Source: Mycoplasmatota bacterium (lineage in GTDB: Bacteria; Bacillota_I; Bacilli_A; MAG-NZ). Taken from it: 64,000 nt of DNA. Positions 1 through 64,000 of the stretch are shown piece after piece. The translations under genes and the position numbers were made by a program. Each line of letters starts with the position of its first letter. The stretch's first letter is position 1. The stretch lies in the NCBI GenBank assembly GCA_018394315.1, contig CP074575.1:868001-932000 (forward strand). The letters are read 5' to 3'. The notes beneath the pieces are model-generated. The model did not search any database and had not been told where the DNA came from. It saw nothing but the letters and a program-made list of their open reading frames with translations.

Positions 1-2
1 CA

Positions 3-344
3 GGAATTGCAATTTGGCCAATCATTCCTTTTATAACAGATCAAGAAAAAAATATTAACGAACTAATTAAGTATGCACATCTTGCGGGTTGTAAATATGT
101 GATTTTTGGAGATGCGCTTACATTGAGAGGTAAGCAAAGAGAGTATTTTTATAAGAAGTTAGATGAAGCAGGGAGTGATTTAGCCAAAAAGTATAAACGA
201 CTATATGGCGATAGTTATGTATGTAAATCAAAGAACATTGAAAAGATTAAAAAAATAATAAGAGATCTTTGTGAGGAATGTGGACTTGAGACTAAAGTTT
301 CTTATTATCAGGTAAAAGAACCCAGCCAGATTAGTTTATTCTAA
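3..344 (+). CDS. Radical SAM protein, SplB-like family, C-terminal part (5' truncated by window)
   Basis: Frame is open from base 3 (GIAIWPIIPFITDQEKNINELIKYA...). It shares LTLR-x-x-QREYFY and terminal QISLF with the complete radical SAM gene at 47190-48080. Confidence 0.8.
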   Translation, partial: GIAIWPIIPFITDQEKNINELIKYAHLAGCKYVIFGDALTLRGKQREYFYKKLDEAGSDLAKKYKRLYGDSYVCKSKNIEKIKKIIRDLCEECGLETKVSYYQVKEPSQISLF

Positions 345-486
345 ATTTGCGTTGAATTTTTGGATAAGGAGTATCAAGGGTTAAGAATACAATTTGAATA
401 CTGCTATGCCGTATTTTTTTATTTTAGATGACCCAGATGGTAATACACTTATAATTACAGGTGGACACGAGGAAAAATATAATTAA
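345..486 (+). pseudogene. VOC/glyoxalase-family remnant
   Basis: 406-486 reads MPYFFILDDPDGNTLIITGGHEEKYN*, with the DPDGN motif of VOC C-termini. No intact N-terminus. Confidence 0.5.
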
Positions 487-568
487 TCTTAACTTTAAGG
501 ATATACCATAAATGATTTCAACAATGATAGCTGAGCATAACTATAATACAGTACACTATGGAGGAAAA

Positions 569-1429
569 ATGAAAATTTTAGTTTTAGGAGGAACAAGATT
601 TGTAGGTATTCATTTAGTAAATGAATTACTTAAGAAATCTTATGATATTACTATTGCTAATAGAGGAACAACAAAAGATGAGTTTGGCCATGAAGTTAAG
701 AGAATTGTATTTGATAGGTATGATTCTAAAAGTATCAAAGATAAACTTACTGATCAATATGATGTTATTTATGACACATTAGCTTATGCATCAAATGATG
801 TTAAAGTATTGCTTGATAATATTAAATGTAATAAATATATAATGGTATCATCTGCTGCTGTGTATGAAGATTATATAAATGTATCTGAAGATAAGTTTCA
901 GCCAGAAAAAAACAAGTTAATATGGTGTAATCGTGGTGATTATAGTTATTCGAAAATCAAAAGACAAGCTGAGACAGCAATTTATCAAGAATATTCATCG
1001 GTAAATGCAATTACAGTTAGATATCCTTTTGTAGTAGGAAATGATGATTACACAAATCGATTAAAGTTTTATGTTGAGCACATAATAAATGGATTACCAA
1101 TGTATATTGATAACTTAAATGATCAATTGTGCTTTATTAGTTCAAATGAGTGTGGGAACGCATTAGCAGAACTAGCAAGTAAAAATTATGTTGGACCACT
1201 TAACTTTTCAAATAGTGGTGCAATTTCAATAAAAGAAATTATTAACTATATTGAAAGAAAAACAGGTAAGATAGCTGAATATGCAAAAAATGGGGACGCA
1301 GGACCTTATAATGGAAAGTATGTTAGTAGTCTGAATTTGTCAGAGTGTAATAAATTAAACATTGATTTTAGTGATGTAAGAGAATGGATATTTAATCTGT
1401 TAGATGAAATTATTGAGGAAGTAATTTAG
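569..1429 (+). CDS. NAD-dependent epimerase/dehydratase family (SDR)
   Basis: MKILVLGGTRFVG Rossmann motif and YxxxK (YSKIK). SD GGAGG precedes ATG 569; ORF track starts at 512. Confidence 0.85.
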   Translation: MKILVLGGTRFVGIHLVNELLKKSYDITIANRGTTKDEFGHEVKRIVFDRYDSKSIKDKLTDQYDVIYDTLAYASNDVKVLLDNIKCNKYIMVSSAAVYEDYINVSEDKFQPEKNKLIWCNRGDYSYSKIKRQAETAIYQEYSSVNAITVRYPFVVGNDDYTNRLKFYVEHIINGLPMYIDNLNDQLCFISSNECGNALAELASKNYVGPLNFSNSGAISIKEIINYIERKTGKIAEYAKNGDAGPYNGKYVSSLNLSECNKLNIDFSDVREWIFNLLDEIIEEVI

Positions 1430-1604
1430 TAACTGGTATACTGAAATTGCAATAGATATGATACAAATTAGGTCTAAGACGAGATTCAAGATGGATATTC
1501 AAGAAATTAAGAGCTTTGGGGTGAAAATTCGAGCCACCAGGTGGCGAATAGGCCTAGTTATCAGTAAATAAACAGGAGTAATACTATATTTGAAGGAGAA
1601 GTAA

Positions 1605-2177
1605 ATGATTATTTTAATTGGAGGAGCAAGTTGTACTGGGAAGACCTTAATGGCGAATAATTTAATGAAAAAGTATGCTATACCATATTTCTCACTGGAT
1701 TGGCTTAAAATGGGTCTCTATAGGAGTAATGGTGATATTAGATTTAACCCTAGTGACGATGATAAAAAGATAGAATCGTATTTAAGACCAATAGTTAGTG
1801 AGATGATTAAGACTTGTATTGAGAACAACCAAAGTTTAATTATTGAAGGTTGCTATATACTTCCATCAATATTAGATGATTTTGATGATGAGTACTTAAA
1901 TAAAATAATCTCAGTATTTCTTAACTTATCAGAGAATTACTTGATGAATAATTTTGAAGATGGAGTTATTAAAAATAGAAGTGTGATTGAATCTCGCAAC
2001 TATAAAGAAGATAGAGGTTGCAATGCTTTTGTAAAATTAAATAATGAACTTAGATTAGAGTGCGTGAAGTCCGATATAAATTTATTTGTGATAGACTCGA
2101 ATTATGAAGAAGAAATTATTGAGGTTTACAGTTATATAGAAAGAGAAATAAACAGAATTGAAAACGGAATGGATTAA
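1605..2177 (+). CDS. P-loop kinase (2-phosphoglycerate kinase/adenylate kinase-like)
   Basis: GGASCTGKT Walker A, IIEG Walker B-like motif, SD AAGGAG. Confidence 0.75.
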   Translation: MIILIGGASCTGKTLMANNLMKKYAIPYFSLDWLKMGLYRSNGDIRFNPSDDDKKIESYLRPIVSEMIKTCIENNQSLIIEGCYILPSILDDFDDEYLNKIISVFLNLSENYLMNNFEDGVIKNRSVIESRNYKEDRGCNAFVKLNNELRLECVKSDINLFVIDSNYEEEIIEVYSYIEREINRIENGMD

Positions 2178-2752
2178 TTTATCCCTTATGAATATAGACT
2201 GTAGAATAGTACGAAAGAAAGTATGAAAGAGTAATTGTTGTACTGACTTGATATAATAGTTTTAATTAAAATGTTATAACGTACAATAACATAAATATAC
2301 GACACATAGTATTAAAATCAAAAGTAAGCGGGATAGTCAAATATGGCTAGCCTGTTTTTTCTAACTTTTAAAGATATGTGTATAGATAATAGAGACAATC
2401 TCAGAAAGAAGAAGTTATGATAAAAGTATGCAATTTAGATAAATTTAGTAAGTACTATCCGGTATTATTTCATTATTATGAAAAGGACAGAATATGATAA
2501 GTTAATAAGAGCAATTGAATATGTTTATGAGGAATGTAATGTTAAGTAATGATTGCCTAAAAATATCACCTGTACACACTTTTTGTAGTTATTACTTAGA
2601 GGGTGTTAAAGGACTTACTGCTTTTGAAAAGGACTAATTTGATTTGCAGTTACTTCACGGAGAATAATGGGAATTTAATTTTCCCTTATTTGATATTATT
2701 GATTTGAAGTCCAGTACGGTCTATAATTATAGTGTACTTCTTAGAGAGTGTA

Positions 2753-2857
2753 ATGGATAATAGACTTCAAAGTCTTAAAGGGGAGAAAAGAGATAGAATT
2801 ATTAAGGTATCATTTGAAAAGATTAGGAATTCGCAAAAACTATTTAATAAGGGGTAA
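2753..2857 (+). pseudogene. Internally deleted TetR-family regulator (34-aa stub)
   Basis: MDNRLQSLKGEKRDRIIKVSFE resembles TetR helix-1 N-termini and is joined directly to a C-terminal-like KLFNKG*. It lies just before the ABC operon SD. Confidence 0.5.
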
Positions 2858-2870
2858 AGGAGATTAGAGT

Positions 2871-3743
2871 ATGAATGTAATTGAGTTTAATAAATTAACC
2901 AAGTATTACGGTGATGTTAAGGGATGTAAAGATGTAGATTTTAATGTTAAGCAAGGAGAAATATTCGGATTCATTGGCCCAAATGGAGCCGGGAAAAGTA
3001 CTACAATTCGATCAATGCTATCTTTAATTTATCCTACTAGTGGTTCAGTTACTATATTCGGTAAAGATGCAATTGAGTTTGGTAGTGAGGTACGTAAAGA
3101 GATTGGTTATTTACCATCTGAAGTGTTCTACTATGACAAAATGAAAGTCATTGATTTACTAGAGTATTCAGCTAGCTTTTATGATAGGGATTGTACTGAT
3201 AGAATTAAAGAGTTAGCAGAGATAATGGAACTAAATCTTAATAGAAGAATCCAGGATTTATCTTACGGTAATAAGAAAAAAGTTGGAATTGTTCAAGGAT
3301 TACTGCATTCCCCAAAGTTACTTGTTTTAGATGAGCCAACTAGTGGATTGGATCCATTAATGCAGCAAAAGTTCTTCAAATTGATTGCTGAAGAAAATAA
3401 AAAGGGTGCAACAGTATTATTCAGTTCACATATCTTAAGTGAAGTTCAACAATTATGTGATAGAGTTGCGATTATTAAAGATGGTGAAATTGTAAGTGTT
3501 GAAGATGTTAAAGCATTACAACATGATAATTATAAAAAGTTCACAGTAAGAGGAACTGGGCTTAATAATGGTAGGTTCAATATTGATGGAGTGACACAAT
3601 TGGTTGAACGAGACGATAAAGTCAAATTTTTTTACAAAGGTGATATTAACAAAATTATTGAGATAGTTTCCAAATTAGTGCTTACCGATTTAGTAGTAGA
3701 AGAACCTACACTAGAAGAAATCTTTATGCACTATTATGAGTAG
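2871..3743 (+). CDS. ABC exporter ATP-binding protein
   Basis: GPNGAGKST, LSYGNKKK signature, LLVLDEPT, SSH switch. Confidence 0.95.
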   Translation: MNVIEFNKLTKYYGDVKGCKDVDFNVKQGEIFGFIGPNGAGKSTTIRSMLSLIYPTSGSVTIFGKDAIEFGSEVRKEIGYLPSEVFYYDKMKVIDLLEYSASFYDRDCTDRIKELAEIMELNLNRRIQDLSYGNKKKVGIVQGLLHSPKLLVLDEPTSGLDPLMQQKFFKLIAEENKKGATVLFSSHILSEVQQLCDRVAIIKDGEIVSVEDVKALQHDNYKKFTVRGTGLNNGRFNIDGVTQLVERDDKVKFFYKGDINKIIEIVSKLVLTDLVVEEPTLEEIFMHYYE

Positions 3744-3751
3744 GTGACTGT

Positions 3752-4555
3752 ATGAATATATATAAGTTTGAATTAAGAAATTTAAAGAAGTCTATCATGA
3801 TATGGGGACTAGCAGTACCCTTTGCCTTAGTAGGGTATATGTTATTCTATCCAATGATGTCGGGAGATACAGCGGCATTTGAAACTCTTATGGCGAATTT
3901 TCCTGAAGAATTTCTTGCAGCATTTGGTATGAATCCGAAACTACCTATTTTTAGTCTATTTGGGTATTTCTCATTAACCTTTGGGATGATTCAAATTCCT
4001 ATAGCAATCCAAGCATCAAACTATGGGTTTCATATCCTAAGTGTTGAAGAAAGGGAATTAACCGCAGATTTCTTGTTGAGTAAGCCGATTTCTAGAAGGA
4101 AAATATTCATATCGAAAATTATGGCGGCAGTTACTAGTTTAACTATTGTTAACATATTAGTATGGGTATCTTCGATTGCCGTTATTATGATCGTCAAGGG
4201 TGAGGAAGTAGTCGATTTGACGAATGTTAATATACTACTATCTACAACTGCACTTTTACAACTGACTTTCTTTGGAATTGGAATGGTTATCTCAGTATCA
4301 ATTAAAAAGGTATCAAGTGTGTTAACTTTCTCAATGGCTTTAGGATTTGGTCTTTACATAGTGGCATCGCTAGGTTCAATTTTAAGTTCTGGAATTTTCA
4401 AAATCATTTCACCATTTAGTCATTTTAATCCAGGTTTTATTTTAATAAACGGTAAATATGAGTGGAGTTTAGCGATTGTTTCTGTTATCGCGATTGTTGT
4501 TACTATACCACTGAGCTATTTCTTGTATAACAAAAGAAATATTGCTTCACTATAG
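3752..4555 (+). CDS. ABC-2 type permease
   Basis: About 6 hydrophobic segments and EERELTADFLLSKPISR motif; operonic with the ATPase. Confidence 0.9.
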   Translation: MNIYKFELRNLKKSIMIWGLAVPFALVGYMLFYPMMSGDTAAFETLMANFPEEFLAAFGMNPKLPIFSLFGYFSLTFGMIQIPIAIQASNYGFHILSVEERELTADFLLSKPISRRKIFISKIMAAVTSLTIVNILVWVSSIAVIMIVKGEEVVDLTNVNILLSTTALLQLTFFGIGMVISVSIKKVSSVLTFSMALGFGLYIVASLGSILSSGIFKIISPFSHFNPGFILINGKYEWSLAIVSVIAIVVTIPLSYFLYNKRNIASL

Positions 4556-4564
4556 GGGGTAAAG

Positions 4565-5356
4565 ATGAATATTATTAAAAGAGAGTTAAAAGCGAACTTA
4601 AAGTCATTATTGTTTTGGATTATTCCTTTAGGAGCAGTGATGTATGCTGCGTCAGTAGAATTTAATGCCTTTGCTGGAGATTCAGCGATAGCGGATGCGA
4701 TGAAGCAATTTGAGTTTATGTTTAAAGCACTTGGAAGTTCTGTTGCTGATATGACAAAACCTGAAGGGTTTATATCAATTGTTTCTTTGTATATTTATTT
4801 ACCATTAGCGATATATTCAGGTTTATTAGGTAGTGGAATAGTTTCTAAAGAAGAAAAAGATAAAACTGCAGAATATTTGTTTACATTACCTGTTAAGAGA
4901 TATGAAGTGATAAGAGCTAAATTGATTGTAGCAGTTGTATATTCAATGGTGATTAATTTAGCAATTGTGGGTACAGTGTATTTGACTTATTTAAGATTTG
5001 AAGTTAGCGATGGATATTTTAGGTTTATGTCTAATATGTCACTAGGTGTATTCCTAACACAGCTAATTTTCCTGGGAATTGGTATGCTAATATCATCTGT
5101 TCTGAAGCAGTATAAAAAATCTGGTTCAATTACAATTGGTTTATTAATGGGAACATTTATGTTATCGATATTAATTGGAATGGTCGATGGTAAATTGGAT
5201 TTCTTGAAGTTTGTTGTACCGTTTCAGTATTTCCCATCTGCTGATATGCTTGCAGGAACGTTTAATTTTGGATACGTAATCATAACATTGGTCGTAACGC
5301 TAATTTCAGTTGTGGGAACATTCTATTTCTATAAGAATAGAGATTTACATATTTAA
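4565..5356 (+). CDS. ABC-2 type permease
   Basis: About 6 TM segments and KEEKDKTAEYLFTLPVKR; paralog of the preceding gene. Confidence 0.9.
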   Translation: MNIIKRELKANLKSLLFWIIPLGAVMYAASVEFNAFAGDSAIADAMKQFEFMFKALGSSVADMTKPEGFISIVSLYIYLPLAIYSGLLGSGIVSKEEKDKTAEYLFTLPVKRYEVIRAKLIVAVVYSMVINLAIVGTVYLTYLRFEVSDGYFRFMSNMSLGVFLTQLIFLGIGMLISSVLKQYKKSGSITIGLLMGTFMLSILIGMVDGKLDFLKFVVPFQYFPSADMLAGTFNFGYVIITLVVTLISVVGTFYFYKNRDLHI

Positions 5357-5362
5357 CTATTA

Positions 5363-5395
5363 AGAGGAAGTGTTCCAAGTGAATTACTTCCTTTT
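5363..5395 (+). terminator. Probable intrinsic terminator
   Basis: GGAAGT...ACTTCC stem followed by TTTT after the ABC operon. Confidence 0.55.
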
Positions 5396-5877
5396 CTAAT
5401 AAATACTTATACTTATTAAATAATTTTAGTTTGAGTCAATAGAAAATCTGATGAGATTTATCTACAGGTATATTTCCAAAATAAATAATCCCTGAGATTT
5501 AGATTTAAGGGATTTGAAGCTAGGGGATTTTTTTAAAGAATCGATATGTGTAGAAAACGTGGTATGTGGACAATAGACCTAGAAAGAAGGGAACTATGAA
5601 GAAGATATCAGTATTATTACATATTACTTTGAGTGGATATAATTTAACTGAGACGTTAGTGTCATACATTAGAAAGCGAATTGGAAAAATATAATGATTT
5701 GTTGATATCTATAAGGTGTATTATTAATAGTGGTACTGCGAGTCTTAGTCAAAAATCAATTAACGAGTTGATATAGTTTAAGATAATGAATGTAATTTAG
5801 AAAAAAGAATAACGAGCATTATTAGAAATTACTGCGTATTAACGAATTTTATTTAGTATGGAAGAATGGGTGAAAAA

Positions 5878-6468
5878 ATGAAATATAAATATTTGGTAGT
5901 TTTTCTCATGTTTTTAGTATCAACTGTATCTCTTAGGGCAGATACAGTTAAGTATCCATATGATGAAATAGTCATTTTGCGTGCTTATACATTTAAAGTT
6001 TCTGAGGACACCGCTGAGACTAATGGGAATAATTTTTTACTCGAACTGGTTCATGAAGATAATCCTATTATCGAGGTGAAAGTAGCAAGTTTTAATTTGT
6101 ATACAGATGGTAAATTATCTGTAGGTGATGAAAGCATCATCATTGTTTCAGGAACAAACGGAACGATAAGATTCTTAAACAATGGATATTCAAAACACGA
6201 CGTTTTAGATGACTCTGATAAAGTCATTGGCTATATTGAAGAGTATCAGTTCTGGAATCACAAAATTTTAACTGATACTGGTGTAGTAAAGAGTAAAGAC
6301 ATGGATACAAAGGAATTGACTATAGTTTATGATTCTTTAAGCGAGACTTATACTCTGGAATCTTACGATGAAGAAACAAATGAGAGTACGAGTTCGGATT
6401 TTCTTGAAGAATCCTTCAAGGAAATTATTGATGAGTTTACATTTGTGTTTAATAATGAGGAGGAGTGA
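5878..6468 (+). CDS. Hypothetical secreted acidic protein
   Basis: Signal peptide MKYKYLVVFLMFLVSTVSLRA; D/E-rich mature part; no family recognised. Confidence 0.7.
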   Translation: MKYKYLVVFLMFLVSTVSLRADTVKYPYDEIVILRAYTFKVSEDTAETNGNNFLLELVHEDNPIIEVKVASFNLYTDGKLSVGDESIIIVSGTNGTIRFLNNGYSKHDVLDDSDKVIGYIEEYQFWNHKILTDTGVVKSKDMDTKELTIVYDSLSETYTLESYDEETNESTSSDFLEESFKEIIDEFTFVFNNEEE

Positions 6469-6470
6469 TC

Positions 6471-6644
6471 ATGAAAAAAATTGTCATTATATTGTTGTTG
6501 ACTATGGTATTAGCTCTTGCTGGGTGTACAGATGAAATTAGTAAGAACAATGCTGAAACTGTTATTGAAGTTGAAGAAATATACAACGGAGATATGCTTG
6601 TAGTTATTGAAAACGCAATAGATCAAATTTTAAGCAATAATTAA
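6471..6644 (+). CDS. Small or truncated lipoprotein (57 aa, not in ORF track)
   Basis: SD GAGGAG; MKKIVIILLLTMVLALAGC lipobox; downstream sequence looks like decayed coding DNA. Confidence 0.6.
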   Translation: MKKIVIILLLTMVLALAGCTDEISKNNAETVIEVEEIYNGDMLVVIENAIDQILSNN

Positions 6645-7267
6645 GCAAATTAGAGAATTATTTATAGCTCCTAAGAAATCATGATTTACATCAGGATAAA
6701 CTTTCAGAATGTAAATCAAAACAATCCAGAATCAGAATATGAGTGAGTATTTAGGTTATAGTGTTCTTGAAGAAGGAAATAAATCAGATTCTATACTACT
6801 CACTATGGGAGTAGATGATGTTGATGAATACTATAACACTCTATGTGGTAAAGGTGTTGATTTCACTTCATTATAAGGGTTTTCTTTCTTTATGCATCCC
6901 ACATCCATTTTACTCCATCCCAGTTGTGTCGAATTTGGTCGAATGAAATTGAGTGTGATAGGATGACATGTAGAAAAGTGTGATATTGTGACACATATGT
7001 CCATTTTTGAGATGATTTTGTAATAAAATAGTATTAAATAAGGGAGAAAAAATTTAGCAATATTATATTGAATCATTAGCGGATATTGTTTGATGTGAAT
7101 GGATAGGCTTTTAAGTTGCTTTGCTGCAGATTGGTTATCACCTGGCAATTTAGTGATTATCAGGAATGTCGAAGGTAAATATGCAGAAGATCTATTTATT
7201 ATAAAGGGAATTAAAGCTTTTACCACACGAGGCATTAGTAAAATACAAGAGTGAAAGGAAGAAGATT

Positions 7268-8035
7268 ATGAAAGAGTATAGTGTATTGATTATGTATTCA
7301 AAAGAATTGGATAGAGATGTTAAAGTATATGTTTCGTTACCGAAAAGTTACTTTGAAACAGATAAATATTATCCAGTGTTGTACATGCATGATGGACAAA
7401 TCCTGTTTAATGACTTTGAAGATCATAATGGTAAGAGTTGGGGGATAATGGAAAGTTATAAAAATAATCCAAACTTACCCGAACTAATACTTGTAGGAAT
7501 AGCTTCTGGTGACACAAGAAATGATGAGCTATTACCAGTTTCTATTGATAATAATAATGGTAAATTCATCGGGGGAAAAGCAAACGACTATATGGATTTT
7601 ATTGTTAATAAATTAAAACCTGTAATTAATAAGAAATATAGAACTCTTAAATCATCAGAAAATACAGGAATATTGGGGGTTTCTCTTGGAGGAGTGTGTT
7701 CAACATATGCAGCAACTAATTATTCCGAACACTTCACAATATTTGGGTGTGTATCAAACGCATATATTCCTATACGAAAAGACATGATAGAGATAATAAA
7801 AAAATCAGATTTATCGAGAGTTAAAAAGATGTATTTAGATGTGGGAACAAAAGAATCTGAAAATGAAAAAGGTAGAATTGCATATCTAGAGTCTAATAAG
7901 GAAGTATTTGATGTTTTAAAAGAAAAACTCGGTTCAGAAAGGATAAAATTTGAAGTAATTAAAGATGCCCAACACATTGTAGCGGATTGGGAAAAAAGAT
8001 TTCCAAATATAATTTCATATCTATTTAAAGGATAA
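7268..8035 (+). CDS. Alpha/beta hydrolase, putative esterase
   Basis: YPVLYMHDGQ, GVSLGG nucleophile elbow, DVGTKE, C-terminal His (AQH...WEKRFP). Confidence 0.9.
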   Translation: MKEYSVLIMYSKELDRDVKVYVSLPKSYFETDKYYPVLYMHDGQILFNDFEDHNGKSWGIMESYKNNPNLPELILVGIASGDTRNDELLPVSIDNNNGKFIGGKANDYMDFIVNKLKPVINKKYRTLKSSENTGILGVSLGGVCSTYAATNYSEHFTIFGCVSNAYIPIRKDMIEIIKKSDLSRVKKMYLDVGTKESENEKGRIAYLESNKEVFDVLKEKLGSERIKFEVIKDAQHIVADWEKRFPNIISYLFKG

Positions 8036-8248
8036 AAACATAATAACAATACAAATTGTAAGTCAGTAATATGAATGAAAGCAAGGAAGATTATTGAACT
8101 GCACATATTATGTTGCGACTTAAAAAGTTATGATGAGCCATATCATAAATAATTGTAAAACTAAATATCGCTCTAAAAAAATAGAAAAGCAAGGGATATC
8201 AAATAGTGAATCGTGCAAAATGATATATTAAAAACAGGAGGCTTAGTT

Positions 8249-8550
8249 ATGACTCAATTCTTGATATTGCTCTTGAATTCGAATAATCTTTTACCAAATC
8301 ATTTAAAAACTGTTTCGGACGACGCCCAGACAGTTAAGGATGAATAGATTTGAAACACATTTTTTTCGTTTAGAACCTCTTAACAGTTATAAAATTAATC
8401 ACTTAATAGGAGGATTTACAATGAAACCAGAAATCATTTATGACAAAGGTTTTATACTAGTTGGATTAGTTAATAAACATCAAAGACCAATAATAGAATT
8501 GGGCTAATATGGCAAAACTGGTTCAATATATTACCCACAATCAAGAATTA
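8249..8550 (+). pseudogene. AraC-family HTH + GyrI-like effector regulator, decayed
   Basis: Across frameshifts and stops: SILDIALEF..SFTKSFKNCFG / TPRQLR...GGFTMKPEIIYDKGFILVGL / IWQNW, i.e. AraC second HTH followed by a GyrI-type domain start. Confidence 0.65.
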
Positions 8551-8999
8551 AACACAACCTCATTTATTAATTGGTGTAGGATAATTTATGGATCGTGCAA
8601 GTGAGAGAAAAGAATTCAATCCAAAAAATAAATGGGAAAAGTTTATACGTAATCGATAATGTAATAAACAATTTAAGAGATGGATAATCTCTAAGAGAGT
8701 TCATTGATTAAAAAAGATGTAGACCGTTTGAAGTGGATTTTCACGGTGTAGGGCTTAATTTATAGGTCTTTGTTTTAACAGGAACTTTGCATTGTGTAAG
8801 ATTTAGCAGTTGTGTTGATAAAGATCTTTAAACTATTATATAGATAAAAGTGAAGCCAAGGAATCCACCTTGCTTCATTTTTTTATGCAATACTAATAGA
8901 CTCATTCATAATCTACTAAGAGTAATTAATATCATTTTCTTCATGATAGTTGCAATATTTGCCATATGATTTTTTAAGGTTAGGAGAAGAAGTAAAAGG

Positions 9000-9254
9000 A
9001 AAACCTCCTATGATAAATGAATAAGGTCTGCCAATCTCTAAATCAAAGAGGTATTAACTTGAATAAAAATAGTTTACTACACAGAACATGGTATTTAAGC
9101 ATCACATAATATTCCAAGCCAAATATAGAAGCCAATGTATGTGTAGACCAAGTCCTCATACTAGTCTCGATACTGCCCAATTAAGTGAGTCATACTAAGC
9201 ATAAAACCTTATAGACCTAGTGCAAACTATCGGTTCAGTCGGTAGTTATGCTTA
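9000..9254 (+). mobile_element. tnpA: IS200/IS605-family remnant (tnpA 5' fragment and terminal hairpin)
   Basis: From TTG 9059: LNKNSLLHRTWY / KHHIIFQAKYRSQ, matching the IS200 TnpA N-terminus (SLxHTxWxxKYHIVFxPKYR). Hairpin AACTATCGGTTCAGTCGGTAGTT is nested in TAAGCATAA...TTATGCTTA. Left boundary is approximate. Confidence 0.7.
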
Positions 9255-9309
9255 TGTTTACCTAACTAGATTTTTTAGATAATATCCTGTATTCATGATA
9301 AAAGCCAAT

Positions 9310-9369
9310 TTGACATGGAAACTATAGTTTGCTAGTATATTGATACCAGATATATCGATTATCGATATA
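9310..9369 (+). promoter_or_regulatory. Sigma-A promoter and palindromic operator of the padR operon
   Basis: TTGACA-17-TAGTAT with TG extension; perfect inverted repeat TATATCGAT-T-ATCGATATA at 9351-9369. Confidence 0.7.
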
Positions 9370-9384
9370 GAGGGGGAGAAAATA

Positions 9385-9711
9385 ATGGCAAAAGAACAAC
9401 TAAAAACCTTAACAGAGCCTATGTACTATATACTTCTGTCTCTAACTACACCTCACCATGGATATGGAATAATGCAAAATGTTGAGAATATAACTAGTCA
9501 GAGGGTAAGAATAGGTGCTGGGACATTATATGCACTACTCTCAAGATTTGAGAAGGAAGGATTTATAGTAAGACAATCAGATGATGATAGGCGAAAAAAC
9601 TATGTACTAACTGCTAAGGGTAAGACTCTTCTATATAATGAATTTGAAAGAATAAACAAACTAGTGAGCGATGGTAAAAAAATCTTGAGAAGAGGTGATT
9701 GTGATGAATAA
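9385..9711 (+). CDS. PadR-family transcriptional regulator
   Basis: LTEPMYYILLSL..P.HGYGIM..GAGTLYALL.R..RRKNY. SD GAGGGGG before ATG 9385. Confidence 0.92.
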   Translation: MAKEQLKTLTEPMYYILLSLTTPHHGYGIMQNVENITSQRVRIGAGTLYALLSRFEKEGFIVRQSDDDRRKNYVLTAKGKTLLYNEFERINKLVSDGKKILRRGDCDE

Positions 9712-10987
9712 TAAAAAAAGAAAATTTTGGGGATTTTATTCTTTAGATTATAAAGCAATGGAAAAATACATTGAAGATATGGCGAGAAAAGGATGGATGT
9801 TAGAGAAAGTAAATAGATTCATTGCTACTTTTAAAAAGACAAAACCTCAAAACATTAAGTGCAGTATTGATGTTTTCCCTAAATCAAAAAGTTTGAATTT
9901 TGAACGTTTAGATGAATATAGACAATTCTGCGAAGAATCTGGGTGGAATTATATAACTGAATATGATAGCTTTCAGTTTTATTATGCTTCTCATAGTGAT
10001 AATCCTATTCCCATACAAACTGATAAAGAAATTGAGAAGACAATTGTAGAAAGTACCATTTTAAAGCGTGAAATAATTAGTAGTATTAGTTTCTTTATTA
10101 TGGTATGCTTGTATTCTTTTATGGGTGTGTTGGATTTTAGGTATACTATGCTTTATAGTAATACTAGTACAATATTGTTATTGGTTATGCCAGTTATGAT
10201 TATTATAATGCTTCTACAAAGTATATATTTAATTATAACTAAGTGGAGAATAAAAAAAGGAATTTCTTCACTTAAATCAAGTTCGAGCAATGCTGTTATA
10301 AGAAGATTTTGCTTTAGTCTCGTACCTGTAATAATCTTATTACTAACTGTAATTGTAATAGTTATTGATGTTATTCTTGGGACAAAGTTTATTGCAGCTA
10401 TTTTTGCACCTATATTTCTAATTGGTGGAACTTTATTTATTTTGAGTAAAAATAAAATCAGCAGTACAAGGATGAAAGTTATAATTGGAATTATTACTCT
10501 CATTTTTGGTACTGTAGCATCATTCTTTAGTACTCTATCATATATTAATTCGGCAATAGGTAAAGCGAACGAATATGGTAGTGACTATCCTGTTATGGAA
10601 TTAGGAGATTTTTTAGAAAGAAAGACTATAGTGGCTGTAAATAGCTTTAGTGACAATTTCAGCATAATTGTGCCTCAAAATTATGTTCATTGGGAGATAC
10701 AAAATGATGGTGTATCCATTAGAACTAAATATTTAATGGCAGCAAATATACATTTTGCAAGTATAATATTCGACGGAATGCTAAATGATGAACTTAGGAA
10801 TGGTGAAACTCAAGTTAATGCAAACAGCTACTGGAATATCGATAAAGCAATATTCATAGAAGATAAGAGTAGAGTTCTACTTCAAAATGAAAATGTTGTA
10901 GTATACATTGAAGGAGACTTTGATTTTAGCAATGATGGTGTTATTAATATAATTAAGAATAAGTTATCTTTAGAAAGTAACACTTAA
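9704..10987 (+). CDS. DUF2812-like membrane protein
   Basis: MEKYIEDMARKGWML and EESGWNY motifs plus TM helices; usual PadR partner, overlapping the padR stop. Confidence 0.8.
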   Translation: MNNKKRKFWGFYSLDYKAMEKYIEDMARKGWMLEKVNRFIATFKKTKPQNIKCSIDVFPKSKSLNFERLDEYRQFCEESGWNYITEYDSFQFYYASHSDNPIPIQTDKEIEKTIVESTILKREIISSISFFIMVCLYSFMGVLDFRYTMLYSNTSTILLLVMPVMIIIMLLQSIYLIITKWRIKKGISSLKSSSSNAVIRRFCFSLVPVIILLLTVIVIVIDVILGTKFIAAIFAPIFLIGGTLFILSKNKISSTRMKVIIGIITLIFGTVASFFSTLSYINSAIGKANEYGSDYPVMELGDFLERKTIVAVNSFSDNFSIIVPQNYVHWEIQNDGVSIRTKYLMAANIHFASIIFDGMLNDELRNGETQVNANSYWNIDKAIFIEDKSRVLLQNENVVVYIEGDFDFSNDGVINIIKNKLSLESNT

Positions 10988-11063
10988 TATCTCGCTTTTC
11001 TATAGATGAGATATTTTAACACTAATATACATATTTACCATTAATAGTGTAATATGCCTTGAG

Positions 11064-11350
11064 ATGATGCTTACAAAGTGTGGTTATAGATATTATTTAT
11101 GCATGGCTTATAAGGAGAATATAGAGAGTGGAGATAATCTTAATTTGGTTGATGATATTTGTCTTCCTTGTCTTATAAAGGAAATTGATAACTGTGCAAG
11201 TTGTAATGAATATATGTGAAACTATTTAGTAGAATCGTTGATTGTGATGAGAAAAATTATTTTGTAAGTAATATATTAAGTGAGGGTCATGAGAATATTG
11301 TTAAACATTATGAGTCTAAAAAAGACTTGAATCAAAAAAAACTAAAAAGG
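11064..11350 (+). pseudogene. DUF3795-like Cys-rich protein, frameshifted
   Basis: MMLTKCGYRYYLCMAYKENI...CLIKEIDNCASCNEY*, continuing in another frame (LFSRIVDC...YESKK). This explains the N-terminal extension of ORF 11216. Confidence 0.55.
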
Positions 11351-11359
11351 AGGGTTAAC

Positions 11360-11899
11360 ATGAGTAGTTTAAAGACTGACCGATTATTACTTAGATCCTT
11401 GAGCATTCAAGATTCGGATAGAATTGAGGAATTAGCAGGGGAATATGATGTAGCTAAGACAACTTTGAATATTCCTCATCCTTACCCCAAAGGGTCTGCA
11501 AAAGAATTTATTAATGGTGTTTTGAACGCTGAGGAAAGTGGAAAGGTTGTTATTTTTGCAATTACTGAGAAGACAACCCATGACTTAGTTGGTATTATGA
11601 GTATACAGTTTTCTAATATTCATAAGCGCGGGGAATTAGCTTATTGGGTAGGTAAACCTTACTGGGGAATAGGATATGGGACTGAAGCAGCTAAATCTAT
11701 ATTGTCATATGGGTTTGAGGAGCTTAAACTTAACAAGATTTATGCACAAGCCTTTACTGCAAATCCAGGGTCGTGGAGAGTAATGGAGAAAATTGGACTT
11801 AAATACGAAGGTACGCTAAAACAACATGTTTTTAGATTCGGTAAATTCTACGATTTAGTTTGTTATGGGCTTACGAGTGATGCTTATTTAAAGAAATAA
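11360..11899 (+). CDS. GNAT N-acetyltransferase, RimJ/RimL family
   Basis: LKTDRLLLR, ELAYWVGKPYWGIGYGTEAA, NPGSWRVMEKIG; SD AGGAGG before ATG 11360. Confidence 0.92.
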   Translation: MSSLKTDRLLLRSLSIQDSDRIEELAGEYDVAKTTLNIPHPYPKGSAKEFINGVLNAEESGKVVIFAITEKTTHDLVGIMSIQFSNIHKRGELAYWVGKPYWGIGYGTEAAKSILSYGFEELKLNKIYAQAFTANPGSWRVMEKIGLKYEGTLKQHVFRFGKFYDLVCYGLTSDAYLKK

Positions 11900-11940
11900 T
11901 AAAAATCGGAGTGGTATAAAATTACCAGTCCGATTTTTAT
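11899..11940. terminator. Bidirectional intrinsic terminator
   Basis: ATAAAAATCGGA.TGGTA...TACCA.TCCGATTTTTAT inverted repeat between convergent genes. Confidence 0.8.
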
Positions 11941-12003
11941 GTTCACTAAGAACTTGATATTATTTTTTAATTATGAAGTGATATACAGTATTTTTCTTTA
12001 TGT

Positions 12004-12879
12004 TTAAAAAATATCTAAATCATTACCTGAAACAACTTCTCCTTTGTAATTCTCTTTAATGTCTTGTAGTATCTCGTATTCCCTTTTTCTGAGTTTAAGT
12101 TTAAGATCTTTATCATCGCTCTGAAGATCTAACATAAATAATTGATGATACAATATTAAAAGATTCGGTTTAACCTTTGATGCGATTACACCAAGTTCAT
12201 AAGAAGAAGTATGAACACTGGAATGGTAATTTTTCCACTCGGTAGACCTATCTTTAATTCCAGCATTAGAGTATACTTCGTGAATTAAAATATCACAATC
12301 TTTAGCATAGCTTATAATATTCCCATTTGGTGATGTATCTCCGGAGATTACTATTGTTTTGGTTGGTGTGTAAAACTTATATCCATATGCTTCAAATGAA
12401 CCATGAGTTACCGGAAATGCTTCGACTCTTACATATTTATCTTGATAGATTGTTCCTGGACTAATTTCATTCACATCAACTTTCCAGCCTTTATCATTTG
12501 CTGGCTCGAGCCCGTTGATTCGCTCAAGTATATCTTGTTTATATGCTTTCAATATGTGTTTTGTCATTTCTTTTAATCCTTTGGGTCCATAAACCTCTAG
12601 TGATTTGTCTCTTTCTAATACCCAAGGAGAAAATATCAGATCTGGATACCCAATTGTGTGGTCTGAATGTAAGTGTGTTAAAAATGCTCGTTTTAAGTTT
12701 TTTGGTTTAAGAGCTTCGATTCCATTCCTGTATGCTTTGGCAGCTTGCCTAACGACTCCTGGTCCAAAATCAACTATATATGAGTTTTCACCTACAATAA
12801 CTGCTACAGATGGTCCAGAACGATCTGGATCGGCATTTGGAGTTCCTGTTCCTAATAAAACGACTTTTGTATTTATCAT
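12004..12879 (-). CDS. MBL-fold metallo-hydrolase (RNase Z/arylsulfatase-like)
   Basis: LLGTGTP, THLHSDH, ISGDT, LIHE and HTS motifs. Confidence 0.88.
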   Translation of the reverse strand: MINTKVVLLGTGTPNADPDRSGPSVAVIVGENSYIVDFGPGVVRQAAKAYRNGIEALKPKNLKRAFLTHLHSDHTIGYPDLIFSPWVLERDKSLEVYGPKGLKEMTKHILKAYKQDILERINGLEPANDKGWKVDVNEISPGTIYQDKYVRVEAFPVTHGSFEAYGYKFYTPTKTIVISGDTSPNGNIISYAKDCDILIHEVYSNAGIKDRSTEWKNYHSSVHTSSYELGVIASKVKPNLLILYHQLFMLDLQSDDKDLKLKLRKREYEILQDIKENYKGEVVSGNDLDIF

Positions 12880-12908
12880 TGTAATTTCCTCCTTTAATAA
12901 ATTATATA

Positions 12909-14480
12909 CTATTCTCCACTTTCACCATAGTTATCTAATACTCTTGCACTCGGATCCTTTACATTACATCCGTCCCATTCCTTGTTTGGCATCCAAAAGT
13001 CAACTATTAGGCTTTCTCTATTTGAGTAATATTTTTCGAATATTTCTCTATACAATAGTGATTCCTTAGTAAATGGAGTCTTATTATTATATTTTTTTCT
13101 TCTTTCTTCAAATTCATTATCAGTAAATTTCTTTTCTGCATACTCTTTTATATAATCAACTAAAGAATGACCGACTGCATCACTAAAAGCTGCTTTTTCT
13201 CTATACAATATATTGTTTGGTAAATAATCACCTTCAAATGCTTTTCTCAATAGATATTTTCCTTGTCCATAGGAATTGATTTTTTTGCTTGGATTAATAC
13301 TCATTACATAATCAACAAAATCTAAATCTCCAAATGGTACTCTTGCTTCAAGAGAATTACCAGCTATACATCTATCGGCTCTTAGTACATCATACATAAA
13401 TATTTCTTTTATTCGTTTCATAGATTCCTTCTGGAATTCACTCTCACTAGGAGCAAAATCAGTATATTTATATCCGAAAAGCTCATCACTAATTTCTCCA
13501 GTTAAAACTACTCTAATATCCGTTTGCTCTCTAATATATTTACATATTAAGTACATTCCAATAGATGCCCTAATAGTTGTAATATCCCAGGATTCTAGTT
13601 TGTAGATTACTTCTTCAATAGAGTTTAACACATCGTCTTTTGAAATTATTACTTCTGTGTGATCACTTTTAATGAACTCCGCTACTTCTTTAGCATATTT
13701 TAAGTCTATCGCATCCTTTTCCATTCCGATTGAGAATGTTTTAATTTGCATATCTAATTTTTTAGAAGCGATAGAACATACTAGGCTTGAGTCTAAGCCG
13801 CCACTAAGTAAAAAGCCTATAGGAGCATCTGAAGGTAACATCTTTTCAATACCTTTGGTAAGTCTTTTGTTTAAACCGGTAGTTATATCTTTTAAGCTAT
13901 CATTAATATAGGTACTAGCTTTACTAGGATCGTAATATCTTATAAATTTTTCTCCGTCATAATAATGCCCTGGAGGGAATGGATAAACTTCACTACAAAG
14001 TTCATTTATAGCCTTTACTTCTGATGCGAACATAATTGAATTCGATACTTTAGAATACCCGTAAAACATAGGTCTAATTCCGATTGGGTCTCTACCGGCA
14101 ATAAACTTATTTATTCTTTTATCATACAAACAAAGAGCAAACTCACCATCAAGCATCTTAAAAAAATCTGCTTCGTATATCTTATATAATGGAAGTAATA
14201 TTTCACAATCACTTTTTGATTTATACTGAATTTCTAAATCTTTCTTTAAATCTAAATAGTTATATATTTCACCATTACAAACAATCATATTCTCCTCATA
14301 CTTAAATGGCTGCATACCTGCTTCGCTTAAGTCCATAATACTCAGTCTATGAAAACCGAAAATTCCTTTGCCTATCACAATCCTAGTCATATCGGGACCA
14401 CGGTGTTTAATCTTATAGAACTCTCTCTCGTACTCCTTTAAGTCAATATCAGTTTCTGAATAAACTAAAAATCCACACAT
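12909..14480 (-). CDS. asnB: Asparagine synthase (glutamine-hydrolysing)
   Basis: N-terminal MCGF (Ntn Cys), HRGPD, NGEIYNY, LLSGGLDSS, GEISDELFG, EARVPF. SD AAGGAGG before ATG 14480. Confidence 0.96.
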   Translation of the reverse strand: MCGFLVYSETDIDLKEYEREFYKIKHRGPDMTRIVIGKGIFGFHRLSIMDLSEAGMQPFKYEENMIVCNGEIYNYLDLKKDLEIQYKSKSDCEILLPLYKIYEADFFKMLDGEFALCLYDKRINKFIAGRDPIGIRPMFYGYSKVSNSIMFASEVKAINELCSEVYPFPPGHYYDGEKFIRYYDPSKASTYINDSLKDITTGLNKRLTKGIEKMLPSDAPIGFLLSGGLDSSLVCSIASKKLDMQIKTFSIGMEKDAIDLKYAKEVAEFIKSDHTEVIISKDDVLNSIEEVIYKLESWDITTIRASIGMYLICKYIREQTDIRVVLTGEISDELFGYKYTDFAPSESEFQKESMKRIKEIFMYDVLRADRCIAGNSLEARVPFGDLDFVDYVMSINPSKKINSYGQGKYLLRKAFEGDYLPNNILYREKAAFSDAVGHSLVDYIKEYAEKKFTDNEFEERRKKYNNKTPFTKESLLYREIFEKYYSNRESLIVDFWMPNKEWDGCNVKDPSARVLDNYGESGE

Positions 14481-14512
14481 TCTTATATCCTCCTTATTTT
14501 TTTGGAGAAATA

Positions 14513-14775
14513 AAAAAAACAACTACTTCCCCCATAATCATGGGACGAATAGTTGCGATATCCGCGGTGCCACCCAAATTGCCTAACTTGACCTCTTTTA
14601 AGTTCTAATAAACCTAAGCAGTATGGTAACGGACTACATCCGACTTAGTCTACTCTCATAAATGATTTCGGTAAGCAACTCGGAGGTGTTCTTCATATAA
14701 AAATTATTACTAGTCTTCCATCGTCACTAGCTTGCTGAAAATAATAGTGAATATTACTTTTCCTCGTCAAAGTAT
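14513..14775 (-). ncRNA. T-box riboswitch with Asn (AAC) specifier
   Basis: Minus strand: T-box AATTTGGGTGGCACCGCGG (14562-14580), terminator CAACTATTCGTCCCATGATTATGGGGGAAGTAGTTG followed by a T-run, and specifier loop GAAG-AAC-A (14688-14690). Confidence 0.93.
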
Positions 14776-14782
14776 TTTCATT

Positions 14783-14811
14783 AGTATAAATTTATTTTCC
14801 TTTGATGTCAA
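14783..14811 (-). promoter_or_regulatory. Sigma-A promoter of T-box/asnB
   Basis: TTGACA-17-TATACT on the minus strand. Confidence 0.8.
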
Positions 14812-14948
14812 GAATTAAATAATGAAAGGGTTTTAACCGCTCTTTTACACAAAGTAGAAACAAATAATGATAATAAAGACTAGTAATACTGCTGACCGAC
14901 TGAATTATTATAATTTTATATAATTATTTCTTAAATTTCTAAATTCTC

Positions 14949-15021
14949 TTGACTTTTAAAGAAGTCTACATTAAAATGTTTATAACGTTAAAAAAAGTTG
15001 AACGTTGAAATACTTTTCACG
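14949..15021 (+). promoter_or_regulatory. Promoter and candidate operator of the MFS-ArsR operon
   Basis: TTGACT-17-TAAAAT followed by two tandem imperfect palindromes (CGTTAAAAAAAGTTGAACG, CGTTGAAATACTTTTCACG). Confidence 0.55.
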
Positions 15022-15032
15022 AGGAGGATAAG

Positions 15033-16346
15033 ATGGATATTGTAAAAAAAGAAAAAGGAATATTGGATTTATTTAGGAATAAAAATTATCTAAAGTTGTT
15101 AATTGCTTCTAGTGTTAGTCGATTTGGTGATGCTCTAGATGCAATAGCTTTTGGATACTTGGTTTATAAGATTACTGACAGTGCTTTGTTGATGGGGCTT
15201 TTGTTTGCATGTAATGCTATACCCAATATTATATTTGGGATTCATGCTGGGATATTTGTTGATAGACATTATAAGAAGATTATAGCTGTTAGTGCTGATA
15301 TGATAAGAGGATTGATTGTGATTACTACAGTTTATTTACTTCTGAATGGTTTATTAGAGACATGGTATTTATTTGTTGTCACTTTCATAAATTCAACAGT
15401 TGAAACATTTGCTTCGCCTGCAAAAACATCTATCTTTACCCGTGTTTTAGATGAAGATGATTACTTAACAGGAAGTTCATTAAGTAAGTCTGTAAACTCT
15501 GTAGCTGACCTACTGGGCTTGGGATTAGCGGGAGGTATTGTAGTCTTTTTAGGAACAAGTGGGGCATTACTTGTGGACTCTGCGACGTTTATAGTTAGTG
15601 CTATTTTCATCTTCGTAATGAAATTTAATGATGAACTCAAAAATGATGTGGTTAAATCAAATTATAAAGATGATTTTAACGAAGGCTATAGTTTTATTAA
15701 ACAAAATAGATTTATAATAATAATAATTTTATTATTCGCTTTAACTAATGTTGTACTAGTACCATTTAACGTATTTAGATTTATGTTTATAGAAGAATAC
15801 TTATTGGAAGAAGTAACACTAGTATCAGGAGTAGGAATTGCTATTACTATTGGAATGATTCTAGGAGGATTAATTGCAGCTAAAATTGGTAAAAGGTTTA
15901 AGGTTAATCATTTAGTAAGCGGTGGTATGAGTTCATTAGGATTTGGAGTTTTTATATTTGGTATTGCACCTTTACTTTTAAATTATCGATACTTTATGTT
16001 AATATTGATATATAGTGTAGCAATTCTTATGGGTATGGGAGTTACGATTAGTACTAGCGCTTTGGGTGCTCATTTAATGAAAATAATCCCAAAAACAATG
16101 ATTGGAAGAATTATGGCAGTTATGAATATGCTATTATTAACAGTTACTCCGGTGGCAGCTGCTATTATAGGGGCCATAGGAGAAGTAATAAGACTAGATA
16201 TTATTTTTATAGTCTGCGGTATGATTCAATTGACTGTAGCTTTATCATTGTTTTTTATAAAAGGATTCAATACAGATAGCGAGGAAATTGTACATGAAAG
16301 AAAAAATTGTATTTACAGAAATAAAAGACATAAGAACGCTCATTGA
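15033..16346 (+). CDS. MFS transporter (DHA3/Mef-like efflux)
   Basis: About 12 TM segments; SRFGD, GIFVDR..K, DMIRG, IGRI motifs. Confidence 0.9.
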   Translation: MDIVKKEKGILDLFRNKNYLKLLIASSVSRFGDALDAIAFGYLVYKITDSALLMGLLFACNAIPNIIFGIHAGIFVDRHYKKIIAVSADMIRGLIVITTVYLLLNGLLETWYLFVVTFINSTVETFASPAKTSIFTRVLDEDDYLTGSSLSKSVNSVADLLGLGLAGGIVVFLGTSGALLVDSATFIVSAIFIFVMKFNDELKNDVVKSNYKDDFNEGYSFIKQNRFIIIIILLFALTNVVLVPFNVFRFMFIEEYLLEEVTLVSGVGIAITIGMILGGLIAAKIGKRFKVNHLVSGGMSSLGFGVFIFGIAPLLLNYRYFMLILIYSVAILMGMGVTISTSALGAHLMKIIPKTMIGRIMAVMNMLLLTVTPVAAAIIGAIGEVIRLDIIFIVCGMIQLTVALSLFFIKGFNTDSEEIVHERKNCIYRNKRHKNAH

Positions 16347-16863
16347 CCCATACAGATTGAAGATACTAAGGACATTTACAACTGAAAACGAACAACTTAC
16401 TGCCAAGATGGTTGCTGACATTTTGGAGGAAGTACCATCTAAAGTAAGCTATCATATTAAAAAGATGGAAAAAACGGGAATTCTAGAAATCGTCAATACA
16501 AAAGTAATTAATGGAATAGTTGCTAAATACTATTCACCAACTGCAAAAGAATTTCGAGTAGAGACACTAGAAGAGGATGATTTTAAGTATTTGGAGTTAA
16601 ATAATATATACTCTGATATTATAAATGATTTCAAAAAGTCATTTATTAGAGCAACAAATAATATTAAAAATCCTACGGTAGTTTTAGGAAAACAGGTGTT
16701 CTTGAATGAGGAACAATTTAGTGAACTAAGCAAGATCATAAATGATAAAATACTTGAATTTCAGGATAGTGGTGAAGGTAAAGATAGTTACCAAGCATTC
16801 TTTACGCTATATGGAGAAAATGATTTGAAAAATATTATTAAAACAAACATGACAAAATTATAA
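16294..16863 (+). CDS. ArsR-like winged-helix transcriptional regulator
   Basis: DPYRLKIL..TAKMVADIL..SKVSYHIKKM..GI..NGIVAKYY. Confidence 0.85.
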   Translation: MKEKIVFTEIKDIRTLIDPYRLKILRTFTTENEQLTAKMVADILEEVPSKVSYHIKKMEKTGILEIVNTKVINGIVAKYYSPTAKEFRVETLEEDDFKYLELNNIYSDIINDFKKSFIRATNNIKNPTVVLGKQVFLNEEQFSELSKIINDKILEFQDSGEGKDSYQAFFTLYGENDLKNIIKTNMTKL

Positions 16864-16898
16864 GATTTCTTTTTTAAAAAGGTATATTGGGCTGAGTC

Positions 16899-16945
16899 GG
16901 TAATAAAATAAATATCCTAATAGGAGTTTATTTTATTACCTTTTT
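16899..16945 (+). terminator. Intrinsic terminator
   Basis: GGTAATAAAATAAA...TTTATTTTATTACC followed by TTTTT. Confidence 0.75.
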
Positions 16946-17064
16946 ATAATCTTACCAAGATTAATTTTAATGATAACGCTTTTAAGTTGTTATTTAATCA
17001 AAAATAATATAACCTTAATAGGGTTTATGTAGAAAATGTATAAATATAAAATTTAGAGGTAATT

Positions 17065-18876
17065 ATGAGAAAAGATATTATAAATATAGCAGTGGTTGCA
17101 CACGTTGATGCAGGTAAATCCACACTAGTTGATGCACTTTTATCTCAAAGTGGATCAGAAAAAGTAGATATAGAACAAATAATGGATAGTAATGACTTAG
17201 AACGTGAAAGAGGTATTACAATCTATTCTAAGAATTGCTCAATTGAATATAAGGGCATTAAAATCAATATTGTTGATACTCCTGGTCATGCCGACTTTTC
17301 ATCGGAAGTTGAGAGAATCATTAAAACTGTAGATACTGTAGTTTTATTAGTAGATTCAAGTGAAGGGCCAATGCCGCAAACTAGGGTGGTTCTTAAGAAA
17401 GCTCTAGCAAGAGGGTTAAAACCAATTCTTTTAGTCAATAAAATCGACAAGAAAGATCAAAGAGCTGAAGAAGTCGTTGATATGACATTTGATTTATTTG
17501 TAGAACTAGGTGCAACGGATGAACAATTGGATTTTCCAATTTTATATGGAGTTGCGAAACAAGGGATTATAAAAGAAGAAATTGATGATGATAGTAACTC
17601 ATTAGAACCTTTATTTAATTTATTATTAGATCATGTAGATGTGTACCCAGATTATTCTAATGAAGACTTGCAAATGCAAGTATCTTCTTTAAGCTATAGC
17701 GAGTACCTAGGTAGACAAGGCGTGGGTAGAGTTAACAAAGGTATATTAAAAAAGGGTGCTTTTGTGACGGTTTGTAAACGAGATAAAACTGTTGTTAAAT
17801 CAAAGATCGGTACAATTTATATTAATGAAGGTTTAAGGAAAAAAGAAGTTGATGTTGCTTACTGTGGTGATATCGTAACTTTCACTGGTATTAGTGATAT
17901 CTCAATTGGTGATACAGTGTGTAAACTTGATAGTCCTAACCCTATGGATACAATCGAAATTGAAGAGCCTACTATGGCTATGAATTTCTTAGTGAATGAT
18001 TCGCCATTTGCTGGAATCTCAGGAAAATATGTTACATCAAGAGAAATTATGGAGCGTCTGGATAAAGAGTTAGAAACAAATGTTGGTTTAAGAGTTGAAC
18101 AACTAAAGGAAAGTGGCGGATTAAAGGTATCTGGTCGTGGAGAATTACATTTAAGTATTCTAATAGAAAGAATGAGAAGAGAGGGTTACGAGTTATGTGT
18201 CTCAAAACCTGAAGTGCTTTTACGTGATATAGAAGGTACTCTACATGAACCATTTGAAAAAGTGATTGTGAGCGTACCAAATCAATATTCTGGAACAATC
18301 ATTAATCAACTAAATGTTAGAAAAGGTATCATGAACTTTATGGATTCTGATGGCAGTTATACAAAACTTGAGTACCTCGTTCCAACTCGTGGACTAATAG
18401 GATACAGAAGTGAATTTATCAATAGTACTCATGGTTACGGAATTATGGAAAAGTCATTTGATAGTTATAATCCTTATGTAGGAAAAATCCAATCCAGAAT
18501 AAATGGAGTATTTATAGCAAAAGAAGATGGGAAAGCAATGACTTACTCGTTACTTGCATTAAGTGAACGCGGTGTAATGTTCGTTGAGCCAGCAACTAAA
18601 GTTTATACAGGAATGATTGTTGGAATGAACAGTCGTGATAATGACTTAGTCGTAAACCCGTGTAAAAATAAGGTACTGTCAGCAATGAGAACTGCAGGAA
18701 CTGATAATTATGTAAAATTAAAAGAAACTAGAAAGTTTACTCTAGAACAAGCCTTAGAATTTATAGAACAAGATGAATTAGTTGAAATTACACCTGATGA
18801 TATAAGATTGAGAAAAAAAATATTAAATGAAAATGAACGTAGAAGAGCTAATAAAGTAGCACGTAGTGATGCATAG
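17065..18876 (+). CDS. typA: Translational GTPase TypA/BipA
   Basis: AHVDAGKST, DTPGHADF, NKID, GRGELHL..MRREGYE, DELVEITPDDIRLRK. Confidence 0.97.
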   Translation: MRKDIINIAVVAHVDAGKSTLVDALLSQSGSEKVDIEQIMDSNDLERERGITIYSKNCSIEYKGIKINIVDTPGHADFSSEVERIIKTVDTVVLLVDSSEGPMPQTRVVLKKALARGLKPILLVNKIDKKDQRAEEVVDMTFDLFVELGATDEQLDFPILYGVAKQGIIKEEIDDDSNSLEPLFNLLLDHVDVYPDYSNEDLQMQVSSLSYSEYLGRQGVGRVNKGILKKGAFVTVCKRDKTVVKSKIGTIYINEGLRKKEVDVAYCGDIVTFTGISDISIGDTVCKLDSPNPMDTIEIEEPTMAMNFLVNDSPFAGISGKYVTSREIMERLDKELETNVGLRVEQLKESGGLKVSGRGELHLSILIERMRREGYELCVSKPEVLLRDIEGTLHEPFEKVIVSVPNQYSGTIINQLNVRKGIMNFMDSDGSYTKLEYLVPTRGLIGYRSEFINSTHGYGIMEKSFDSYNPYVGKIQSRINGVFIAKEDGKAMTYSLLALSERGVMFVEPATKVYTGMIVGMNSRDNDLVVNPCKNKVLSAMRTAGTDNYVKLKETRKFTLEQALEFIEQDELVEITPDDIRLRKKILNENERRRANKVARSDA

Positions 18877-18899
18877 TATTATTTGAGTTGAATTTTGTG

Positions 18900-18928
18900 T
18901 TGACACAGTAATTTTATTATGTTAAGAT
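18900..18928 (+). promoter_or_regulatory. Sigma-A promoter of SAM riboswitch/metNIQ
   Basis: TTGACA-17-TAAGAT with TG extension. Confidence 0.7.
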
Positions 18929-18942
18929 TTTGAAAACTAAAT

Positions 18943-19064
18943 ATTATCTAGAGCAACTGAGGGATAGGCCCTATGACGTTGCAGCAACCCTTATTATTAA
19001 GAAGGTGCTAATTCCTAAAGATAAGAATAATAAAAATATAACTTATCTTATGATAAGTTTTTTT
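18943..19064 (+). ncRNA. SAM-I (S-box) riboswitch with terminator
   Basis: TTATC-TAGAG..GAGGGA..GGCCC..GAC..GCAACC..GGTGCTAATTCC..GATAAG core; terminator AACTTATC-TTAT-GATAAGTT plus T-run; upstream of the methionine ABC transporter. Confidence 0.93.
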
Positions 19065-19084
19065 AATTTCTACAGGAGGTTAAT

Positions 19085-20098
19085 ATGATTAAATTAACTA
19101 AAGTTAATAAGACTTTTAAAGATAAAACGACGCATATCAATGCAGTAGTCAATGTAGATTTAGAAGTAGAAAAAGCTGATATATTTGGTATTGTTGGTTC
19201 AAGTGGAGCAGGAAAATCTACCTTGATACGATTACTGAATAGATTAGAAACACCTGATTCTGGTCAAATTCAAATAAGTGGTGTTAATATTACCAAATTA
19301 ACAAAAGAGGAATTGAGGCATTTTCGAATGCAGACCGGCATGATCTTTCAACATTTTAATTTGCTTTGGTCGAGAACTGTGCTTCAAAATATAATGCTTC
19401 CCTTAGAAATAACTGGGTGTTCTAAAACAGAACAAATAAAAAGAGCTCGGGAATTGTTAAAATTAGTGGACTTAGAGGATAAAGCACATGTATATCCGAG
19501 TGAGTTAAGTGGTGGACAAAAGCAAAGAGTTGGTATCGCAAGAGCGTTAGCAAATAAACCCGAAGTATTACTATGTGATGAAGCAACAAGTGCACTTGAT
19601 CCAAAAACTACGGACAATATATTATCTTTATTAATGAAAATCAATAAAGAACTAGATATTACGATAGTGCTTATAACTCATGAGATGAACGTGATTAGGA
19701 AAATTTGTAATAGAGTTGCGGTAATGAATAATGGCGAGGTAATTGAGCAAGGTGATGTTCAAGAAATCTTTAATTATCCTAAACATGAAATAACTAAAGA
19801 GTTTGTTGCTAAGGAATTAGTAAGTGAAACATATGGAACAAAATTTAAAAAAGACCACTCTAAAAAACTAATTAAGCTTGTTTTCACTAATGATTCAACA
19901 CGTATACCCCTCTTAAGAAACTTAGTTGTTAACTACGGTTTGAATCCGAATATTATAGAAGCTAAAGTTAGAAGTGTTCAAGAAAGTCAAATTGGATTTT
20001 TAATAGTTGAGATTGACTCTAGTTTTAATTTAACAGAGGTTAGGGATTATCTAAAACTACAAAATGTAAAACTAGAGGTGCTTAATGATGCTAGATAA
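19085..20098 (+). CDS. metN: Methionine ABC transporter ATP-binding protein
   Basis: GSSGAGKST, MIFQHFNLL, LSGGQKQRV, CDEATSALDP, C-terminal NIL-like domain. Confidence 0.95.
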   Translation: MIKLTKVNKTFKDKTTHINAVVNVDLEVEKADIFGIVGSSGAGKSTLIRLLNRLETPDSGQIQISGVNITKLTKEELRHFRMQTGMIFQHFNLLWSRTVLQNIMLPLEITGCSKTEQIKRARELLKLVDLEDKAHVYPSELSGGQKQRVGIARALANKPEVLLCDEATSALDPKTTDNILSLLMKINKELDITIVLITHEMNVIRKICNRVAVMNNGEVIEQGDVQEIFNYPKHEITKEFVAKELVSETYGTKFKKDHSKKLIKLVFTNDSTRIPLLRNLVVNYGLNPNIIEAKVRSVQESQIGFLIVEIDSSFNLTEVRDYLKLQNVKLEVLNDAR

Positions 20099-20747
20099 TA
20101 TTGTTTGGGATAGAATGTTGAATTCGGTGAATGAAACATTATATATGAGCTTTTTCTCAGTGATTGTGATATTTATACTTGGTTTAACAGTGGGCTTATC
20201 TCTTTATTTGACAGATGAAGATAGGTTAATTGAGAATAAAGGAATTTATAGGTTATTGTCTATAACTGTTGATTTGTTAAGATCAATTCCTTTTATTATC
20301 CTACTTATTTTATTAGTTCCATTTACAAAACTAATTATGGGTACAATGCTTGGAAAAACTGCAGCGTTACCCGCCTTAATAATTGGAGGTACACCATTCT
20401 ATGCTAGAATGGTTGAAATCTCCTTAAGAGAAGTAGATAAAGGTACTATTGAAGCATCTCAATCTATGGGAGCTTCACTAATTCAAATAATAAGAAAAGT
20501 ATTAATTAAAGAATCTTTACCTGGTATTATATCAGGAATAACTGTAACAGCAATTTCAATTGTAAGTTATAGTGCAATGGCAGGGGTAATTGGTGCTGGA
20601 GGGCTAGGAAATTATGCTTATCTATATGGTTTTCAAAGAAACAACCAACAAGTAGTAGTAGTCTCAACAGTATTTATATTGTTAATAGTACTTGTCATTC
20701 AAAAAGTAGGAAACTACTATACACAAAAAATAGATCATCGAAAATAG
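20085..20747 (+). CDS. metI: Methionine ABC transporter permease
   Basis: RSIPFIILL, EVDKGTIEA..MGA, SAMAGVIGAGGLG. Confidence 0.95.
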   Translation: MMLDNIVWDRMLNSVNETLYMSFFSVIVIFILGLTVGLSLYLTDEDRLIENKGIYRLLSITVDLLRSIPFIILLILLVPFTKLIMGTMLGKTAALPALIIGGTPFYARMVEISLREVDKGTIEASQSMGASLIQIIRKVLIKESLPGIISGITVTAISIVSYSAMAGVIGAGGLGNYAYLYGFQRNNQQVVVVSTVFILLIVLVIQKVGNYYTQKIDHRK

Positions 20748-20751
20748 GAGA

Positions 20752-21558
20752 ATGAGACAAATGAGAAAATTATTTATTGTATTAGTACTAACTATAGGGT
20801 TATTTGGTTGTGCAAATTCAAAGAGTCAAACTTTGAAAATAGCTGCAACAAGTGTCCCACATGCTGAAATATTAGAAGTAGCAAAACCAATACTAAAATC
20901 TGAGTATAATATTGATTTAGATATTGTTGTAGTACAGGATTATGTAACACCAAATAAGTTTTTAGCTAGTGGTGATGTCGATGCGAATTTCTTTCAACAT
21001 ATACCTTATTTTGAATCACAAATATCTGACTTTGGATATGATTTTACGAATGTAGGTGAAATTCATATCGAACCGATAGGAGTATATTCAAAAGAATATG
21101 ATAATATTTCTGACTTACCAGATGGAGCTACAATAATTTTTAGTAGTTCAGTAGCTGATCATGGTAGGATATTATCTTTATTAGAAGTTGCTGGGTTAAT
21201 TGAGATTGATCCAACTGTTATTAAGATTAATGCTGAAGTTAAAGATATTGTAAGTAATACAAAGAACTTTATTTTTAAAAGTGATATAGAAGCAAGTTTA
21301 CTTCCTACTGCTTTTAATAATTCAGAAGGAGATGCTGTAATCATTAATACTAATTATGCCTTACAAGCAGGTTTAAATCCTTTACAAGATGCAATTTTAA
21401 TTGAGAATGAGAAGTCACTGTATGTAAATATAATTGCAGTAACAACAGAAAATAAGGACGACGAGAATATATTAAATTTAGTAAAAGTACTACAAAGTGA
21501 AACAATTAAAGATTATATAATTAATAACTATGAGGGTGCTGTTGTTCCTGTAGATTAG
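20752..21558 (+). CDS. metQ: Methionine ABC transporter substrate-binding lipoprotein (MetQ/NlpA)
   Basis: Lipobox LFGC, PHAEIL, DANFFQHIPY, INTNYA. Confidence 0.95.
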   Translation: MRQMRKLFIVLVLTIGLFGCANSKSQTLKIAATSVPHAEILEVAKPILKSEYNIDLDIVVVQDYVTPNKFLASGDVDANFFQHIPYFESQISDFGYDFTNVGEIHIEPIGVYSKEYDNISDLPDGATIIFSSSVADHGRILSLLEVAGLIEIDPTVIKINAEVKDIVSNTKNFIFKSDIEASLLPTAFNNSEGDAVIINTNYALQAGLNPLQDAILIENEKSLYVNIIAVTTENKDDENILNLVKVLQSETIKDYIINNYEGAVVPVD

Positions 21559-21680
21559 TTTTTAATTGTCATAATAATGCCTCATATCCTTATCTAATTA
21601 AAACTATGCTATTTATAGAAAGTAATGTATAATATATAGGTAATAATATAAATTATTATCTAATGGAGGTGAGGCGGATT

Positions 21681-22547
21681 ATGAGTAACGCTATAAGCAT
21701 TAATGGATTAACTAAACAATATGGAAAGAAAGTTGTATTGGATAATCTTTCTTTCTCAGTTGAGAAAGGAGAGATATTTGGATTATTAGGAGCAAATGGT
21801 GCAGGGAAGACTACGACACTTGAATGTATTGAAGGTTTGAGAAAATATGATGTTGGTAAGATAGACGTTTTTGGATCTGTGGGTGTACAATTACAATCAT
21901 CCACATTACCCGAAAACATCACTGCATGGGAGGCATTTAAATTATTCTGTCTTTGGAATAATATAGAGGAAGATGATTCGCTATTTAATAGATTTTTTTC
22001 TCTAGATTTAAAAGGTAAACAGTACGGTAAAATGTCTACAGGGCAAAAAAGAAGACTTCATTTGATTTTGGCTTTAATTACTGATCCAGAAATAATTTTT
22101 TTAGATGAGCCGACTGCAGGTCTAGATGTTGAAGGAAGAGTTTCTTTACACAGTGAACTTTTAAAATTAAAGAAACAAGGTAAAACAATTGTAATAGCAA
22201 GTCATGATATGGCCGAGATAGAGAGTTTATGTGACCATATAGTTATTCTTAAATCTTCTAAGATAGTTTTTGATGGGACACCTAGTGAGTTAACGAGTAA
22301 TTTTTTAAATGATATTAATATTTATATAAAAGCAGAGGAACAAATTTCTGATTTTTCTATAAAGAAGAGTAAATACCAGGGATTTTCTAAAAACTATCAT
22401 GTTTTCAAGACAACAACACTGGATGACGCCCTGCTAGAAATTCTAAAAATATTTAAAGAGAAGAAAAATAAGATTGCTGATATAAGAATAGAACACGAAA
22501 CACTTGAAAAGCGTTTCATTGAAATTGCATCTCAGGAGGAGAATTAA
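21681..22547 (+). CDS. ABC exporter ATP-binding protein
   Basis: GANGAGKTT, MSTGQKRR, FLDEPT. Confidence 0.92.
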   Translation: MSNAISINGLTKQYGKKVVLDNLSFSVEKGEIFGLLGANGAGKTTTLECIEGLRKYDVGKIDVFGSVGVQLQSSTLPENITAWEAFKLFCLWNNIEEDDSLFNRFFSLDLKGKQYGKMSTGQKRRLHLILALITDPEIIFLDEPTAGLDVEGRVSLHSELLKLKKQGKTIVIASHDMAEIESLCDHIVILKSSKIVFDGTPSELTSNFLNDINIYIKAEEQISDFSIKKSKYQGFSKNYHVFKTTTLDDALLEILKIFKEKKNKIADIRIEHETLEKRFIEIASQEEN

Positions 22548-23266
22548 TGAAGCCATTTTTATATAATATACTTATTCAGTGGAAACTAGATCTAAGAAAT
22601 AAAAATATATTGCTTACTTATTATGTGATCCCATTAGTTTTCTATGGATTTATGGGAGCAATATTCACGAACATAAATCCTGCATCAAAAGAAACATTAA
22701 TTCAGTCAATGATAGTGTTTAATGTATCGATGGGAGCATTTTTAGGAATGCCTGCGCAACTTGTTGATCTGTACTCAAGCGATATAAAGAAGGCATATCG
22801 AGTTGGAGGGATCCCTATTTGGAGTAATGCAGTGATAACGTTTATATCAGCGATGATTCACTTACTTATTACTAGTCTTATAATCTACTCAACAAGTCAT
22901 ATTCTATTTGATAGTACAATACCAGTGAATACATTCATATTCTTTATAGCTTTAATGTTATTTATCGCTACATCTTTAGGTGTGGGGACTATACTAGGAT
23001 TATTCGCAAAGGATCCATCAAAAATAGCTGTTTTTTCTCAAATAATATTTTTACCATCAATCATGTTATCAGGAATTATGTTTCCAGCTAGTTTGCTTCC
23101 AAATGCATTTGAAAAAATTGGATATATCTATCCAGCTACGTGGGGATTTAAGAATATGGTAAGTAGTGAATTTTTATTAGGTTGGATTAGTCCATTGATT
23201 GTTGTTTTTAGCATTACAATATTAGTTAATACACTAAGATTAATTAAGTTAAAGAATATTGATTAA
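22547..23266 (+). CDS. ABC-2 type permease
   Basis: About 6 TM segments, LSGIMFPASLLP; coupled by TAATG overlap. Confidence 0.9.
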   Translation: MKPFLYNILIQWKLDLRNKNILLTYYVIPLVFYGFMGAIFTNINPASKETLIQSMIVFNVSMGAFLGMPAQLVDLYSSDIKKAYRVGGIPIWSNAVITFISAMIHLLITSLIIYSTSHILFDSTIPVNTFIFFIALMLFIATSLGVGTILGLFAKDPSKIAVFSQIIFLPSIMLSGIMFPASLLPNAFEKIGYIYPATWGFKNMVSSEFLLGWISPLIVVFSITILVNTLRLIKLKNID

Positions 23267-23329
23267 ATATAGAAATTAGTATCATACTTGTAACTAGACG
23301 GTACTAAATATTACTATTTTGGGGGAAGT

Positions 23330-23944
23330 ATGAAAAAAGCACTATTAATATGGGGAGGTTGGGAAGGTCATCAACCAAATGTTATTGCAGAGAAATTGGG
23401 ACAAGAGTTAAATGAAAAAGGTTACAATGTGAATATTACAAGTAATTTTGGTGTCTTGCTAAGTGAGGAACTCATAAATTATGATGTAATAGTCCCCATC
23501 TGGTCATGTGGAATAAAAGGTGATATTTATTTAAACCAACTTTTAAAGGCAGTAGAAGGAGGAGTTGGCTTAGCTACATTTCACGGTGGGATTAATTGGT
23601 TTGAACAAGAAAAGTACTATGAAATGATTGGTGCCTTTTATCTTTATGATACTAAACCTGAGAAATATAACGTCACAATAACAGATAAACTGCATCCAAT
23701 TACTAAAAAAATATACGATTTTGAAATAACAAGTGAAAAGTATTTTATACAAGTAGATCTACAAAACAATATTTTAGCTAGTGCTGATTTTTCTGGAGTG
23801 AAAATCCCTATTGCATGGAGTAGGAAATATGGTAAGGGACGAGTTTTTTATACTACAATAGCACATTCTCCTAATGAATTGTTTAGTGAACCATGTAAAT
23901 CAATGATCTTAAATGGAATAGATTGGTGTTCAAGAAAAATATAA
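23330..23944 (+). CDS. ThuA-like (class I glutamine amidotransferase fold) protein
   Basis: KKALLIWGGWEGHQP, GVGLATFHG, HPIT, YGKGRVFYTTIAH. Confidence 0.85.
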   Translation: MKKALLIWGGWEGHQPNVIAEKLGQELNEKGYNVNITSNFGVLLSEELINYDVIVPIWSCGIKGDIYLNQLLKAVEGGVGLATFHGGINWFEQEKYYEMIGAFYLYDTKPEKYNVTITDKLHPITKKIYDFEITSEKYFIQVDLQNNILASADFSGVKIPIAWSRKYGKGRVFYTTIAHSPNELFSEPCKSMILNGIDWCSRKI

Positions 23945-24036
23945 GTATTGGAAATGGGCACTAAACAAAATTAGCATTAGTCACAAGTATAACTATTTTA
24001 TAAGTAAATTATTTTTGAAAGGAATAAGGTGGGACA

Positions 24037-24672
24037 TTGTACGAAAAAGAATTATTTAATATGTGGGCAGACAATTATGATAATGATGTAAAACTATATG
24101 AAGAATCCTCTAGTTATCCATTTGCAGGATATAAAAGTAACTTGAACAGGATATTTAATTTAGTTATGAAAAAAAAATATAGTAGAGTTTTAGATATAGG
24201 ATTTGGTACTGCAGTATTAACTTCCAAGTTATATGAAAATAATCACGATATAACAGGTATTGATTTTTCCGAAAGAATGCTTGAAATCGGACAAAAGAAG
24301 ATGCCTAGTGCTTCTTTATATTTATCTGATTTTAGAAAGGGAATAACAAATAAAATCAAATCAAGATTTGATTTTGTCTTATTAACTTATTCTATTCACC
24401 ATCTATCATTTACCGAAAAAGTGAAACTATTAAGAGAATTGAAGAACTACCTGAATGAAGATGGATTAATAATAATAGGCGATGTATTATTTGAAACATC
24501 TAGTGACCTAAGTAAGAGTAAAGAAAAGCATAGTAGAATTTGGGATGATGAAGAATTCTACATAGTTATCGAAGAATTAACAGAAGAAATTTCGAATGAT
24601 TATCAAGTATCATATCATATTGAAACTCATTGTTCAGGAGTTGTGATATTAAGAAGATTAGCTCAGACCTAA
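24037..24672 (+). CDS. Class I SAM-dependent methyltransferase
   Basis: FNMWADNYD, VLDIGFGTA, GIDFSERML, YSIHHL; TTG start. Confidence 0.9.
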   Translation: MYEKELFNMWADNYDNDVKLYEESSSYPFAGYKSNLNRIFNLVMKKKYSRVLDIGFGTAVLTSKLYENNHDITGIDFSERMLEIGQKKMPSASLYLSDFRKGITNKIKSRFDFVLLTYSIHHLSFTEKVKLLRELKNYLNEDGLIIIGDVLFETSSDLSKSKEKHSRIWDDEEFYIVIEELTEEISNDYQVSYHIETHCSGVVILRRLAQT

Positions 24673-24758
24673 AAATTAGTATGACTATAGTTTGTAAGAT
24701 TAAATTTAGTCCAGTATGATATTATATTTACAGAGATTATAAAACTAGGGAGGATATT

Positions 24759-25619
24759 ATGATTAAGACTAATAAAGAATTAATCGTTATGCAAGCAGTA
24801 CAAGGACAAGTTAGCCATCCAAAAGTAAGACAACGAGTTACTGCGGAAGGTAAAACAATTACAGTGCCTAACGTTGGTGGAATTACTTATGGGGTTCATG
24901 TTGGTGATGATGCCTTTGGGTTAATGGTGGATCATTTAGAGCCAGCTGTATCTATGAAGAATACGGATAAAGTTGATAACGTAGGACTTATGACATTAGC
25001 TTGTCCGGGTAATTATGCTAGAGTTATTAGTGGCGAAGCAAAGGGTGATGTTGGATATGTGTTAGGTACACATGGAGGAATTGATCATACTATAGTTGAG
25101 TTTGCAGAAGAGACTTTAGAAAAAATGGTTATCGGAGATAAGATTTTAGTTAAAGGTCATGGTAAAGGACTAGTATTACATGATTACCCAAATGTTGATG
25201 TTATTTCAATTGACCCAGAATTATTAGAAAAAATTGATATAGAGGAAGAAAATGGAAAAGTTGTATTTCCGGTTGTAGCTAAAATACCAGGAGCAGTAAT
25301 GGGTTCTGGTGTTGGAAGTGGTACTAGCCATAGTGGTGACTATGACATTATCACTCATGATAGAGCGTTAATGAATGAACTAGGAATTGATAAGCTTAAG
25401 TTTGGTGATTTTGTATTATTAGAAGATAGTGATAATACTTATGGTTTAGGTGGATACTTCCGTGGGGCTTCTACAATCGGTATAATTGTTCATAGTGATT
25501 GTTTAATTACAGGTCACGGGCCAGGAGTAACAGTTGTTATGACTAGTAAAAAAGGTGATATAGTTGGCAAAATTGATCCAACTGCAAATATTGGGAAATA
25601 CATAAAAGAATCTAAATAA
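24759..25619 (+). CDS. DUF4438-like protein of unknown function
   Basis: KTNKE, GGITY, DHLEPAVS, GSGVG, DYDI, HSDC..GHGPGVT motifs. Confidence 0.8.
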   Translation: MIKTNKELIVMQAVQGQVSHPKVRQRVTAEGKTITVPNVGGITYGVHVGDDAFGLMVDHLEPAVSMKNTDKVDNVGLMTLACPGNYARVISGEAKGDVGYVLGTHGGIDHTIVEFAEETLEKMVIGDKILVKGHGKGLVLHDYPNVDVISIDPELLEKIDIEEENGKVVFPVVAKIPGAVMGSGVGSGTSHSGDYDIITHDRALMNELGIDKLKFGDFVLLEDSDNTYGLGGYFRGASTIGIIVHSDCLITGHGPGVTVVMTSKKGDIVGKIDPTANIGKYIKESK

Positions 25620-25626
25620 TGTAATG

Positions 25627-25662
25627 CACCCCAAAATCCGGAAACGGATCAGGGGTGTTTTT
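25627..25662. terminator. Intrinsic terminator between convergent genes
   Basis: CACCCC..ATCCG-GAAA-CGGAT..GGGGTG followed by TTTTT. Confidence 0.75.
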
Positions 25663-25751
25663 AAATGGCAAAATATAGTGTACATAAGTGAGTTAAAAAT
25701 ATGAGACATGTTGATTAATACCTTTTTTAATTAAGAAAGAATATTGCTGAT

Positions 25752-26651
25752 TTATACTAATATTTCCGAAATCTTCATCTTAAATTCTTTCTCAAAATCA
25801 TCTTTAAAGTGGTTGAATTTATTGTCGTTATTCTCAAGAAATAATGCATAAAAAGACTTTTTAGCTAAAGAAATCGCTTCACTCTTTTTACCAGATAATA
25901 ACTCGGCTAATGCTGCATAGTAATATAAATTACTTAAAGATTTCAATGTTTTATGTTCTAAACAGTAATCTATACCAAGCAACGATATTTCTAAAGACTT
26001 GCTATATTCTCCCGAATACCCCAACAGATGAGAAGTATTTGCATATAAACTAGCTACAATACTAGCTTCATTATGGATATCTTTATTTATATCAATAAGT
26101 TTGTTATACATCTTTATTGTTGATGCCCTAATCCCTTCTTCTGAATCAATCATTGCAACATGCATCATGACATTGAGTTCAACTAAATTTAATGATTGTT
26201 TTTTTATACAATTTTTATAATCAATAAGTTTCATTAATTCTGCTTTAGCAGAACTTCTAGTAATTATATTCAATCTATACTTCGAGACGATTCTTAAATA
26301 GGTTATTAGTTCAACATTTAAATCTGATAATAATGCATTAGGATTTATATCATTGATTATTTTGTAAACGTCACTATACCTGTACTGACTTAATAATCTA
26401 AAACAATTCATTAAATTAGATCTTTCATGATTATGTAAAATATCGTATTTTTGAAATAGGTCAACCACGTCAATTTTAAGTCTCTCTGCAAACATAATTA
26501 ATTTATCATTTGGAATGTAATATTCGCCAGATAAATATCTCTTATATTGTCTAAATGAGCATATACCTTCTATAAATATTTCCTTTGATATTTTTCTTCC
26601 TTTTCTTTCTTCGTCGATAAATATTCCAAATCTTTTCTTAAAATACTGCAA
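25752..26651 (-). CDS. XRE-HTH + TPR transcriptional regulator (RRNPP/Rgg/PlcR-like)
   Basis: N-terminal FGIFIDEERKGRKISKEIFIEGICSFRQYKRYLSG HTH; helical C-terminus with TPR-like units (LYANTSHLLG..EYSKSL..GIDYC..LSNLYYYAA..AISLAKKS). TTG 26651 is the likely start; ORF track starts at 26681. Confidence 0.82.
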   Translation of the reverse strand: MQYFKKRFGIFIDEERKGRKISKEIFIEGICSFRQYKRYLSGEYYIPNDKLIMFAERLKIDVVDLFQKYDILHNHERSNLMNCFRLLSQYRYSDVYKIINDINPNALLSDLNVELITYLRIVSKYRLNIITRSSAKAELMKLIDYKNCIKKQSLNLVELNVMMHVAMIDSEEGIRASTIKMYNKLIDINKDIHNEASIVASLYANTSHLLGYSGEYSKSLEISLLGIDYCLEHKTLKSLSNLYYYAALAELLSGKKSEAISLAKKSFYALFLENNDNKFNHFKDDFEKEFKMKISEILV

Positions 26652-26674
26652 ATTAACACCCACTTCCACAAAAA

Positions 26675-26689
26675 GTGACAAAAATGTCC
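26675..26689. promoter_or_regulatory. Candidate operator GTGACA-N4-TGTCC between regulator and peptide genes
   Basis: Imperfect palindrome in the short divergent intergenic gap. The same 11 fixed bases recur at 6988-7002. Confidence 0.4.
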
Positions 26690-26737
26690 TGTTATTTCTT
26701 ATTATATCATTATAAAATACATAAAGGAGATGATTTT

Positions 26738-26854
26738 ATGAAAAAAAATGTCATTCTATTACTACTAGCATTATTTGTTTTTACAGGTGGCTTTGATATC
26801 GGAACTATACAGCCTCTAGGGTTTGGTGACATACCACATGAAGAGATATACTAG
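26738..26854 (+). CDS. 38-aa secreted pre-peptide, candidate quorum-sensing pheromone precursor
   Basis: SD AAAGGAG; MKKNVILLLLALFVFTGGFDIGTIQPLGFGDIPHEEIY* has a basic N-terminus, hydrophobic core and short polar tail; divergent from the RRNPP-like regulator. Confidence 0.8.
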   Translation: MKKNVILLLLALFVFTGGFDIGTIQPLGFGDIPHEEIY

Positions 26855-27137
26855 TCATCAATTTAAGATTAACTGCTAAATCTTAGCATAAATAATTGAA
26901 CCGAAATTATTGATCGTATGTCTACTAACATGGCATAGGTATATCTGATTTGTATGAAAAGGTAAGAACTTTATTCCTCGTATTCTTTGGGAATTATAGT
27001 TCTCTTTTTCAAACAGATTAGTAAAATCTTCGACTAAAGTTTCAAAATTAAACTTATAAACTTAATAGTAATTATATAACAAAGTATTTAGGTGTCAAAT
27101 TACATGCCATATTTATTTTGAACAGGAGGTTATAACA

Positions 27138-27923
27138 ATGATATTTAATGAAAAATTTTGGGAAAAAGATAATAGCCAGTTAACTGATGGATTACTTCAA
27201 AACGAATTATTAGATGAAGAAAAATCTAGTAAACCTATTATTTTAAGTGGTTTTCCTAATTATAAAATAATTTCTAAAAAAGACAAAGTCAAAAACCCAG
27301 AATTCTTTAAAGACCTGATAAGTGCACTCTCTAAATTAAAGATAATAAGAGGTGAAGATAGTCATACACAGAAAGAAATATTAAAATCATTGATAACTGG
27401 GTTAGAGTTCCATGATAAATATACTAGTGGACATTCTGATGCGGTATCTGTTATTTCACTTAAGATTGGAAAATCGATGGGCTTAACTGATTCAAAAATA
27501 AATGATTTGCATCTAGCCGCTTTAGTACATGATATTGGAAAAATTATCATTCCAACTGATATCTTAAATAAGACTACTAAGTTAACAGAGGAAGAGTTCT
27601 CACTAATTAAAAGTCACTGTAAAGCAGGATTTGATATATTAACAAGAACAACTTCGCTTAATGATATAGCGAATTACGTACTTCATCATCATGAAAGATG
27701 GGATGGTAAAGGTTATCCTAATAGGATAAAAGGAAAACAAATACCTATAATTTCACAGATTATTGCAGTTGCAGATGCCTGGAGTGCAATGACGTCGGAT
27801 AGACCTTATAGGGGAAAACTTGATAAATGTGTTGCGCTAGAAGAACTTCTCCAAAACAGAGGGACGCAATTTTCTCCAGAAGTTGTGGATGCATACACTA
27901 GAGTCCTTAGTATTAAAAGCTAA
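27138..27923 (+). CDS. HD-GYP domain phosphodiesterase (c-di-GMP)
   Basis: HDKYTSGHS, HDIGK, HHERWDGKGYP, VADAWSAMTSDRPYR and GTQF all intact. Confidence 0.92.
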   Translation: MIFNEKFWEKDNSQLTDGLLQNELLDEEKSSKPIILSGFPNYKIISKKDKVKNPEFFKDLISALSKLKIIRGEDSHTQKEILKSLITGLEFHDKYTSGHSDAVSVISLKIGKSMGLTDSKINDLHLAALVHDIGKIIIPTDILNKTTKLTEEEFSLIKSHCKAGFDILTRTTSLNDIANYVLHHHERWDGKGYPNRIKGKQIPIISQIIAVADAWSAMTSDRPYRGKLDKCVALEELLQNRGTQFSPEVVDAYTRVLSIKS

Positions 27924-27949
27924 AATTTCAATAAAATTATGATATGTCT

Positions 27950-27983
27950 GAAATACCCTAGAATTGAGGGGTATTTCTTTTTT
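27950..27983 (+). terminator. Intrinsic terminator
   Basis: GAAATACCC...GGGTATTTC followed by a T-run. Confidence 0.7.
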
Positions 27984-28166
27984 AATTGGTACATGTATAT
28001 TTTACTATTGAAATAGGAGTTTATTTTGTGGAAAAAATCTAATATATGTTTAGTTATTTATATAAATATTTTCTATGTCATTCTAGAAGTCTTAATTTTC
28101 TACAAGAAGAAACAAATTTAATTGTTAAAATACAATAAGTTTAGAAATAGAAAGTATGGAGAGATT

Positions 28167-29354
28167 ATGCTTAGAAGCGAACAAAGGATATCAATTTTAT
28201 TAGGAATAATTTTATTTTTTTATTTTTATCCTTTTCTATTTCCTACAGTGGATGAGTCTTTAGCACCTATAAACTTATATATTATTCCGTCATTTTGGTT
28301 AGTGTTAACTATTTATGTAAGAAGTCTTAATAAGGTAACCTTTAAGGCCAAAAGAAGATTTATGAGCAATATAATCTTATGGGTTTTTATTACAGCTTTC
28401 ATATATTTATTAGTTTTTTTTGCTGCAGGAATTATGGATGGATTTGGAAAGAATCCCTATGATACTAGACCTATTGGAATAATTAAGAATGTATTTATAT
28501 ATGGTTCTGTTTTGATTTTAAAAGAATTTGTAAGACATTATTTAATTAACTCAACTCCTAAAAGGAAGATTATACTTTATGGTACGTTGATCGTATTGGT
28601 ATACAGTGTTATAGATGTTAATATGGTCCATTTCTTGAGTTTGAAAGTTACTGAGGATATTGTCTCTTTTGCCATATCTAAATTTATGGTAGTTATTGCA
28701 CTAAATATATTCTTAACTAATATCGCTTACTTATCTGGATATATCCCCTGTATTATCTTTGTATTCTTGCTCAAATTACCATTATGGACTTTAGAAGTTA
28801 TTCCAAATCTTACATGGCTTTCAACTGCTGTGATTGGGCTGATTATTCCTGTGCTAGGTTTAAGTATAATAAATGATAATTATAAAAAGTTATCTAAAAA
28901 AGTGAAAAAAATTCATTATAAGAAACAAAACTTATACGGATGGGTAATAACAGGATTTATATCGGTATGTATTGTATGGTTTGTAGTAGGAGTATTTCCG
29001 ATTGCCCCAACCGTTATAATTACTGGTAGCATGGAACCAGCTATATATCCGGGAGACGTCAGTATTATTAGAAAAATAAATAAGAGTGATGTTGTTGAAG
29101 GAGACGTTGTTCAGTACTGGACAGGAGACTACTTCATTATCCATAGAGTGATTGATATTTATGAAGAAAATGGAACTACGTATTACGTGACTAAGGGAGA
29201 TAATAACCCAAGTAAAGATAGTAAACCTGTAGAAATAGAACAAATAAAAGGTATACTAATGTACACTATTCCTAAGATAGGAAAACCGGCGTTATTGTTG
29301 AAGTCCAAGTCGGATGAGGATATTAATGAACAGATTATGACTTCAAATGATTGA
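28167..29354 (+). CDS. sipW: Signal peptidase I, SipW/SEC11-type, with multi-pass membrane N-domain
   Basis: Ser-His-Asp type motifs TGSMEP, IIHRV, TKGDNN..D, IPKIG; about 7-8 TM segments upstream. ORF track starts at 28122. Confidence 0.85.
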   Translation: MLRSEQRISILLGIILFFYFYPFLFPTVDESLAPINLYIIPSFWLVLTIYVRSLNKVTFKAKRRFMSNIILWVFITAFIYLLVFFAAGIMDGFGKNPYDTRPIGIIKNVFIYGSVLILKEFVRHYLINSTPKRKIILYGTLIVLVYSVIDVNMVHFLSLKVTEDIVSFAISKFMVVIALNIFLTNIAYLSGYIPCIIFVFLLKLPLWTLEVIPNLTWLSTAVIGLIIPVLGLSIINDNYKKLSKKVKKIHYKKQNLYGWVITGFISVCIVWFVVGVFPIAPTVIITGSMEPAIYPGDVSIIRKINKSDVVEGDVVQYWTGDYFIIHRVIDIYEENGTTYYVTKGDNNPSKDSKPVEIEQIKGILMYTIPKIGKPALLLKSKSDEDINEQIMTSND

Positions 29355-30390
29355 GAGTGAGGAAAATAAAATGATTCAATTAAGTAAGAAAAAGAAGGTT
29401 TCAGTGATAACAGTGTTGAGTTTATTGATTTTATTGTTTGGAATACTCTCCATTTTGAGATACTTTTCTCCAAAAGAGGTGGAAACTGAAGACAGTATTT
29501 ACGATTATAATTTTGAAGGTGCTTTGGATTATTATGTTTATTTAAAACCGAATACCATTTACGATAAACATTACTTAGAAAGTGATAGACTATATATATC
29601 AGAACTGACAGATTTTATAGATGTTAGATTCAATCTAAATTATAGCGCATTAGAAGATGCAGAAATCTCATACAATTACGTTATTTATCCATCCATAGAA
29701 TCAAGTACCGCTCAAAACTCAGATGATGATATTATATGGACAAAGAATTACGACAATGTATCTTCTGCACAGGAAAAATTTGTAGGCAATGAGTTCATCA
29801 TGAGTAATAATTATAAGTTATACTTAGATGATTATATTTCTTTTATTGATGAGGTCTATAAAGAACTAGATATAAATACTAGTAATAATCTTATTATAAA
29901 TTTTAAAGGTAATCTAATTATTGAATATGATGGAAAAATTAGTTCACAGGAGTTTAGCCAAAGGTTAGAAATTCCTTTAAAGCAAAAAATATATAAAATA
30001 ATTAGTGATGAGAATTTTGAAATAAGTGAATCAATTATTGAACTAAATATTGAAACAAGTAGAACAAATATAGTTGCTTTAGTCGTATTTATCTGCTCCA
30101 TAATCATGTTAATTTTATCTATAAAGTTTATTTCTATTAAAGAGCCTAAGACAGATAGAGAAATTACTATTAATAAAATATTCAATGAACATAGTGAAAG
30201 ACTTGTACAATTAGCTACTCTAACCTATGATATACCAAAGTTAATAGTTGTTGATGATTTCAAAGATTTACTTAAAATTGCTGATGAGATAACTCAACCC
30301 ATATTTTACTATATTAAGGATACGAATAATAATAAGATAATAGAATTCTTGGTATTCGATAACGAAAGAAGTTACAGTTTCATACTTTAA
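29347..30390 (+). CDS. DUF5305-like membrane protein (SipW-associated)
   Basis: N-terminal TM, YYVYLKPNTIY, second TM, and tail VDDFKDLLKIADEITQPI; overlaps the sipW stop. Confidence 0.7.
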   Translation: MIESEENKMIQLSKKKKVSVITVLSLLILLFGILSILRYFSPKEVETEDSIYDYNFEGALDYYVYLKPNTIYDKHYLESDRLYISELTDFIDVRFNLNYSALEDAEISYNYVIYPSIESSTAQNSDDDIIWTKNYDNVSSAQEKFVGNEFIMSNNYKLYLDDYISFIDEVYKELDINTSNNLIINFKGNLIIEYDGKISSQEFSQRLEIPLKQKIYKIISDENFEISESIIELNIETSRTNIVALVVFICSIIMLILSIKFISIKEPKTDREITINKIFNEHSERLVQLATLTYDIPKLIVVDDFKDLLKIADEITQPIFYYIKDTNNNKIIEFLVFDNERSYSFIL

Positions 30391-30432
30391 TTAAGATTGT
30401 AATAGATAATGATTAAAAACGGTTAACTAAGG

Positions 30433-30485
30433 AAAAAGAGCCTAAGGAAATGAAGTTGATTCATTTCTCTTAAGACTCTTTTTTA
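30433..30485. terminator. Bidirectional intrinsic terminator
   Basis: AAAAAGAG..GAAATGAA..TTCATTTC..CTCTTTTTT between convergent operons. Confidence 0.75.
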
Positions 30486-30507
30486 GTCTAAGTGCATTGT
30501 TTATAAA

Positions 30508-31176
30508 TTATGGATTTACATTAGGAGCATTAAATTGCTCATATTCAAGTACTACGTCAAACGAAAAACTCTTTTCTTGTGATGGATTTTCTGATTCGGG
30601 AAGTAAGTGAATCTTCAAAGCAAAATCAACACAATCTCCAACATCTAAAGGAACAGTTTCCAACATTCCTGGAGCATAGAAGTAATTATCATTATCACGA
30701 AGTGTCAATACACCAGGTAAGTTAGGTAATGGGTCATCAAAGAAATTCGGTAAGAAACGTATATAAGCTCCAAGTATCAAAGTGTCTAGTAGTTCATTTA
30801 CTTCAGCATCACTTAGATTGTAACCATCAACAGCAACATTAATCAGTCTAATATTTTTGAGTTTAGCTGGAATGGTACCGTTGTTCATGATGCAAGCGGA
30901 CGCATCTGCATATGCACCGGGATAAAGGTTATCAAAATGTACTTGTAATATCTTAGAATTACCAATGATCTCTGAAGTACCTGTATTATATATACCCCAT
31001 TGTGTATTATCTATGCATGGGTTAGGATTTGCACTATCGCATTCAAATATTACAGATAATTCACCTGTTTCAGCCATACCAGTAACAGTTAACGTATCAG
31101 TCCAGTATGCATAAGAAAATCCAGCAACCATTAATGATAGAACAAGTACTGAAAGTAATGTGTACGTCTTTTTCAT
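30508..31176 (-). CDS. SipW-dependent signal-peptide protein, TasA/CalY-like fibre subunit (222 aa)
   Basis: MKK-hydrophobic-GFSYA|YWTDTL.VTG..ETGEL; NLYPG, NNGTIPA; C-terminal F..VLEYEQFN. Confidence 0.8.
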   Translation of the reverse strand: MKKTYTLLSVLVLSLMVAGFSYAYWTDTLTVTGMAETGELSVIFECDSANPNPCIDNTQWGIYNTGTSEIIGNSKILQVHFDNLYPGAYADASACIMNNGTIPAKLKNIRLINVAVDGYNLSDAEVNELLDTLILGAYIRFLPNFFDDPLPNLPGVLTLRDNDNYFYAPGMLETVPLDVGDCVDFALKIHLLPESENPSQEKSFSFDVVLEYEQFNAPNVNP

Positions 31177-31240
31177 ATTCCCTCCTTATCACTCAGATAG
31201 AATAAGTTATTTTATAACCTATTAAATCTAAATAAGTTTA

Positions 31241-31282
31241 GAAAAATAATCGACTAAACTCAGTTAGTGATTAGTCGATTAT
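31241..31282 (-). terminator. Intergenic hairpin/terminator between the two TasA-like genes
   Basis: 12-bp inverted repeat ATAATCGACTAA...TTAGTCGATTAT, followed by a U-tract on the minus strand. Confidence 0.7.
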
Positions 31283-31305
31283 ATTCTTTTTCTAGTTAAA
31301 TAATT

Positions 31306-31815
31306 TTATGGATGTTCGTTAAATTGATCGTAATCTAGTACAAATGTTGCTGATACTGATTCATTTTGAGTTAAATTATCAGCAGCTTCATCGACCCATA
31401 TATGAATCATGAATGGAATCATCTCACCTACGTCTAAGGAATGAGGCAATGGCTGAACGTCAATATAAATATAGCTTTGTAAGTTAGGTGCTAATAAATA
31501 ATCAATAGTTTCTGAAATTTGACCACTTACAGCAGGAATAGTTCCTGTGTTTACGATCATTCCCTCATATAAGAAATGTGCTCCTGGATACAAATTGTCT
31601 AAAGTTAGTTCTATCAGATCATTTTGCTCATTAATCATATATGTATTATAAGGTGAATCAACTTCAACATAACCTGGAGGTGCAAATTCTACTCCGAACT
31701 CACCCGTTGTTGCTGTACCAGTTAAAGTTAAAGTATCAGTCCAGTACGCATACGAGAAACCTGCTGTCATTAATGACAGAACCATGATTGACAACAATAC
31801 ATAAATCTTTTTCAT
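31306..31815 (-). CDS. SipW-dependent signal-peptide protein, TasA/CalY-like fibre subunit (169 aa)
   Basis: MKK-hydrophobic-GFSYA|YWTDTL.LTG..TTGEF; NLYPG, NTGTIPA, ADNLTQ; SD AGGAGG; paralog of 30508-31176. Confidence 0.8.
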   Translation of the reverse strand: MKKIYVLLSIMVLSLMTAGFSYAYWTDTLTLTGTATTGEFGVEFAPPGYVEVDSPYNTYMINEQNDLIELTLDNLYPGAHFLYEGMIVNTGTIPAVSGQISETIDYLLAPNLQSYIYIDVQPLPHSLDVGEMIPFMIHIWVDEAADNLTQNESVSATFVLDYDQFNEHP

Positions 31816-32704
31816 ATTTCCTCCTAAAATTTTATTTATTTTGACTGTGACAACACAGTAAAAACCAAGAATATAAATCTAATTAGGGTAACTTGATGTT
31901 ATTTTGATTGAGTGTTGCTTAACATCTTTTTTTCATATTTTCATTTTTGTAGCTCTTGAGTTCATTTTTTCATTAAATTGTAATCACATTATATTTGGAC
32001 TTATTTAATTATTTGTCGCTTTAAGTCATTGCAAAAAAAATTATTAATTCAATATTTAATTAGTTGATTTCGTGCGTTCGTACTTTGTATAATCAAGAAT
32101 TATAAAATCTATTTGTGTCAATAGATAGGTAATTCTGGTGCAGTTTTACTTGGAAAGTATCTTATTCGATTATTTAATAAGATAATGTAATTTTTTAAGT
32201 TTTATTTAGGAAAATTAAATTTTATTTCTTAATATCATCCTTAATTAAAATTTACAAAAAAATTAAATTTTCCCAATGATTATATTCTCCTAGAAAATAT
32301 ATGTGTGAATTTCTATGAATATTCATAGTAACTAGAAAGAATAGTATTTGTATGGTAATTTGCTTCATAGTAGTTTTATTTCTTAGATTTCTTGAACATC
32401 TAATAGAGTGTAAGCATTTTGCTCTTATTTCCCGGTTTTATAAGTATATGTACCAAAATAGGTAAATATTAGGAGACACTCTTAGCAAATAATAAATATG
32501 AATAATTACTACGAAGTTATAGTCGATTGAATGTAAAAACTGTCAAATATCTAGATAATAGTGAGTATTTGATTGTTTCTTGTATAAATGTTTTTTCAGT
32601 TTAGAAAGTAATTCGAATAAGAATTCTAAAGATATTGAGTAATAATCGATTACTAAGATTGTAGTGAGTGTGAGCGATTAATCTAAGTGAAAAATGAAAT
32701 AGAA

Positions 32705-32801
32705 TTGACTTTTTGATATTTCGCTGTTATCATTTGTATAAGTTAATATGTTTTCAGAGTTTAGAGAGATAGTATTTTTTTGAAAACTATCTCTTATTTT
32801 T
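32705..32801 (+). promoter_or_regulatory. glpP promoter and GlpP-type antiterminated leader
   Basis: TTGACT-17-TATCAT; AAGTTAATAT..TTTTCAGAG..TAGAG overlaps the terminator AGAGATAGT...ACTATCTCT-TATTTTT. Confidence 0.65.
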
Positions 32802-32888
32802 ATTATTAATAGCGCTGGTATGGCGTGAATCATGAGTTTATCATATACATAAATGAGTGTAACTTTAAGTTTAAAGGAGGCGGAAGTT

Positions 32889-33422
32889 GTGAATCAAAGA
32901 ATAATACCCGCGATTACTTCAGTAAAGAAATTTGAAAAGTTTCTTGAGACCGATTATGAATACTGCGTTTTAATGAATTTACATATCTCACTACTAAAAA
33001 CTCTCGTTGAGAAAGCGCATGATAAAGGTAAGAAGTGTTTTTTACATCTTGATTTAATTAATGGGATCTCGAGTGATGAGTATGGTGTTGAGTATGCTGT
33101 TCAGCATATTAAGATAGATGGTATAGTATCTACAAGAAACTCTGTGATAAAAGCAGCTCAAAGGAAAAAAATAGTTTCTATTTACCGGATTTTCTTAATA
33201 GATAGTATGTCGTTAAACCGTAGTTTAGAAAAGCTAGCACAACTAAAGCCAGATTATGTTGAGTTACTTCCTGCGATTGCTTTTGATGTTATGTCTAGAG
33301 TGAAAAAAGAAACTGATATACCGATTATTGGTGGTGGATTAATTGCTTCAAGGGAAGATATAGATAGGTGTATAGCTAGTGGGATGATTGCTGTTACCAC
33401 TAGTAATCGAGTTTTATGGTAA
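32889..33422 (+). CDS. glpP: Glycerol-3-phosphate-responsive antiterminator
   Basis: IIPAI, HLDLINGI, DGIVSTR, RIFLIDS, PDYVELLP, PIIGGGLI, AVTTS..LW. SD AAGGAGG before GTG 32889. Confidence 0.93.
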   Translation: MNQRIIPAITSVKKFEKFLETDYEYCVLMNLHISLLKTLVEKAHDKGKKCFLHLDLINGISSDEYGVEYAVQHIKIDGIVSTRNSVIKAAQRKKIVSIYRIFLIDSMSLNRSLEKLAQLKPDYVELLPAIAFDVMSRVKKETDIPIIGGGLIASREDIDRCIASGMIAVTTSNRVLW

Positions 33423-33423
33423 A

Positions 33424-33488
33424 AAGTTAATATTTTTTTCAAGAGAGTAGAGTGAAAAGACTATTTTGTTAGTTTTTTTGCTCTTTTT
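33424..33488 (+). promoter_or_regulatory. Second GlpP-type leader/terminator
   Basis: AAGTTAATAT..TTTTCAAGAG..TAGAG followed by stem AGAGTGAAAAGACTA...TAGTTTTTTTGCTCT and a T-run. Confidence 0.6.
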
Positions 33489-33507
33489 AGATTAAAGGGG
33501 TGTTTTT

Positions 33508-34941
33508 ATGTATGATGTAATAATAATTGGGTCAGGAGTAATAGGAGCAACAATTGCTAGGGAATTATCAAAATATAATCTAAAAACTATTATTTTAGAA
33601 AAAGAATTTGATGTAGCTTTAGGAGCGACAATGGCTAATAGCGCTATAGTGCATTCGGGCCATGACCCTATTCCTGGGACACTTAAAGCTAAGTTTAATG
33701 TACTTGGAAACAGGATGTATAAAAAGATGTCAGAAGAATTAGATATTCCTTTTTTAGAGTGTGGAGGAATGGTAGTTGCGGTTGACGGTACTCAGATAGA
33801 AGAACTTAAGCAATTACATGATAGGGCATTAAAAAATGGGTTAAAAGATAATGAAATTAGGATTTTAAATCAAGGGGAAGTAAGGGATATGGAACCTAAT
33901 ATTTCCGATACTGTTAAAAAGGCTTTGTACTTACTTACAACAGCTGTTACTTTTCCATGGGAGGTAGCTATAGCGAATATTGAGAATGCTATGGATAACG
34001 GAGTGGAGTTATCCTTAGAAACAGAAGTTTTAGATATCAATAAGGATAAGAATTTTAAAGTTTCTACTACTAAGGGCGTATTTGAGTCTCGAGTTGTTAT
34101 TAACGCAGCCGGAATTTACGCAGATAAAGTATCAAATTTACTTGTTAAAAGTAATTATGAAATAAAGCCAAGAAGAGGAGAATATTTTGTTCTTGATAGT
34201 GATGTTAACTTAGTGAATAGTGTTATTTACCCTTTACCTACAGAAAAGGGCAAAGGTGTAATCGCGACTCCACAGTACCATGGCAATGTGTTACTAGGAC
34301 CAACTAGCGACTATGTTGATCTTGATGATAAAACTAAAACTAGTGAAGAAGGTATTAGTTATATAAGAGATGAGATATCTAAGACCATTAAGAATGTACC
34401 ATTTAATAAAGTTATTAGGTCTTTTGCGGGAAGTAGAGCTACTAGTACAAGAAATGATTTTATTATCGAAGAAACGGATGTAAAGGGATTTATTAATGTA
34501 GCAGGAATCGATTCTCCGGGATTAACTGCAGCACCTGCAATTAGTAAATATGTTACCGATTTAGTTGGTAAGAGAATTAAATTGACTAAGAAGAATGACT
34601 TTAACCCTGTTAGGAGAGTAACTAGAATTAATAAGTTGGATACTGAGGATTTAAATGAACTTGTTAAAAGAGATGATAGATTTGGCCATATTGTTTGTAG
34701 ATGCGAAAATATAACCGAAGGAGAAGTAATTGAATCAATCCACCGAAAATGTGGGGCAAGGAGCGTTGTTGGTGTGAAGATGAGAGTCCGTCCCGGATCT
34801 GGACGTTGTCAAGGTGGTTTTTGTCAACCCGAGGTGATCAAGATATTAGCTAAAGAATTAAAGATAGACCCAATGGATATAAATTATAATAAAAGTGGAT
34901 CTCAAATCTTGAATGAAAGTACTAAAGGAGAAGCAAAATGA
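33508..34941 (+). CDS. FAD-dependent glycerol-3-phosphate dehydrogenase/oxidase with BFD-like 2Fe-2S domain
   Basis: GSGVIG, ANSAIVHSG, GIDSPGLTAAPAI, C-terminal CRCE...GRCQGGFC; downstream of glpP. Confidence 0.88.
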   Translation: MYDVIIIGSGVIGATIARELSKYNLKTIILEKEFDVALGATMANSAIVHSGHDPIPGTLKAKFNVLGNRMYKKMSEELDIPFLECGGMVVAVDGTQIEELKQLHDRALKNGLKDNEIRILNQGEVRDMEPNISDTVKKALYLLTTAVTFPWEVAIANIENAMDNGVELSLETEVLDINKDKNFKVSTTKGVFESRVVINAAGIYADKVSNLLVKSNYEIKPRRGEYFVLDSDVNLVNSVIYPLPTEKGKGVIATPQYHGNVLLGPTSDYVDLDDKTKTSEEGISYIRDEISKTIKNVPFNKVIRSFAGSRATSTRNDFIIEETDVKGFINVAGIDSPGLTAAPAISKYVTDLVGKRIKLTKKNDFNPVRRVTRINKLDTEDLNELVKRDDRFGHIVCRCENITEGEVIESIHRKCGARSVVGVKMRVRPGSGRCQGGFCQPEVIKILAKELKIDPMDINYNKSGSQILNESTKGEAK

Positions 34942-36185
34942 AACAGTATGATTTAATAATAATTGGTGGTGGAAGCGCTGGATTGGCGGCTGCTATTGAG
35001 GCAAGGAAAAATGGTGTAGAGAGTATTTTATTATTAGAAAGAGATGCTGAATTAGGTGGGATTCTTCTTCAATGTATTCATAATGGATTTGGCTTGAAAG
35101 TATTTAAGGAAGAGTTAACCGGACCAGAGTATGCTGAAAGGTTTATAGAAGAGTTAAGAGGCATGAATATTGAATATAAACTTAACTCTATGGTTACTAC
35201 GTTAAAGCCTGATAAAACCATACAGTATGCTAATGCAAATGAGGGGTTTGTCATTGTTAAGGGAAAAGCTGTTATTTTAACAATGGGTTGTTATGAAAGA
35301 AGTGCCGGAGCGATAAATATACCAGGCAATAGACCAAGTGGCGTTCTAACAGCTGGTACTGCCCAAAAATACCTAAATATCGATGGATATTTAGTTGGTA
35401 AAAGAGTTTTTATTTTAGGAAGTGGAGATATAGGTTTAATAATGGCGAGAAGAATGTCTCTTGAAGGAGCAAAGGTATTGGGAGTAGCTGAAATATTACC
35501 ATATTCTAGTGGACTTCAGAGAAATATTGTTCAGTGTCTTGATGATTATAATATACCACTATATTTGAATCATACGGTGACTGAGATAATTGGTGAATCG
35601 AAATTATCTAAAGTGGTTATATCAAAAGTAGACGGATTTACTAAGATAAAAGGAACAGAAAAAGAGTTTGAAGTTGATACATTACTATTATCTGTGGGGT
35701 TGATTCCTGAAAATGGACTTAGTGAAAGTTGCGGAATAGAGTTAGACCCTAGAACGAAAGGCCCAATTGTAGATGAATCTTACCAAACAAGTGTTGAGGG
35801 TATATTTGCTTGTGGTAATGTTTTACATGTTCATGATTTAGTCGATTACGTAACTTCTGAAGCTAAAAAGGCTGGTTATAAGGCTGCCGAATATGTAAGG
35901 AAAAAATTAGTCAATGGCGAGAGTTTCAGGACTATTGCTGGAGAAGGAATTAGTTATGTTATTCCACAGATGATCAATAAAGATAATTTAGTAGATAATG
36001 TTGAATTATTTATGAGAGTAAGAAAAGTGTATAGAGATGCAAATATCATTATTAAAGGTGACAATAAAGTAATTAAGATAATTAAGAAGAAACATCTTGC
36101 TCCTGCGGAAATGGAAATAGTCAAATTAAAGGTTGATGACTTTAAAAATATTAGTAAAAACTTATCTATTGAGGTGGAGGTTTAA
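34938..36185 (+). CDS. FAD/NAD(P)-dependent oxidoreductase (G3PDH partner subunit)
   Basis: GGGSAG, GGILLQCIHNGFG, GSGDIGLIMARR, CGNVLHVHDLVD. Confidence 0.9.
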   Translation: MKQYDLIIIGGGSAGLAAAIEARKNGVESILLLERDAELGGILLQCIHNGFGLKVFKEELTGPEYAERFIEELRGMNIEYKLNSMVTTLKPDKTIQYANANEGFVIVKGKAVILTMGCYERSAGAINIPGNRPSGVLTAGTAQKYLNIDGYLVGKRVFILGSGDIGLIMARRMSLEGAKVLGVAEILPYSSGLQRNIVQCLDDYNIPLYLNHTVTEIIGESKLSKVVISKVDGFTKIKGTEKEFEVDTLLLSVGLIPENGLSESCGIELDPRTKGPIVDESYQTSVEGIFACGNVLHVHDLVDYVTSEAKKAGYKAAEYVRKKLVNGESFRTIAGEGISYVIPQMINKDNLVDNVELFMRVRKVYRDANIIIKGDNKVIKIIKKKHLAPAEMEIVKLKVDDFKNISKNLSIEVEV

Positions 36186-36533
36186 ATGAAAAAAGAATTG
36201 ATTTGCATTGCTTGTCCAATAGGATGCCATTTAGAAATCTATCCTGATGAAGATTACCGTGTTGAGGGGAATCAGTGCAAAAGAGGACTATATTACGGAA
36301 AAAAGGAACTTACTAATCCTACTAGAATAATTACAAGCACAGTAGCTATTGAAGGAGGTATTTATAGAAGGATTCCTGTTGTTACGAAAGGCGAAGTACC
36401 TAAAGATTTGATATTTGATGCAATGAAAATAATAAATAAGGTAAGAGTTATTTCTCCGATTAAAAGAGGAGATGTAATTGTGAAAAATATCTTAGATACC
36501 GGAGTAGATGTAGTAGCCTCTCGTTCAATGTGA
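36186..36533 (+). CDS. DUF1667 CxxC metal-binding protein (G3PDH third subunit)
   Basis: CIACPIGC..GNQCKRG..NPTRIITSTV. Confidence 0.88.
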   Translation: MKKELICIACPIGCHLEIYPDEDYRVEGNQCKRGLYYGKKELTNPTRIITSTVAIEGGIYRRIPVVTKGEVPKDLIFDAMKIINKVRVISPIKRGDVIVKNILDTGVDVVASRSM

Positions 36534-36651
36534 TCCTATTTTTGTTAAAGATTCAGGAAAAAAAGATTAATTTGTATACTATTGGTAGATATGATATTAT
36601 TAATTGTATTATATTCGAAGAATACATATTTTAATCTGGGGGGATTTAAAA

Positions 36652-36936
36652 ATGGGACACGGACCAGCTACAAAGTGGGAGGAAGACAAGTCTTCTGACT
36701 ATAAAGCTCGTTTAGGTATTTGGATGTTTTTTGGATATATCATTATTTATGGTGGGTTTATGCTAATAAATGTGATTAATCCAAAGTTAATGGGTTTGGA
36801 TATAGGTAGTCTAAATTTAGCAGTTGTTTATGGTTTTGGATTAATTGTCTTTGCTTTAATACTTGCTATAATTTATAACAACTTATGTTCAAGAGCAGAG
36901 AAAAAGTTAAATGAAACAAAGGAGAGTGATGAATAA
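36652..36936 (+). CDS. DUF485 small membrane protein (ActP partner)
   Basis: 2 TM segments, NLAVVYGFGLI; coupled to actP. ORF track starts at 36604. Confidence 0.82.
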   Translation: MGHGPATKWEEDKSSDYKARLGIWMFFGYIIIYGGFMLINVINPKLMGLDIGSLNLAVVYGFGLIVFALILAIIYNNLCSRAEKKLNETKESDE

Positions 36937-38840
36937 TGAATTATCAACCTTCTCCTTGGGCGATAGGAATTTTTCTATTTTTCGTATCGTTTGTATTATT
37001 TATTTCATATTATTATGCTAAGAAAGCAAAGAGTGCAAAAAGCTATTTTAGTGCTGGTGGAAGTATACATTGGTCGGTTAATGGTATAGCATTTGCAGGG
37101 GATTACTTATCTGCAGCTTCATTCCTTGGTATTTGTGGGATGATAAGTATTGCAGGTTATGATGGATTTTTATATTCTATTGGATATTTAGCAGGTTGGA
37201 TTGTGGCGCTATTTGTTGTCGCCGAACCAATGAAAAGATTAGGTAAATATACTTTTGCTGATGCTTTAGACGCTAAGTTTAATAGTAAAGGGATTCAATT
37301 ATTCGCAGGAATTAGTACTTTGGTTGTATCAATGTTTTACTTGATTCCTCAAATGGTTGGAGCAGGAACTCTTGTTGAACCACTACTTGGAATTCCATAT
37401 TGGGCAGGTGTTTTAATGGTTGGTACTATCGTAATAATCATTGTTGCGACTGCTGGTATGACATCAACTACCTATGTGCAATTCTTAAAAGGAGGACTAT
37501 TAATTGTTTTCTCTGTGGTCTTGACTATAATGATTGTGAATAAGGGGATTTCAACTTCACCACAAAATGGTGATGTACCTTATCATGAATTTAAAGAATT
37601 AGCTCTAGTAGATAACGATTCTCTTGAGTTAGTAGATTCTTCATTGATGATAACTGATACATGGGAATTTGATCATGTTACGCTAGTAAGAATATTCATC
37701 GATGGAAGAGAAACTATTTGGGAAGTAAACAATGAGGAAAACGTTTTGAAGGAAACTCTGTTCATTACAGCCCTTTCTGGCGGTGGAACTCTCTATAATG
37801 GAGCTCCAAAAGAAGACGCTCAGTTTTTCCAAGTTGGTCATATGAGTGAAGTAGCAGGAAGTGAAAATGGTGAAACAGGACCACTTAATCCGTTTACTTT
37901 TATTGAGGCAATTAAAGAAGGAACAGTAGTTTTGTGGGAAAAACAGAAAATTCAAGATGGCGAAGATGTTATAACTGTTTATTATCAAAACCCTACTGAA
38001 GGAAGTAAAGTCTTAGTTCCAGGATTAAAGTTTAAAGTTGACAGTGAGCGCGGCGCGACATTTACTGATAGATTAGATTTTATGTCGTTAATGCTAGCTT
38101 TATTCTTAGGTACTGCAGGGTTACCTCATATCTTAATTCGTTATTATACTGTACCAACACCATCAGCTGCAAGAAAGTCTACAATTGTTGCAATTGCAGG
38201 AATAGGATTTTTCTATATACTTACGATGTTTATGGGACTAGGAGCAATGGTTAATGGTGTTATTGATTTAAGTAATAGTAACATGAGTGCACCACTGCTT
38301 GCTAAGTCATTTGGTATAGGAATATTTGCTATTATTTCAGCAATAGCATTCGCTACAGTTCTTGGAACAGTAAGTGGATTAATTGTTGCATCATCTGGAG
38401 CAGTTGCACATGACTTAATGGATAGATTTATGGGTATTAAGTTATCTGACAAAGGTAAAGTTCGTGCTGGGAAGATTGCCTCAATCGGTGTAGGTGTTAT
38501 AGCAATGTTGCTTGGTTTGTTATTCAAAGGTATGAATGTTTCATACTTGGTTGGATGGGCCTTTGCAGTTGCTGCATCGGCAAATCTACCTGCAATCATA
38601 ATGATGCTATTTTGGAAAAAAACTACTGCTAAAGGTATTATTGCATCAATTGGTGTAGGTATTGTAAGTGCTATTGGGATAATATTATTATCTCAAAAAA
38701 CTTACAACGAGGTTTATCACCTAGTTGATAAAGTAGCACCGATTCCTATTAACAATCCTGCAATTATATCTGTACCGCTAAGCTTCATTACTATTATCGT
38801 AGTATCATTACTAACACAAAAGAAAACTGTAACTGAATAA
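36936..38840 (+). CDS. actP: Cation/acetate symporter (SSS family)
   Basis: NGIAFAGDYLSAASFLG, LGTAGLPHILIRYYT, AFATVLGTVSGL, AVAASANLP. Confidence 0.88.
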   Translation: MNYQPSPWAIGIFLFFVSFVLFISYYYAKKAKSAKSYFSAGGSIHWSVNGIAFAGDYLSAASFLGICGMISIAGYDGFLYSIGYLAGWIVALFVVAEPMKRLGKYTFADALDAKFNSKGIQLFAGISTLVVSMFYLIPQMVGAGTLVEPLLGIPYWAGVLMVGTIVIIIVATAGMTSTTYVQFLKGGLLIVFSVVLTIMIVNKGISTSPQNGDVPYHEFKELALVDNDSLELVDSSLMITDTWEFDHVTLVRIFIDGRETIWEVNNEENVLKETLFITALSGGGTLYNGAPKEDAQFFQVGHMSEVAGSENGETGPLNPFTFIEAIKEGTVVLWEKQKIQDGEDVITVYYQNPTEGSKVLVPGLKFKVDSERGATFTDRLDFMSLMLALFLGTAGLPHILIRYYTVPTPSAARKSTIVAIAGIGFFYILTMFMGLGAMVNGVIDLSNSNMSAPLLAKSFGIGIFAIISAIAFATVLGTVSGLIVASSGAVAHDLMDRFMGIKLSDKGKVRAGKIASIGVGVIAMLLGLLFKGMNVSYLVGWAFAVAASANLPAIIMMLFWKKTTAKGIIASIGVGIVSAIGIILLSQKTYNEVYHLVDKVAPIPINNPAIISVPLSFITIIVVSLLTQKKTVTE

Positions 38841-38844
38841 TATT

Positions 38845-38877
38845 TAACTCTAATTCATTTGAATTAGAGTTTTTTTA
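38845..38877 (+). terminator. Intrinsic terminator
   Basis: AACTCTAATTC-ATTT-GAATTAGAGTT followed by a T-run. Confidence 0.8.
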
Positions 38878-38971
38878 TGCATGCATCAAAAATTGATAAA
38901 TATCACATAAAAATAAGCATATAGTAAAAGAACGGAACAGAAAGAGTTTATAATAAAAAAGAGGTGAAGAT

Positions 38972-39559
38972 GTGAAGACTAAAATATTAGTAGAAATAGC
39001 AGTTATGAGTCTTTTAGTTTTTCTTTTAGATTTGTTATCGCATTTAATTCCTATACCTGGGACTCACGACGGGATAAGTTTATATATGCTGCCAATATTT
39101 TTGATGAGTTTTAAACACGGTGTAAAGGTTGGTATATATACAGGATTATCATCAAGTGTTCTGTTTTTCTTGTTTGGTCATTATCACACATTTGTTTGGG
39201 TACAATTTATGTTGGATTATATCTTAGCACTATCGGTAATAGCGGTATCGGGTATTTATAGCAAGAAAGTTAGGAGTTGTGACTGTAACTGTGAGGAAAG
39301 AAACAGTTATATTATAAAAGGAGTATTTATTGGATCGCTTCTAAAACTAGTATTTAATTCAATCTCAGTACTCCTATTTATAGAAATGTATCTTGATACA
39401 GAGCACAATCCAAATTTGTTTCACCATTTGCTTGAAACAGATCAAATAATTTTTTCTATCATTTATAGTTCTATCATAGTTGTTCCTGCTGCAATTCTAA
39501 CTACTATTGTTCTAGTGAAGAGTTTTTCAAAGTATGGTAATAAATTGTTAGGACTATAA
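38972..39559 (+). CDS. ThiT-like ECF transporter S-component (divergent)
   Basis: LVEIAVM, G.ISL.MLPIF..SF..GVKVG..TG, QFMLDYILA; about 6 TM segments. Confidence 0.7.
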   Translation: MKTKILVEIAVMSLLVFLLDLLSHLIPIPGTHDGISLYMLPIFLMSFKHGVKVGIYTGLSSSVLFFLFGHYHTFVWVQFMLDYILALSVIAVSGIYSKKVRSCDCNCEERNSYIIKGVFIGSLLKLVFNSISVLLFIEMYLDTEHNPNLFHHLLETDQIIFSIIYSSIIVVPAAILTTIVLVKSFSKYGNKLLGL

Positions 39560-39663
39560 ATAGTAAATTCTAAAATTAAAGGGAAACACTTCGGTGTTTT
39601 CTTTTAATTTGTTATACTTAATATGGAAATTAAATAGAATATTTAATTCAAGGAGATAACTTT

Positions 39664-41820
39664 ATGAAAACATTAGTATTAGCAGAGAAACCCTCAGTTG
39701 CTAGAGACATCGCAAAGGTTTTAAGTTGCAAGAATAATAAAAACACTTTTTTAGAGGGAGACAAATATATTGTTACTTGGGCACTGGGACATTTAGTAAC
39801 ACAAGCAGCACCTGACTCTTATGATGCAAAATATAAGAATTGGAATATGAATCATTTACCAATACTTCCTAATAGATTTAAGCTTGAAGTGATTAATAAT
39901 ACTAAAAGGCAGTATAACGCAGTGAAGACACAAATGTTAAGAAATGATGTATCAGAGATTGTAATTGCAACTGATGCCGGAAGAGAAGGGGAACTAGTTG
40001 CTAGATGGATTATAGAAAAGGCTAAAGTGAAAAAGAGAATAAAAAGACTCTGGATTTCCTCAGTTACAAACAAAGCAATTAAAGAGGGATTTAATAACCT
40101 AAAGGATGGTAGAGCTTATGAAAATCTATATCATTCGGCAGTAGCGAGAAGTGAGGCGGATTGGGTTGTTGGGATAAATGCCACAAGAGCTTTAACATGT
40201 AAGCATGGAGCTAGTTTATCTTGCGGTAGAGTTCAAACTCCTACTTTGTCAATGATTGAAGAAAGACAAAAGGAAATATCTAATTTTAAACCTGTTCCAT
40301 ACTATAGTATTGTAATTAGAACAGAGAAGTTAGATTTAATTTATAAAGGTAATAGAATTTATGATCTTGAAAAGTGTGAGAACCTTGTAAATGAAATTAA
40401 CAAAAAAAATAATATTACAGTTAAGGTTAGTAAAGCATTTAAAAAGACCTATGCACCTAAATTATATGATTTAACAGAATTACAAAGAGATGCAAATAGA
40501 CTATTTGGCTTTTCTGCTAAAGATACATTAAGTATAATGCAAAGCTTGTATGAGTATCATAAAGTTTTAACATACCCTAGAACTGATTCTAAATATCTTT
40601 CTAGAGATATCGTTCCTACTTTAAAGGAAAGAGTAAGAGCATGTAATGTAGGAAATTATAGTAAATCATGTGAACAAATTCTTAAGACTAACATTAGAGA
40701 AAGTAAATCATTTGTTGATGACTCAAAGGTAAGTGATCACCATGCGATAATTCCTACTGAACAGAAGATTTATCTAGATGACTTAAATAATGATGAATTT
40801 AAAATATACGATTTAGTAGTTAAGAGATTTTTATCAGTTCTATTACCAGCATTTGAATATGAGCAAACTAAGATTACTGCGGTTTTTAAAGGTAAAGAAT
40901 TTGCTGCTATAGGTAAGGTTGTAAAGAAACTAGGGTGGAAAGAAGTTTATTCTAAAAGTGATTTAGATGAGGATGATGAAGTATTAGTACCTGCACTTAA
41001 AGATAACGATACTATTGCCGTTGATGATGTTTTTATTGATGAATTTAAAACAAAGCCTAAGGCACCATTTACAGAAGGTACCTTATTAGGTGTAATGGAG
41101 AACCCAATTAAGTTTATGGGGGATACAAACAAGGAGTTTATTAAGAAGATAGGTGAAGTTGGAGGAATAGGAACAGTAGCCACTAGAGCCGACATCATTG
41201 AAAAACTTTTAAAGAATTTTTTAATTGAAAAAAGAGATAATCACTTATATATAACTTCTAAAGGGAAACAATTATTAAACTTAGCACCAACTGATTTGAA
41301 ATCACCACTATTAACGGCAAAGTGGGAACAAAAGTTATCAAAAATCTCAAATGGGACTCTTAAAAAAGAGACGTTTATTAATGAAATGAAAGAATATTCA
41401 AAATCTTTAGTTAATGAAATTATTAATAGTAAAACAAAATTTAAGCATGAGAATATTACAAATAAAAAGTGTCCAAAATGCGGACAGTTCTTACTAGATG
41501 TTAATGGTAAGCAGGGTAAAATGTTAGTTTGTCAAAATAGAGAATGCAGTTACAGAGAATCTGTATTTAAGGTTACAAATAGTAGATGCCCAAATTGTCA
41601 TAAAAAACTAGAATTACATGGCACAGGCGATAAACAAATATTTGTTTGTAAGTGTGGACACCGCGAATCTTTATCTGCATTCAAAAAACGTAAAGAAGCT
41701 AGTAAAAGTGATTTATCTAAGAAAGATGTACAAAAATATTTAAAGAAACAAGAAAGAGAACAGAAAAGTAATAAACATACACCTTTTGCTAATTTATTAA
41801 GTAAGTATAAGAAAGATTGA
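39664..41820 (+). CDS. topB: DNA topoisomerase III
   Basis: LAEKPSVARDIA, ATDAGREGEL, GRVQTPTL, catalytic TYPRTDS, C-terminal Zn ribbons. Confidence 0.95.
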   Translation: MKTLVLAEKPSVARDIAKVLSCKNNKNTFLEGDKYIVTWALGHLVTQAAPDSYDAKYKNWNMNHLPILPNRFKLEVINNTKRQYNAVKTQMLRNDVSEIVIATDAGREGELVARWIIEKAKVKKRIKRLWISSVTNKAIKEGFNNLKDGRAYENLYHSAVARSEADWVVGINATRALTCKHGASLSCGRVQTPTLSMIEERQKEISNFKPVPYYSIVIRTEKLDLIYKGNRIYDLEKCENLVNEINKKNNITVKVSKAFKKTYAPKLYDLTELQRDANRLFGFSAKDTLSIMQSLYEYHKVLTYPRTDSKYLSRDIVPTLKERVRACNVGNYSKSCEQILKTNIRESKSFVDDSKVSDHHAIIPTEQKIYLDDLNNDEFKIYDLVVKRFLSVLLPAFEYEQTKITAVFKGKEFAAIGKVVKKLGWKEVYSKSDLDEDDEVLVPALKDNDTIAVDDVFIDEFKTKPKAPFTEGTLLGVMENPIKFMGDTNKEFIKKIGEVGGIGTVATRADIIEKLLKNFLIEKRDNHLYITSKGKQLLNLAPTDLKSPLLTAKWEQKLSKISNGTLKKETFINEMKEYSKSLVNEIINSKTKFKHENITNKKCPKCGQFLLDVNGKQGKMLVCQNRECSYRESVFKVTNSRCPNCHKKLELHGTGDKQIFVCKCGHRESLSAFKKRKEASKSDLSKKDVQKYLKKQEREQKSNKHTPFANLLSKYKKD

Positions 41821-41828
41821 GGTGAATC

Positions 41829-42389
41829 ATGATAAAAGAATTAATAAAGAGTAATCGTACAGTTAGAAAGTTCAAGGAAACTAAGTTAAATGATAGTGAA
41901 CTTTTTGATATTGTTGAAGCTGCAAGATATTCTATGAGTGCTAGAAATATTCAAGAGTTAAAATTTAAAATTATAAATGACGAGCGAGTGGAAACATTAT
42001 TTAGTTTGTGTCGTTTCGCGGGATATTTAAGTGATTTCAATCCTACATTAAAGGAAGGACCGAAGTCGTTTCTTATAGTATGCGTGGATACTTCAATCAC
42101 CGAGGTTAATAGTTTGGCGTATGTTAACGCAGGTATTGCGATGGCAAACATAACCTTAGTTGCTAAAGAAAAAGGTTTTAGTAGTGTTATTTTGGGCGCA
42201 TTTGACAAAGGACAGGTTGTAAATCAATTTAACATAGATGAAAAATATGTGCCAATTTATTTAATCGGTTTTGGTGAAGCAGATGAAGAAATTCATATTG
42301 TAGATTATCAAAGTGATATTAAATACTATAGGGACAAAGCAAATAATCATTATGTACCTAAACGTTGCTTAGAGGATTTATTGTTATAA
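41829..42389 (+). CDS. Nitroreductase family protein
   Basis: NRTVRKF, SARNIQ, AGIAMANITL..G, HYVPKR. Confidence 0.88.
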   Translation: MIKELIKSNRTVRKFKETKLNDSELFDIVEAARYSMSARNIQELKFKIINDERVETLFSLCRFAGYLSDFNPTLKEGPKSFLIVCVDTSITEVNSLAYVNAGIAMANITLVAKEKGFSSVILGAFDKGQVVNQFNIDEKYVPIYLIGFGEADEEIHIVDYQSDIKYYRDKANNHYVPKRCLEDLLL

Positions 42390-42466
42390 GCTGTCCTAAT
42401 TTATCAAAGAAAGAGTAAATAAGTATATTTTTACTTCTTATATACATAATGTTTATTGGTGATTGA

Positions 42467-43087
42467 ATGAAATATGAAGTGAAACCGTTAGGTTACAGTT
42501 ATAGTGAATTTGAGCCTTTAATTAGTGAAGAAACTATTATTACTCACTATGATAAGTTGTACCGTGGATATGTTGCATCCTTAAATAAAGTAGTTAGCTC
42601 TATCAACTATGATATAAGTGCAAATGAATTGCTAATGTCTATTCAAAATTATCCTATTAAGAGAAATGACATAATTAGATATGCTGGTGGAGTTAGTAAT
42701 CATGAGCTCTATTTTGATAGTCTCACTAATAAAAAAACATATCCTAGCAAGTTTTTGTTAGATGCGATAGAATGTTCGTTTGGATCCTTTAATCAAATGA
42801 TTGACTATATTATTACAGTTACTAAGTCAGTATTTGGTTCTGGATATGTTTTTTTAGTTATAGAAGGAGAAGGTTTAGCTGTTATAAAAACAATAAACCA
42901 AAATAGCCCGCTGATTTACGGATTCTATCCTTTACTAGCAATTGATCTTTGGGAGCATAGCTATTTTCTTGACTATGTTAATAGACGAGATGAATATGTC
43001 AAAAGTGTAATAAAGCTTCTGAATTGGGATAATGCTAATGACCTATTTATAAGATATAAAAGAGAAATTAGAAATGGAATTTTATGA
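42467..43087 (+). CDS. Fe/Mn superoxide dismutase (Mn-type signature, divergent)
   Basis: EPLISEET..H, GGVSNHELYF, FGSGY, NQNSP, DLWEHSYFLDY. Confidence 0.88.
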   Translation: MKYEVKPLGYSYSEFEPLISEETIITHYDKLYRGYVASLNKVVSSINYDISANELLMSIQNYPIKRNDIIRYAGGVSNHELYFDSLTNKKTYPSKFLLDAIECSFGSFNQMIDYIITVTKSVFGSGYVFLVIEGEGLAVIKTINQNSPLIYGFYPLLAIDLWEHSYFLDYVNRRDEYVKSVIKLLNWDNANDLFIRYKREIRNGIL

Positions 43088-43192
43088 TAACTTAAGTTGA
43101 TATAATAATACTATGAAATGTGGTGATTCTTGCGCCATATTTTTTTTGTGTAAAACTTACGTTATATGGTAAAAATATTTTAGGTGAGTAAG

Positions 43193-44278
43193 ATGAAAAA
43201 AATTTTACAATTGCTTTTGATAATCATTACTTTAATAGGTTGTACAAAAAAAGAAGCGTTATATGTACCTGATCTATTATCGGTACAAAGAGATAATAGA
43301 AAAGTTTCTTTGGTAGCAGTAGGCGATAATTTAATACATAATAGTATATATGATGCAGAAGAACGACCATATGATTTTAGACATATTTATAGTGATATCA
43401 AACCCTTTATCAATGAATTTGATTTAGCTTTTATCAATCAAGAAACAATCCTAGGTGGGACCGAATTAGGATTATCAGGATATCCGAGATTTAATAGTCC
43501 AAAAGAAATAGGAGATGCCATTATAGATGCAGGGTTTAACTTGTTCTCAATTGCGAACAATCACACTCTAGATAAAGGAGAAATAGGAGTGATGAATGCA
43601 TTAGATTATCTAGACGGAGAAGATATCATTTATTCTGGTGCAAAACATAGTGATCATGAAAGTAGTGTGAAGGTGTTTTCAAAGAAAGGTATTAAGTTTG
43701 GATTTGTAGCTTATACATACGGCACTAACGGGTTACCTCACCCTGATGGGAAGGAATATTTAGCAAATGTCTTTTCTAAAGAGAAAGCGAAAGAAGATAT
43801 AGAAAGCGTACGAGACAAGGTTGATATTATGATTGTTTCAATGCATTGGGGTGAACAATATCAGAGCCGACCAAATAAAAACCAAGTAGATGAAGCGAAT
43901 TATTTATCATCCCTTGGTGTTGATATAATTATAGGACATCACCCACATGTTATTCAGCCCATTGACATAATTGAAACTGATGGAAATAAGACAATAGTAA
44001 TATATTCTTTAGGTAACTTTCTTTCTGATCAAGTAGGGATTGATAGATTAATTGGAATGGCTGTTAGTCTTGAAATAGAGAAAAATGTAGAAGGTTTAAA
44101 GACTGACATTCAAATAGATAACCTGTCAGCAAAACTCACCTATAGATATAAAAGCGATGAATTTAAAATACTCTTTATGAGTGATATCAGTGAAGAGATT
44201 CTAGATGGATATCTAATACATTATAAAGAAAAGAAAGACTTAATAAATTTTTATTTGACTAACATTGATGTTTCATAG
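43193..44278 (+). CDS. CapA/PgsA-like metallophosphoesterase lipoprotein
   Basis: Lipobox LIGC; VGDNLIH, NQET, ANNHTLD, HWG, GHHPHV, YSLGNF. Confidence 0.9.
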   Translation: MKKILQLLLIIITLIGCTKKEALYVPDLLSVQRDNRKVSLVAVGDNLIHNSIYDAEERPYDFRHIYSDIKPFINEFDLAFINQETILGGTELGLSGYPRFNSPKEIGDAIIDAGFNLFSIANNHTLDKGEIGVMNALDYLDGEDIIYSGAKHSDHESSVKVFSKKGIKFGFVAYTYGTNGLPHPDGKEYLANVFSKEKAKEDIESVRDKVDIMIVSMHWGEQYQSRPNKNQVDEANYLSSLGVDIIIGHHPHVIQPIDIIETDGNKTIVIYSLGNFLSDQVGIDRLIGMAVSLEIEKNVEGLKTDIQIDNLSAKLTYRYKSDEFKILFMSDISEEILDGYLIHYKEKKDLINFYLTNIDVS

Positions 44279-44385
44279 CGATACTGTAAAAAGGGTGTTA
44301 TATAACAATAGTAAGATTAAGATATGCGTAGTTGTTGTAATATATGTTACATTAGTGTACTATAATAGCATAAGGAGGGAAAATT

Positions 44386-44661
44386 ATGGGAAATAAAAAA
44401 GCTAGGGAGATTGTTGCAAAGTATCTAGGGGATTTACTAAAGTTTACGATAGATTTCAAGGTTAATGATAGATATAAGTTAACTTTTCTATATGAAGATG
44501 AACATCAAAATATTTATGAGTATAAAATTATTATTTCATGTAAGACAGAAGATATCGAGTTTATTAAGCATAAAGGAAGTACACTTCGTAGAGAAATTAG
44601 GCTTGATCAGGTCCCTGAATTTGAACTTGAGATATTGAAATTTATGGAATGTAATATTTAA
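44386..44661 (+). CDS. Hypothetical protein
   Basis: SD AAGGAGG, own TATAAT upstream and terminator downstream (44667-44696). Confidence 0.7.
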   Translation: MGNKKAREIVAKYLGDLLKFTIDFKVNDRYKLTFLYEDEHQNIYEYKIIISCKTEDIEFIKHKGSTLRREIRLDQVPEFELEILKFMECNI

Positions 44662-44777
44662 ATGTGAACTTAGATAACTTTTTATCTAAGTTTTTTATTT
44701 GAAATTTCAATATTTTCCAATAAAATATAAGTGCAGATTGTTTATTAGTTAAGAAAACAAATGAATGGAGAGAAATT

Positions 44778-45887
44778 ATGAAAAAATTATTGATAGTGTT
44801 TACTTTATTATTTACGTTGTTACCAGTTGTTAGTGCTGAGGATGGAGATGTAAATGCAGGTATGACTCCTGATAGTCCTTTCTATTTCCTAGATAAGTTA
44901 ATAGAGGATTTAGATTTAGCATTAACATTTGATGAAGTTTCGAAAACAGAGAAGTTTATCGCTTATGCTAAAGAAAGATTAGCTGAAGCTGAGGAGATGA
45001 ACGAGGAAGAAAAACAAGAATTCATTGAAGAGTTGTTACTTGAGTATACTGATGGACTAGAAAAAGCAAGCGATAATTTATTAAATCTTGAAGAAGAAGA
45101 TGCGAACGAATTAGAAGGTGATCTTGATGATGCGATTTGTGAGAGTGATGAATTAAGTGATCAAATCGATCCTGAGCTTGCAGCGAAATTAGAAGAGAAA
45201 AAAGGGCAAGCGTATGTTAAATTTACTGTTCTAAGAGAAGCATTAACAGAAGATAACCAAGAGTCTATAGTAAATAAGGCAAACGAATCTGGATTTGGAT
45301 TAGGTGAATTGTCGAAGATAGCTATTGGGGCTGAATTGCTAGGAATGTCTTTAGAAGAAGTATTGGATGCTGTTATTGAAGCTGGGAATTTAGAGGATTA
45401 CTTTACATCTCAAGATATTTCAATGAATGAATTAGTGACAAAAGGGTTGGATAAGAAGCAAAATAAGCTGCAGGAAAGATTAGCTTATGCTGTTGGAGAA
45501 TCGAATGAAAAAGCTATCTCAAGAATCGAAAACCAACTTCAAAATTCTATAGAGCGCGAAGAAAAAGATGCAATTATTCATAGTTATAAAAATGGAAAAG
45601 AAGAGATTCTTAATGATTTAGGTGTTGAAGATCTAGACGAATTATCAGATGAAGAAAAGACTCAAGTAAAAGAAGAACTGAATACTTTAAAAACCGAAAA
45701 GAAAGAAGAACTAAAAACCTTTATCAATGAAAAAAAGGAAGAGGTTAAGAATACAATAAAAGAAGTAAATGAAACAAAAGACGCAGGTGAAAAGAGTAAA
45801 GGGTTAGAGAAACTACAAGAAAAAATGAATAAAAAGCCAGATGTTGAAAAAGACAGTAATGGTAAGAGTGGTAAAGGAAATAAATAA
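44778..45887 (+). CDS. Secreted DUF5667-like acidic coiled-coil protein
   Basis: Signal peptide; AGMTPDSPFYFLDK..E...ERLAEA motif; E/K-rich tail. Confidence 0.75.
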   Translation: MKKLLIVFTLLFTLLPVVSAEDGDVNAGMTPDSPFYFLDKLIEDLDLALTFDEVSKTEKFIAYAKERLAEAEEMNEEEKQEFIEELLLEYTDGLEKASDNLLNLEEEDANELEGDLDDAICESDELSDQIDPELAAKLEEKKGQAYVKFTVLREALTEDNQESIVNKANESGFGLGELSKIAIGAELLGMSLEEVLDAVIEAGNLEDYFTSQDISMNELVTKGLDKKQNKLQERLAYAVGESNEKAISRIENQLQNSIEREEKDAIIHSYKNGKEEILNDLGVEDLDELSDEEKTQVKEELNTLKTEKKEELKTFINEKKEEVKNTIKEVNETKDAGEKSKGLEKLQEKMNKKPDVEKDSNGKSGKGNK

Positions 45888-45892
45888 TAAAT

Positions 45893-45917
45893 AAAGCTTA
45901 TCTCGTATAAGCTTTTT
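45893..45917. terminator. Intrinsic terminator, probably bidirectional
   Basis: AAAGCTTAT..ATAAGCTTTTT, A-rich on the left and T-rich on the right. Confidence 0.7.
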
Positions 45918-45919
45918 CT

Positions 45920-46003
45920 TTATAACTTAAAAAACACACTTGAACCATTTTTAGGTCTTTTAAGATTTTTAAAAAGAAGTTTAATAATACTATAGTAATT
46001 CAT
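45920..46003 (-). CDS. Putative 27-aa basic peptide
   Basis: SD AGGGGG 6 nt before ATG; MNYYSIIKLLFKNLKRPKNGSSVFFKL* ends at the terminator. Confidence 0.4.
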   Translation of the reverse strand: MNYYSIIKLLFKNLKRPKNGSSVFFKL

Positions 46004-46304
46004 GTAGTACCCCCTAAATTTCTTGTATTTTCTTAAACAATGTGGGATTTATTTTATTTGTTTTAAATGGGTATCTTTTAAGCAATTAGATCATGACGAA
46101 CTGTATAAGTTGAAATCTATGGAGGCTATCAGGTCTCCATTTGAGTTCTAATAACCCCTGTTATAATACGACTTTACTTAAACTAAATTATACAAATATG
46201 ATCAATATCTGTTTAATTGATTATAAACCCAAGATAACAAAAAAAGATACTAGGTTTATACCTAATATCTTACGTGATATAATTAGATGAAAGGATTTGA
46301 TTGA

Positions 46305-46769
46305 ATGAGGGAGATGAGGCGAAAAGATCGTCAGACTACATTGGAGGTTGCTCATAAGATTCTTAGAGATTCTAACTACGGAATGCTAGCTACTACCTGT
46401 GAAAATGGTTATCCTCACTCTGTAGCACTAAATCATGTTTTCCTAAATGGATATATTTATTTTCACTGTGCGAAAGAAGGATTAAAGTTAGATAATATTT
46501 TATATGATAATAAAGTATGTTTTACTACTGTATCAGAGGCAAATATTATAGAATCAGCTTATGCTACTAAGTATAAGAGTGCTATAGTTTATGGGAAAGC
46601 GTATATTGTTGAAGATGTTGATGAGTTTAAATCAGCTTTATATGAGATAGCTAGAAGGTATACGAAAGATTTCGTAGCTAAGGCGAAAACACATATTGCT
46701 GCCGCTATAAACAAGACTACAGTTGTCCGTATAGAGATTGATGATATAAAAGGCAAGGTGAACAATTGA
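46305..46769 (+). CDS. Pyridoxamine 5'-phosphate oxidase-like flavin-binding protein (NimA-like)
   Basis: MRRKDR, GYP.SV.LN, YFHCAKEG.KLD, KVCF, YKSAIVYGKA. Confidence 0.88.
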   Translation: MREMRRKDRQTTLEVAHKILRDSNYGMLATTCENGYPHSVALNHVFLNGYIYFHCAKEGLKLDNILYDNKVCFTTVSEANIIESAYATKYKSAIVYGKAYIVEDVDEFKSALYEIARRYTKDFVAKAKTHIAAAINKTTVVRIEIDDIKGKVNN

Positions 46770-47215
46770 GAATATTAGTTGACGCTGATGCTTGCCCTGT
46801 TAAGGAAACTATAATTGAAGTTGCAAGGATTTCTGAAATAAAAGTAATTATGTATTTTGATACATCGCATATTTATGAAAATGATTATGCTAAAACTGTT
46901 ATAGTACCAAAGGGCGTAAATGCTGTTGATATGAAATTGGTATCTGATACCTTAGCTAATGATATTTGTATAACTAATGATTATGGATTAGCAACGCTAC
47001 TTTTAGCAAGAGGATTAAAAGTAATTGGTTTTAGCGGGCTAGTATATACTAACGACAATATCGATACATTACTTCACTCTAGATACATTTCGGGGAAAGA
47101 AAGAGCAAGAGGTTCTAGATTAAAAGGACCGAAAAAGCGTTCAAGGAACGATGATGTTTTGTTTAAGAAAAAACTTATAGAGGTAATAAATGAAAGTGAA
47201 TTATATAGATGCTAA
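46766..47215 (+). CDS. YaiI/YqxD (DUF188) family protein
   Basis: ILVDADACPVK, ITNDYGLA, KGPKK. Confidence 0.9.
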   Translation: MRILVDADACPVKETIIEVARISEIKVIMYFDTSHIYENDYAKTVIVPKGVNAVDMKLVSDTLANDICITNDYGLATLLLARGLKVIGFSGLVYTNDNIDTLLHSRYISGKERARGSRLKGPKKRSRNDDVLFKKKLIEVINESELYRC

Positions 47216-48080
47216 AAAAATAGTATATCCTGTAAAGCATTCTGAAGGTTGGTTCGGTGTTAGTTATAATATGAATATATATAGAGGATGTCATCATGGG
47301 TGTATCTATTGTGATTCTAGAAGTGATGTATATCAGATTAAGAATTTTGATGAAGTAAAAACTAAAAAGAATGTTAAACAAAAGTTAGAGTCTGAGTTAA
47401 TAACAAAAAAGAAAACAGGAATTATTGGGATGGGAGCAATGAGTGATCCATACAATAAATTTGAGTCAGAGTTAGGACTAACAAGAGAGTCACTAAAGTT
47501 AATTGATAAATATGGATTTGGTGTTAATATCGTTACAAAGAGTGATTTAATAGTTCGCGATTTAGATATCTTAAAAAGAATACAAAAACATTCCTCAGTT
47601 ATTGTTTGTATGACAATAACAACTTATGATGATGAACTTGCAAAAATTATCGAACCTGGAGCTCCAACAACCACAGCTAGATTTAAGGCTTTAGAAGAAC
47701 TTGTTAAATGCGATATATATTCAGGGATTACTTTGATGCCTATCTTACCTAAGATAAATGATAATACTGAGAATATAGAGAAAATAATTAAAAAAGCAGG
47801 CGAGATAGGGGCTGAATTTATTTCTCCTTTCTATGGACTTACTCTTAGAAAAGGACAAAGAGAATACTTTTATGATAAATTAAATAGATATTTCATTGGT
47901 GCAACAGATTTTTATCAAAAACAATTTGGTAGTGATTATTCATGTCACTCTACAAATAATAAGCAGTTGTATGAACTTACTGAGAAATTGTGTAATAAGT
48001 TTAGTATTAAATATAAAATGAAAGATATCATAGACAAGTCCAGAGACTATGTAATTGAGGGTCAAATATCATTATTTTAG
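47190..48080 (+). CDS. Radical SAM protein, SplB-like
   Basis: YRGCHHGCIYCD (CxxxCxxC), MSDPY, TKSDL..RD, IEPGA; ends QISLF. Confidence 0.9.
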   Translation: MKVNYIDAKKIVYPVKHSEGWFGVSYNMNIYRGCHHGCIYCDSRSDVYQIKNFDEVKTKKNVKQKLESELITKKKTGIIGMGAMSDPYNKFESELGLTRESLKLIDKYGFGVNIVTKSDLIVRDLDILKRIQKHSSVIVCMTITTYDDELAKIIEPGAPTTTARFKALEELVKCDIYSGITLMPILPKINDNTENIEKIIKKAGEIGAEFISPFYGLTLRKGQREYFYDKLNRYFIGATDFYQKQFGSDYSCHSTNNKQLYELTEKLCNKFSIKYKMKDIIDKSRDYVIEGQISLF

Positions 48081-48230
48081 TATTTTATAAATATCAAAGG
48101 GATCTATTTGATTCCTTTATTTTATGATTGTACTAATATATCAAAAGAGTTATAATTAAGGAGTATTAGTGGAAAAATATACCAAGACATGCTAAGAATG
48201 ATAACTAATAATAAATATTGGAGGGGAAAA

Positions 48231-49130
48231 ATGCTAAGAGTAGATAATGTTACAAAACGCTACGGTGAGCTCGTAGCTGTAAACAAACTATCTTTTGAGG
48301 TAAAGAAAGGAGAAATATTTGGATTACTTGGATTAAATGGGGCTGGAAAGACTACAACTTTTAGAATGATTTTAAACTTATTTACACCAGATGAAGGTCA
48401 TGTTTATTTAAATGATGATGTGATTGGATATGAACACTCGAATGAAATTGGATTTTTATCTGAAGAACGTTCATTGCTTGTTAAAATGACTGTGCTAGAT
48501 CAACTTACTTATTATGGTAAATTAAAAAGTCTTCCGACTGAGGAACTGTTAAAGTCTATCGATTATTGGTTGAATAGATTTAATATCACAAAATATAAGA
48601 ATAAGAAAATTAAGGAGTTGTCGAAAGGAAATCAACAAAAGATTCAATTTATATCCGCAATAATACATAATCCTAAGCTATTAATATTGGATGAGCCTTT
48701 TAATGGGTTAGATCCTATAAACGTAGAATTGTTTAAAGAAGTAATTTTAGAATTCAAGTCAAAGGGTGCAACTATTATATTTTCATCTCACAGAATGGAA
48801 CACGTAGAAATGTTTTGTGAGAAACTAGTGATTTTAGTTGATGGAGAAAGTATCCTTTCTGGTTATATAAGGGATATTAAGAATTCTTTCAGTCAACAAA
48901 ATATTTTCATTAAAGGTGATATTATCCCAGAGGATGTATCGAAAATTGAAGGTGTAATTAAGGTAATAAATCATACTGATAGATTTGAGGTTAAAATTAA
49001 GAATAAAAATCATGTTAAAGACGTTTTCAATTATACTTCAAAGTGTGACAATGTTAGCTTGTTTGAAGTTGAATTGCCATCACTAAATGAGATATTTGTC
49101 AGTAAAGTAGGTGTGAATTATGAAAAATAA
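48231..49130 (+). CDS. ABC exporter ATP-binding protein (NatA/YhaQ-like)
   Basis: GLNGAGKTT, LSKGNQQKIQ, LDEPF, SSHRM, PSLNEIF. Confidence 0.92.
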   Translation: MLRVDNVTKRYGELVAVNKLSFEVKKGEIFGLLGLNGAGKTTTFRMILNLFTPDEGHVYLNDDVIGYEHSNEIGFLSEERSLLVKMTVLDQLTYYGKLKSLPTEELLKSIDYWLNRFNITKYKNKKIKELSKGNQQKIQFISAIIHNPKLLILDEPFNGLDPINVELFKEVILEFKSKGATIIFSSHRMEHVEMFCEKLVILVDGESILSGYIRDIKNSFSQQNIFIKGDIIPEDVSKIEGVIKVINHTDRFEVKIKNKNHVKDVFNYTSKCDNVSLFEVELPSLNEIFVSKVGVNYEK

Positions 49131-50406
49131 ATTTAAATTTCTAGTAGGTTTTAGTTTAAGACGAAAGATAGAGAGAAAATCTTTTTTAATTTCTAATATC
49201 GTCTTACTTATCTTGGTGATTTTGATCTCTAATCTAGATACGGTAATAACGAGCTTTGGCGGAGACTTTGACGATGTATATACAATATATTATGAAGATG
49301 ATTTGGAAGAAAATTATTTTGATATGTTTTCTTTAGCAGTCAAGAATGGTCCATTCCAAGGTAAAAATGACCTTATTGTTATAAATGAGTCATATACCTT
49401 AGATGCTGATGACAAGAATGTTATTGTTGTTAAAGTTAATGAAGGAGAAGAAATCACAGCTAAAATTTCTTCAAATGATCTTGTCTCTACAACTCTATAT
49501 TCATCTATATATTCAACACTTAATGGAATAAAAATGGATGCAACAGCTACTAAACTAAATATTAACCAAGAAGACATTTCAAAACTGTTAAAACAAATTA
49601 GCATTGAACGAGAAGTCTTTAACGATGAAGGAAAGAATGAAGAATCAGAAGCATTGCTAGGCGGATTATCATTTATAGTTATAATGCCGTTCTTTTTTGG
49701 GATTATTATGATTGTACAAATGATTGGATTAGAGATATTTGATGAAAAATCAACTAAAAGCATGGAAGTTATTATGTCTAGTGTTGAGCCTAAAGTTCAC
49801 TTATTATCTAAACTAGCAGCTGTAAATGTCTTTGCGATAATCCAATTTGTCTTGCTAGTATTGTATGGTGTAATTGGAGTGTTAATAAGATCATTCTTTG
49901 CTAAAATGTCATTTGGTAACGCTTCATTACCATTTGATATTAATTTATCTAGTTACTCTGACAGAATTGTTGGAGTTATTATAATTATTACTATATTATT
50001 TCTATTGACTAATTTACTTTATTCCTTATGTATGGCTATTTTAGCATCAACTGCAAATGAGATGGATGACTATCAAAAAATCATTTCACCAATTATGATT
50101 TTAATGGTGTTAGGATTCTATACTGCTATTTTCTCACCATTATTTGATGGAGCAGTATTTGCGAAGATTATGAGTCATATTCCATTTTTTACACTGATGA
50201 TTGCTCCTGGGTTATTTATAAGTGGAGATATTAGTGTTCTTGAAATTATTATAATAGTTCTAATTCACGTAGTGACTTTGATTGCTATATATTCTATCGG
50301 AATACCTGCTTATAAGCAGTCGGTTTTAGACTATTCGAATGATGGAGTGTTCAAGAGATTTATAAAAAATGTAAGAAGTTCAAGAAAAATAAAGTTAAAT
50401 AAATAA
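49120..50406 (+). CDS. ABC-2 permease (NatB/YhaP-like)
   Basis: EKSTKSMEVIMSSV, SHIPFF, 1+5 TM topology. Confidence 0.88.
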   Translation: MKNKFKFLVGFSLRRKIERKSFLISNIVLLILVILISNLDTVITSFGGDFDDVYTIYYEDDLEENYFDMFSLAVKNGPFQGKNDLIVINESYTLDADDKNVIVVKVNEGEEITAKISSNDLVSTTLYSSIYSTLNGIKMDATATKLNINQEDISKLLKQISIEREVFNDEGKNEESEALLGGLSFIVIMPFFFGIIMIVQMIGLEIFDEKSTKSMEVIMSSVEPKVHLLSKLAAVNVFAIIQFVLLVLYGVIGVLIRSFFAKMSFGNASLPFDINLSSYSDRIVGVIIIITILFLLTNLLYSLCMAILASTANEMDDYQKIISPIMILMVLGFYTAIFSPLFDGAVFAKIMSHIPFFTLMIAPGLFISGDISVLEIIIIVLIHVVTLIAIYSIGIPAYKQSVLDYSNDGVFKRFIKNVRSSRKIKLNK

Positions 50407-50436
50407 TACATTTATTTAGATTAAATGGAGGTTGTT

Positions 50437-51864
50437 TTGAAAGCAGAACTATCAAGTTATTTAAGTAAGCATAGAGAGCTTGCCAAAGGATTAGTTGATA
50501 CCCTTTTAAAAACATATGAATATGTCTCGATACTTGGTGTAGATACAAAAGGTAAAACATATGCAGTTTCTAGAAAGGGTAGTTCAATTAATGATTCAAT
50601 GTGGAGTGAAAGAGGTTATGTATTAAGGGTATTTAATGGAATTAATTACTCAGAGTATTCTTTTAATGAGTTTCAAGAGAAAGATATAAGATCAATCATT
50701 GATGAGGTTAAGGAAATTGTTGAAGGTGACGTTAAGAGGCTTAAAGGTCAAAATGTAAAATTTAGTGATTATCCTTTAATTGAAGAATCATTAATTAAAG
50801 ATTCTTTGATAAAGGAAGTAAAAGTTTTACCAAGTACTGTAAGTGCAAAGACAAAAATCGAAAAGATCACGCAAATAATGAATGATGGTCTTAAACTATC
50901 AGATCAATTGATTGATTTTAGAGTTGTATACGAAGAAGTGCATATATCTAAAATCTTTTACTCAGCGAAGAAGGATTTAAGTCAATCAATTGTTTATACA
51001 ACAGCTGCTATGGTTCCAATTGTTAAGAAGGATAATGATATTAAATATTCATTCAAAAGTTATTCAGGTTTAAAAGGATTTGAATTACTTGAGGATCTTG
51101 ACGGATTAGAGAAATTAGTTGAAGATACTATCAAACTATTAGATGCAGAAAGAGTAGTTCCAGGTGAATATGAAATTATTTGTAATCCTGCAGTTGCAGG
51201 ACTAATAGCACACGAAGCTTTTGGTCATGGTGTTGAAATGGATATGTTCGTCAAGAATCGCGCAAAAGGTGTAGAGTTTTTAGGAAAACCAATCGCGGGC
51301 AAGAAGGTTAGCATGAAGGATGGAGCATTAAGTGCCGAAGAAGTGGGAACATATTTATTTGATGATGAAGGAACATTAGGAACAGATACCACAGTTATCA
51401 ATGAAAGTGTTTTAGAATCAGGAATAAGCGATTTATTAAGCGCAATGAAATTAGGTACTAAACCAACAGGTAATGGTCGAAGAGAGTCATTTGAAAAAAA
51501 GGTATACGCAAGGATGACAAATACTTTCTTTGTACCAGGAAATGATGAATTGGAAGATATGATTGCTTCAATAAAAAAAGGGTATTTACTTGAAGATTAT
51601 AATTCAGGAATGGAGGACCCAAAAAATTGGGGAATCCAGTGCATGATTGCAATGGGTAGAGAAATAATCGATGGAAAACTAACTGGAAAAATTATAGCAC
51701 CAGTACTGATGACTGGCTATGTGCCTGACTTACTGAAAAGTATTTCAATGGTTTCAGATGGTTTAGAGCTCTCTGGGAGTGGAGCTTGTGGTAAAGGTTA
51801 TAAGGAATATGTTAAGACCTCTACTGGTGGTACATACATAAAAGCAGTAGGGAGGCTAGGATAA
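50437..51864 (+). CDS. tldD: TldD metalloprotease
   Basis: HEAFGH zinc motif, DDEG, TGNGRRES, ARMTNT, CGK. SD GGAGG before TTG 50437. Confidence 0.9.
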   Translation: MKAELSSYLSKHRELAKGLVDTLLKTYEYVSILGVDTKGKTYAVSRKGSSINDSMWSERGYVLRVFNGINYSEYSFNEFQEKDIRSIIDEVKEIVEGDVKRLKGQNVKFSDYPLIEESLIKDSLIKEVKVLPSTVSAKTKIEKITQIMNDGLKLSDQLIDFRVVYEEVHISKIFYSAKKDLSQSIVYTTAAMVPIVKKDNDIKYSFKSYSGLKGFELLEDLDGLEKLVEDTIKLLDAERVVPGEYEIICNPAVAGLIAHEAFGHGVEMDMFVKNRAKGVEFLGKPIAGKKVSMKDGALSAEEVGTYLFDDEGTLGTDTTVINESVLESGISDLLSAMKLGTKPTGNGRRESFEKKVYARMTNTFFVPGNDELEDMIASIKKGYLLEDYNSGMEDPKNWGIQCMIAMGREIIDGKLTGKIIAPVLMTGYVPDLLKSISMVSDGLELSGSGACGKGYKEYVKTSTGGTYIKAVGRLG

Positions 51865-53162
51865 TGATTAGTCGTATTGTTAGTATTTTGAAGTCAGTAA
51901 AGAATGATGGATGGTTAATAAATGATACTTTAACCGAATCAATTGAATTATTTTTTGTAAAAAAAGACTTGGATATGAATCGTGGTAAGAAAGTACACCA
52001 CATTAACGTAACAGTTTATGTTGACTTCTTGGAGGATGGAACTAAGTATAAAGGGTCATCAACAACAAATATTTCTCCTACAATGAGCGAAGAAGAAATT
52101 AAAGACTCTCTTGAAGTAGCATCTTTAGCAGCTGGTTATGTGAAAAACGAATATTATGATCTAGTATCTCCTAGTAATGAAGAATTGATTTACCCATCTA
52201 GTAATTTTTCTAAAGGGGAAATGAGAGATTATATTCCAGGTTTGGTAGAATCAGTATACAAAGTAGATAACTTTGTGAATGGTAAAGTTAATTCTGCTGA
52301 GTTTTTCATTAATAAAAGTGATATTAGAATTATGAACTCACTAGGAGTTGATATTGCCTATACAAAATTTACAGGAATGATTGAATTAATAACTGATTGG
52401 AAGGAAGATATTGAAGAAGTTGAATTGTATCAAATGATTAACTTTTCAGAGTATAATTCGGAAGATATTTCAAGAAGTGTTGAAAATGTGCTTAATGAGA
52501 CTAAACAAAGAGCTCTTGCTAAGCCATTACCTGAATTAAAAGATGTCCCGGTTTTATTAAGTAAAGGGGCTATAAAAGAGTTATTTGATTATTATAAAGT
52601 AAGAGCAGATGCTAAACCTAAGTATGAAGGATTCTTTAATTATGAAATCGGAGCTAATATTCAAGGAGATGTTAAAGGTGATAAGGTAAACATAACAGTT
52701 CTTCCTAATCTTGTTAATTCAACTAAGTCCTCTCCATGTGATTCTAATGGTTTCGTCTTAAAAGAGGTCGAGATTATAAAAGATGGTTTGTTGAATAATT
52801 ATATTGGAGATAAACGATATTCTAATTATGTTGGAGTGAAACCGACAGGAGTAATTGGTAATACAAAAGTTGCGGTAGGAAGTACTCCTGAGAGTATACT
52901 AAAGAAAGATCCTTATCTAGAATTAGTAGCATTTTCTGACTTTCAAGTTAATCCTATAACTGGAAATTTTGGTGGCGAAATCAGGCTAGCTAGGTATTTT
53001 GACGGAGAAAGTGTAACTCCTTATTATGGTGGTTCTATAACTGGAAATGTTACTAGTATACAGGAAGATATGATATTTTCTAAAGAAGACCAACAAATCA
53101 ATAATTTTTTAGGACCCAAGTATGTTAAGATTAAGAATTTCTCCTTAACCCCGTCTGAATAA
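51864..53162 (+). CDS. TldE/PmbA family protein
   Basis: Coupled to tldD (TAATG), lacks HExxxH; TGNFGGEIRL and GGSITGN. Confidence 0.85.
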   Translation: MISRIVSILKSVKNDGWLINDTLTESIELFFVKKDLDMNRGKKVHHINVTVYVDFLEDGTKYKGSSTTNISPTMSEEEIKDSLEVASLAAGYVKNEYYDLVSPSNEELIYPSSNFSKGEMRDYIPGLVESVYKVDNFVNGKVNSAEFFINKSDIRIMNSLGVDIAYTKFTGMIELITDWKEDIEEVELYQMINFSEYNSEDISRSVENVLNETKQRALAKPLPELKDVPVLLSKGAIKELFDYYKVRADAKPKYEGFFNYEIGANIQGDVKGDKVNITVLPNLVNSTKSSPCDSNGFVLKEVEIIKDGLLNNYIGDKRYSNYVGVKPTGVIGNTKVAVGSTPESILKKDPYLELVAFSDFQVNPITGNFGGEIRLARYFDGESVTPYYGGSITGNVTSIQEDMIFSKEDQQINNFLGPKYVKIKNFSLTPSE

Positions 53163-53190
53163 AAAAAATGAGATTAATTGAGTGTATTAA

Positions 53191-53226
53191 TTGAAAACGA
53201 CGCTATTTATGTTATAATAGCATCGT
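53191..53226 (+). promoter_or_regulatory. Promoter overlapped by an inverted repeat (candidate MarR operator)
   Basis: TTGAAA-16-TATAAT overlapping ACGACGCTATT...AATAGCATCGT. Confidence 0.55.
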
Positions 53227-53247
53227 CATTAGGAAGAGGTGAAGTAG

Positions 53248-53658
53248 ATGGACAATAATCTATTAAAAGATAAGATGTGTTTAACATTTCTTAATATGAA
53301 AAGATCGTTCGTAAATGAACTTAGAGAAGTAGGAATTAGTTATCAACAATGGAATGTTTTGAAAACTATTAATAGTGAGGAAGATTCCATCTCAGCGAAG
53401 CAATTAGTTGAGAGATTAGATTCTGATAAAGCTACAATTTCAGGAGTTCTTAAGAGATTAGTTACCGCTGGATATGTAATAGAAAAGAAGAATCCTCGTG
53501 ATAAACGTGAGAATCTATTATTCATCTCAAATAAATCTACGAAATTATGTGAGTCAATTAGTGTAATGGAAAAAAGATTTAATGATCGAATGTTCCACGA
53601 TTTCACAAGTGAAGATGCAGAAGTATTTGATTTACTCTTGGATAAAATAGAACTTTAA
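53248..53658 (+). CDS. MarR-family regulator
   Basis: ISYQQWNVL, DKATISGVLKRL..GYV, DKR wing. Confidence 0.9.
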   Translation: MDNNLLKDKMCLTFLNMKRSFVNELREVGISYQQWNVLKTINSEEDSISAKQLVERLDSDKATISGVLKRLVTAGYVIEKKNPRDKRENLLFISNKSTKLCESISVMEKRFNDRMFHDFTSEDAEVFDLLLDKIEL

Positions 53659-53741
53659 CCCGATAAGTGCAAAACAGTTGCAAAAATTATGAAAGTTCGT
53701 ATACTAACTAATATAAGATTATGATAATTGGAGATGAGAAG

Positions 53742-54041
53742 ATGAAAAGTGTTAGTATTTCAGAACTTAACAGAAGCTTGGAAAGTGCGAGTGTTATTGA
53801 TGTACGCGAGGACTATGAATATCAGTCTGGGAGAGTACCAGGTTCTAAAAACATACCGATAAGAGATTTAGCTTTTAATCATACTGAATATTTAGAAAAA
53901 GGAAAAGAGTATTATATTATTTGCCAATCAGGAAGTAGAAGTACTCAGCTTATTTCTTATTTAGATAAAGAAGGGTATGATTTGATTAATGTCTTAGGTG
54001 GAACTGGTATGTATGGATTGCAATATCCACTTGAAAGATAA
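53742..54041 (+). CDS. Rhodanese-like domain protein
   Basis: IDVRE..EY..G.VPGS.NIP, CQSGSRS. Confidence 0.9.
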   Translation: MKSVSISELNRSLESASVIDVREDYEYQSGRVPGSKNIPIRDLAFNHTEYLEKGKEYYIICQSGSRSTQLISYLDKEGYDLINVLGGTGMYGLQYPLER

Positions 54042-54115
54042 TTATTTATTATAAAATATGGAAGTTTTCCATATTTTTTTTTAATATGTTATAGTATAAG
54101 TCAAGGAGTGGTAAT

Positions 54116-54532
54116 GTGAAAGACTTGATCTTGAAGTATAAAGGTAGTGACTATGATTTAAGTTGTAGCGAGACTATTTTGTATGCTGCGAATGAAAAAT
54201 GGAATTTAGGTCTAGATGATTCCCACTTTAGGATGGTAGCCCCATTTAGTGGAGGGTTATTAACTGAAGATGTCTGTGGTATTGTTACTGCAAGTTTATC
54301 TGTATTAGGGATTTTGTTCACTGATGGCGTTGCTCATCAAAGTCCGGTTATGGCAGATGCTGCAAAAGAGTTCTTAGCATTGTTTATGGAAAAGTTATCC
54401 TCAATTAATTGTGGAAGTTTGAAAGAAAATTATCGTGATGATACACTTGGTTGTAGAGGAATTATTATCGAAGGTGGACTAACTCTTGAGGATATAGTTA
54501 AAAAATATCTTAAAATAAAAAAGTTCATATGA
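54116..54532 (+). CDS. C-GCAxxG-C-C family putative redox protein
   Basis: SCSE, PFSGG, VCG, INC, GC spacing. Confidence 0.8.
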   Translation: MKDLILKYKGSDYDLSCSETILYAANEKWNLGLDDSHFRMVAPFSGGLLTEDVCGIVTASLSVLGILFTDGVAHQSPVMADAAKEFLALFMEKLSSINCGSLKENYRDDTLGCRGIIIEGGLTLEDIVKKYLKIKKFI

Positions 54533-54536
54533 ACTT

Positions 54537-54977
54537 TTAAAATAAACGGCTAATATTTTTATTAAAATCAGTTTTGTATACCTCTTTATGGCATAAATAA
54601 ACTGTTTTTTTTCTTGTGATAAAAAGATTGTTTCTTATTGTGTTTTCATTAGGGCTTCTCATACCTTGAACCAATATAAGCTGAGCGTTTTGTAGGTTAT
54701 TCTCCTTTATGAATGTTCTTATGGTAGGTTGGACCTTACTTGCCCAAATTGGTGATACAATATATATCTGATCATAATTACTGAAATCAATTTCTTTGAT
54801 ATCATATTCTATTCTAGATTCTTTGAATGAGTGATATCCGCCTTTTATGAATCCTAAAAGTCCTCTCCAATTCATATTATCTTTTAACTCTAATACTTCA
54901 CTGTCTATAGTTTGACTTAGTATTTCGGATACCTTTTTACAGGTACCACTTCTAGTAAAATATAGTATTAAATTCAT
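54537..54977 (-). CDS. Flavodoxin-like protein
   Basis: LYFTRSGTC, YDQIYIVSPIWA. Confidence 0.8.
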   Translation of the reverse strand: MNLILYFTRSGTCKKVSEILSQTIDSEVLELKDNMNWRGLLGFIKGGYHSFKESRIEYDIKEIDFSNYDQIYIVSPIWASKVQPTIRTFIKENNLQNAQLILVQGMRSPNENTIRNNLFITRKKTVYLCHKEVYKTDFNKNISRLF

Positions 54978-55085
54978 TTCCTCACCTTCACTTTTCCCTA
55001 TTATACCAAAATCTTAAACAATCATCAAAATTGCTGTTATACTATGCTATACTAAATATATAGATTATCTTGAAAGGCAAAGTAT

Positions 55086-55541
55086 ATGAAAAAGAAAGAG
55101 AGTAGAGAAATAATAAATCGCTTATTTGTTGATGTATTTAATGATATTTTACAACTAGAGGAGAATTTCATCCATGATAAATTACATGATAGAGTCACAA
55201 TAACAGAAGTTCATGTAATGGAAAAAATTCAATTATCAGAAAAAAAATCAATGGGAAGCGTTGCTAAGCAATTAATGATTACTGAAGGAACTCTAACTAC
55301 ATCTATCAACCGCCTAGTTCAAAAAGGCTATATTGAAAAAAGAAGAGATGATAATGATAAACGAGTATATTTATTATCAATCACAAAAAGTGGCTTAGAA
55401 ATTTTAGATATTCATTCTAAGTTTCATGAAATGATGGTAGAGGAAGTCATTAATAATCCCTCTATTGGAGACAATTTAGTGCAATCATTAGTTCATTTAC
55501 AAGATTTTTTTAAAGGCTTAAAAAAGATATATGGGAAGTGA
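55086..55541 (+). CDS. MarR-family regulator (FabT-like)
   Basis: LFVDVFNDILQLEE, TITEVHV, TLTTSINRLVQKGY, DKRV, H.KFH..MV. Confidence 0.88.
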   Translation: MKKKESREIINRLFVDVFNDILQLEENFIHDKLHDRVTITEVHVMEKIQLSEKKSMGSVAKQLMITEGTLTTSINRLVQKGYIEKRRDDNDKRVYLLSITKSGLEILDIHSKFHEMMVEEVINNPSIGDNLVQSLVHLQDFFKGLKKIYGK

Positions 55542-55646
55542 TTCCTAGTATCTAAATAAGAAGAGAAGCGTTACCAGATAAAGAAAAATCATTTGGTTTT
55601 TCTTTTTCTATGATATAATACATTATTACATAATTTGAGGTGTATC

Positions 55647-56999
55647 ATGATGAAGAAATTTATAGGGGATAAAATATTTTATAAAAGAGTACTAGCAGTA
55701 GCTCTTCCAATTACATTACAGCAATTCGTAACTGCAGCAATCCAAATAGTAGACAATTTTATGGTAGGAAAACTAGGTGAATCAGCATTAGTATCAGTTG
55801 CTGCACCAAACCAATTGTACTTTGTTATGATTTTATTTATGTTTGGACTAACGGGTGGAGCCGGTATCTATTCTGCTCAATACTTCGGAAGCAAGGACTT
55901 TGATAAATTAAGACAGTCATTTAGGTTTAAATTACTGATTTCTTTAGTTATCTCTATATTAGCCTTTGCAATAATCTCAATTTTTGGTGAATCACTAATA
56001 AGGTTGTTTATTGATGAGGAAAATACAGTTCGATTATCAATGAGTTACTTGAGAATTGTTAAATTCAATATCTTGCCGATATTCTTATCGATATGTATAT
56101 CATCAACGTTTAGAGAGGTTGCAAAGCCTAAGTTGCCTATGATTGCGTCACTAACTGCGATATTTACTAATACTATATTGAATTATATATTAATATTCGG
56201 AAAGTTTGGTGCTCCTCAATTAGGAGTTGTGGGAGCAGCTTATGCTACCTTAATAGCTAGATATTTAGAGTTTATATTATTGGTTATTTTAGTTAAGTTA
56301 AAAGGAAAAGTTTTTAGTGTCAGTATATTCTCATTATTAAAAATTGAGTTTTTAGTATTTAAAAGTATTGTTATTGTAGCGTTACCTATGATGCTTAATG
56401 AGATATTGTGGTCTTTAGGACAAACAGCTTACTTCAAGGCTTATTCTACTAGAGGGGAAAATTCTTTAGCTGCTTTTACCATATCTAATTCTGTCTCACA
56501 ATTAGTGTTTATTGTGTTTGCAGGATTGAGCGGAGCAATTGCAGTAATGGTTGGTAATACTCTAGGTGCAAATAAATTAGAGGAAGCAAAATCAAACTCA
56601 GATAAATTAATTGCATTTAGTATGTTCTTTTCATTTATCATTGGAATGATTTTAGTTGGTACATCCTATTTCATTCCTGATTTATATGAAATACAAAGTC
56701 AAACTAAAGAAATTGTTGGATTCAATTTAAGAGTTAATGGATTCTTCATTCCGATTTTTGCAGCTAACGTAGGGATCTTTTTTGCATTGAGAGCAGGAGG
56801 GGATACAAAATCTACATTGATTATGGACGCTTTATTCATGTGGGTAGTATCAGTACCGCTCGCGTTACTTCTTGCTTATTTCACTAAAATTGATGTTAGG
56901 TACTTATATCTACTTATACAATCAACAGATTTACTTAAACTTGCTTTAGCAAGGTATAAATATAAACAAGGAAATTGGATTAAAAACTTAGCGGTTTAG
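55647..56999 (+). CDS. MATE family efflux transporter
   Basis: ALPITLQQ, DNFMVGKLG, LIFGKFGAPQLGVVGAAYATL, LRAGGDTK. Confidence 0.93.
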   Translation: MMKKFIGDKIFYKRVLAVALPITLQQFVTAAIQIVDNFMVGKLGESALVSVAAPNQLYFVMILFMFGLTGGAGIYSAQYFGSKDFDKLRQSFRFKLLISLVISILAFAIISIFGESLIRLFIDEENTVRLSMSYLRIVKFNILPIFLSICISSTFREVAKPKLPMIASLTAIFTNTILNYILIFGKFGAPQLGVVGAAYATLIARYLEFILLVILVKLKGKVFSVSIFSLLKIEFLVFKSIVIVALPMMLNEILWSLGQTAYFKAYSTRGENSLAAFTISNSVSQLVFIVFAGLSGAIAVMVGNTLGANKLEEAKSNSDKLIAFSMFFSFIIGMILVGTSYFIPDLYEIQSQTKEIVGFNLRVNGFFIPIFAANVGIFFALRAGGDTKSTLIMDALFMWVVSVPLALLLAYFTKIDVRYLYLLIQSTDLLKLALARYKYKQGNWIKNLAV

Positions 57000-57003
57000 T
57001 AAT

Positions 57004-57030
57004 GGAACTTCTTTGGAAGTTCCTTTATTT
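57004..57030 (+). terminator. Intrinsic terminator
   Basis: GGAACTTC-TTTG-GAAGTTCC followed by TTTATTT. Confidence 0.7.
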
Positions 57031-57146
57031 ATGAACCTATTTTGAATAGATATTCTTAATTATAGTAAAGTTTATATTTATTTATAGATTTCTTAATCTA
57101 TGTAGAAAATATAATGAAAATAAAAAAAATCTAAAGGAGTTAAGAA

Positions 57147-57878
57147 ATGATTAAAATTATTTTAGAAGGATTTATTTCTATAAAAGCCGCAATTAACGGC
57201 AATAATAGAGTTATAGAGAAAATATATATATCAAATAAGAAAAGAACAAGAAAAACTTCATTTATGAAGAAACTTGCATTAAAGAACGAGATTTCTTTTG
57301 AATTTGTATCACATGACAAAATCGATGAAATTGCTGAAGGAAAAACTCATGGAGGGTTTATCGCTTTTGTATCTGAACGAAGATTTAATAGCATAGAATC
57401 AATCTTAAGCAGCAACTCTTGTTTTTATGTTGATGGGATAGAGGATCCCTTTAATTTAGGAATTATTATACGTACACTATATTCAGCAGGAGTTAATAGT
57501 CTAATTATAAGAAAGCGTGACTTAGAATTGGGTTCTAGCAGAATCTCAAAATCATCTGCAGGTGCATTCGAAAAAATGGATATTGCTATGTGTGATGATC
57601 AAGTTGAAACTATTAATTTACTTAAGAAGAGTGGCTTTAAGATTTACGCTGCTGCTATAGAAGAAAAATCTGAAAGCTTGTTTAATGTAAAATTTAGCGA
57701 TAAGTCGTTGATAATTATTGGTGGAGAAAAAAGAGGTATTCAAAGTGAAGTGTTAAGCTTAGCTGATATGCTAGTTCATATACCTTACGGAAATGAGAAA
57801 TTCAGTTATTCTCTACCTGCAAGTGTTGCTAGCACTATATTTAGTTATGAAATTCTAAGACAAAGGCTGGAAAAGTAA
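57147..57878 (+). CDS. SpoU/TrmH family RNA methyltransferase (RlmB-like)
   Basis: DGIEDPFNLG.IIR, SSAGA, IIGGEKRG, IPY..SL.ASVA. Confidence 0.9.
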   Translation: MIKIILEGFISIKAAINGNNRVIEKIYISNKKRTRKTSFMKKLALKNEISFEFVSHDKIDEIAEGKTHGGFIAFVSERRFNSIESILSSNSCFYVDGIEDPFNLGIIIRTLYSAGVNSLIIRKRDLELGSSRISKSSAGAFEKMDIAMCDDQVETINLLKKSGFKIYAAAIEEKSESLFNVKFSDKSLIIIGGEKRGIQSEVLSLADMLVHIPYGNEKFSYSLPASVASTIFSYEILRQRLEK

Positions 57879-58009
57879 TATGGATATTAGCAAATTGAAA
57901 TTGGATAAGTTTAAAAATATTAGGATTGTTAATTTCTACTTTGATTTAGTAGAAGAAATCATTTTACCGAGTAAGAATAGAATTATAAAGAGTAACAAGA
58001 AAGGCAGAA

Positions 58010-58450
58010 ATGATTAATTATTTCTTAGAAATATCTCTAATTTCACTAATATCAGCCCAATCACTAAAATTATTTACTAAGTACTTTGTTACAGGTGAAT
58101 GGGATATAACTGTAATGTTCTCTACTGGTGGAATGCCAAGCTCACATACTGCTCTAGTTACTACTTTAACATTAAGTCTCGCAATGATATCAGGATTTGA
58201 CAGTATAGAATTTGCTATAAGCTTTGTTTTTAGTGCAGTAGTAATACATGATTCTATGGGTATTAGATATGAAGCCGGAAAGCATGCATCAATTTTGAAT
58301 CAAATTGCGCTTGATATTTCTCATGTTGTTAAGAAAAAAGAACTATACAACCAAAAATTTAAGGAACTACTCGGTCATAAACCCATAGAAGTTTTTGGAG
58401 GATTTGTTGTAGGTTTGATAGTTGCTTTAATCGGATTTTATTTTCTTTAA
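58010..58450 (+). CDS. Divergent PAP2 family (DUF212) membrane protein
   Basis: TGGMPSSHTA, DSMGIRYEAG.HA..LN, KELLGH.P.EV..G. Confidence 0.92.
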   Translation: MINYFLEISLISLISAQSLKLFTKYFVTGEWDITVMFSTGGMPSSHTALVTTLTLSLAMISGFDSIEFAISFVFSAVVIHDSMGIRYEAGKHASILNQIALDISHVVKKKELYNQKFKELLGHKPIEVFGGFVVGLIVALIGFYFL

Positions 58451-58460
58451 AAACATGACA

Positions 58461-59408
58461 TTAATTTGTCATGTTCTTTTTATAATTAACTATAGCTATG
58501 TCTAAATCTTTAATCAGAATATCTAATTCATCCCAAGAGTCTAAAGTTACTCCTGAAGCATATGCATGACCACCACCACGATATTTAGCAGCAATCTCAT
58601 TAACTACAGGTCCTCTAGAGCGTAGTCTTCCTCTAATAATATCTCCATGAGAATAGAAAACTGCCCATACTGGGTAATCTCTAATATACTCTAGCTTCGA
58701 TATAGCATTTCCGGCTTCTTCAGATTTGATATTTAGTTTTTCCATCATCTCAGCTGTTAACTTTAGGTAAAGTAGTCCATTATCTGTTGAATTAATCATA
58801 CTCACAATTTCAGCTTCAAGTTTAAATGCACTATAATCTTTTAAATAGATATAGTTAAACAATTTATCGGTGTCTATTCCGGTATCTAATAGATATGCAA
58901 CATTTTGGTGGGTATTTGAGGTAACTCCTCTATATCTAAATCTTCCTGTGTCTGTACTAGTACCAAAGAATAAGCACTCTGCAGCCTGTTTTGGAATCTC
59001 GATACCTTTTTCCCTGAACATATCTGTAATGATTGTGCATGTACTTGGATAATTAGAATCAATATATTCTAAATCTCCAAAATGTTCTACATGTGGATGA
59101 TGATCTATTCTTATGACATATTTACCAGTTAAAACTCGGTCATCAAAAACTCTACTTAATGAACCAGTATCAACAGATATAACTAAAGAAGTATGGAATA
59201 AATCGTCCGAAACATTTGAGGTTTCTCCCATAAATGATGTCGATTTTGTCATTTCTCCAATTACATAAACATGCTTATTAGGATAGATACTTTCAATAAT
59301 GTATTTTAAACCAAATGCAGAGCCGAAACAATCTCCATCAGGTCTTATATGTGGAATAATTATTATGTCATTAAATTCTCTTATTTTAGCAAATATTTTA
59401 TCTCTCAT
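58461..59408 (-). CDS. DHH/DHHA1 phosphoesterase (NrnA-like nanoRNase/pAp phosphatase)
   Basis: HIRPDGDC.GS, DHH, DTGRF, GGGHAYASG. Confidence 0.92.
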   Translation of the reverse strand: MRDKIFAKIREFNDIIIIPHIRPDGDCFGSAFGLKYIIESIYPNKHVYVIGEMTKSTSFMGETSNVSDDLFHTSLVISVDTGSLSRVFDDRVLTGKYVIRIDHHPHVEHFGDLEYIDSNYPSTCTIITDMFREKGIEIPKQAAECLFFGTSTDTGRFRYRGVTSNTHQNVAYLLDTGIDTDKLFNYIYLKDYSAFKLEAEIVSMINSTDNGLLYLKLTAEMMEKLNIKSEEAGNAISKLEYIRDYPVWAVFYSHGDIIRGRLRSRGPVVNEIAAKYRGGGHAYASGVTLDSWDELDILIKDLDIAIVNYKKNMTN

Positions 59409-59412
59409 GTTT

Positions 59413-60342
59413 TTACCTCTTAATCATAAGTTTTAGATCATTGATTATTTTATGTACTTCGTCCCATGTTTTTACTTTTGCACCACATGCTCTACTATGA
59501 CCACCACCGCCATATTTCTTCGCGATTTCTACTACATCAATATTTCCCCGAAGTTCAACGTATATATCGTTATTATCCTCAGTAAATGTTACCCATATTG
59601 GAACATCTTTTATATTACTCATTAGATTTATTGTACCACTTTTTAATGTGTTTAAGTCAGTATTAAAACTTAATTGGTCAGTCTTGAAGAACTTAATATA
59701 CGCAATTCCGTCATCTATTACAAAATTTGACAATACGTATCCATTTAGTTTCTTTTCTTCATAAGTTGTTACATATAATTTCTTATATAAGTAATTAATG
59801 TCAATTCCGAATGAAATTAAATAACTTGCGAAATTGAATGTGTCAGCATCAACATTATTATATAAGAATCTTCCACTATCGGTTATTAATCCCATATAAA
59901 GTAGCTCTGCAGCGGTTTTGTTCATTTTTAATTCTGAATTCATACACAAATTGATAATTATAGAGCAACAACTTACCCTTTTATTATTTATATAATATAT
60001 GTCACCATAAGGGTTATCTTGGTTGTGATGATCTATATTGATTAAATAGTCGCCATTTTTGTATCTATCATCATCTATTAAATGTTCTGAGCCTGTATCA
60101 ACCACTATCACTAGTGCATTGTGATATGTATCATCTTCTACAACATCCATTTTGTCATTATAATCATACTTGGTAACACTTGATCCAACTGTATATACTT
60201 TTTTTTTCGGATATGTATTTTGAATTAGACTTTTTAGTCCTAGTTGACTTCCATATGCATCCATATCTGGGTGTTTGTGTCGGTGAATGATAATGGTCTT
60301 ATATTCTGCTATTTTATCTATTATTTTACTAAATATGCTCAT
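59413..60342 (-). CDS. DHH/DHHA1 phosphoesterase (NrnA-like)
   Basis: HKHPDMDAYGSQ, DHH, DSGRF, GGGHSRACG; tandem paralog. Confidence 0.92.
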   Translation of the reverse strand: MSIFSKIIDKIAEYKTIIIHRHKHPDMDAYGSQLGLKSLIQNTYPKKKVYTVGSSVTKYDYNDKMDVVEDDTYHNALVIVVDTGSEHLIDDDRYKNGDYLINIDHHNQDNPYGDIYYINNKRVSCCSIIINLCMNSELKMNKTAAELLYMGLITDSGRFLYNNVDADTFNFASYLISFGIDINYLYKKLYVTTYEEKKLNGYVLSNFVIDDGIAYIKFFKTDQLSFNTDLNTLKSGTINLMSNIKDVPIWVTFTEDNNDIYVELRGNIDVVEIAKKYGGGGHSRACGAKVKTWDEVHKIINDLKLMIKR

Positions 60343-60406
60343 TATAATCAATCGTTAAATTCAAAGTCACGTCCTTGTTTCTAAAAATCTTTAAGACAAT
60401 ATCCAT
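60329..60406 (-). CDS. Putative 25-aa leader ORF overlapping the DHH start
   Basis: Strong SD AAGGAGG; MDIVLKIFRNKDVTLNLTIDYNEHI*; its stop lies just past the DHH ATG. Confidence 0.45.
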   Translation of the reverse strand: MDIVLKIFRNKDVTLNLTIDYNEHI

Positions 60407-60566
60407 TTGATTCTTCCTCCTTGTATGCATATCAATTATACCAAATAATACAAGATTATATAGAAATATTATTATTCTAAGAAGAGGTAATTATTTTCTT
60501 TTGACATAAAAATAATGTATAATTAGTAACAATCCTATCCTATTGACAATTTTTGGGGGTATAACT

Positions 60567-61403
60567 ATGAATATCGGAATCGTTGGACTAGGTCTTATTG
60601 GCGGAACTTATGCACAAAATCTAATCGAAAACCATAATGTCTATGGAATTGATATTAACAATGATTCTCTTTTATTTGCAGAAGAGTATGGGTATATTAC
60701 AAAAGGGTTTTTAGAACCAAGGGACATTTTAGGTAAATGTGATGTGGTTATTATATGTCTTTACCCGAATCAAATATACGATTTCGTGAAAGAAAACGAG
60801 GAGCATTTCAAATTAAACGCTGTTTTAACTGATGCATCTGGAATCAAAAGTAAATTAGTCGAAGAAGTAGAAGAAGTTTTAAGAGACGACTTGGATTTTG
60901 TTTTTGCGCATCCAGTTGCGGGAAGAGAGACTAAAGGGGTTCGTAATTCAGATAAATTAATATTTAGTAAAGGAAATTTTATTATTACTCCTACAAAAAG
61001 AAACAAGTTATCAAGTATAGAGTTAATTGAAAAATTAGCTAATGAGATAGGTTTTTTAAACGTTAATAAGTTATCTGCAAGTGAGCATGATGAAATAATT
61101 GCTTATACATCACAATTAACACATGTGATAGCGTTAGCTCTAGTAAATAGTGACGAGGAAAAATATAAGACTGAACTATTTATTGGAGATTCATACAAGG
61201 ATCTAACGAGAATAGCGAGTATTAATTCAGAGTTGTGGGGAGAGTTATTCTTTGGGAATAAGGAGTTTTTAGTGAATAAACTTGATCATTTTATTTCATA
61301 TCTTGAAAAATACCGTGACTGTTTAGTTAATAGAGATGAGTTGGAGATGAGTAAACTTATGGAAGAAGCTAGAATTAGATTAGGTAGAACTAATGAGAGT
61401 TAG
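60567..61403 (+). CDS. tyrA: Prephenate dehydrogenase
   Basis: IVGLGLIGG, HPVAGRE, EHD.IIA.TSQLTH, DLTRIA. Confidence 0.93.
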   Translation: MNIGIVGLGLIGGTYAQNLIENHNVYGIDINNDSLLFAEEYGYITKGFLEPRDILGKCDVVIICLYPNQIYDFVKENEEHFKLNAVLTDASGIKSKLVEEVEEVLRDDLDFVFAHPVAGRETKGVRNSDKLIFSKGNFIITPTKRNKLSSIELIEKLANEIGFLNVNKLSASEHDEIIAYTSQLTHVIALALVNSDEEKYKTELFIGDSYKDLTRIASINSELWGELFFGNKEFLVNKLDHFISYLEKYRDCLVNRDELEMSKLMEEARIRLGRTNES

Positions 61404-62649
61404 AATATCACCATCATTTCTTAAAGGTCAAATCAAAATTCCTCCATCAAAAAGTTATTCTCATAGAGCGATAATTTGTGCTGCTTTATCAAATGGTAAA
61501 AGCATAATAAGTAATATTCAATTTAGCGATGATGTGTTAGCTACTATTAATGCACTAAAAGCAATTGATGCTAAGATTGAAGTTTTAGACGATAAACTTA
61601 TAATTCATGGTGTTGATGAAATAGTATTAAAAGATAAAATAGTTGATTGTAATGAATCAGGTTCTACTTTGAGATTTATTATCCCAATATTAGCTTTATC
61701 AGGCGAAAGGTTTTTAATAAATGGTAAGGAGAGTTTATTAACTCGGCCACTAGGCATTTATGAGGATATAATTAATGATTTATCAGGTACATTTTTAAAG
61801 AAAAATTCTATGATTGAAGTACAATGTGATTTTGTTTCAAAGGAGTACCATATTCCAGGAAATATTAGTTCACAGTTCATAAGTGGTCTTCTGTTCATTT
61901 TACCACTATTAAAAGGTGATTCAAAAATTATTATTAAAGATAAATTTGAATCGAAAAATTATGTTCTAATGACAATGCATATTTTAAAGAAATTTGGTAT
62001 TGAAATTAAAATAGAAGAAAATGTTATTAAGATAAAGGGTGAACAAAAATATAAGCCAAGTGATTATTATGTTGAGGGAGATTATTCACAACTCGCCTTT
62101 TTTGCAGTTGCGGGTGTTTTAAATGGTGATATTTCATGTTTAGGAATGAATCACAATTCTCTTCAAGGTGATATAGCCATCATTAAGACTTTAAAAGAAA
62201 TGGGTGCAAAGTTAGATATTATAGAGAATGGCTTTATCTTTAAGAAAAGTTTAACTTTAGGGAAAGAGATTGACATCACTCAAACTCCTGATTTAGGTCC
62301 AATACTTGCTTTGCTTGCTTCACTTAGCGTTGGAGTGACAATAATTAAGGGTACTGAAAGACTAAAAATAAAGGAATCAAATAGACTAATTACTACCTAT
62401 AATACTTTAAAAGAATTAGGTGTTGACATAAGAATAGATAATGATAATTTAATCATTAATGGTAAGAATGAATTAAGAGAAGCAATACTAAAAAGTTATA
62501 ATGATCATAGAATCGCGATGATGGGGAGTGTATCTTCAGTTAGGTCCTTAGGAGATGTTGTTATTGAAGATGCAGAAGCAATTAGTAAATCATATCCAGA
62601 TTTTTATTATGATTTAATGAAATTAGGTGCTAAAATTATTATAGAATAG
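61393..62649 (+). CDS. aroA: EPSP synthase
   Basis: PPSKSYSHR, ESGSTLRF, SSQFISGLL, KESNR, DHRIAM, KSYP. Confidence 0.96.
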   Translation: MRVRISPSFLKGQIKIPPSKSYSHRAIICAALSNGKSIISNIQFSDDVLATINALKAIDAKIEVLDDKLIIHGVDEIVLKDKIVDCNESGSTLRFIIPILALSGERFLINGKESLLTRPLGIYEDIINDLSGTFLKKNSMIEVQCDFVSKEYHIPGNISSQFISGLLFILPLLKGDSKIIIKDKFESKNYVLMTMHILKKFGIEIKIEENVIKIKGEQKYKPSDYYVEGDYSQLAFFAVAGVLNGDISCLGMNHNSLQGDIAIIKTLKEMGAKLDIIENGFIFKKSLTLGKEIDITQTPDLGPILALLASLSVGVTIIKGTERLKIKESNRLITTYNTLKELGVDIRIDNDNLIINGKNELREAILKSYNDHRIAMMGSVSSVRSLGDVVIEDAEAISKSYPDFYYDLMKLGAKIIIE

Positions 62650-62662
62650 AGGATATGTAACT

Positions 62663-63658
62663 ATGAAGATTACTATTTATGCAAGTACGACTTATGATGT
62701 AATTATAAAACGTTCTATCTTAGATGAACTAGATAAGCATATTGATTGTACAAAGGAAACAGTTATTATAACTGATAATTTAATCCCAAAAGAATATGTC
62801 TCAAAAGTATCTTCATATTTTAATGCGCCTTTAGTAATTGAACTCCCTAGTGGAGAAAATACAAAGTCATTTGAGCACTATATTAATCTCATGACTAAGT
62901 TAGTAAATAAGAATGTAACTAGAGCTGTTCAAATAATTGCCTTAGGCGGTGGAGTGATAGGAGATTTATCAGGTTTTGTAGCTAGTACATTTATGCGTGG
63001 AGTCGACTTTATTCAAATTCCAACTACTCTTTTAGCACAGATTGATAGTAGTGTAGGTGGAAAGGTTGCTATTAATCATTTAAGGAAAAATATAATAGGT
63101 TCTTTCTACCAACCTAAAAAAGTAATTATTGACCCTGACACACTAAAAACATTAGAAGATAGACAATTTAACAACGGTGTAGCAGAGATGATTAAGTACG
63201 GATTAATCTATGATAAGAACTTATTTCGAAGAATATTAAACGAAGAAATAAAGAGTAACATTGAAGAATATATATATAGGTGCATAGAGATTAAAAGGGA
63301 TATCGTTGTTGAAGATGAAAGAGATTACGGGAGAAGACACATCTTGAATTTTGGTCACACAGTAGGGCATGCCGTTGAGGTGTTAAGCGATTATGGGTAC
63401 TTACACGGTGAAGCGATAAGCATTGGAATGGTAAGTGTAATTAATGATGAGAGAATTAAGAAAGAAGTTATAAAGGTTTTAAGAAAATATTCTCTGCCTA
63501 CTCACTCTAATTTTAATATTGAAGATATAATTGATAAAGTTAAGAACGATAAAAAAGCTATAAATGATAAAATAAAAATAGTTCTCCTAGATGATATAGG
63601 AAAAGGAAGAATCAAAGAGATTAGCATAAGTGAACTTAAGCAATATATTAGGATGTGA
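62663..63658 (+). CDS. aroB: 3-dehydroquinate synthase
   Basis: GGGVIGDL.GF, PTTLLAQIDSSVGGK, LNFGHT.GHA, HGEA. Confidence 0.96.
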   Translation: MKITIYASTTYDVIIKRSILDELDKHIDCTKETVIITDNLIPKEYVSKVSSYFNAPLVIELPSGENTKSFEHYINLMTKLVNKNVTRAVQIIALGGGVIGDLSGFVASTFMRGVDFIQIPTTLLAQIDSSVGGKVAINHLRKNIIGSFYQPKKVIIDPDTLKTLEDRQFNNGVAEMIKYGLIYDKNLFRRILNEEIKSNIEEYIYRCIEIKRDIVVEDERDYGRRHILNFGHTVGHAVEVLSDYGYLHGEAISIGMVSVINDERIKKEVIKVLRKYSLPTHSNFNIEDIIDKVKNDKKAINDKIKIVLLDDIGKGRIKEISISELKQYIRM

Positions 63659-63662
63659 TTTT

Positions 63663-64000
63663 ATGAATAGTTTTGGAAAAGCCATAAGAGTAAATATATT
63701 TGGTGAATCCCACGGACAATTAATAGGGATTACAATCGATGGATTACCTTCTGGGATTAAGTTAGATCTTGATTATATTAAATCAGAACTTGATAAAAGA
63801 AGAAGCAAAACATCACTTACTACACCAAGAAGGGAAAGTGATGATTTTGAAATTGTCAGCGGGTATTTTAATGGCTTTACATCTGGTTCACCTCTTACCT
63901 TCTTAATAAAGAATAATGATGTTAGAAGTAGTGATTATGATAAATTTGTGTTAAGACCTTCACATGCAGATTTTACCGCATTTACAAAATATGATGGGTT
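63663..64000 (+). CDS. aroC: Chorismate synthase (3' truncated by window)
   Basis: ATG 63663: MNSFGKAIRVNIFGESHGQLIGITIDGLPSG...RRESD...RPSHAD. Confidence 0.93.
   Translation, partial: MNSFGKAIRVNIFGESHGQLIGITIDGLPSGIKLDLDYIKSELDKRRSKTSLTTPRRESDDFEIVSGYFNGFTSGSPLTFLIKNNDVRSSDYDKFVLRPSHADFTAFTKYDG

Follow-up and report, generated by a model that had tools for sequence, protein, structure and literature searches.

The question raised by this locus is whether a 38-aa open reading frame (ORF), set divergently from a gene for an XRE-HTH/TPR regulator, encodes the pheromone precursor of an RRNPP-type system and, if so, which of the known receptor-pheromone systems the pair most resembles. The locus lies within the window, the whole stretch of 64,000 nucleotides that was analyzed. 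The reading adopted here, with a probability of roughly 0.78, is that the two genes form a working quorum-sensing pair of RRNPP type and belong to a five-TPR (PlcR/ComR-like) subfamily that is undescribed. Sequence and model together provide (i) the receptor fold, (ii) a paired ORF with a signal peptide, (iii) an operator at a fixed spacing from the -10 hexamer, and (iv) OppA-type genes for import in the host. The pair had been put forward in an original prediction and is upheld; the operator, the subfamily and the candidate targets were absent from that account.

The receptor and its divergent small gene

The receptor gene (25752-26651, - strand) encodes a protein of 299 aa from its start on record, TTG 26651 (P0003), and has an N-terminal XRE-type HTH and a C-terminal TPR-like domain of the PlcR/ComR type. 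This architecture, anticipated by the original prediction, is reflected in a match to RNPP_C (PF18768) at E 9e-11, with 42.1 bits against a cut-off of 26.5, and in a weak match to HTH_19 (E 0.026, below cut-off). An AlphaFold model of the receptor, made from 20 homologues, is all helical (pLDDT 89.9) and of the TPR-type fold that such a model had been expected to show. In Foldseek, the PlcR-PapR7-DNA complex 3u3w is the first match (E 3e-8), followed by PlcR, ComR, Rgg and PrgX, and in the VIA fold search PlcR (Z 20.8, rmsd 7.8, 276 aligned) is followed by ComR (Z 17.8, rmsd 8.1, 279 aligned), both at 13-17% identity to the receptor. In a profile of 147 receptor sequences, positions 6-267 align with PlcR (E 2e-14), and Rgg-type regulators are matched mainly over the HTH region (positions 4-120, E 3.5e-9). 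The Pfam, full-length profile and fold matches thus agree with the RRNPP-type receptor that was claimed, and those to PlcR place it in the five-TPR clan of PMC12700828. The receptor is the single PF18768 gene of the 2.17-Mb host genome, in which neither phmmer nor the PF18768 search finds a paralog. A mobile-element origin of the locus was considered and is unsupported, as no receptor match is found in phage or plasmid collections and no GC anomaly is seen at the locus.

The propeptide gene (26738-26854, + strand) encodes 38 aa and is recognized by its translation, which agrees exactly with that of the predicted ORF, by its Shine-Dalgarno (SD) sequence and by the pairing of homologous loci. 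The mechanical ORF list gives just a 59-aa GTG extension at this position and, thus, the 38-aa ORF was overlooked there, as had been claimed. The SD AAAGGAG (26723-26729, + strand) lies 8 nt before the ATG, and the gap to the TTG of the receptor gene is 86 bp, within the 90 bp first estimated. The propeptide is laid out as a basic and hydrophobic signal-like region (residues ~1-18), a spacer and an acidic C-terminal signal region. Its N-terminus begins with MKK and goes on into a hydrophobic stretch (Kyte-Doolittle mean of 3.6 over the best 9 residues), and by composition it resembles the Sec-like signal proposed for it. In type, the basic n-region and the hydrophobic h-region recur throughout the 78 precursors of homologous loci. 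For the propeptide of the window, Pfam and NCBIfam give no match, and a clear A-x-A cleavage site is missing. Of the five RRNPP criteria in PMC10075063, one asks for a Sec signal in the propeptide, for which the two N-terminal regions are there and a clear cleavage site is not. The other four describe this locus: a receptor of 250-500 aa (here 299 aa), a peptide-binding TPR domain (here PF18768 above cut-off together with the fold matches), a propeptide of 10-100 aa (here 38 aa) and adjacency of -60 to 400 bp (here 86 bp).

Pairing and precursors across homologous loci

A word-index search returns a single relative (Candidatus Izimaplasma sp., 36% identity), and a receptor profile search returns 253 representatives at E<=1e-30; two receptor representatives are recorded from Ca. 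Izimaplasma bacterium HR1. Profile matches occur in 110 of the 301 genomes of the class, many of them weak HTH matches, and the strong matches are concentrated in families f12, f15, f18 and f19.

A divergent small ORF that combines an SD with a basic and hydrophobic N-terminus is found, by a filter relaxed post hoc after inspection of the loci, at 75 of 100 homologous receptor loci (the window locus included and the loci being related by descent, so that the counts are not independent), versus 0, 3 and 6 of 100 at three equally sized control positions. A stricter filter, applied first, found it at 49 of 96 loci versus 2, 4 and 9 in the controls. Of 114 receptor records, 11 were cut by locus edges and set aside; the need for 200 nt or more on either side left 100 of the other 103 for the count. 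The small, putatively secreted ORF beside homologous regulators, on which the original prediction was to stand or fall, is thus present. The distance from receptor to propeptide gene ranges from 75 to 136 nt and clusters at 79-97 nt. Chance formation of the ORF in AT-rich DNA, beside an orphan HTH-TPR regulator, could be argued from the peptide's want of a database match and from the 25 of 103 homologous receptors that are without such an ORF; however, the excess over the controls, the fixed distance and the box and -10 hexamer described below, which go with the ORF and are mostly absent from peptide-less loci, leave this explanation hardly any probability.

The receptors without a small ORF include a group (L012, L014, L071, L083, L097, L100, L101, L104 and L111) that is also box-less and sits directly behind a gene that we take to be trpS-like. 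Most of these trpS-linked copies appear to be in tandem, ahead of a complete cassette of receptor, peptide and third gene in family f15. For two further receptors (L090 and L106), the divergent ORF is an acidic one of 50 aa that has a good SD and no hydrophobic signal, possibly a leaderless variant.

The third gene encodes a conserved protein of ~91 aa (e.g., L003:835-1113, - strand; alignment A3) that comes directly after the propeptide at 33 of 72 loci with a peptide and at none of the 25 without one. Of the 301 class genomes, 31 have it, and no copy was found in that of the host. The protein is modeled as a four-helix bundle (pLDDT 95), with no Pfam match above cut-off, no usable Atlas match and no Foldseek match at E<=0.001; its fold matches generic four-helix proteins only (best Z 11.4). 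As a guess, it may serve as a feedback modulator of the receptor.

Tandem repeats are found in 20 of the 78 precursors, in units of 13-20 aa whose start lies close to a [DG]-F dipeptide preceded by a hydrophobic residue. The precursors of 70-167 aa (L015, L041, L050, L051, L056, L060, L066, L080 and others) have up to ~ten such units in tandem, some with up to ~ten identical units of 13 aa, and the precursor of the window holds one signal copy. Pheromone duplication within one precursor is known for Rap/Phr (PMC11343458). The anchor [DEGA][FYW]x[DNEK], a motif picked after the data were seen, is present in 63 of the 78 precursors and corresponds to G28-F29 in the propeptide of the window. Based on the repeat units and the anchor of its relatives, the candidate mature signal is placed near GFGDIPHEEIY (residues 28-38; codons 26819-26851, + strand), and the signal start guessed beforehand, after IQPL, fits this position. 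The precursor tails are net negative in 65 of 71. A D-[LI]-P-x-E motif, found in two of the 78 precursors including that of the window, resembles the ADLPFEF of PapR (PMC5007282); the likeness may be homology or chance, and with it the active form of the signal may be shorter. Several of the repeat precursors are above the 100-aa ceiling of RRNPP_detector and over assembly gaps.

Peptide sequences vary with receptor clade across the family. In a Mantel test that takes kin as independent (n 63), receptor distance correlates with candidate-peptide similarity at r -0.42 and with signal-sequence similarity at r -0.21. The co-variation of receptor and peptide that had been suggested is seen family-wide, but the receptor tree is not closely tracked at this locus, where the most similar peptides (L006, L087, L081 and L053) come from receptors outside the nearest clade of the window's receptor, itself placed in the tree with a support of 0.13. 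The most similar peptide of the set, that of L006, is from the same bacterial family as the host.

A small ORF that is real and tied to the regulator might still not encode a shared pheromone; it could instead encode a peptide with an inhibitory role, a timer by which the cell senses itself, or a micropeptide that is anchored in the membrane and acts in the producer cell. The precursor of the window, without a clear signal-peptidase site, and the four of 78 precursors that are shortened to just 20-30 aa are compatible with such roles. By contrast, precursors with up to ~ten identical 13-aa units fit released ligands, the peptide sequences track receptor clade and an OppA-family gene is present in 53 of the 54 hosts chosen for strong receptor matches, which makes such roles quite improbable. 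The propeptide reading is instead favored by the family-wide pairing and the tandem-repeat precursors.

Operator, promoters and candidate targets

The spacer between the two genes includes a putative operator (26672-26691, + strand) that is ComR-box-like, with the palindrome core GACA-AAAA-TGTC at 26677-26688. A de novo motif from the spacers of the 78 peptide loci has the palindrome core G[AT]CA-N4-[TC]G[CT]C, and a box of at least 8 bits is found at 71 of these 78 loci versus three of the 25 peptide-less loci. TAnnnT occurs exactly 24 nt after the box core in 67 of the 71 box loci (11 of 71 at the next-best offset), the equivalent in the window being the putative -10 hexamer TAAAAT of the propeptide promoter (26713-26718, + strand). 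The operator is an exact match to AAAG-N(1,4)-GACA-N4-TGTCCTG, the 5' part of the ComR-box pattern (PMC4072589), which is matched once in the window and in 0 of 100 shuffles. The recognition helix of the receptor reads R34-Q-x-x-R38; of 147 receptors, 94% keep R34 and 89% keep R38, and the two align gap-free with R35 and R39 of ComR, which contact GACA (PMC5131891), within an HTH alignment that is weak overall (E 0.24). A sigma70 scan finds no -35/-10 pair for the propeptide gene, and ComR promoters are without a -35 (PMC4072589). A box fixed in the -35 position is the geometry of an activator and, together with the conserved DNA-reading arginines, points to peptide-activated autoinduction.

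The same pair could work in the opposite sense, with the receptor bound to the box as a repressor until released by the peptide, as in TprA- or PrgX-like derepression. Precedents include TprA, a PlcR ortholog that represses phrA (PMC6753895), and PrgX, which binds DNA without the signal (PMC5007282); moreover, the box is found immediately upstream of the SD of the receptor gene, a position that suits repression of that gene. Derepression is nevertheless considered unlikely, since in 67 of 71 loci, as well as at distant promoters, 24 nt separate the box from the -10 that follows it, a fixed spacing typical of an activator that stands in for a -35, as it does in ComR promoters (PMC4072589), and since the sigma70 scan gives the peptide gene no -35/-10 pair. 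Peptide-dependent activation of the propeptide gene may be joined by autorepression of the receptor gene. A possible extended -10 of the latter (TGATATAAT; 26701-26709, - strand), read from the sequence, overlaps the divergent promoter and would set the operator inside the receptor transcript, which suggests such autorepression less strongly. Among the 71 loci, 13 have a reverse-strand -10 at offset 20 and 20 have one at offset 25, evidence that is weak because the region is AT-rich.

The PrgX system has an antisense arrangement. In the window, a perfect sigma70 consensus promoter (12/12, 16-nt spacer) from the promoter scan lies antisense to the propeptide gene (27071-27098, - strand). At a score of at least 11, the window locus is alone among 73 in having an antisense promoter, and a PrgX-like arrangement is therefore rejected as a trait of the family.

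Only two intergenic sites of the host genome have a perfect core, the following C and a -10 at offset 24: the propeptide promoter and G000:C1:1084022. The latter ranks second in a scan with a matrix that included the window locus's own box (18.4 versus a reversed-genome maximum of 15.1); it is one palindrome among five intergenic ones and, as other spacer lengths give similar small counts, it is a candidate only. The site precedes genes for a 122-aa signal-bearing protein, of which no homolog was found, and an ABC/FtsX fusion, for which the best NCBIfam match, below cut-off, is a lactococcin-972-type exporter. A comEC-family gene is present in the host, yet has no box ahead of it among the top matches. 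Near the candidate target, G000:C1:1079085-1081814 (L115:1086-3815) encodes a double YheC/D-like ATP-grasp protein.

In the genomes of relatives, the box and -10 are found together at non-peptide promoters, with 52 matches in 23 of 31 genomes (none for the reversed pattern) and, in a further set, 28 matches in 14 of 17 genomes (two for the reversed pattern). The matches listed include 45 distinct non-peptide sites, as counted by hand. Eight are ahead of GGDEF/EAL genes; five, in five genomes, precede a PEMT-like membrane gene paired with a GH3-family gene (L233, L235, L246, L248 and L252; one pair domain-scanned and four judged alike by eye); three precede large secreted proteins with DUF6531 or DUF7948; two are ahead of C39-peptidase ABC exporters and four ahead of other ABC exporters; and two precede tandem MreB pairs (L234 and L236), both in genomes without mraY. 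Some of the remaining sites are probably chance matches.

An HD-GYP-type (c-di-GMP phosphodiesterase-like) gene (27138-27923, + strand; HD_5 E 2e-38) starts 283 nt past the propeptide gene of the window. It fits the c-di-GMP theme of the relatives' boxes and is a possible target of read-through; no terminator-like site was found in 25550-27250. Rfam gives no match in 24000-33000 and, thus, a riboswitch ahead of the HD-GYP gene was not found. Further along, 28122-31815 encodes a SipW/archaeal-type signal peptidase fusion, a DUF5305 protein and, in two convergent genes, proteins with SipW-type signal peptides (TasA/camelysin-like). This possible biofilm-matrix cluster is also present in G004 and G001.

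Hosts, proposed mechanism and comparison with known systems

The Izimaplasma group is free-living and wall-less (PMC8397711), and mraY is above cut-off in four of the 54 hosts chosen for strong receptor matches. Judged from these genomes, the subfamily seems common among free-living relatives of the mycoplasmas, most of them apparently without a cell wall. The host of the window carries mraY, spo0A, comEC and several OppA genes; based on mraY and spo0A it is probably walled and spore-forming, unlike most of its system-bearing relatives. The TypA of the host is closest to records labeled Mycoplasmatota (89%) and Izemoplasmatales (80%), and the host keeps mraY and spo0A although its closest named relatives carry the former label. 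The same-genus genome G001 (55% complete) has the receptor only as a stop-interrupted fragment, followed on contig C20 (L008/L286) by a gene for a 109-aa signal-bearing protein and a permease-like gene, a layout like that of the host's candidate target. A 27-nt match in G001 was dismissed as merely a shared SD. Synteny across four genomes of the family was uninformative, and the flanking DUF4438 gene was not found with the query used.

The proposed mechanism begins with export of the precursor through Sec and its trimming outside the cell to an acidic peptide of ~7-13 aa, for which there is about an even chance that it starts at or after G28-F29. The peptide would very probably re-enter via Opp and bind the TPR pocket of the receptor. 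The bound dimer would then probably read GACA-N4-TGTC via R34 and R38 in the -35 position and activate the propeptide promoter in positive feedback, and may repress its own overlapping transcript as well. A small regulon would be activated by the receptor; its most likely member, the 122-aa secreted protein with the ABC/FtsX exporter (G000:C1:1084110-1086604), is put at even odds. The downstream HD-GYP gene would perhaps be switched on by read-through, although this step is doubtful.

The wider proposal, towards which the analysis leans slightly, is of a widespread undescribed subfamily native to a Mollicutes-related lineage and kept through wall loss in Izemoplasma-like free-living bacteria. 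In it, a PlcR-like receptor would be combined with an operator of ComR type, with Sec precursors that are encoded divergently and hold up to ~ten pheromone copies, and with a dedicated third gene, whose 91-aa four-helix product is probably a feedback modulator. Cell density would thereby be linked to the turnover of c-di-GMP, to secreted proteins of an antagonistic kind and to MreB paralogs. If true, this circuit would be the first of RRNPP type among wall-less bacteria and would suggest that the GACA-box mode of activation is older than streptococcal ComR. The circuit, from receptor and precursor to operator and candidate regulons, is readable from sequence in dozens of genomes, most of them without mraY, and thus offers testable peptide/receptor/operator triples for density-dependent behavior in bacteria that are free-living and wall-less. 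It also offers a natural series of precursors with one to ~ten pheromone copies and, in the third gene, a candidate new modulator protein.

The survey of PMC10075063 covers 7,974 complete Firmicutes genomes plus viruses. In the parts available, Acholeplasma, Tenericutes and Mollicutes are not named in its main text or supplement, and Izemoplasma, Izimaplasma and Haloplasma are absent from the supplement, which includes 17 Erysipelotrichia pairs; a distant relative may be among them. The available main texts of PMC9765709 and PMC12700828 do not name these Mollicutes-line taxa, and literature linking RRNPP systems to such taxa was not found among the matches listed, which covered few subscription papers. 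The locus would therefore appear, on its sequence, to belong to an undescribed RRNPP subfamily that is not PlcR, ComR or Rgg proper.

The likeness to PlcR/PapR includes the best sequence and best fold match, the size class of an HTH plus five TPRs, and a signal-peptide precursor with a C-terminal signal. The receptor identity is only 17-18%, however, and the hosts differ. The PlcR-box pattern has no match in the spacer and, with one mismatch, has six matches in the window versus 7.4 expected by chance. While papR lies ~70 bp downstream of plcR and in line (PMC6753895), the genes of the window are divergent. The gatekeepers K87 and K89 of PlcR (PMC5007282) align with S and Y in the receptor, alignment A1 shows no conservation of the TPR Asn column, and the PapR pentapeptide x-P-[FY]-E-[FYH] is only partly resembled by the IPHEE of the window's propeptide.

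With ComR/ComS the window's pair shares the GACA-N4-TGTCCTG operator ahead of a -10 and the R-Q-x-x-R recognition helix, and ComR, of which ScuR and SarF are paralogs, is the second-best fold match (Z 17.8). By contrast, the identity is 13-16%, and the spacing from box to -10 is one base above the N20 of PMC4072589. The same source describes ComS as a net-positive peptide of 21 aa encoded downstream of comR, whereas the precursor in the window is divergent, 38 aa long and acidic at its tail. Bacteriocin genes are under the control of ComR and ScuR (PMC6703854), which resembles some of the candidate targets of the window's system. No box is found before competence genes among the top genome matches.

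The original prediction of an RRNPP-type pair is supported, but Rgg/SHP is not the closest analog, which is instead PlcR by fold and sequence and ComR by operator. Rgg/SHP pairs are typically divergent in layout, as is the window's pair, and share similarity in the HTH and lower-ranked fold matches. SHPs are short, hydrophobic and exported by PptAB (PMC10075063), whereas the precursors of this family are 35-167 aa with Sec-like signals and acidic tails. The sequence similarity to Rgg stops before the TPR domain. TprA/PhrA is likewise divergent. TprA is a PlcR ortholog that controls its own peptide gene and a lantibiotic cluster (PMC6753895); compared by description only, it differs as a repressor from the activation suggested by the geometry of the window. 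Similarly to 20 of the 78 family precursors, Phr precursors can have multiple pheromone copies (PMC11343458). The family units are, however, 13-20 aa with up to ~ten copies, of which the window's precursor has one, and Rap is without an HTH and has nine TPRs (PMC12700828), unlike the HTH-bearing receptor. As an outgroup that mixes traits of PlcR and ComR, the subfamily bears on the question of how five-TPR receptors came to diversify (PMC12700828).

Follow-up and report, generated by a model that had tools for sequence, protein, structure and literature searches.

A predicted AbpX-type fiber cassette beside a candidate peptide-signaling module with an HD-GYP enzyme in a Mycoplasmatota bacterium

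Introduction

In Bacillus subtilis, the tapA-sipW-tasA genes encode a dedicated archaeal-type signal peptidase and a beta-sandwich fiber subunit, TasA, which is cleaved at ...A|FFSD. The regulators of the Rgg/SHP, PlcR/PapR and PrgX/PrgQ systems combine a helix-turn-helix (HTH) with a TPR-like receptor, and a small secreted propeptide is encoded adjacently; in Rgg/SHP the two genes are divergent and the peptide gene is followed by the gene under control, and prgX/prgQ show overlapping divergent transcription. In the Xanthomonas DSF-RpfC-RpfG system the fatty acid DSF acts through a membrane kinase that phosphorylates RpfG, and the quorum signal activates the HD-GYP protein.

Loci of the AbpX type, known from Pyrodictium abyssi AbpX (PDB 9SJ2/9RHP) and from bacterial loci in Bacillota and Chloroflexota, are described in the available text of a recent preprint, where a ten-helix signal peptidase I (SPase I) is accompanied by a DUF5305 accessory protein, including in Bacillota (bioRxiv 10.64898/2026.01.04.697558). 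In the Tat-fimbriae (Tafi) of haloarchaea, according to the available text of two reports, the strand-donating pilins TafA and TafE occur with a signal peptidase, TafD, which is needed for pilin processing, and a DUF5305 protein, TafG (PMC11821415, PMC12337348). A role for DUF5305 proteins as signal-peptidase accessories was proposed in both settings (PMC11821415; bioRxiv 10.64898/2026.01.04.697558).

The locus described here lies in a window of 64,000 nucleotides, the whole stretch of DNA that was analyzed, from a relative of 'Mycoplasmatota bacterium WC44', a host that distinguishes it from the AbpX loci above. The original prediction had read it as one block linking cell density and c-di-GMP turnover to fiber production, in a combination not known as a described system. 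All seven predicted genes are present and were correctly typed, and the family knowledge invoked (RRNPP, HD-GYP, SipW/TasA) holds. The reading was supported in part: the design of the fiber half, a many-helix signal peptidase with DUF5305, had already been described for AbpX and Tafi loci in 2025-2026, while the step from regulator to HD-GYP enzyme gained comparative support. We moderately favor a reading in which two modules of separate descent have become neighbors. Module A (25752-27977) comprises an orphan PlcR/Rgg-like regulator, its propeptide and a stand-alone HD-GYP enzyme that the first two likely switch on, and module B (28167-31815) is a self-standing AbpX-type fiber cassette behind a terminator.

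Locus organization

As predicted, the block is bounded on the left by an intrinsic terminator (25626..25658, + strand; GC-rich hairpin with a U run behind it; z -3.1 in the fold of 25615-25760), beyond which lies a DUF4438 gene, and on the right by a 1-kb gap (31816-32852). The propeptide and HD-GYP genes are separated by a long, stable hairpin with a U run (26945..27021, +; fold of 26850-27140, z -2.6), and an intrinsic terminator with a 10-bp stem and a T run divides the HD-GYP gene from the fiber cassette (27950..27977, +). Within the cassette, the DUF5305 gene and the gene of the 222-aa subunit converge on a bidirectional terminator hairpin (30432..30483; fold of 30385-30515, z -3.1), and a further terminator hairpin with a U run separates the subunit genes from each other (31249..31279, -; z -5.1), with an equivalent at the same place in G004, a genome of the same family. 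Folding confirmed the left-edge terminator and the two hairpins of the cassette, and the predicted split into several transcripts is consistent with the sequence. The only perfect sigma-70 consensus within 25400-33000 (TTGACA, 16 nt, TATAAT; 12/12 match; 27071..27098, -) faces the propeptide and regulator genes, and a transcript from it would run antisense to the propeptide gene.

Fiber cassette

Profile and structure comparisons identify positions 28167-31815 as a predicted AbpX-type cassette of the TasA superfamily. Two AbpX-like subunit genes on the - strand encode proteins of 222 aa (30508..31176) and 169 aa (31306..31815) that are 42% identical, in line with the predicted pair of secreted paralogues. 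Against TIGR04088 the former scores 23.5 bits and the latter 18.2 bits, just under the cut-off of 19. When the subunit family profile, to which both proteins belong, was compared with PDB sequences, AbpX was matched (9sj2, E 1.1e-13; 9rhp, 5.4e-8) along with TasA (0.012). The AF2 model of the 222-aa protein (pLDDT 81) aligned with TasA, both fiber and monomer, at Z 7.0, with the Saci 0406 thread at 6.8 and with AbpA at 6.7. The 169-aa protein is probably the major subunit, since its gene is first and has a consensus RBS with a terminator behind it; the 222-aa protein is probably the minor one. In the leader of the major-subunit gene, a palindrome, ACTGTG-N4-CACAGT (31844..31859, -), stands out as the one clearly conserved non-coding block when the upstream regions of the present genome (G000) and G004 are compared.

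The adjoining peptidase gene (28167..29354, +) encodes a polytopic membrane domain of about nine helices fused to a SipW/archaeal-type signal peptidase I. The original prediction was right about the peptidase type, given 77.8 bits to TIGR02228 (sigpep_I_arch; cut-off 51.85), a match limited to residues 275-392 of the open reading frame at 28122-29354; the score against the SipW equivalog was 57 bits (cut-off 190). The fusion is a correction to that prediction, as is the start: alignment and the Atlas record make residue 16 of the open reading frame (28167) the likely start, giving 395 aa. All of 28 homologues share S303, H341, D360 and D366, and in the polytopic N-domain of about 260 aa they also share G103, E135 and R138. 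VIA-align comparisons of the AF2 model (pLDDT 84) gave Z 13.9 to SpdC, 11.6 to Rce1 and 12.2 to SEC11C, and residues 14-258 superpose on SpdC (231/248 residues) and Rce1 (224/251). At the sequence level, in contrast, CPBP Pfam models matched none of the 28 homologues at E<=1, and the N-domain profile found no match among PDB sequences at E<=10. The fold comparison suggests a CPBP/Rce1-like fold for this domain, a new finding here; the main text of the AbpX preprint does not use the words CPBP, Rce1 or CAAX for the peptidase membrane domain (bioRxiv 10.64898/2026.01.04.697558). As in CPBP/Rce1/SpdC proteases and pseudoproteases, the Glu-x-x-Arg pair is conserved, but the signal peptidase fusion differs and the alignment of the 28 homologues lacks the conserved histidines of CPBP enzymes, and a scaffold is more likely than a second protease.

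The DUF5305 membrane protein that was also predicted (29347..30390, +; Pfam DUF5305, E 5.7e-23), a proposed signal-peptidase accessory, probably starts at the internal ATG at 29371, and its counterpart lies directly behind the long peptidase in most related loci. Of the 399 genomes in this class, 28 carried DUF5305 above the Pfam cut-off, and among 34 fetched loci a SipW-type ORF of 354-395 aa stood beside it in 28; at least one AbpX-like ORF was likewise found in 28 of the 34.

Module B thus resembles AbpX loci in its subunit profile match (E 1e-13), SPase I of about ten helices, DUF5305 accessory, and major and minor subunit genes. It departs from them in two ways: in most related loci the subunit genes lie upstream and point the same way as the peptidase operon, whereas here they are divergent from it, and neither G000 nor G004 has a large tip or anchor protein. 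With Tafi it shares a signal peptidase and DUF5305 protein beside strand-donating pilins; however, Tafi pilins carry Tat signals and TafD has its peptidase domain at the N-terminus plus four helices, while the present locus has signals of the Sec/SipW type and a peptidase placed C-terminally, behind a domain of nine to ten helices. The B. subtilis system likewise has a dedicated archaeal-type signal peptidase, a beta-sandwich subunit (Z 7.0) and the same kind of signal peptide, with a proposed cleavage site of ...SYA|YWTD here, but the present locus lacks TapA, and its peptidase has a polytopic domain in addition and is partnered by DUF5305.

Regulator, propeptide and HD-GYP enzyme

The predicted HTH-TPR regulator (25752..26681, -; 309 aa) is of the RRNPP type and PlcR/Rgg-like, with a match to Pfam RNPP_C at E 9.9e-11 (42 bits; cut-off 26.5). 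Its N-terminus matched no Pfam HTH model at E<=0.01, but the family profile reveals an HTH there, since it aligned to the HTH regions of the Rgg, PlcR, ComR and PrgX structures, with values of 2.6e-9 for Rgg and 3e-8 for PlcR, near full length. It is the one family member found in its genome, and no close relative turned up anywhere searched (best match, 29% identity); the same-genus genome G001 is only 55% complete. An inverted repeat, GTGACA-N4-TGTCCT (26675..26691), is a candidate operator as read from the sequence: it immediately precedes the -35 region of the likely propeptide promoter and extends into the opening codons of the regulator gene. Half-sites of the TGACA type were likewise seen ahead of related propeptide genes.

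The divergent secreted peptide of the original prediction was recovered at 26738..26854 (+), its start codon 56 bp from that of the regulator. The 38-aa product, which matched no family in Pfam and TIGR profile searches, has a Sec-type signal peptide and a C-terminal candidate pheromone, and the gene has an RBS, AAAGGAG, 8 nt upstream of the start. Related regulators are adjoined by divergent secreted propeptides in G005, G021 (two loci, G021a and G021c) and G158, all of 38-46 aa with a signal peptide and an acidic, proline-containing tail. The last ten residues here, FGDIPHEEIY, share five identical and four similar positions with YGDLPYEELV near the end of the 41-aa peptide of G005, a genome of the same family. 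This comparison supports the ORF as a secreted propeptide gene. Other related regulators (G035, G193, G200, G228, G284, G396, G186) adjoin tandem-repeat precursors with 4-10 copies of a 13-residue unit; the subfamilies for which the available text of one study gives repeated propeptides are NprR, PlcR, AimR and Rap, with no such case in Rgg, ComR or PrgX (PMC9765709).

The HD-GYP gene (27138..27923, +) encodes a stand-alone phosphodiesterase of 261 aa that is intact as claimed, with HD_5 matched over the full profile length (E 2.2e-38) and the HD and HHHERWDGKGYP motifs visible in the translation; the N-terminal ~90 aa match no family. The closest solved relatives are V-cGAP3 (1e-37), which is specific for 3'3'-cGAMP, and PmGH (1e-28). 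The enzyme probably degrades c-di-GMP, possibly 3'3'-cGAMP instead. Among the 7 HD_5 genes of the genome it is one of only 2 without a GGDEF fusion.

Control of this enzyme by the peptide is plausible and has a slight edge in our judgment, given its place behind the propeptide gene and a conserved trio elsewhere. In four related loci (G005, G021a, G021c, G186) the gene behind the propeptide gene, co-oriented with it, encodes a 91-97-aa protein, and the HD-GYP gene fills exactly that slot here. Furthermore, in six genomes of two genera (f19) a precursor, a regulator and a short HD-GYP enzyme (215-281 aa) stay adjacent while the flanking genes change. The six f19 regulators group together in a single clade (support 100/99) to which the G000 regulator does not belong, which means that the association arose twice, both times with the rarer stand-alone short type of enzyme. 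The layout recalls both Rgg/SHP, with a target behind a divergent peptide gene, and prgX/prgQ, with overlapping divergent transcription. It would differ from known RRNPP systems in a propeptide that joins a Sec-type signal peptide to an acidic tail containing proline and in having a cyclic-dinucleotide phosphodiesterase as candidate output. As in Xanthomonas, a cell-density signal is proposed to lead to c-di-GMP hydrolysis by an HD-GYP enzyme, but the circuit proposed for this locus would work through a peptide and a cytoplasmic transcription factor that set how much enzyme is made.

A possible though rather unlikely alternative is that regulator and propeptide are a genuine, autoregulating pair controlling unlinked genes, and that the HD-GYP gene is an unrelated neighbor with its own promoter. 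The enzyme's own strong RBS and the upstream hairpin with a U run mean that it may be a separate unit, and the candidate operator, at the propeptide promoter, has no second copy in the window, including upstream of the HD-GYP gene. Two independent adjacencies were observed against about one expected by chance (a rough base rate, from ~163 regulator matches), and G034, where regulator and HD-GYP genes are 5 kb apart with unrelated genes between, illustrates how chance proximity looks. With about one adjacency expected by chance, the case for peptide control rests not on numbers but on the conserved f19 trio and the slot argument, and these, together with the shared enzyme type, speak against an unrelated neighbor.

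Relationship between the two modules

The integrated system originally proposed, in which the peptide-bound regulator and, via c-di-GMP, the HD-GYP enzyme control transcription or assembly of the fiber cassette so that density sets fiber output, appears improbable. Adhesins and matrix are commonly under c-di-GMP control, all parts are contiguous within 6 kb in G000, the trio immediately precedes the peptidase operon and leaves ~190 bp for a promoter, and regulatory sites could lie in the long 1-kb leader region ahead of the subunit genes. The synteny check nevertheless failed: at E<=10 the regulator profile found no RRNPP regulator in any of the 34 related cassette loci, having recovered every one of the six regulator ORFs from five control loci outside the profile-building set, and an HD-domain gene occurred in one of the 34, ~6 kb away. 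The G004 cassette (65% and 50% identity) adjoins IS elements and has neither regulator nor HD-GYP next to it, and no fiber genes were present in the loci read for the six-genome regulator/HD-GYP clade. The terminator at 27950..27977 also intervenes, and no operator common to the regulator/propeptide side and the fiber genes was found. A search of 25400-33000 found no c-di-GMP-I or c-di-GMP-II riboswitch even at E<=5, although the genome has two c-di-GMP-I riboswitches outside the locus. A regulatory link specific to this lineage, and invisible to synteny, could still underlie the adjacency in G000.

That the 38-aa ORF instead arose by chance, or encodes a small membrane or secreted peptide that serves some other purpose, the regulator sensing something else, fits the lack of a family match but is highly improbable in view of its consensus RBS and the recurring position, size, signal peptide and tail, with the G005 match, described above.

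Proposed function

Under the favored two-module reading, the propeptide would be exported by Sec, trimmed to its C-terminal acidic, proline-containing peptide and re-imported through an Opp-type system, where it would bind the TPR-like domain of the regulator. The regulator would then act at the inverted repeat at 26675-26691 to raise propeptide transcription. The hairpin at 26945-27021 may be a terminator or attenuator, and transcription reading through it would raise HD-GYP expression as well. The genome has the parts that such a circuit needs: GGDEF was matched 8 times, and at least 3 Opp-type binding proteins and the 2 c-di-GMP-I riboswitches are present. A search for PilZ proteins found none.

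The enzyme would lower c-di-GMP, or possibly 3'3'-cGAMP, and less c-di-GMP may act on the two riboswitch operons elsewhere in the genome, which encode large surface proteins and polysaccharide/sulfation functions. Module B, on its own, would build a donor-strand fiber: the fused peptidase and DUF5305 protein would cut the SipW-type signal peptides off the 169-aa (major) and 222-aa (minor) subunits, which would polymerize by strand donation. Since the cassette occurs without the regulator across the 34 loci, the proposed density-to-fiber system is probably a neighborhood rather than one machine.

Gene content and organization of the block

The genome of this organism (G000) consists of one 2.17-Mb contig, and the GC content of the window is approximately 30%. 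Every gene named in the original prediction for the block at 25752-31815 was borne out by the ORF listing and family scans. A 309-aa RRNPP regulator on the minus strand (25752-26681; Pfam RNPP_C, E 9.9e-11) is followed on the plus strand by a 38-aa candidate propeptide ORF (26738-26854), which has a ribosome-binding site (AAAGGAG) and an N-terminus resembling a signal peptide, and by a 261-aa HD-GYP protein (27138-27923) with HD and HHHERWDGKGYP motifs in its translation and an HD_5 match (E 2.2e-38) spanning profile positions 7-170 of 170. Beyond a terminator at 27950-27977 lie a 410-aa signal peptidase ORF and then a DUF5305 protein (29347-30390, plus strand; Pfam PF17231, E 5.7e-23, 81.9 bits against a cut-off of 29). 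On the strand opposite to the peptidase and DUF5305 genes lies a pair of paralogous genes for secreted proteins of 222 aa (30508-31176, minus) and 169 aa (31306-31815, minus). The presence of a SipW-type signal peptidase was upheld, with two corrections: translation probably starts at residue 16 of the ORF, giving a gene at 28167-29354 (plus strand), and the enzyme is fused to a sizeable membrane domain.

The proposed split of the block into several transcripts agrees with the terminators, including three further terminator-type hairpins detected by folding, i.e. one after the upstream DUF4438 gene, a bidirectional one between the genes for DUF5305 and the 222-aa protein, and a third, bearing a U run, in the interval that separates the subunit genes. 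Elsewhere in the window, a T-box leader (14538-14779, minus strand; 116.9 bits) and a SAM riboswitch (18941-19027, plus strand; 74.2 bits) were observed.

A signal peptidase with a predicted CPBP/Rce1-like membrane domain

The match of the peptidase to TIGR02228 (77.8 bits, cut-off 51.85) was limited to residues 275-392, and its score against the Bacillus SipW equivalog NF046067 (57.1 bits) missed the cut-off of 190. Judged by these profiles, the enzyme is SipW-like and no SipW orthologue. The model of the fusion (pLDDT 84) placed approximately nine helices ahead of the peptidase. In a structure search of all against representatives, residues 14-258 matched SpdC (Z 13.9, 231 of 248 residues) and Rce1 (Z 11.6, 224 of 251), the next helical match reaching Z 6.8, and the C-terminal peptidase part matched human SEC11C (Z 12.2) and SipA (Z 11.3).

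Across 28 homologues, G103, E135 and R138 were the only invariant residues of the membrane domain, and the invariant residues of the peptidase included S303, H341, D360 and D366, with S303 and H341 forming the Ser/His pair of an S26B-type domain. CPBP/Rce1 proteases carry a catalytic Glu and two His motifs. The membrane domain has no histidine conserved across the 28 homologues and lacks this catalytic pattern, none of the 28 members matched a CPBP Pfam model at E<=1, and a profile of the N-terminal domain found no match among PDB sequences at E<=10. Because the fold match is accompanied by neither a conserved histidine nor a CPBP sequence match, a fold is reported here and not family membership. 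The modelled domain has the eight-helix CPBP/Rce1-like fold and is probably non-catalytic, like SpdC. In Atlas clusters, the fused form measured 397-404 aa and the same domain occurred as a stand-alone protein of 221-283 aa. The words CPBP, Rce1 and CAAX are absent from the main text of the AbpX preprint (bioRxiv 10.64898/2026.01.04.697558), and among the papers listed none joined CPBP and SipW. The CPBP/Rce1-like fold predicted for the cassette peptidase is a previously unreported assignment.

Fibre subunits and distribution of the cassette

The SipW-dependent-type signal model TIGR04088 (cut-off 19 bits) matched the 222-aa protein at 23.5 bits, with the 169-aa paralogue just under the cut-off at 18.2. 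A subunit profile of 15 sequences (the two paralogues and 13 relatives) matched AbpX structures 9sj2 (E 1.1e-13) and 9rhp (5.4e-8), and TasA (8aur/5of1) weakly (0.012). The AlphaFold model of an AbpX-like subunit (pLDDT 81) scored Z 7.0 against TasA, both as fibre and as monomer, Z 6.8 against the Sulfolobus Saci 0406 thread and Z 6.7 against AbpA, level with unrelated beta-sandwiches (Z 6-7.3), and its Foldseek matches were weak and mixed (8aur probability 1.00, TM 0.40). Since the fold scores do not stand apart from generic beta-sandwiches, the subunit assignment rests on sequence. By analogy with the family, the subunits would polymerise by donor-strand complementation.

Of 399 genomes sampled from the class, 28 had a DUF5305 match over the Pfam cut-off; in one family, 24 of 49 genomes had a match at E<=0.001. 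The cassette was compared across 34 fetched loci, excluding that of the window itself. A SipW-type ORF of 354-395 aa adjoined DUF5305 in 28 of these loci, its N-domain being detectably homologous to that of the window peptidase in 22 of the 28, and at least one AbpX-like ORF was recovered by an iterated profile in 28 of the 34, mostly directly upstream of the peptidase. A genome of the same family (G004) shares all four genes and their divergent arrangement, with 65% identity for the peptidase and 50% for DUF5305, and carries insertion-sequence transposase genes where G000 carries the regulator, peptide and HD-GYP genes. Transposase-like ORFs lie beside the G004 peptidase gene (L026:11074-13727), and the region upstream of its subunit genes retains what looks like a degraded third AbpX-like gene (L026:5980-6650). 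The leader of the probable major-subunit gene, which encodes the 169-aa protein in G000, contains a palindrome, ACTGTG-N4-CACAGT, in both G000 (31844-31859) and G004 (L026:7302-7317); the remainder of the long region upstream of this gene shows no conservation between the two genomes.

In many small-genome relatives, a protein of approximately 620-730 aa matching the AbpX-like profile follows DUF5305 (L027:4337-6517(-), L100:108-2189(-), L106:9715-11586(+) and L086:9840-11717(+)), possibly serving as a tip or adhesin subunit. Neither G000 nor G004 encodes such a protein. At one DUF5305 locus (L078, G165:C49), the peptidase has a long C-terminal extension and no N-domain, as in archaeal TafD, and was excluded from the alignment used for folding.

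Tafi loci are described as pairing the signal peptidase TafD, required for pilin processing, with a DUF5305 protein, TafG (PMC11821415, PMC12337348), and the same pairing is found in the window cassette. The account of AbpX loci in archaea and bacteria, including Bacillota, gives a ten-helix signal peptidase with a DUF5305 accessory (bioRxiv 10.64898/2026.01.04.697558), a likeness to the many-helix peptidase and DUF5305 protein observed here. The window cassette adds a new member to this design, which was described in 2025-2026.

The RRNPP regulator and its probable propeptide

The regulator matched RNPP_C at 42 bits (cut-off 26.5) over residues 94-278, corresponding to the TPR-like peptide-binding domain. 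No Pfam HTH was found in the regulator at E<=0.01. Among solved structures, the regulator-family profile matched Rgg (E 2.6e-9) and PlcR (3e-8), as well as ComR and PrgX, and covered nearly the entire length of PlcR 2qfc. An N-terminal XRE-type HTH was located by the match of profile positions 17-121 to residues 4-108 of Rgg structures (E 2.6e-9), also seen with ComR and PrgX. The RRNPP characters found are the TPR-like C-terminal domain, the N-terminal HTH and the adjoining small secreted propeptide gene. The best relative among 40 related genomes was 29% identical, and single-protein scans of genome and metagenome contig collections returned no close relatives. As a genome-wide probe, Pfam RNPP_C detected only 13 of 400 genomes; because it missed most of the family, a dedicated regulator profile was used, with which family members turned up in 87 of the 399 class genomes (164 matches, 150 of them listed).

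The loci read had a recurrent layout, in which the regulator gene is transcribed away from a small gene for a secreted propeptide. The 41-aa peptide of G005, a genome of the same family, has YGDLPYEELV near its end and the window peptide ends in FGDIPHEEIY, with five of ten positions identical and four similar. Other divergent propeptides measured 43 and 46 aa (G021) and 45 aa (G158). In G035, G193, G200, G228, G284, G396 and G186, the product of the divergent gene is a tandem-repeat precursor, in which a signal peptide is followed by 4-10 exact copies of a 13-residue acidic, proline-containing unit, e.g. LDFDDEDFPEFIN (L109:3510-3899(-), L123:2658-3161(-), L124:4994-5332(+), L125:5045-5335(+), L126:1450-1755(-), L127:5085-5429(+) and L129:3411-3731(+)). 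These look like multi-copy pheromone precursors. Repeated propeptides have been described for the NprR, PlcR, AimR and Rap subfamilies, with none given for Rgg, ComR or PrgX in that account (PMC9765709). Given the equivalent secreted ORFs beside related regulators, the 38-aa ORF is a credible propeptide of the adjoining regulator. At least three Opp-type binding proteins are encoded in the G000 genome, a candidate re-import route.

The start codons of the regulator and propeptide genes are 56 bp apart, placing both promoters inside each other's genes or beyond them. A perfect sigma-70 consensus, TTGACA-16-TATAAT, at 27071-27098 on the minus strand (the sole perfect one in 25400-33000) lies just upstream of the HD-GYP start and points through the propeptide gene toward the regulator, and would yield RNA antisense to the propeptide gene. 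Transcription of prgX/prgQ is overlapping and mutually antisense, and the 56-bp spacing and minus-strand consensus promoter make a similar arrangement likely for the regulator and propeptide. An inverted repeat at 26675-26691 is a candidate operator, with no second copy within the window. Upstream of the tandem-repeat precursor genes (L109, L123-L127, L129), a conserved box, ATGACATAT(A/C)CGC(C/T)GT, approximately 60-90 nt before the start codon and an AT-rich palindrome immediately before the RBS are a candidate operator and leader. A 20-nt motif shared by positions 27018, 31238 and 32601 was rejected: the pattern was derived from these same copies, the copy at 31238 is one arm of a terminator hairpin present in G004 with a different sequence, and the count was reached in 3 of 100 shuffles.

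The HD-GYP protein as a possible output

The closest solved relative of the HD-GYP protein was the 3'3'-cGAMP-specific V-cGAP3 (1.1e-37), with PmGH, a c-di-GMP enzyme, ranking next. In G000 this protein occupies the slot behind the propeptide gene. At two G021 regulator loci (G021a, G021c) and in G005 and G186, the gene that immediately follows the propeptide gene, co-oriented with it, encodes a member of a conserved family of 91-97-aa proteins lacking both a Pfam match and a signal peptide (L113:6630-6923(-), L111:9290-9580(+), L112:8138-8413(+) and L129:3776-4051(+)); this protein is presumed to be the regulated target at these four loci.

Regulator coordinates (150 of 164 matches listed) were set against those of HD_5 matches in the 86 genomes bearing a regulator. 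Among the matches listed, at least six genomes, from two genera of one family, carry a gene for a short stand-alone HD-GYP protein (215-281 aa) that follows the regulator gene on its strand at a distance of 0.2-0.5 kb, and a tandem-repeat precursor lies on the regulator's other side; the genes flanking this trio vary among the six loci. The wider distances in G186 (3.4 kb) and G297 (2.2 kb) were excluded from the adjacency count, and the G034 pair, 5 kb apart with four unrelated genes intervening, was counted as chance. The six trio regulators form one clade (support 100/99) that excludes the G000 regulator, which groups weakly with the G021 regulators (85/81), so the association of regulator and HD-GYP arose at least twice. 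As independent events, these two adjacencies do not exceed chance, which would give approximately one among about 163 regulator matches, and a stable hairpin with a U run separates the propeptide and HD-GYP genes. The slot position and the conserved trio suggest that the HD-GYP protein could be the output of the peptide circuit. The trio is a new form of RRNPP signalling, with a plausible, predicted cyclic-dinucleotide output. Among the publications listed, none tied Gram-positive-type peptide quorum sensing to cyclic-dinucleotide turnover, and the one that mentioned both RRNPP and HD-GYP was unrelated.

Relationship between the signalling and fibre genes

The original prediction joined peptide quorum sensing, c-di-GMP turnover and TasA/SipW fibres into a single integrated system, and on this point it is not supported. 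Even at E<=10, a profile built from ten family regulators matched no ORF in the 34 cassette loci; as a control, it recovered all six regulator ORFs in five loci absent from its build. The HD-GYP query matched at one of the 34 loci, a 544-aa protein approximately 6 kb from the DUF5305 gene, and both regulator and HD-GYP are absent from the cassette neighbourhood of G004. A genome of the same genus (G001) cannot decide linkage because it is 55% complete and its cassette lies on a 2.4-kb contig. In relatives the regulator/peptide block occurs unlinked to the sipW-TasA block, the first of two outcomes that the prediction had named as grounds for its refutation. Its gene identities stand and its interpretation is supported in part; across the loci compared, the signalling genes did not co-occur as a set with sipW and the subunit genes.

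Context that the peptide circuit would require is present in the G000 genome, with eight GGDEF matches and seven HD_5 genes, and five of the seven HD-GYP domains (283873-284856, 634788-635768, 778444-779430, 1107227-1108300 and 1788446-1789438) are fused to GGDEF in proteins of 548-1067 aa. Neither a PilZ protein nor a c-di-GMP-II riboswitch was found in the genome (93.6% complete), and no c-di-GMP riboswitch was detected in the window at gathering thresholds or in 25400-33000 at E<=5. The genome has two c-di-GMP-I riboswitches beyond the window (G000:C1:1591155-1591237(-) and 2022549-2022631(-); loci L130 and L131), one preceding surface proteins of 1259 and 564 aa and the other a polysaccharide-synthesis/sulfate-activation operon with CapD-like, CysC/CysQ, CysD and CysN-like genes. 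A broader scheme would have a peptide circuit wired to HD-GYP, lowering c-di-GMP with cell density, arise at least twice among Mycoplasmatota relatives, in one lineage with 4-10-copy precursors, and come to stand before the AbpX cassette in G000, where it would co-switch the fibres and the riboswitch-controlled adhesin and polysaccharide operons; we consider this scheme improbable.

Implications

Neighbourhood in one genome is insufficient evidence of one system, and synteny separates the two halves of this block. The cassette adds to the newly described AbpX kind a member from a relative of Mycoplasmatota, and the CPBP/Rce1-like fold of its peptidase's membrane domain hints at how dedicated peptidases may hold substrates or partners, with E135 and R138 as testable residues. 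Furthermore, the regulator family broadens the propeptide range of RRNPP signalling with a divergent Sec-type layout and tandem-repeat precursors. If the peptide circuit drives the HD-GYP protein, it would directly connect Gram-positive-type peptide quorum sensing to cyclic-dinucleotide turnover.
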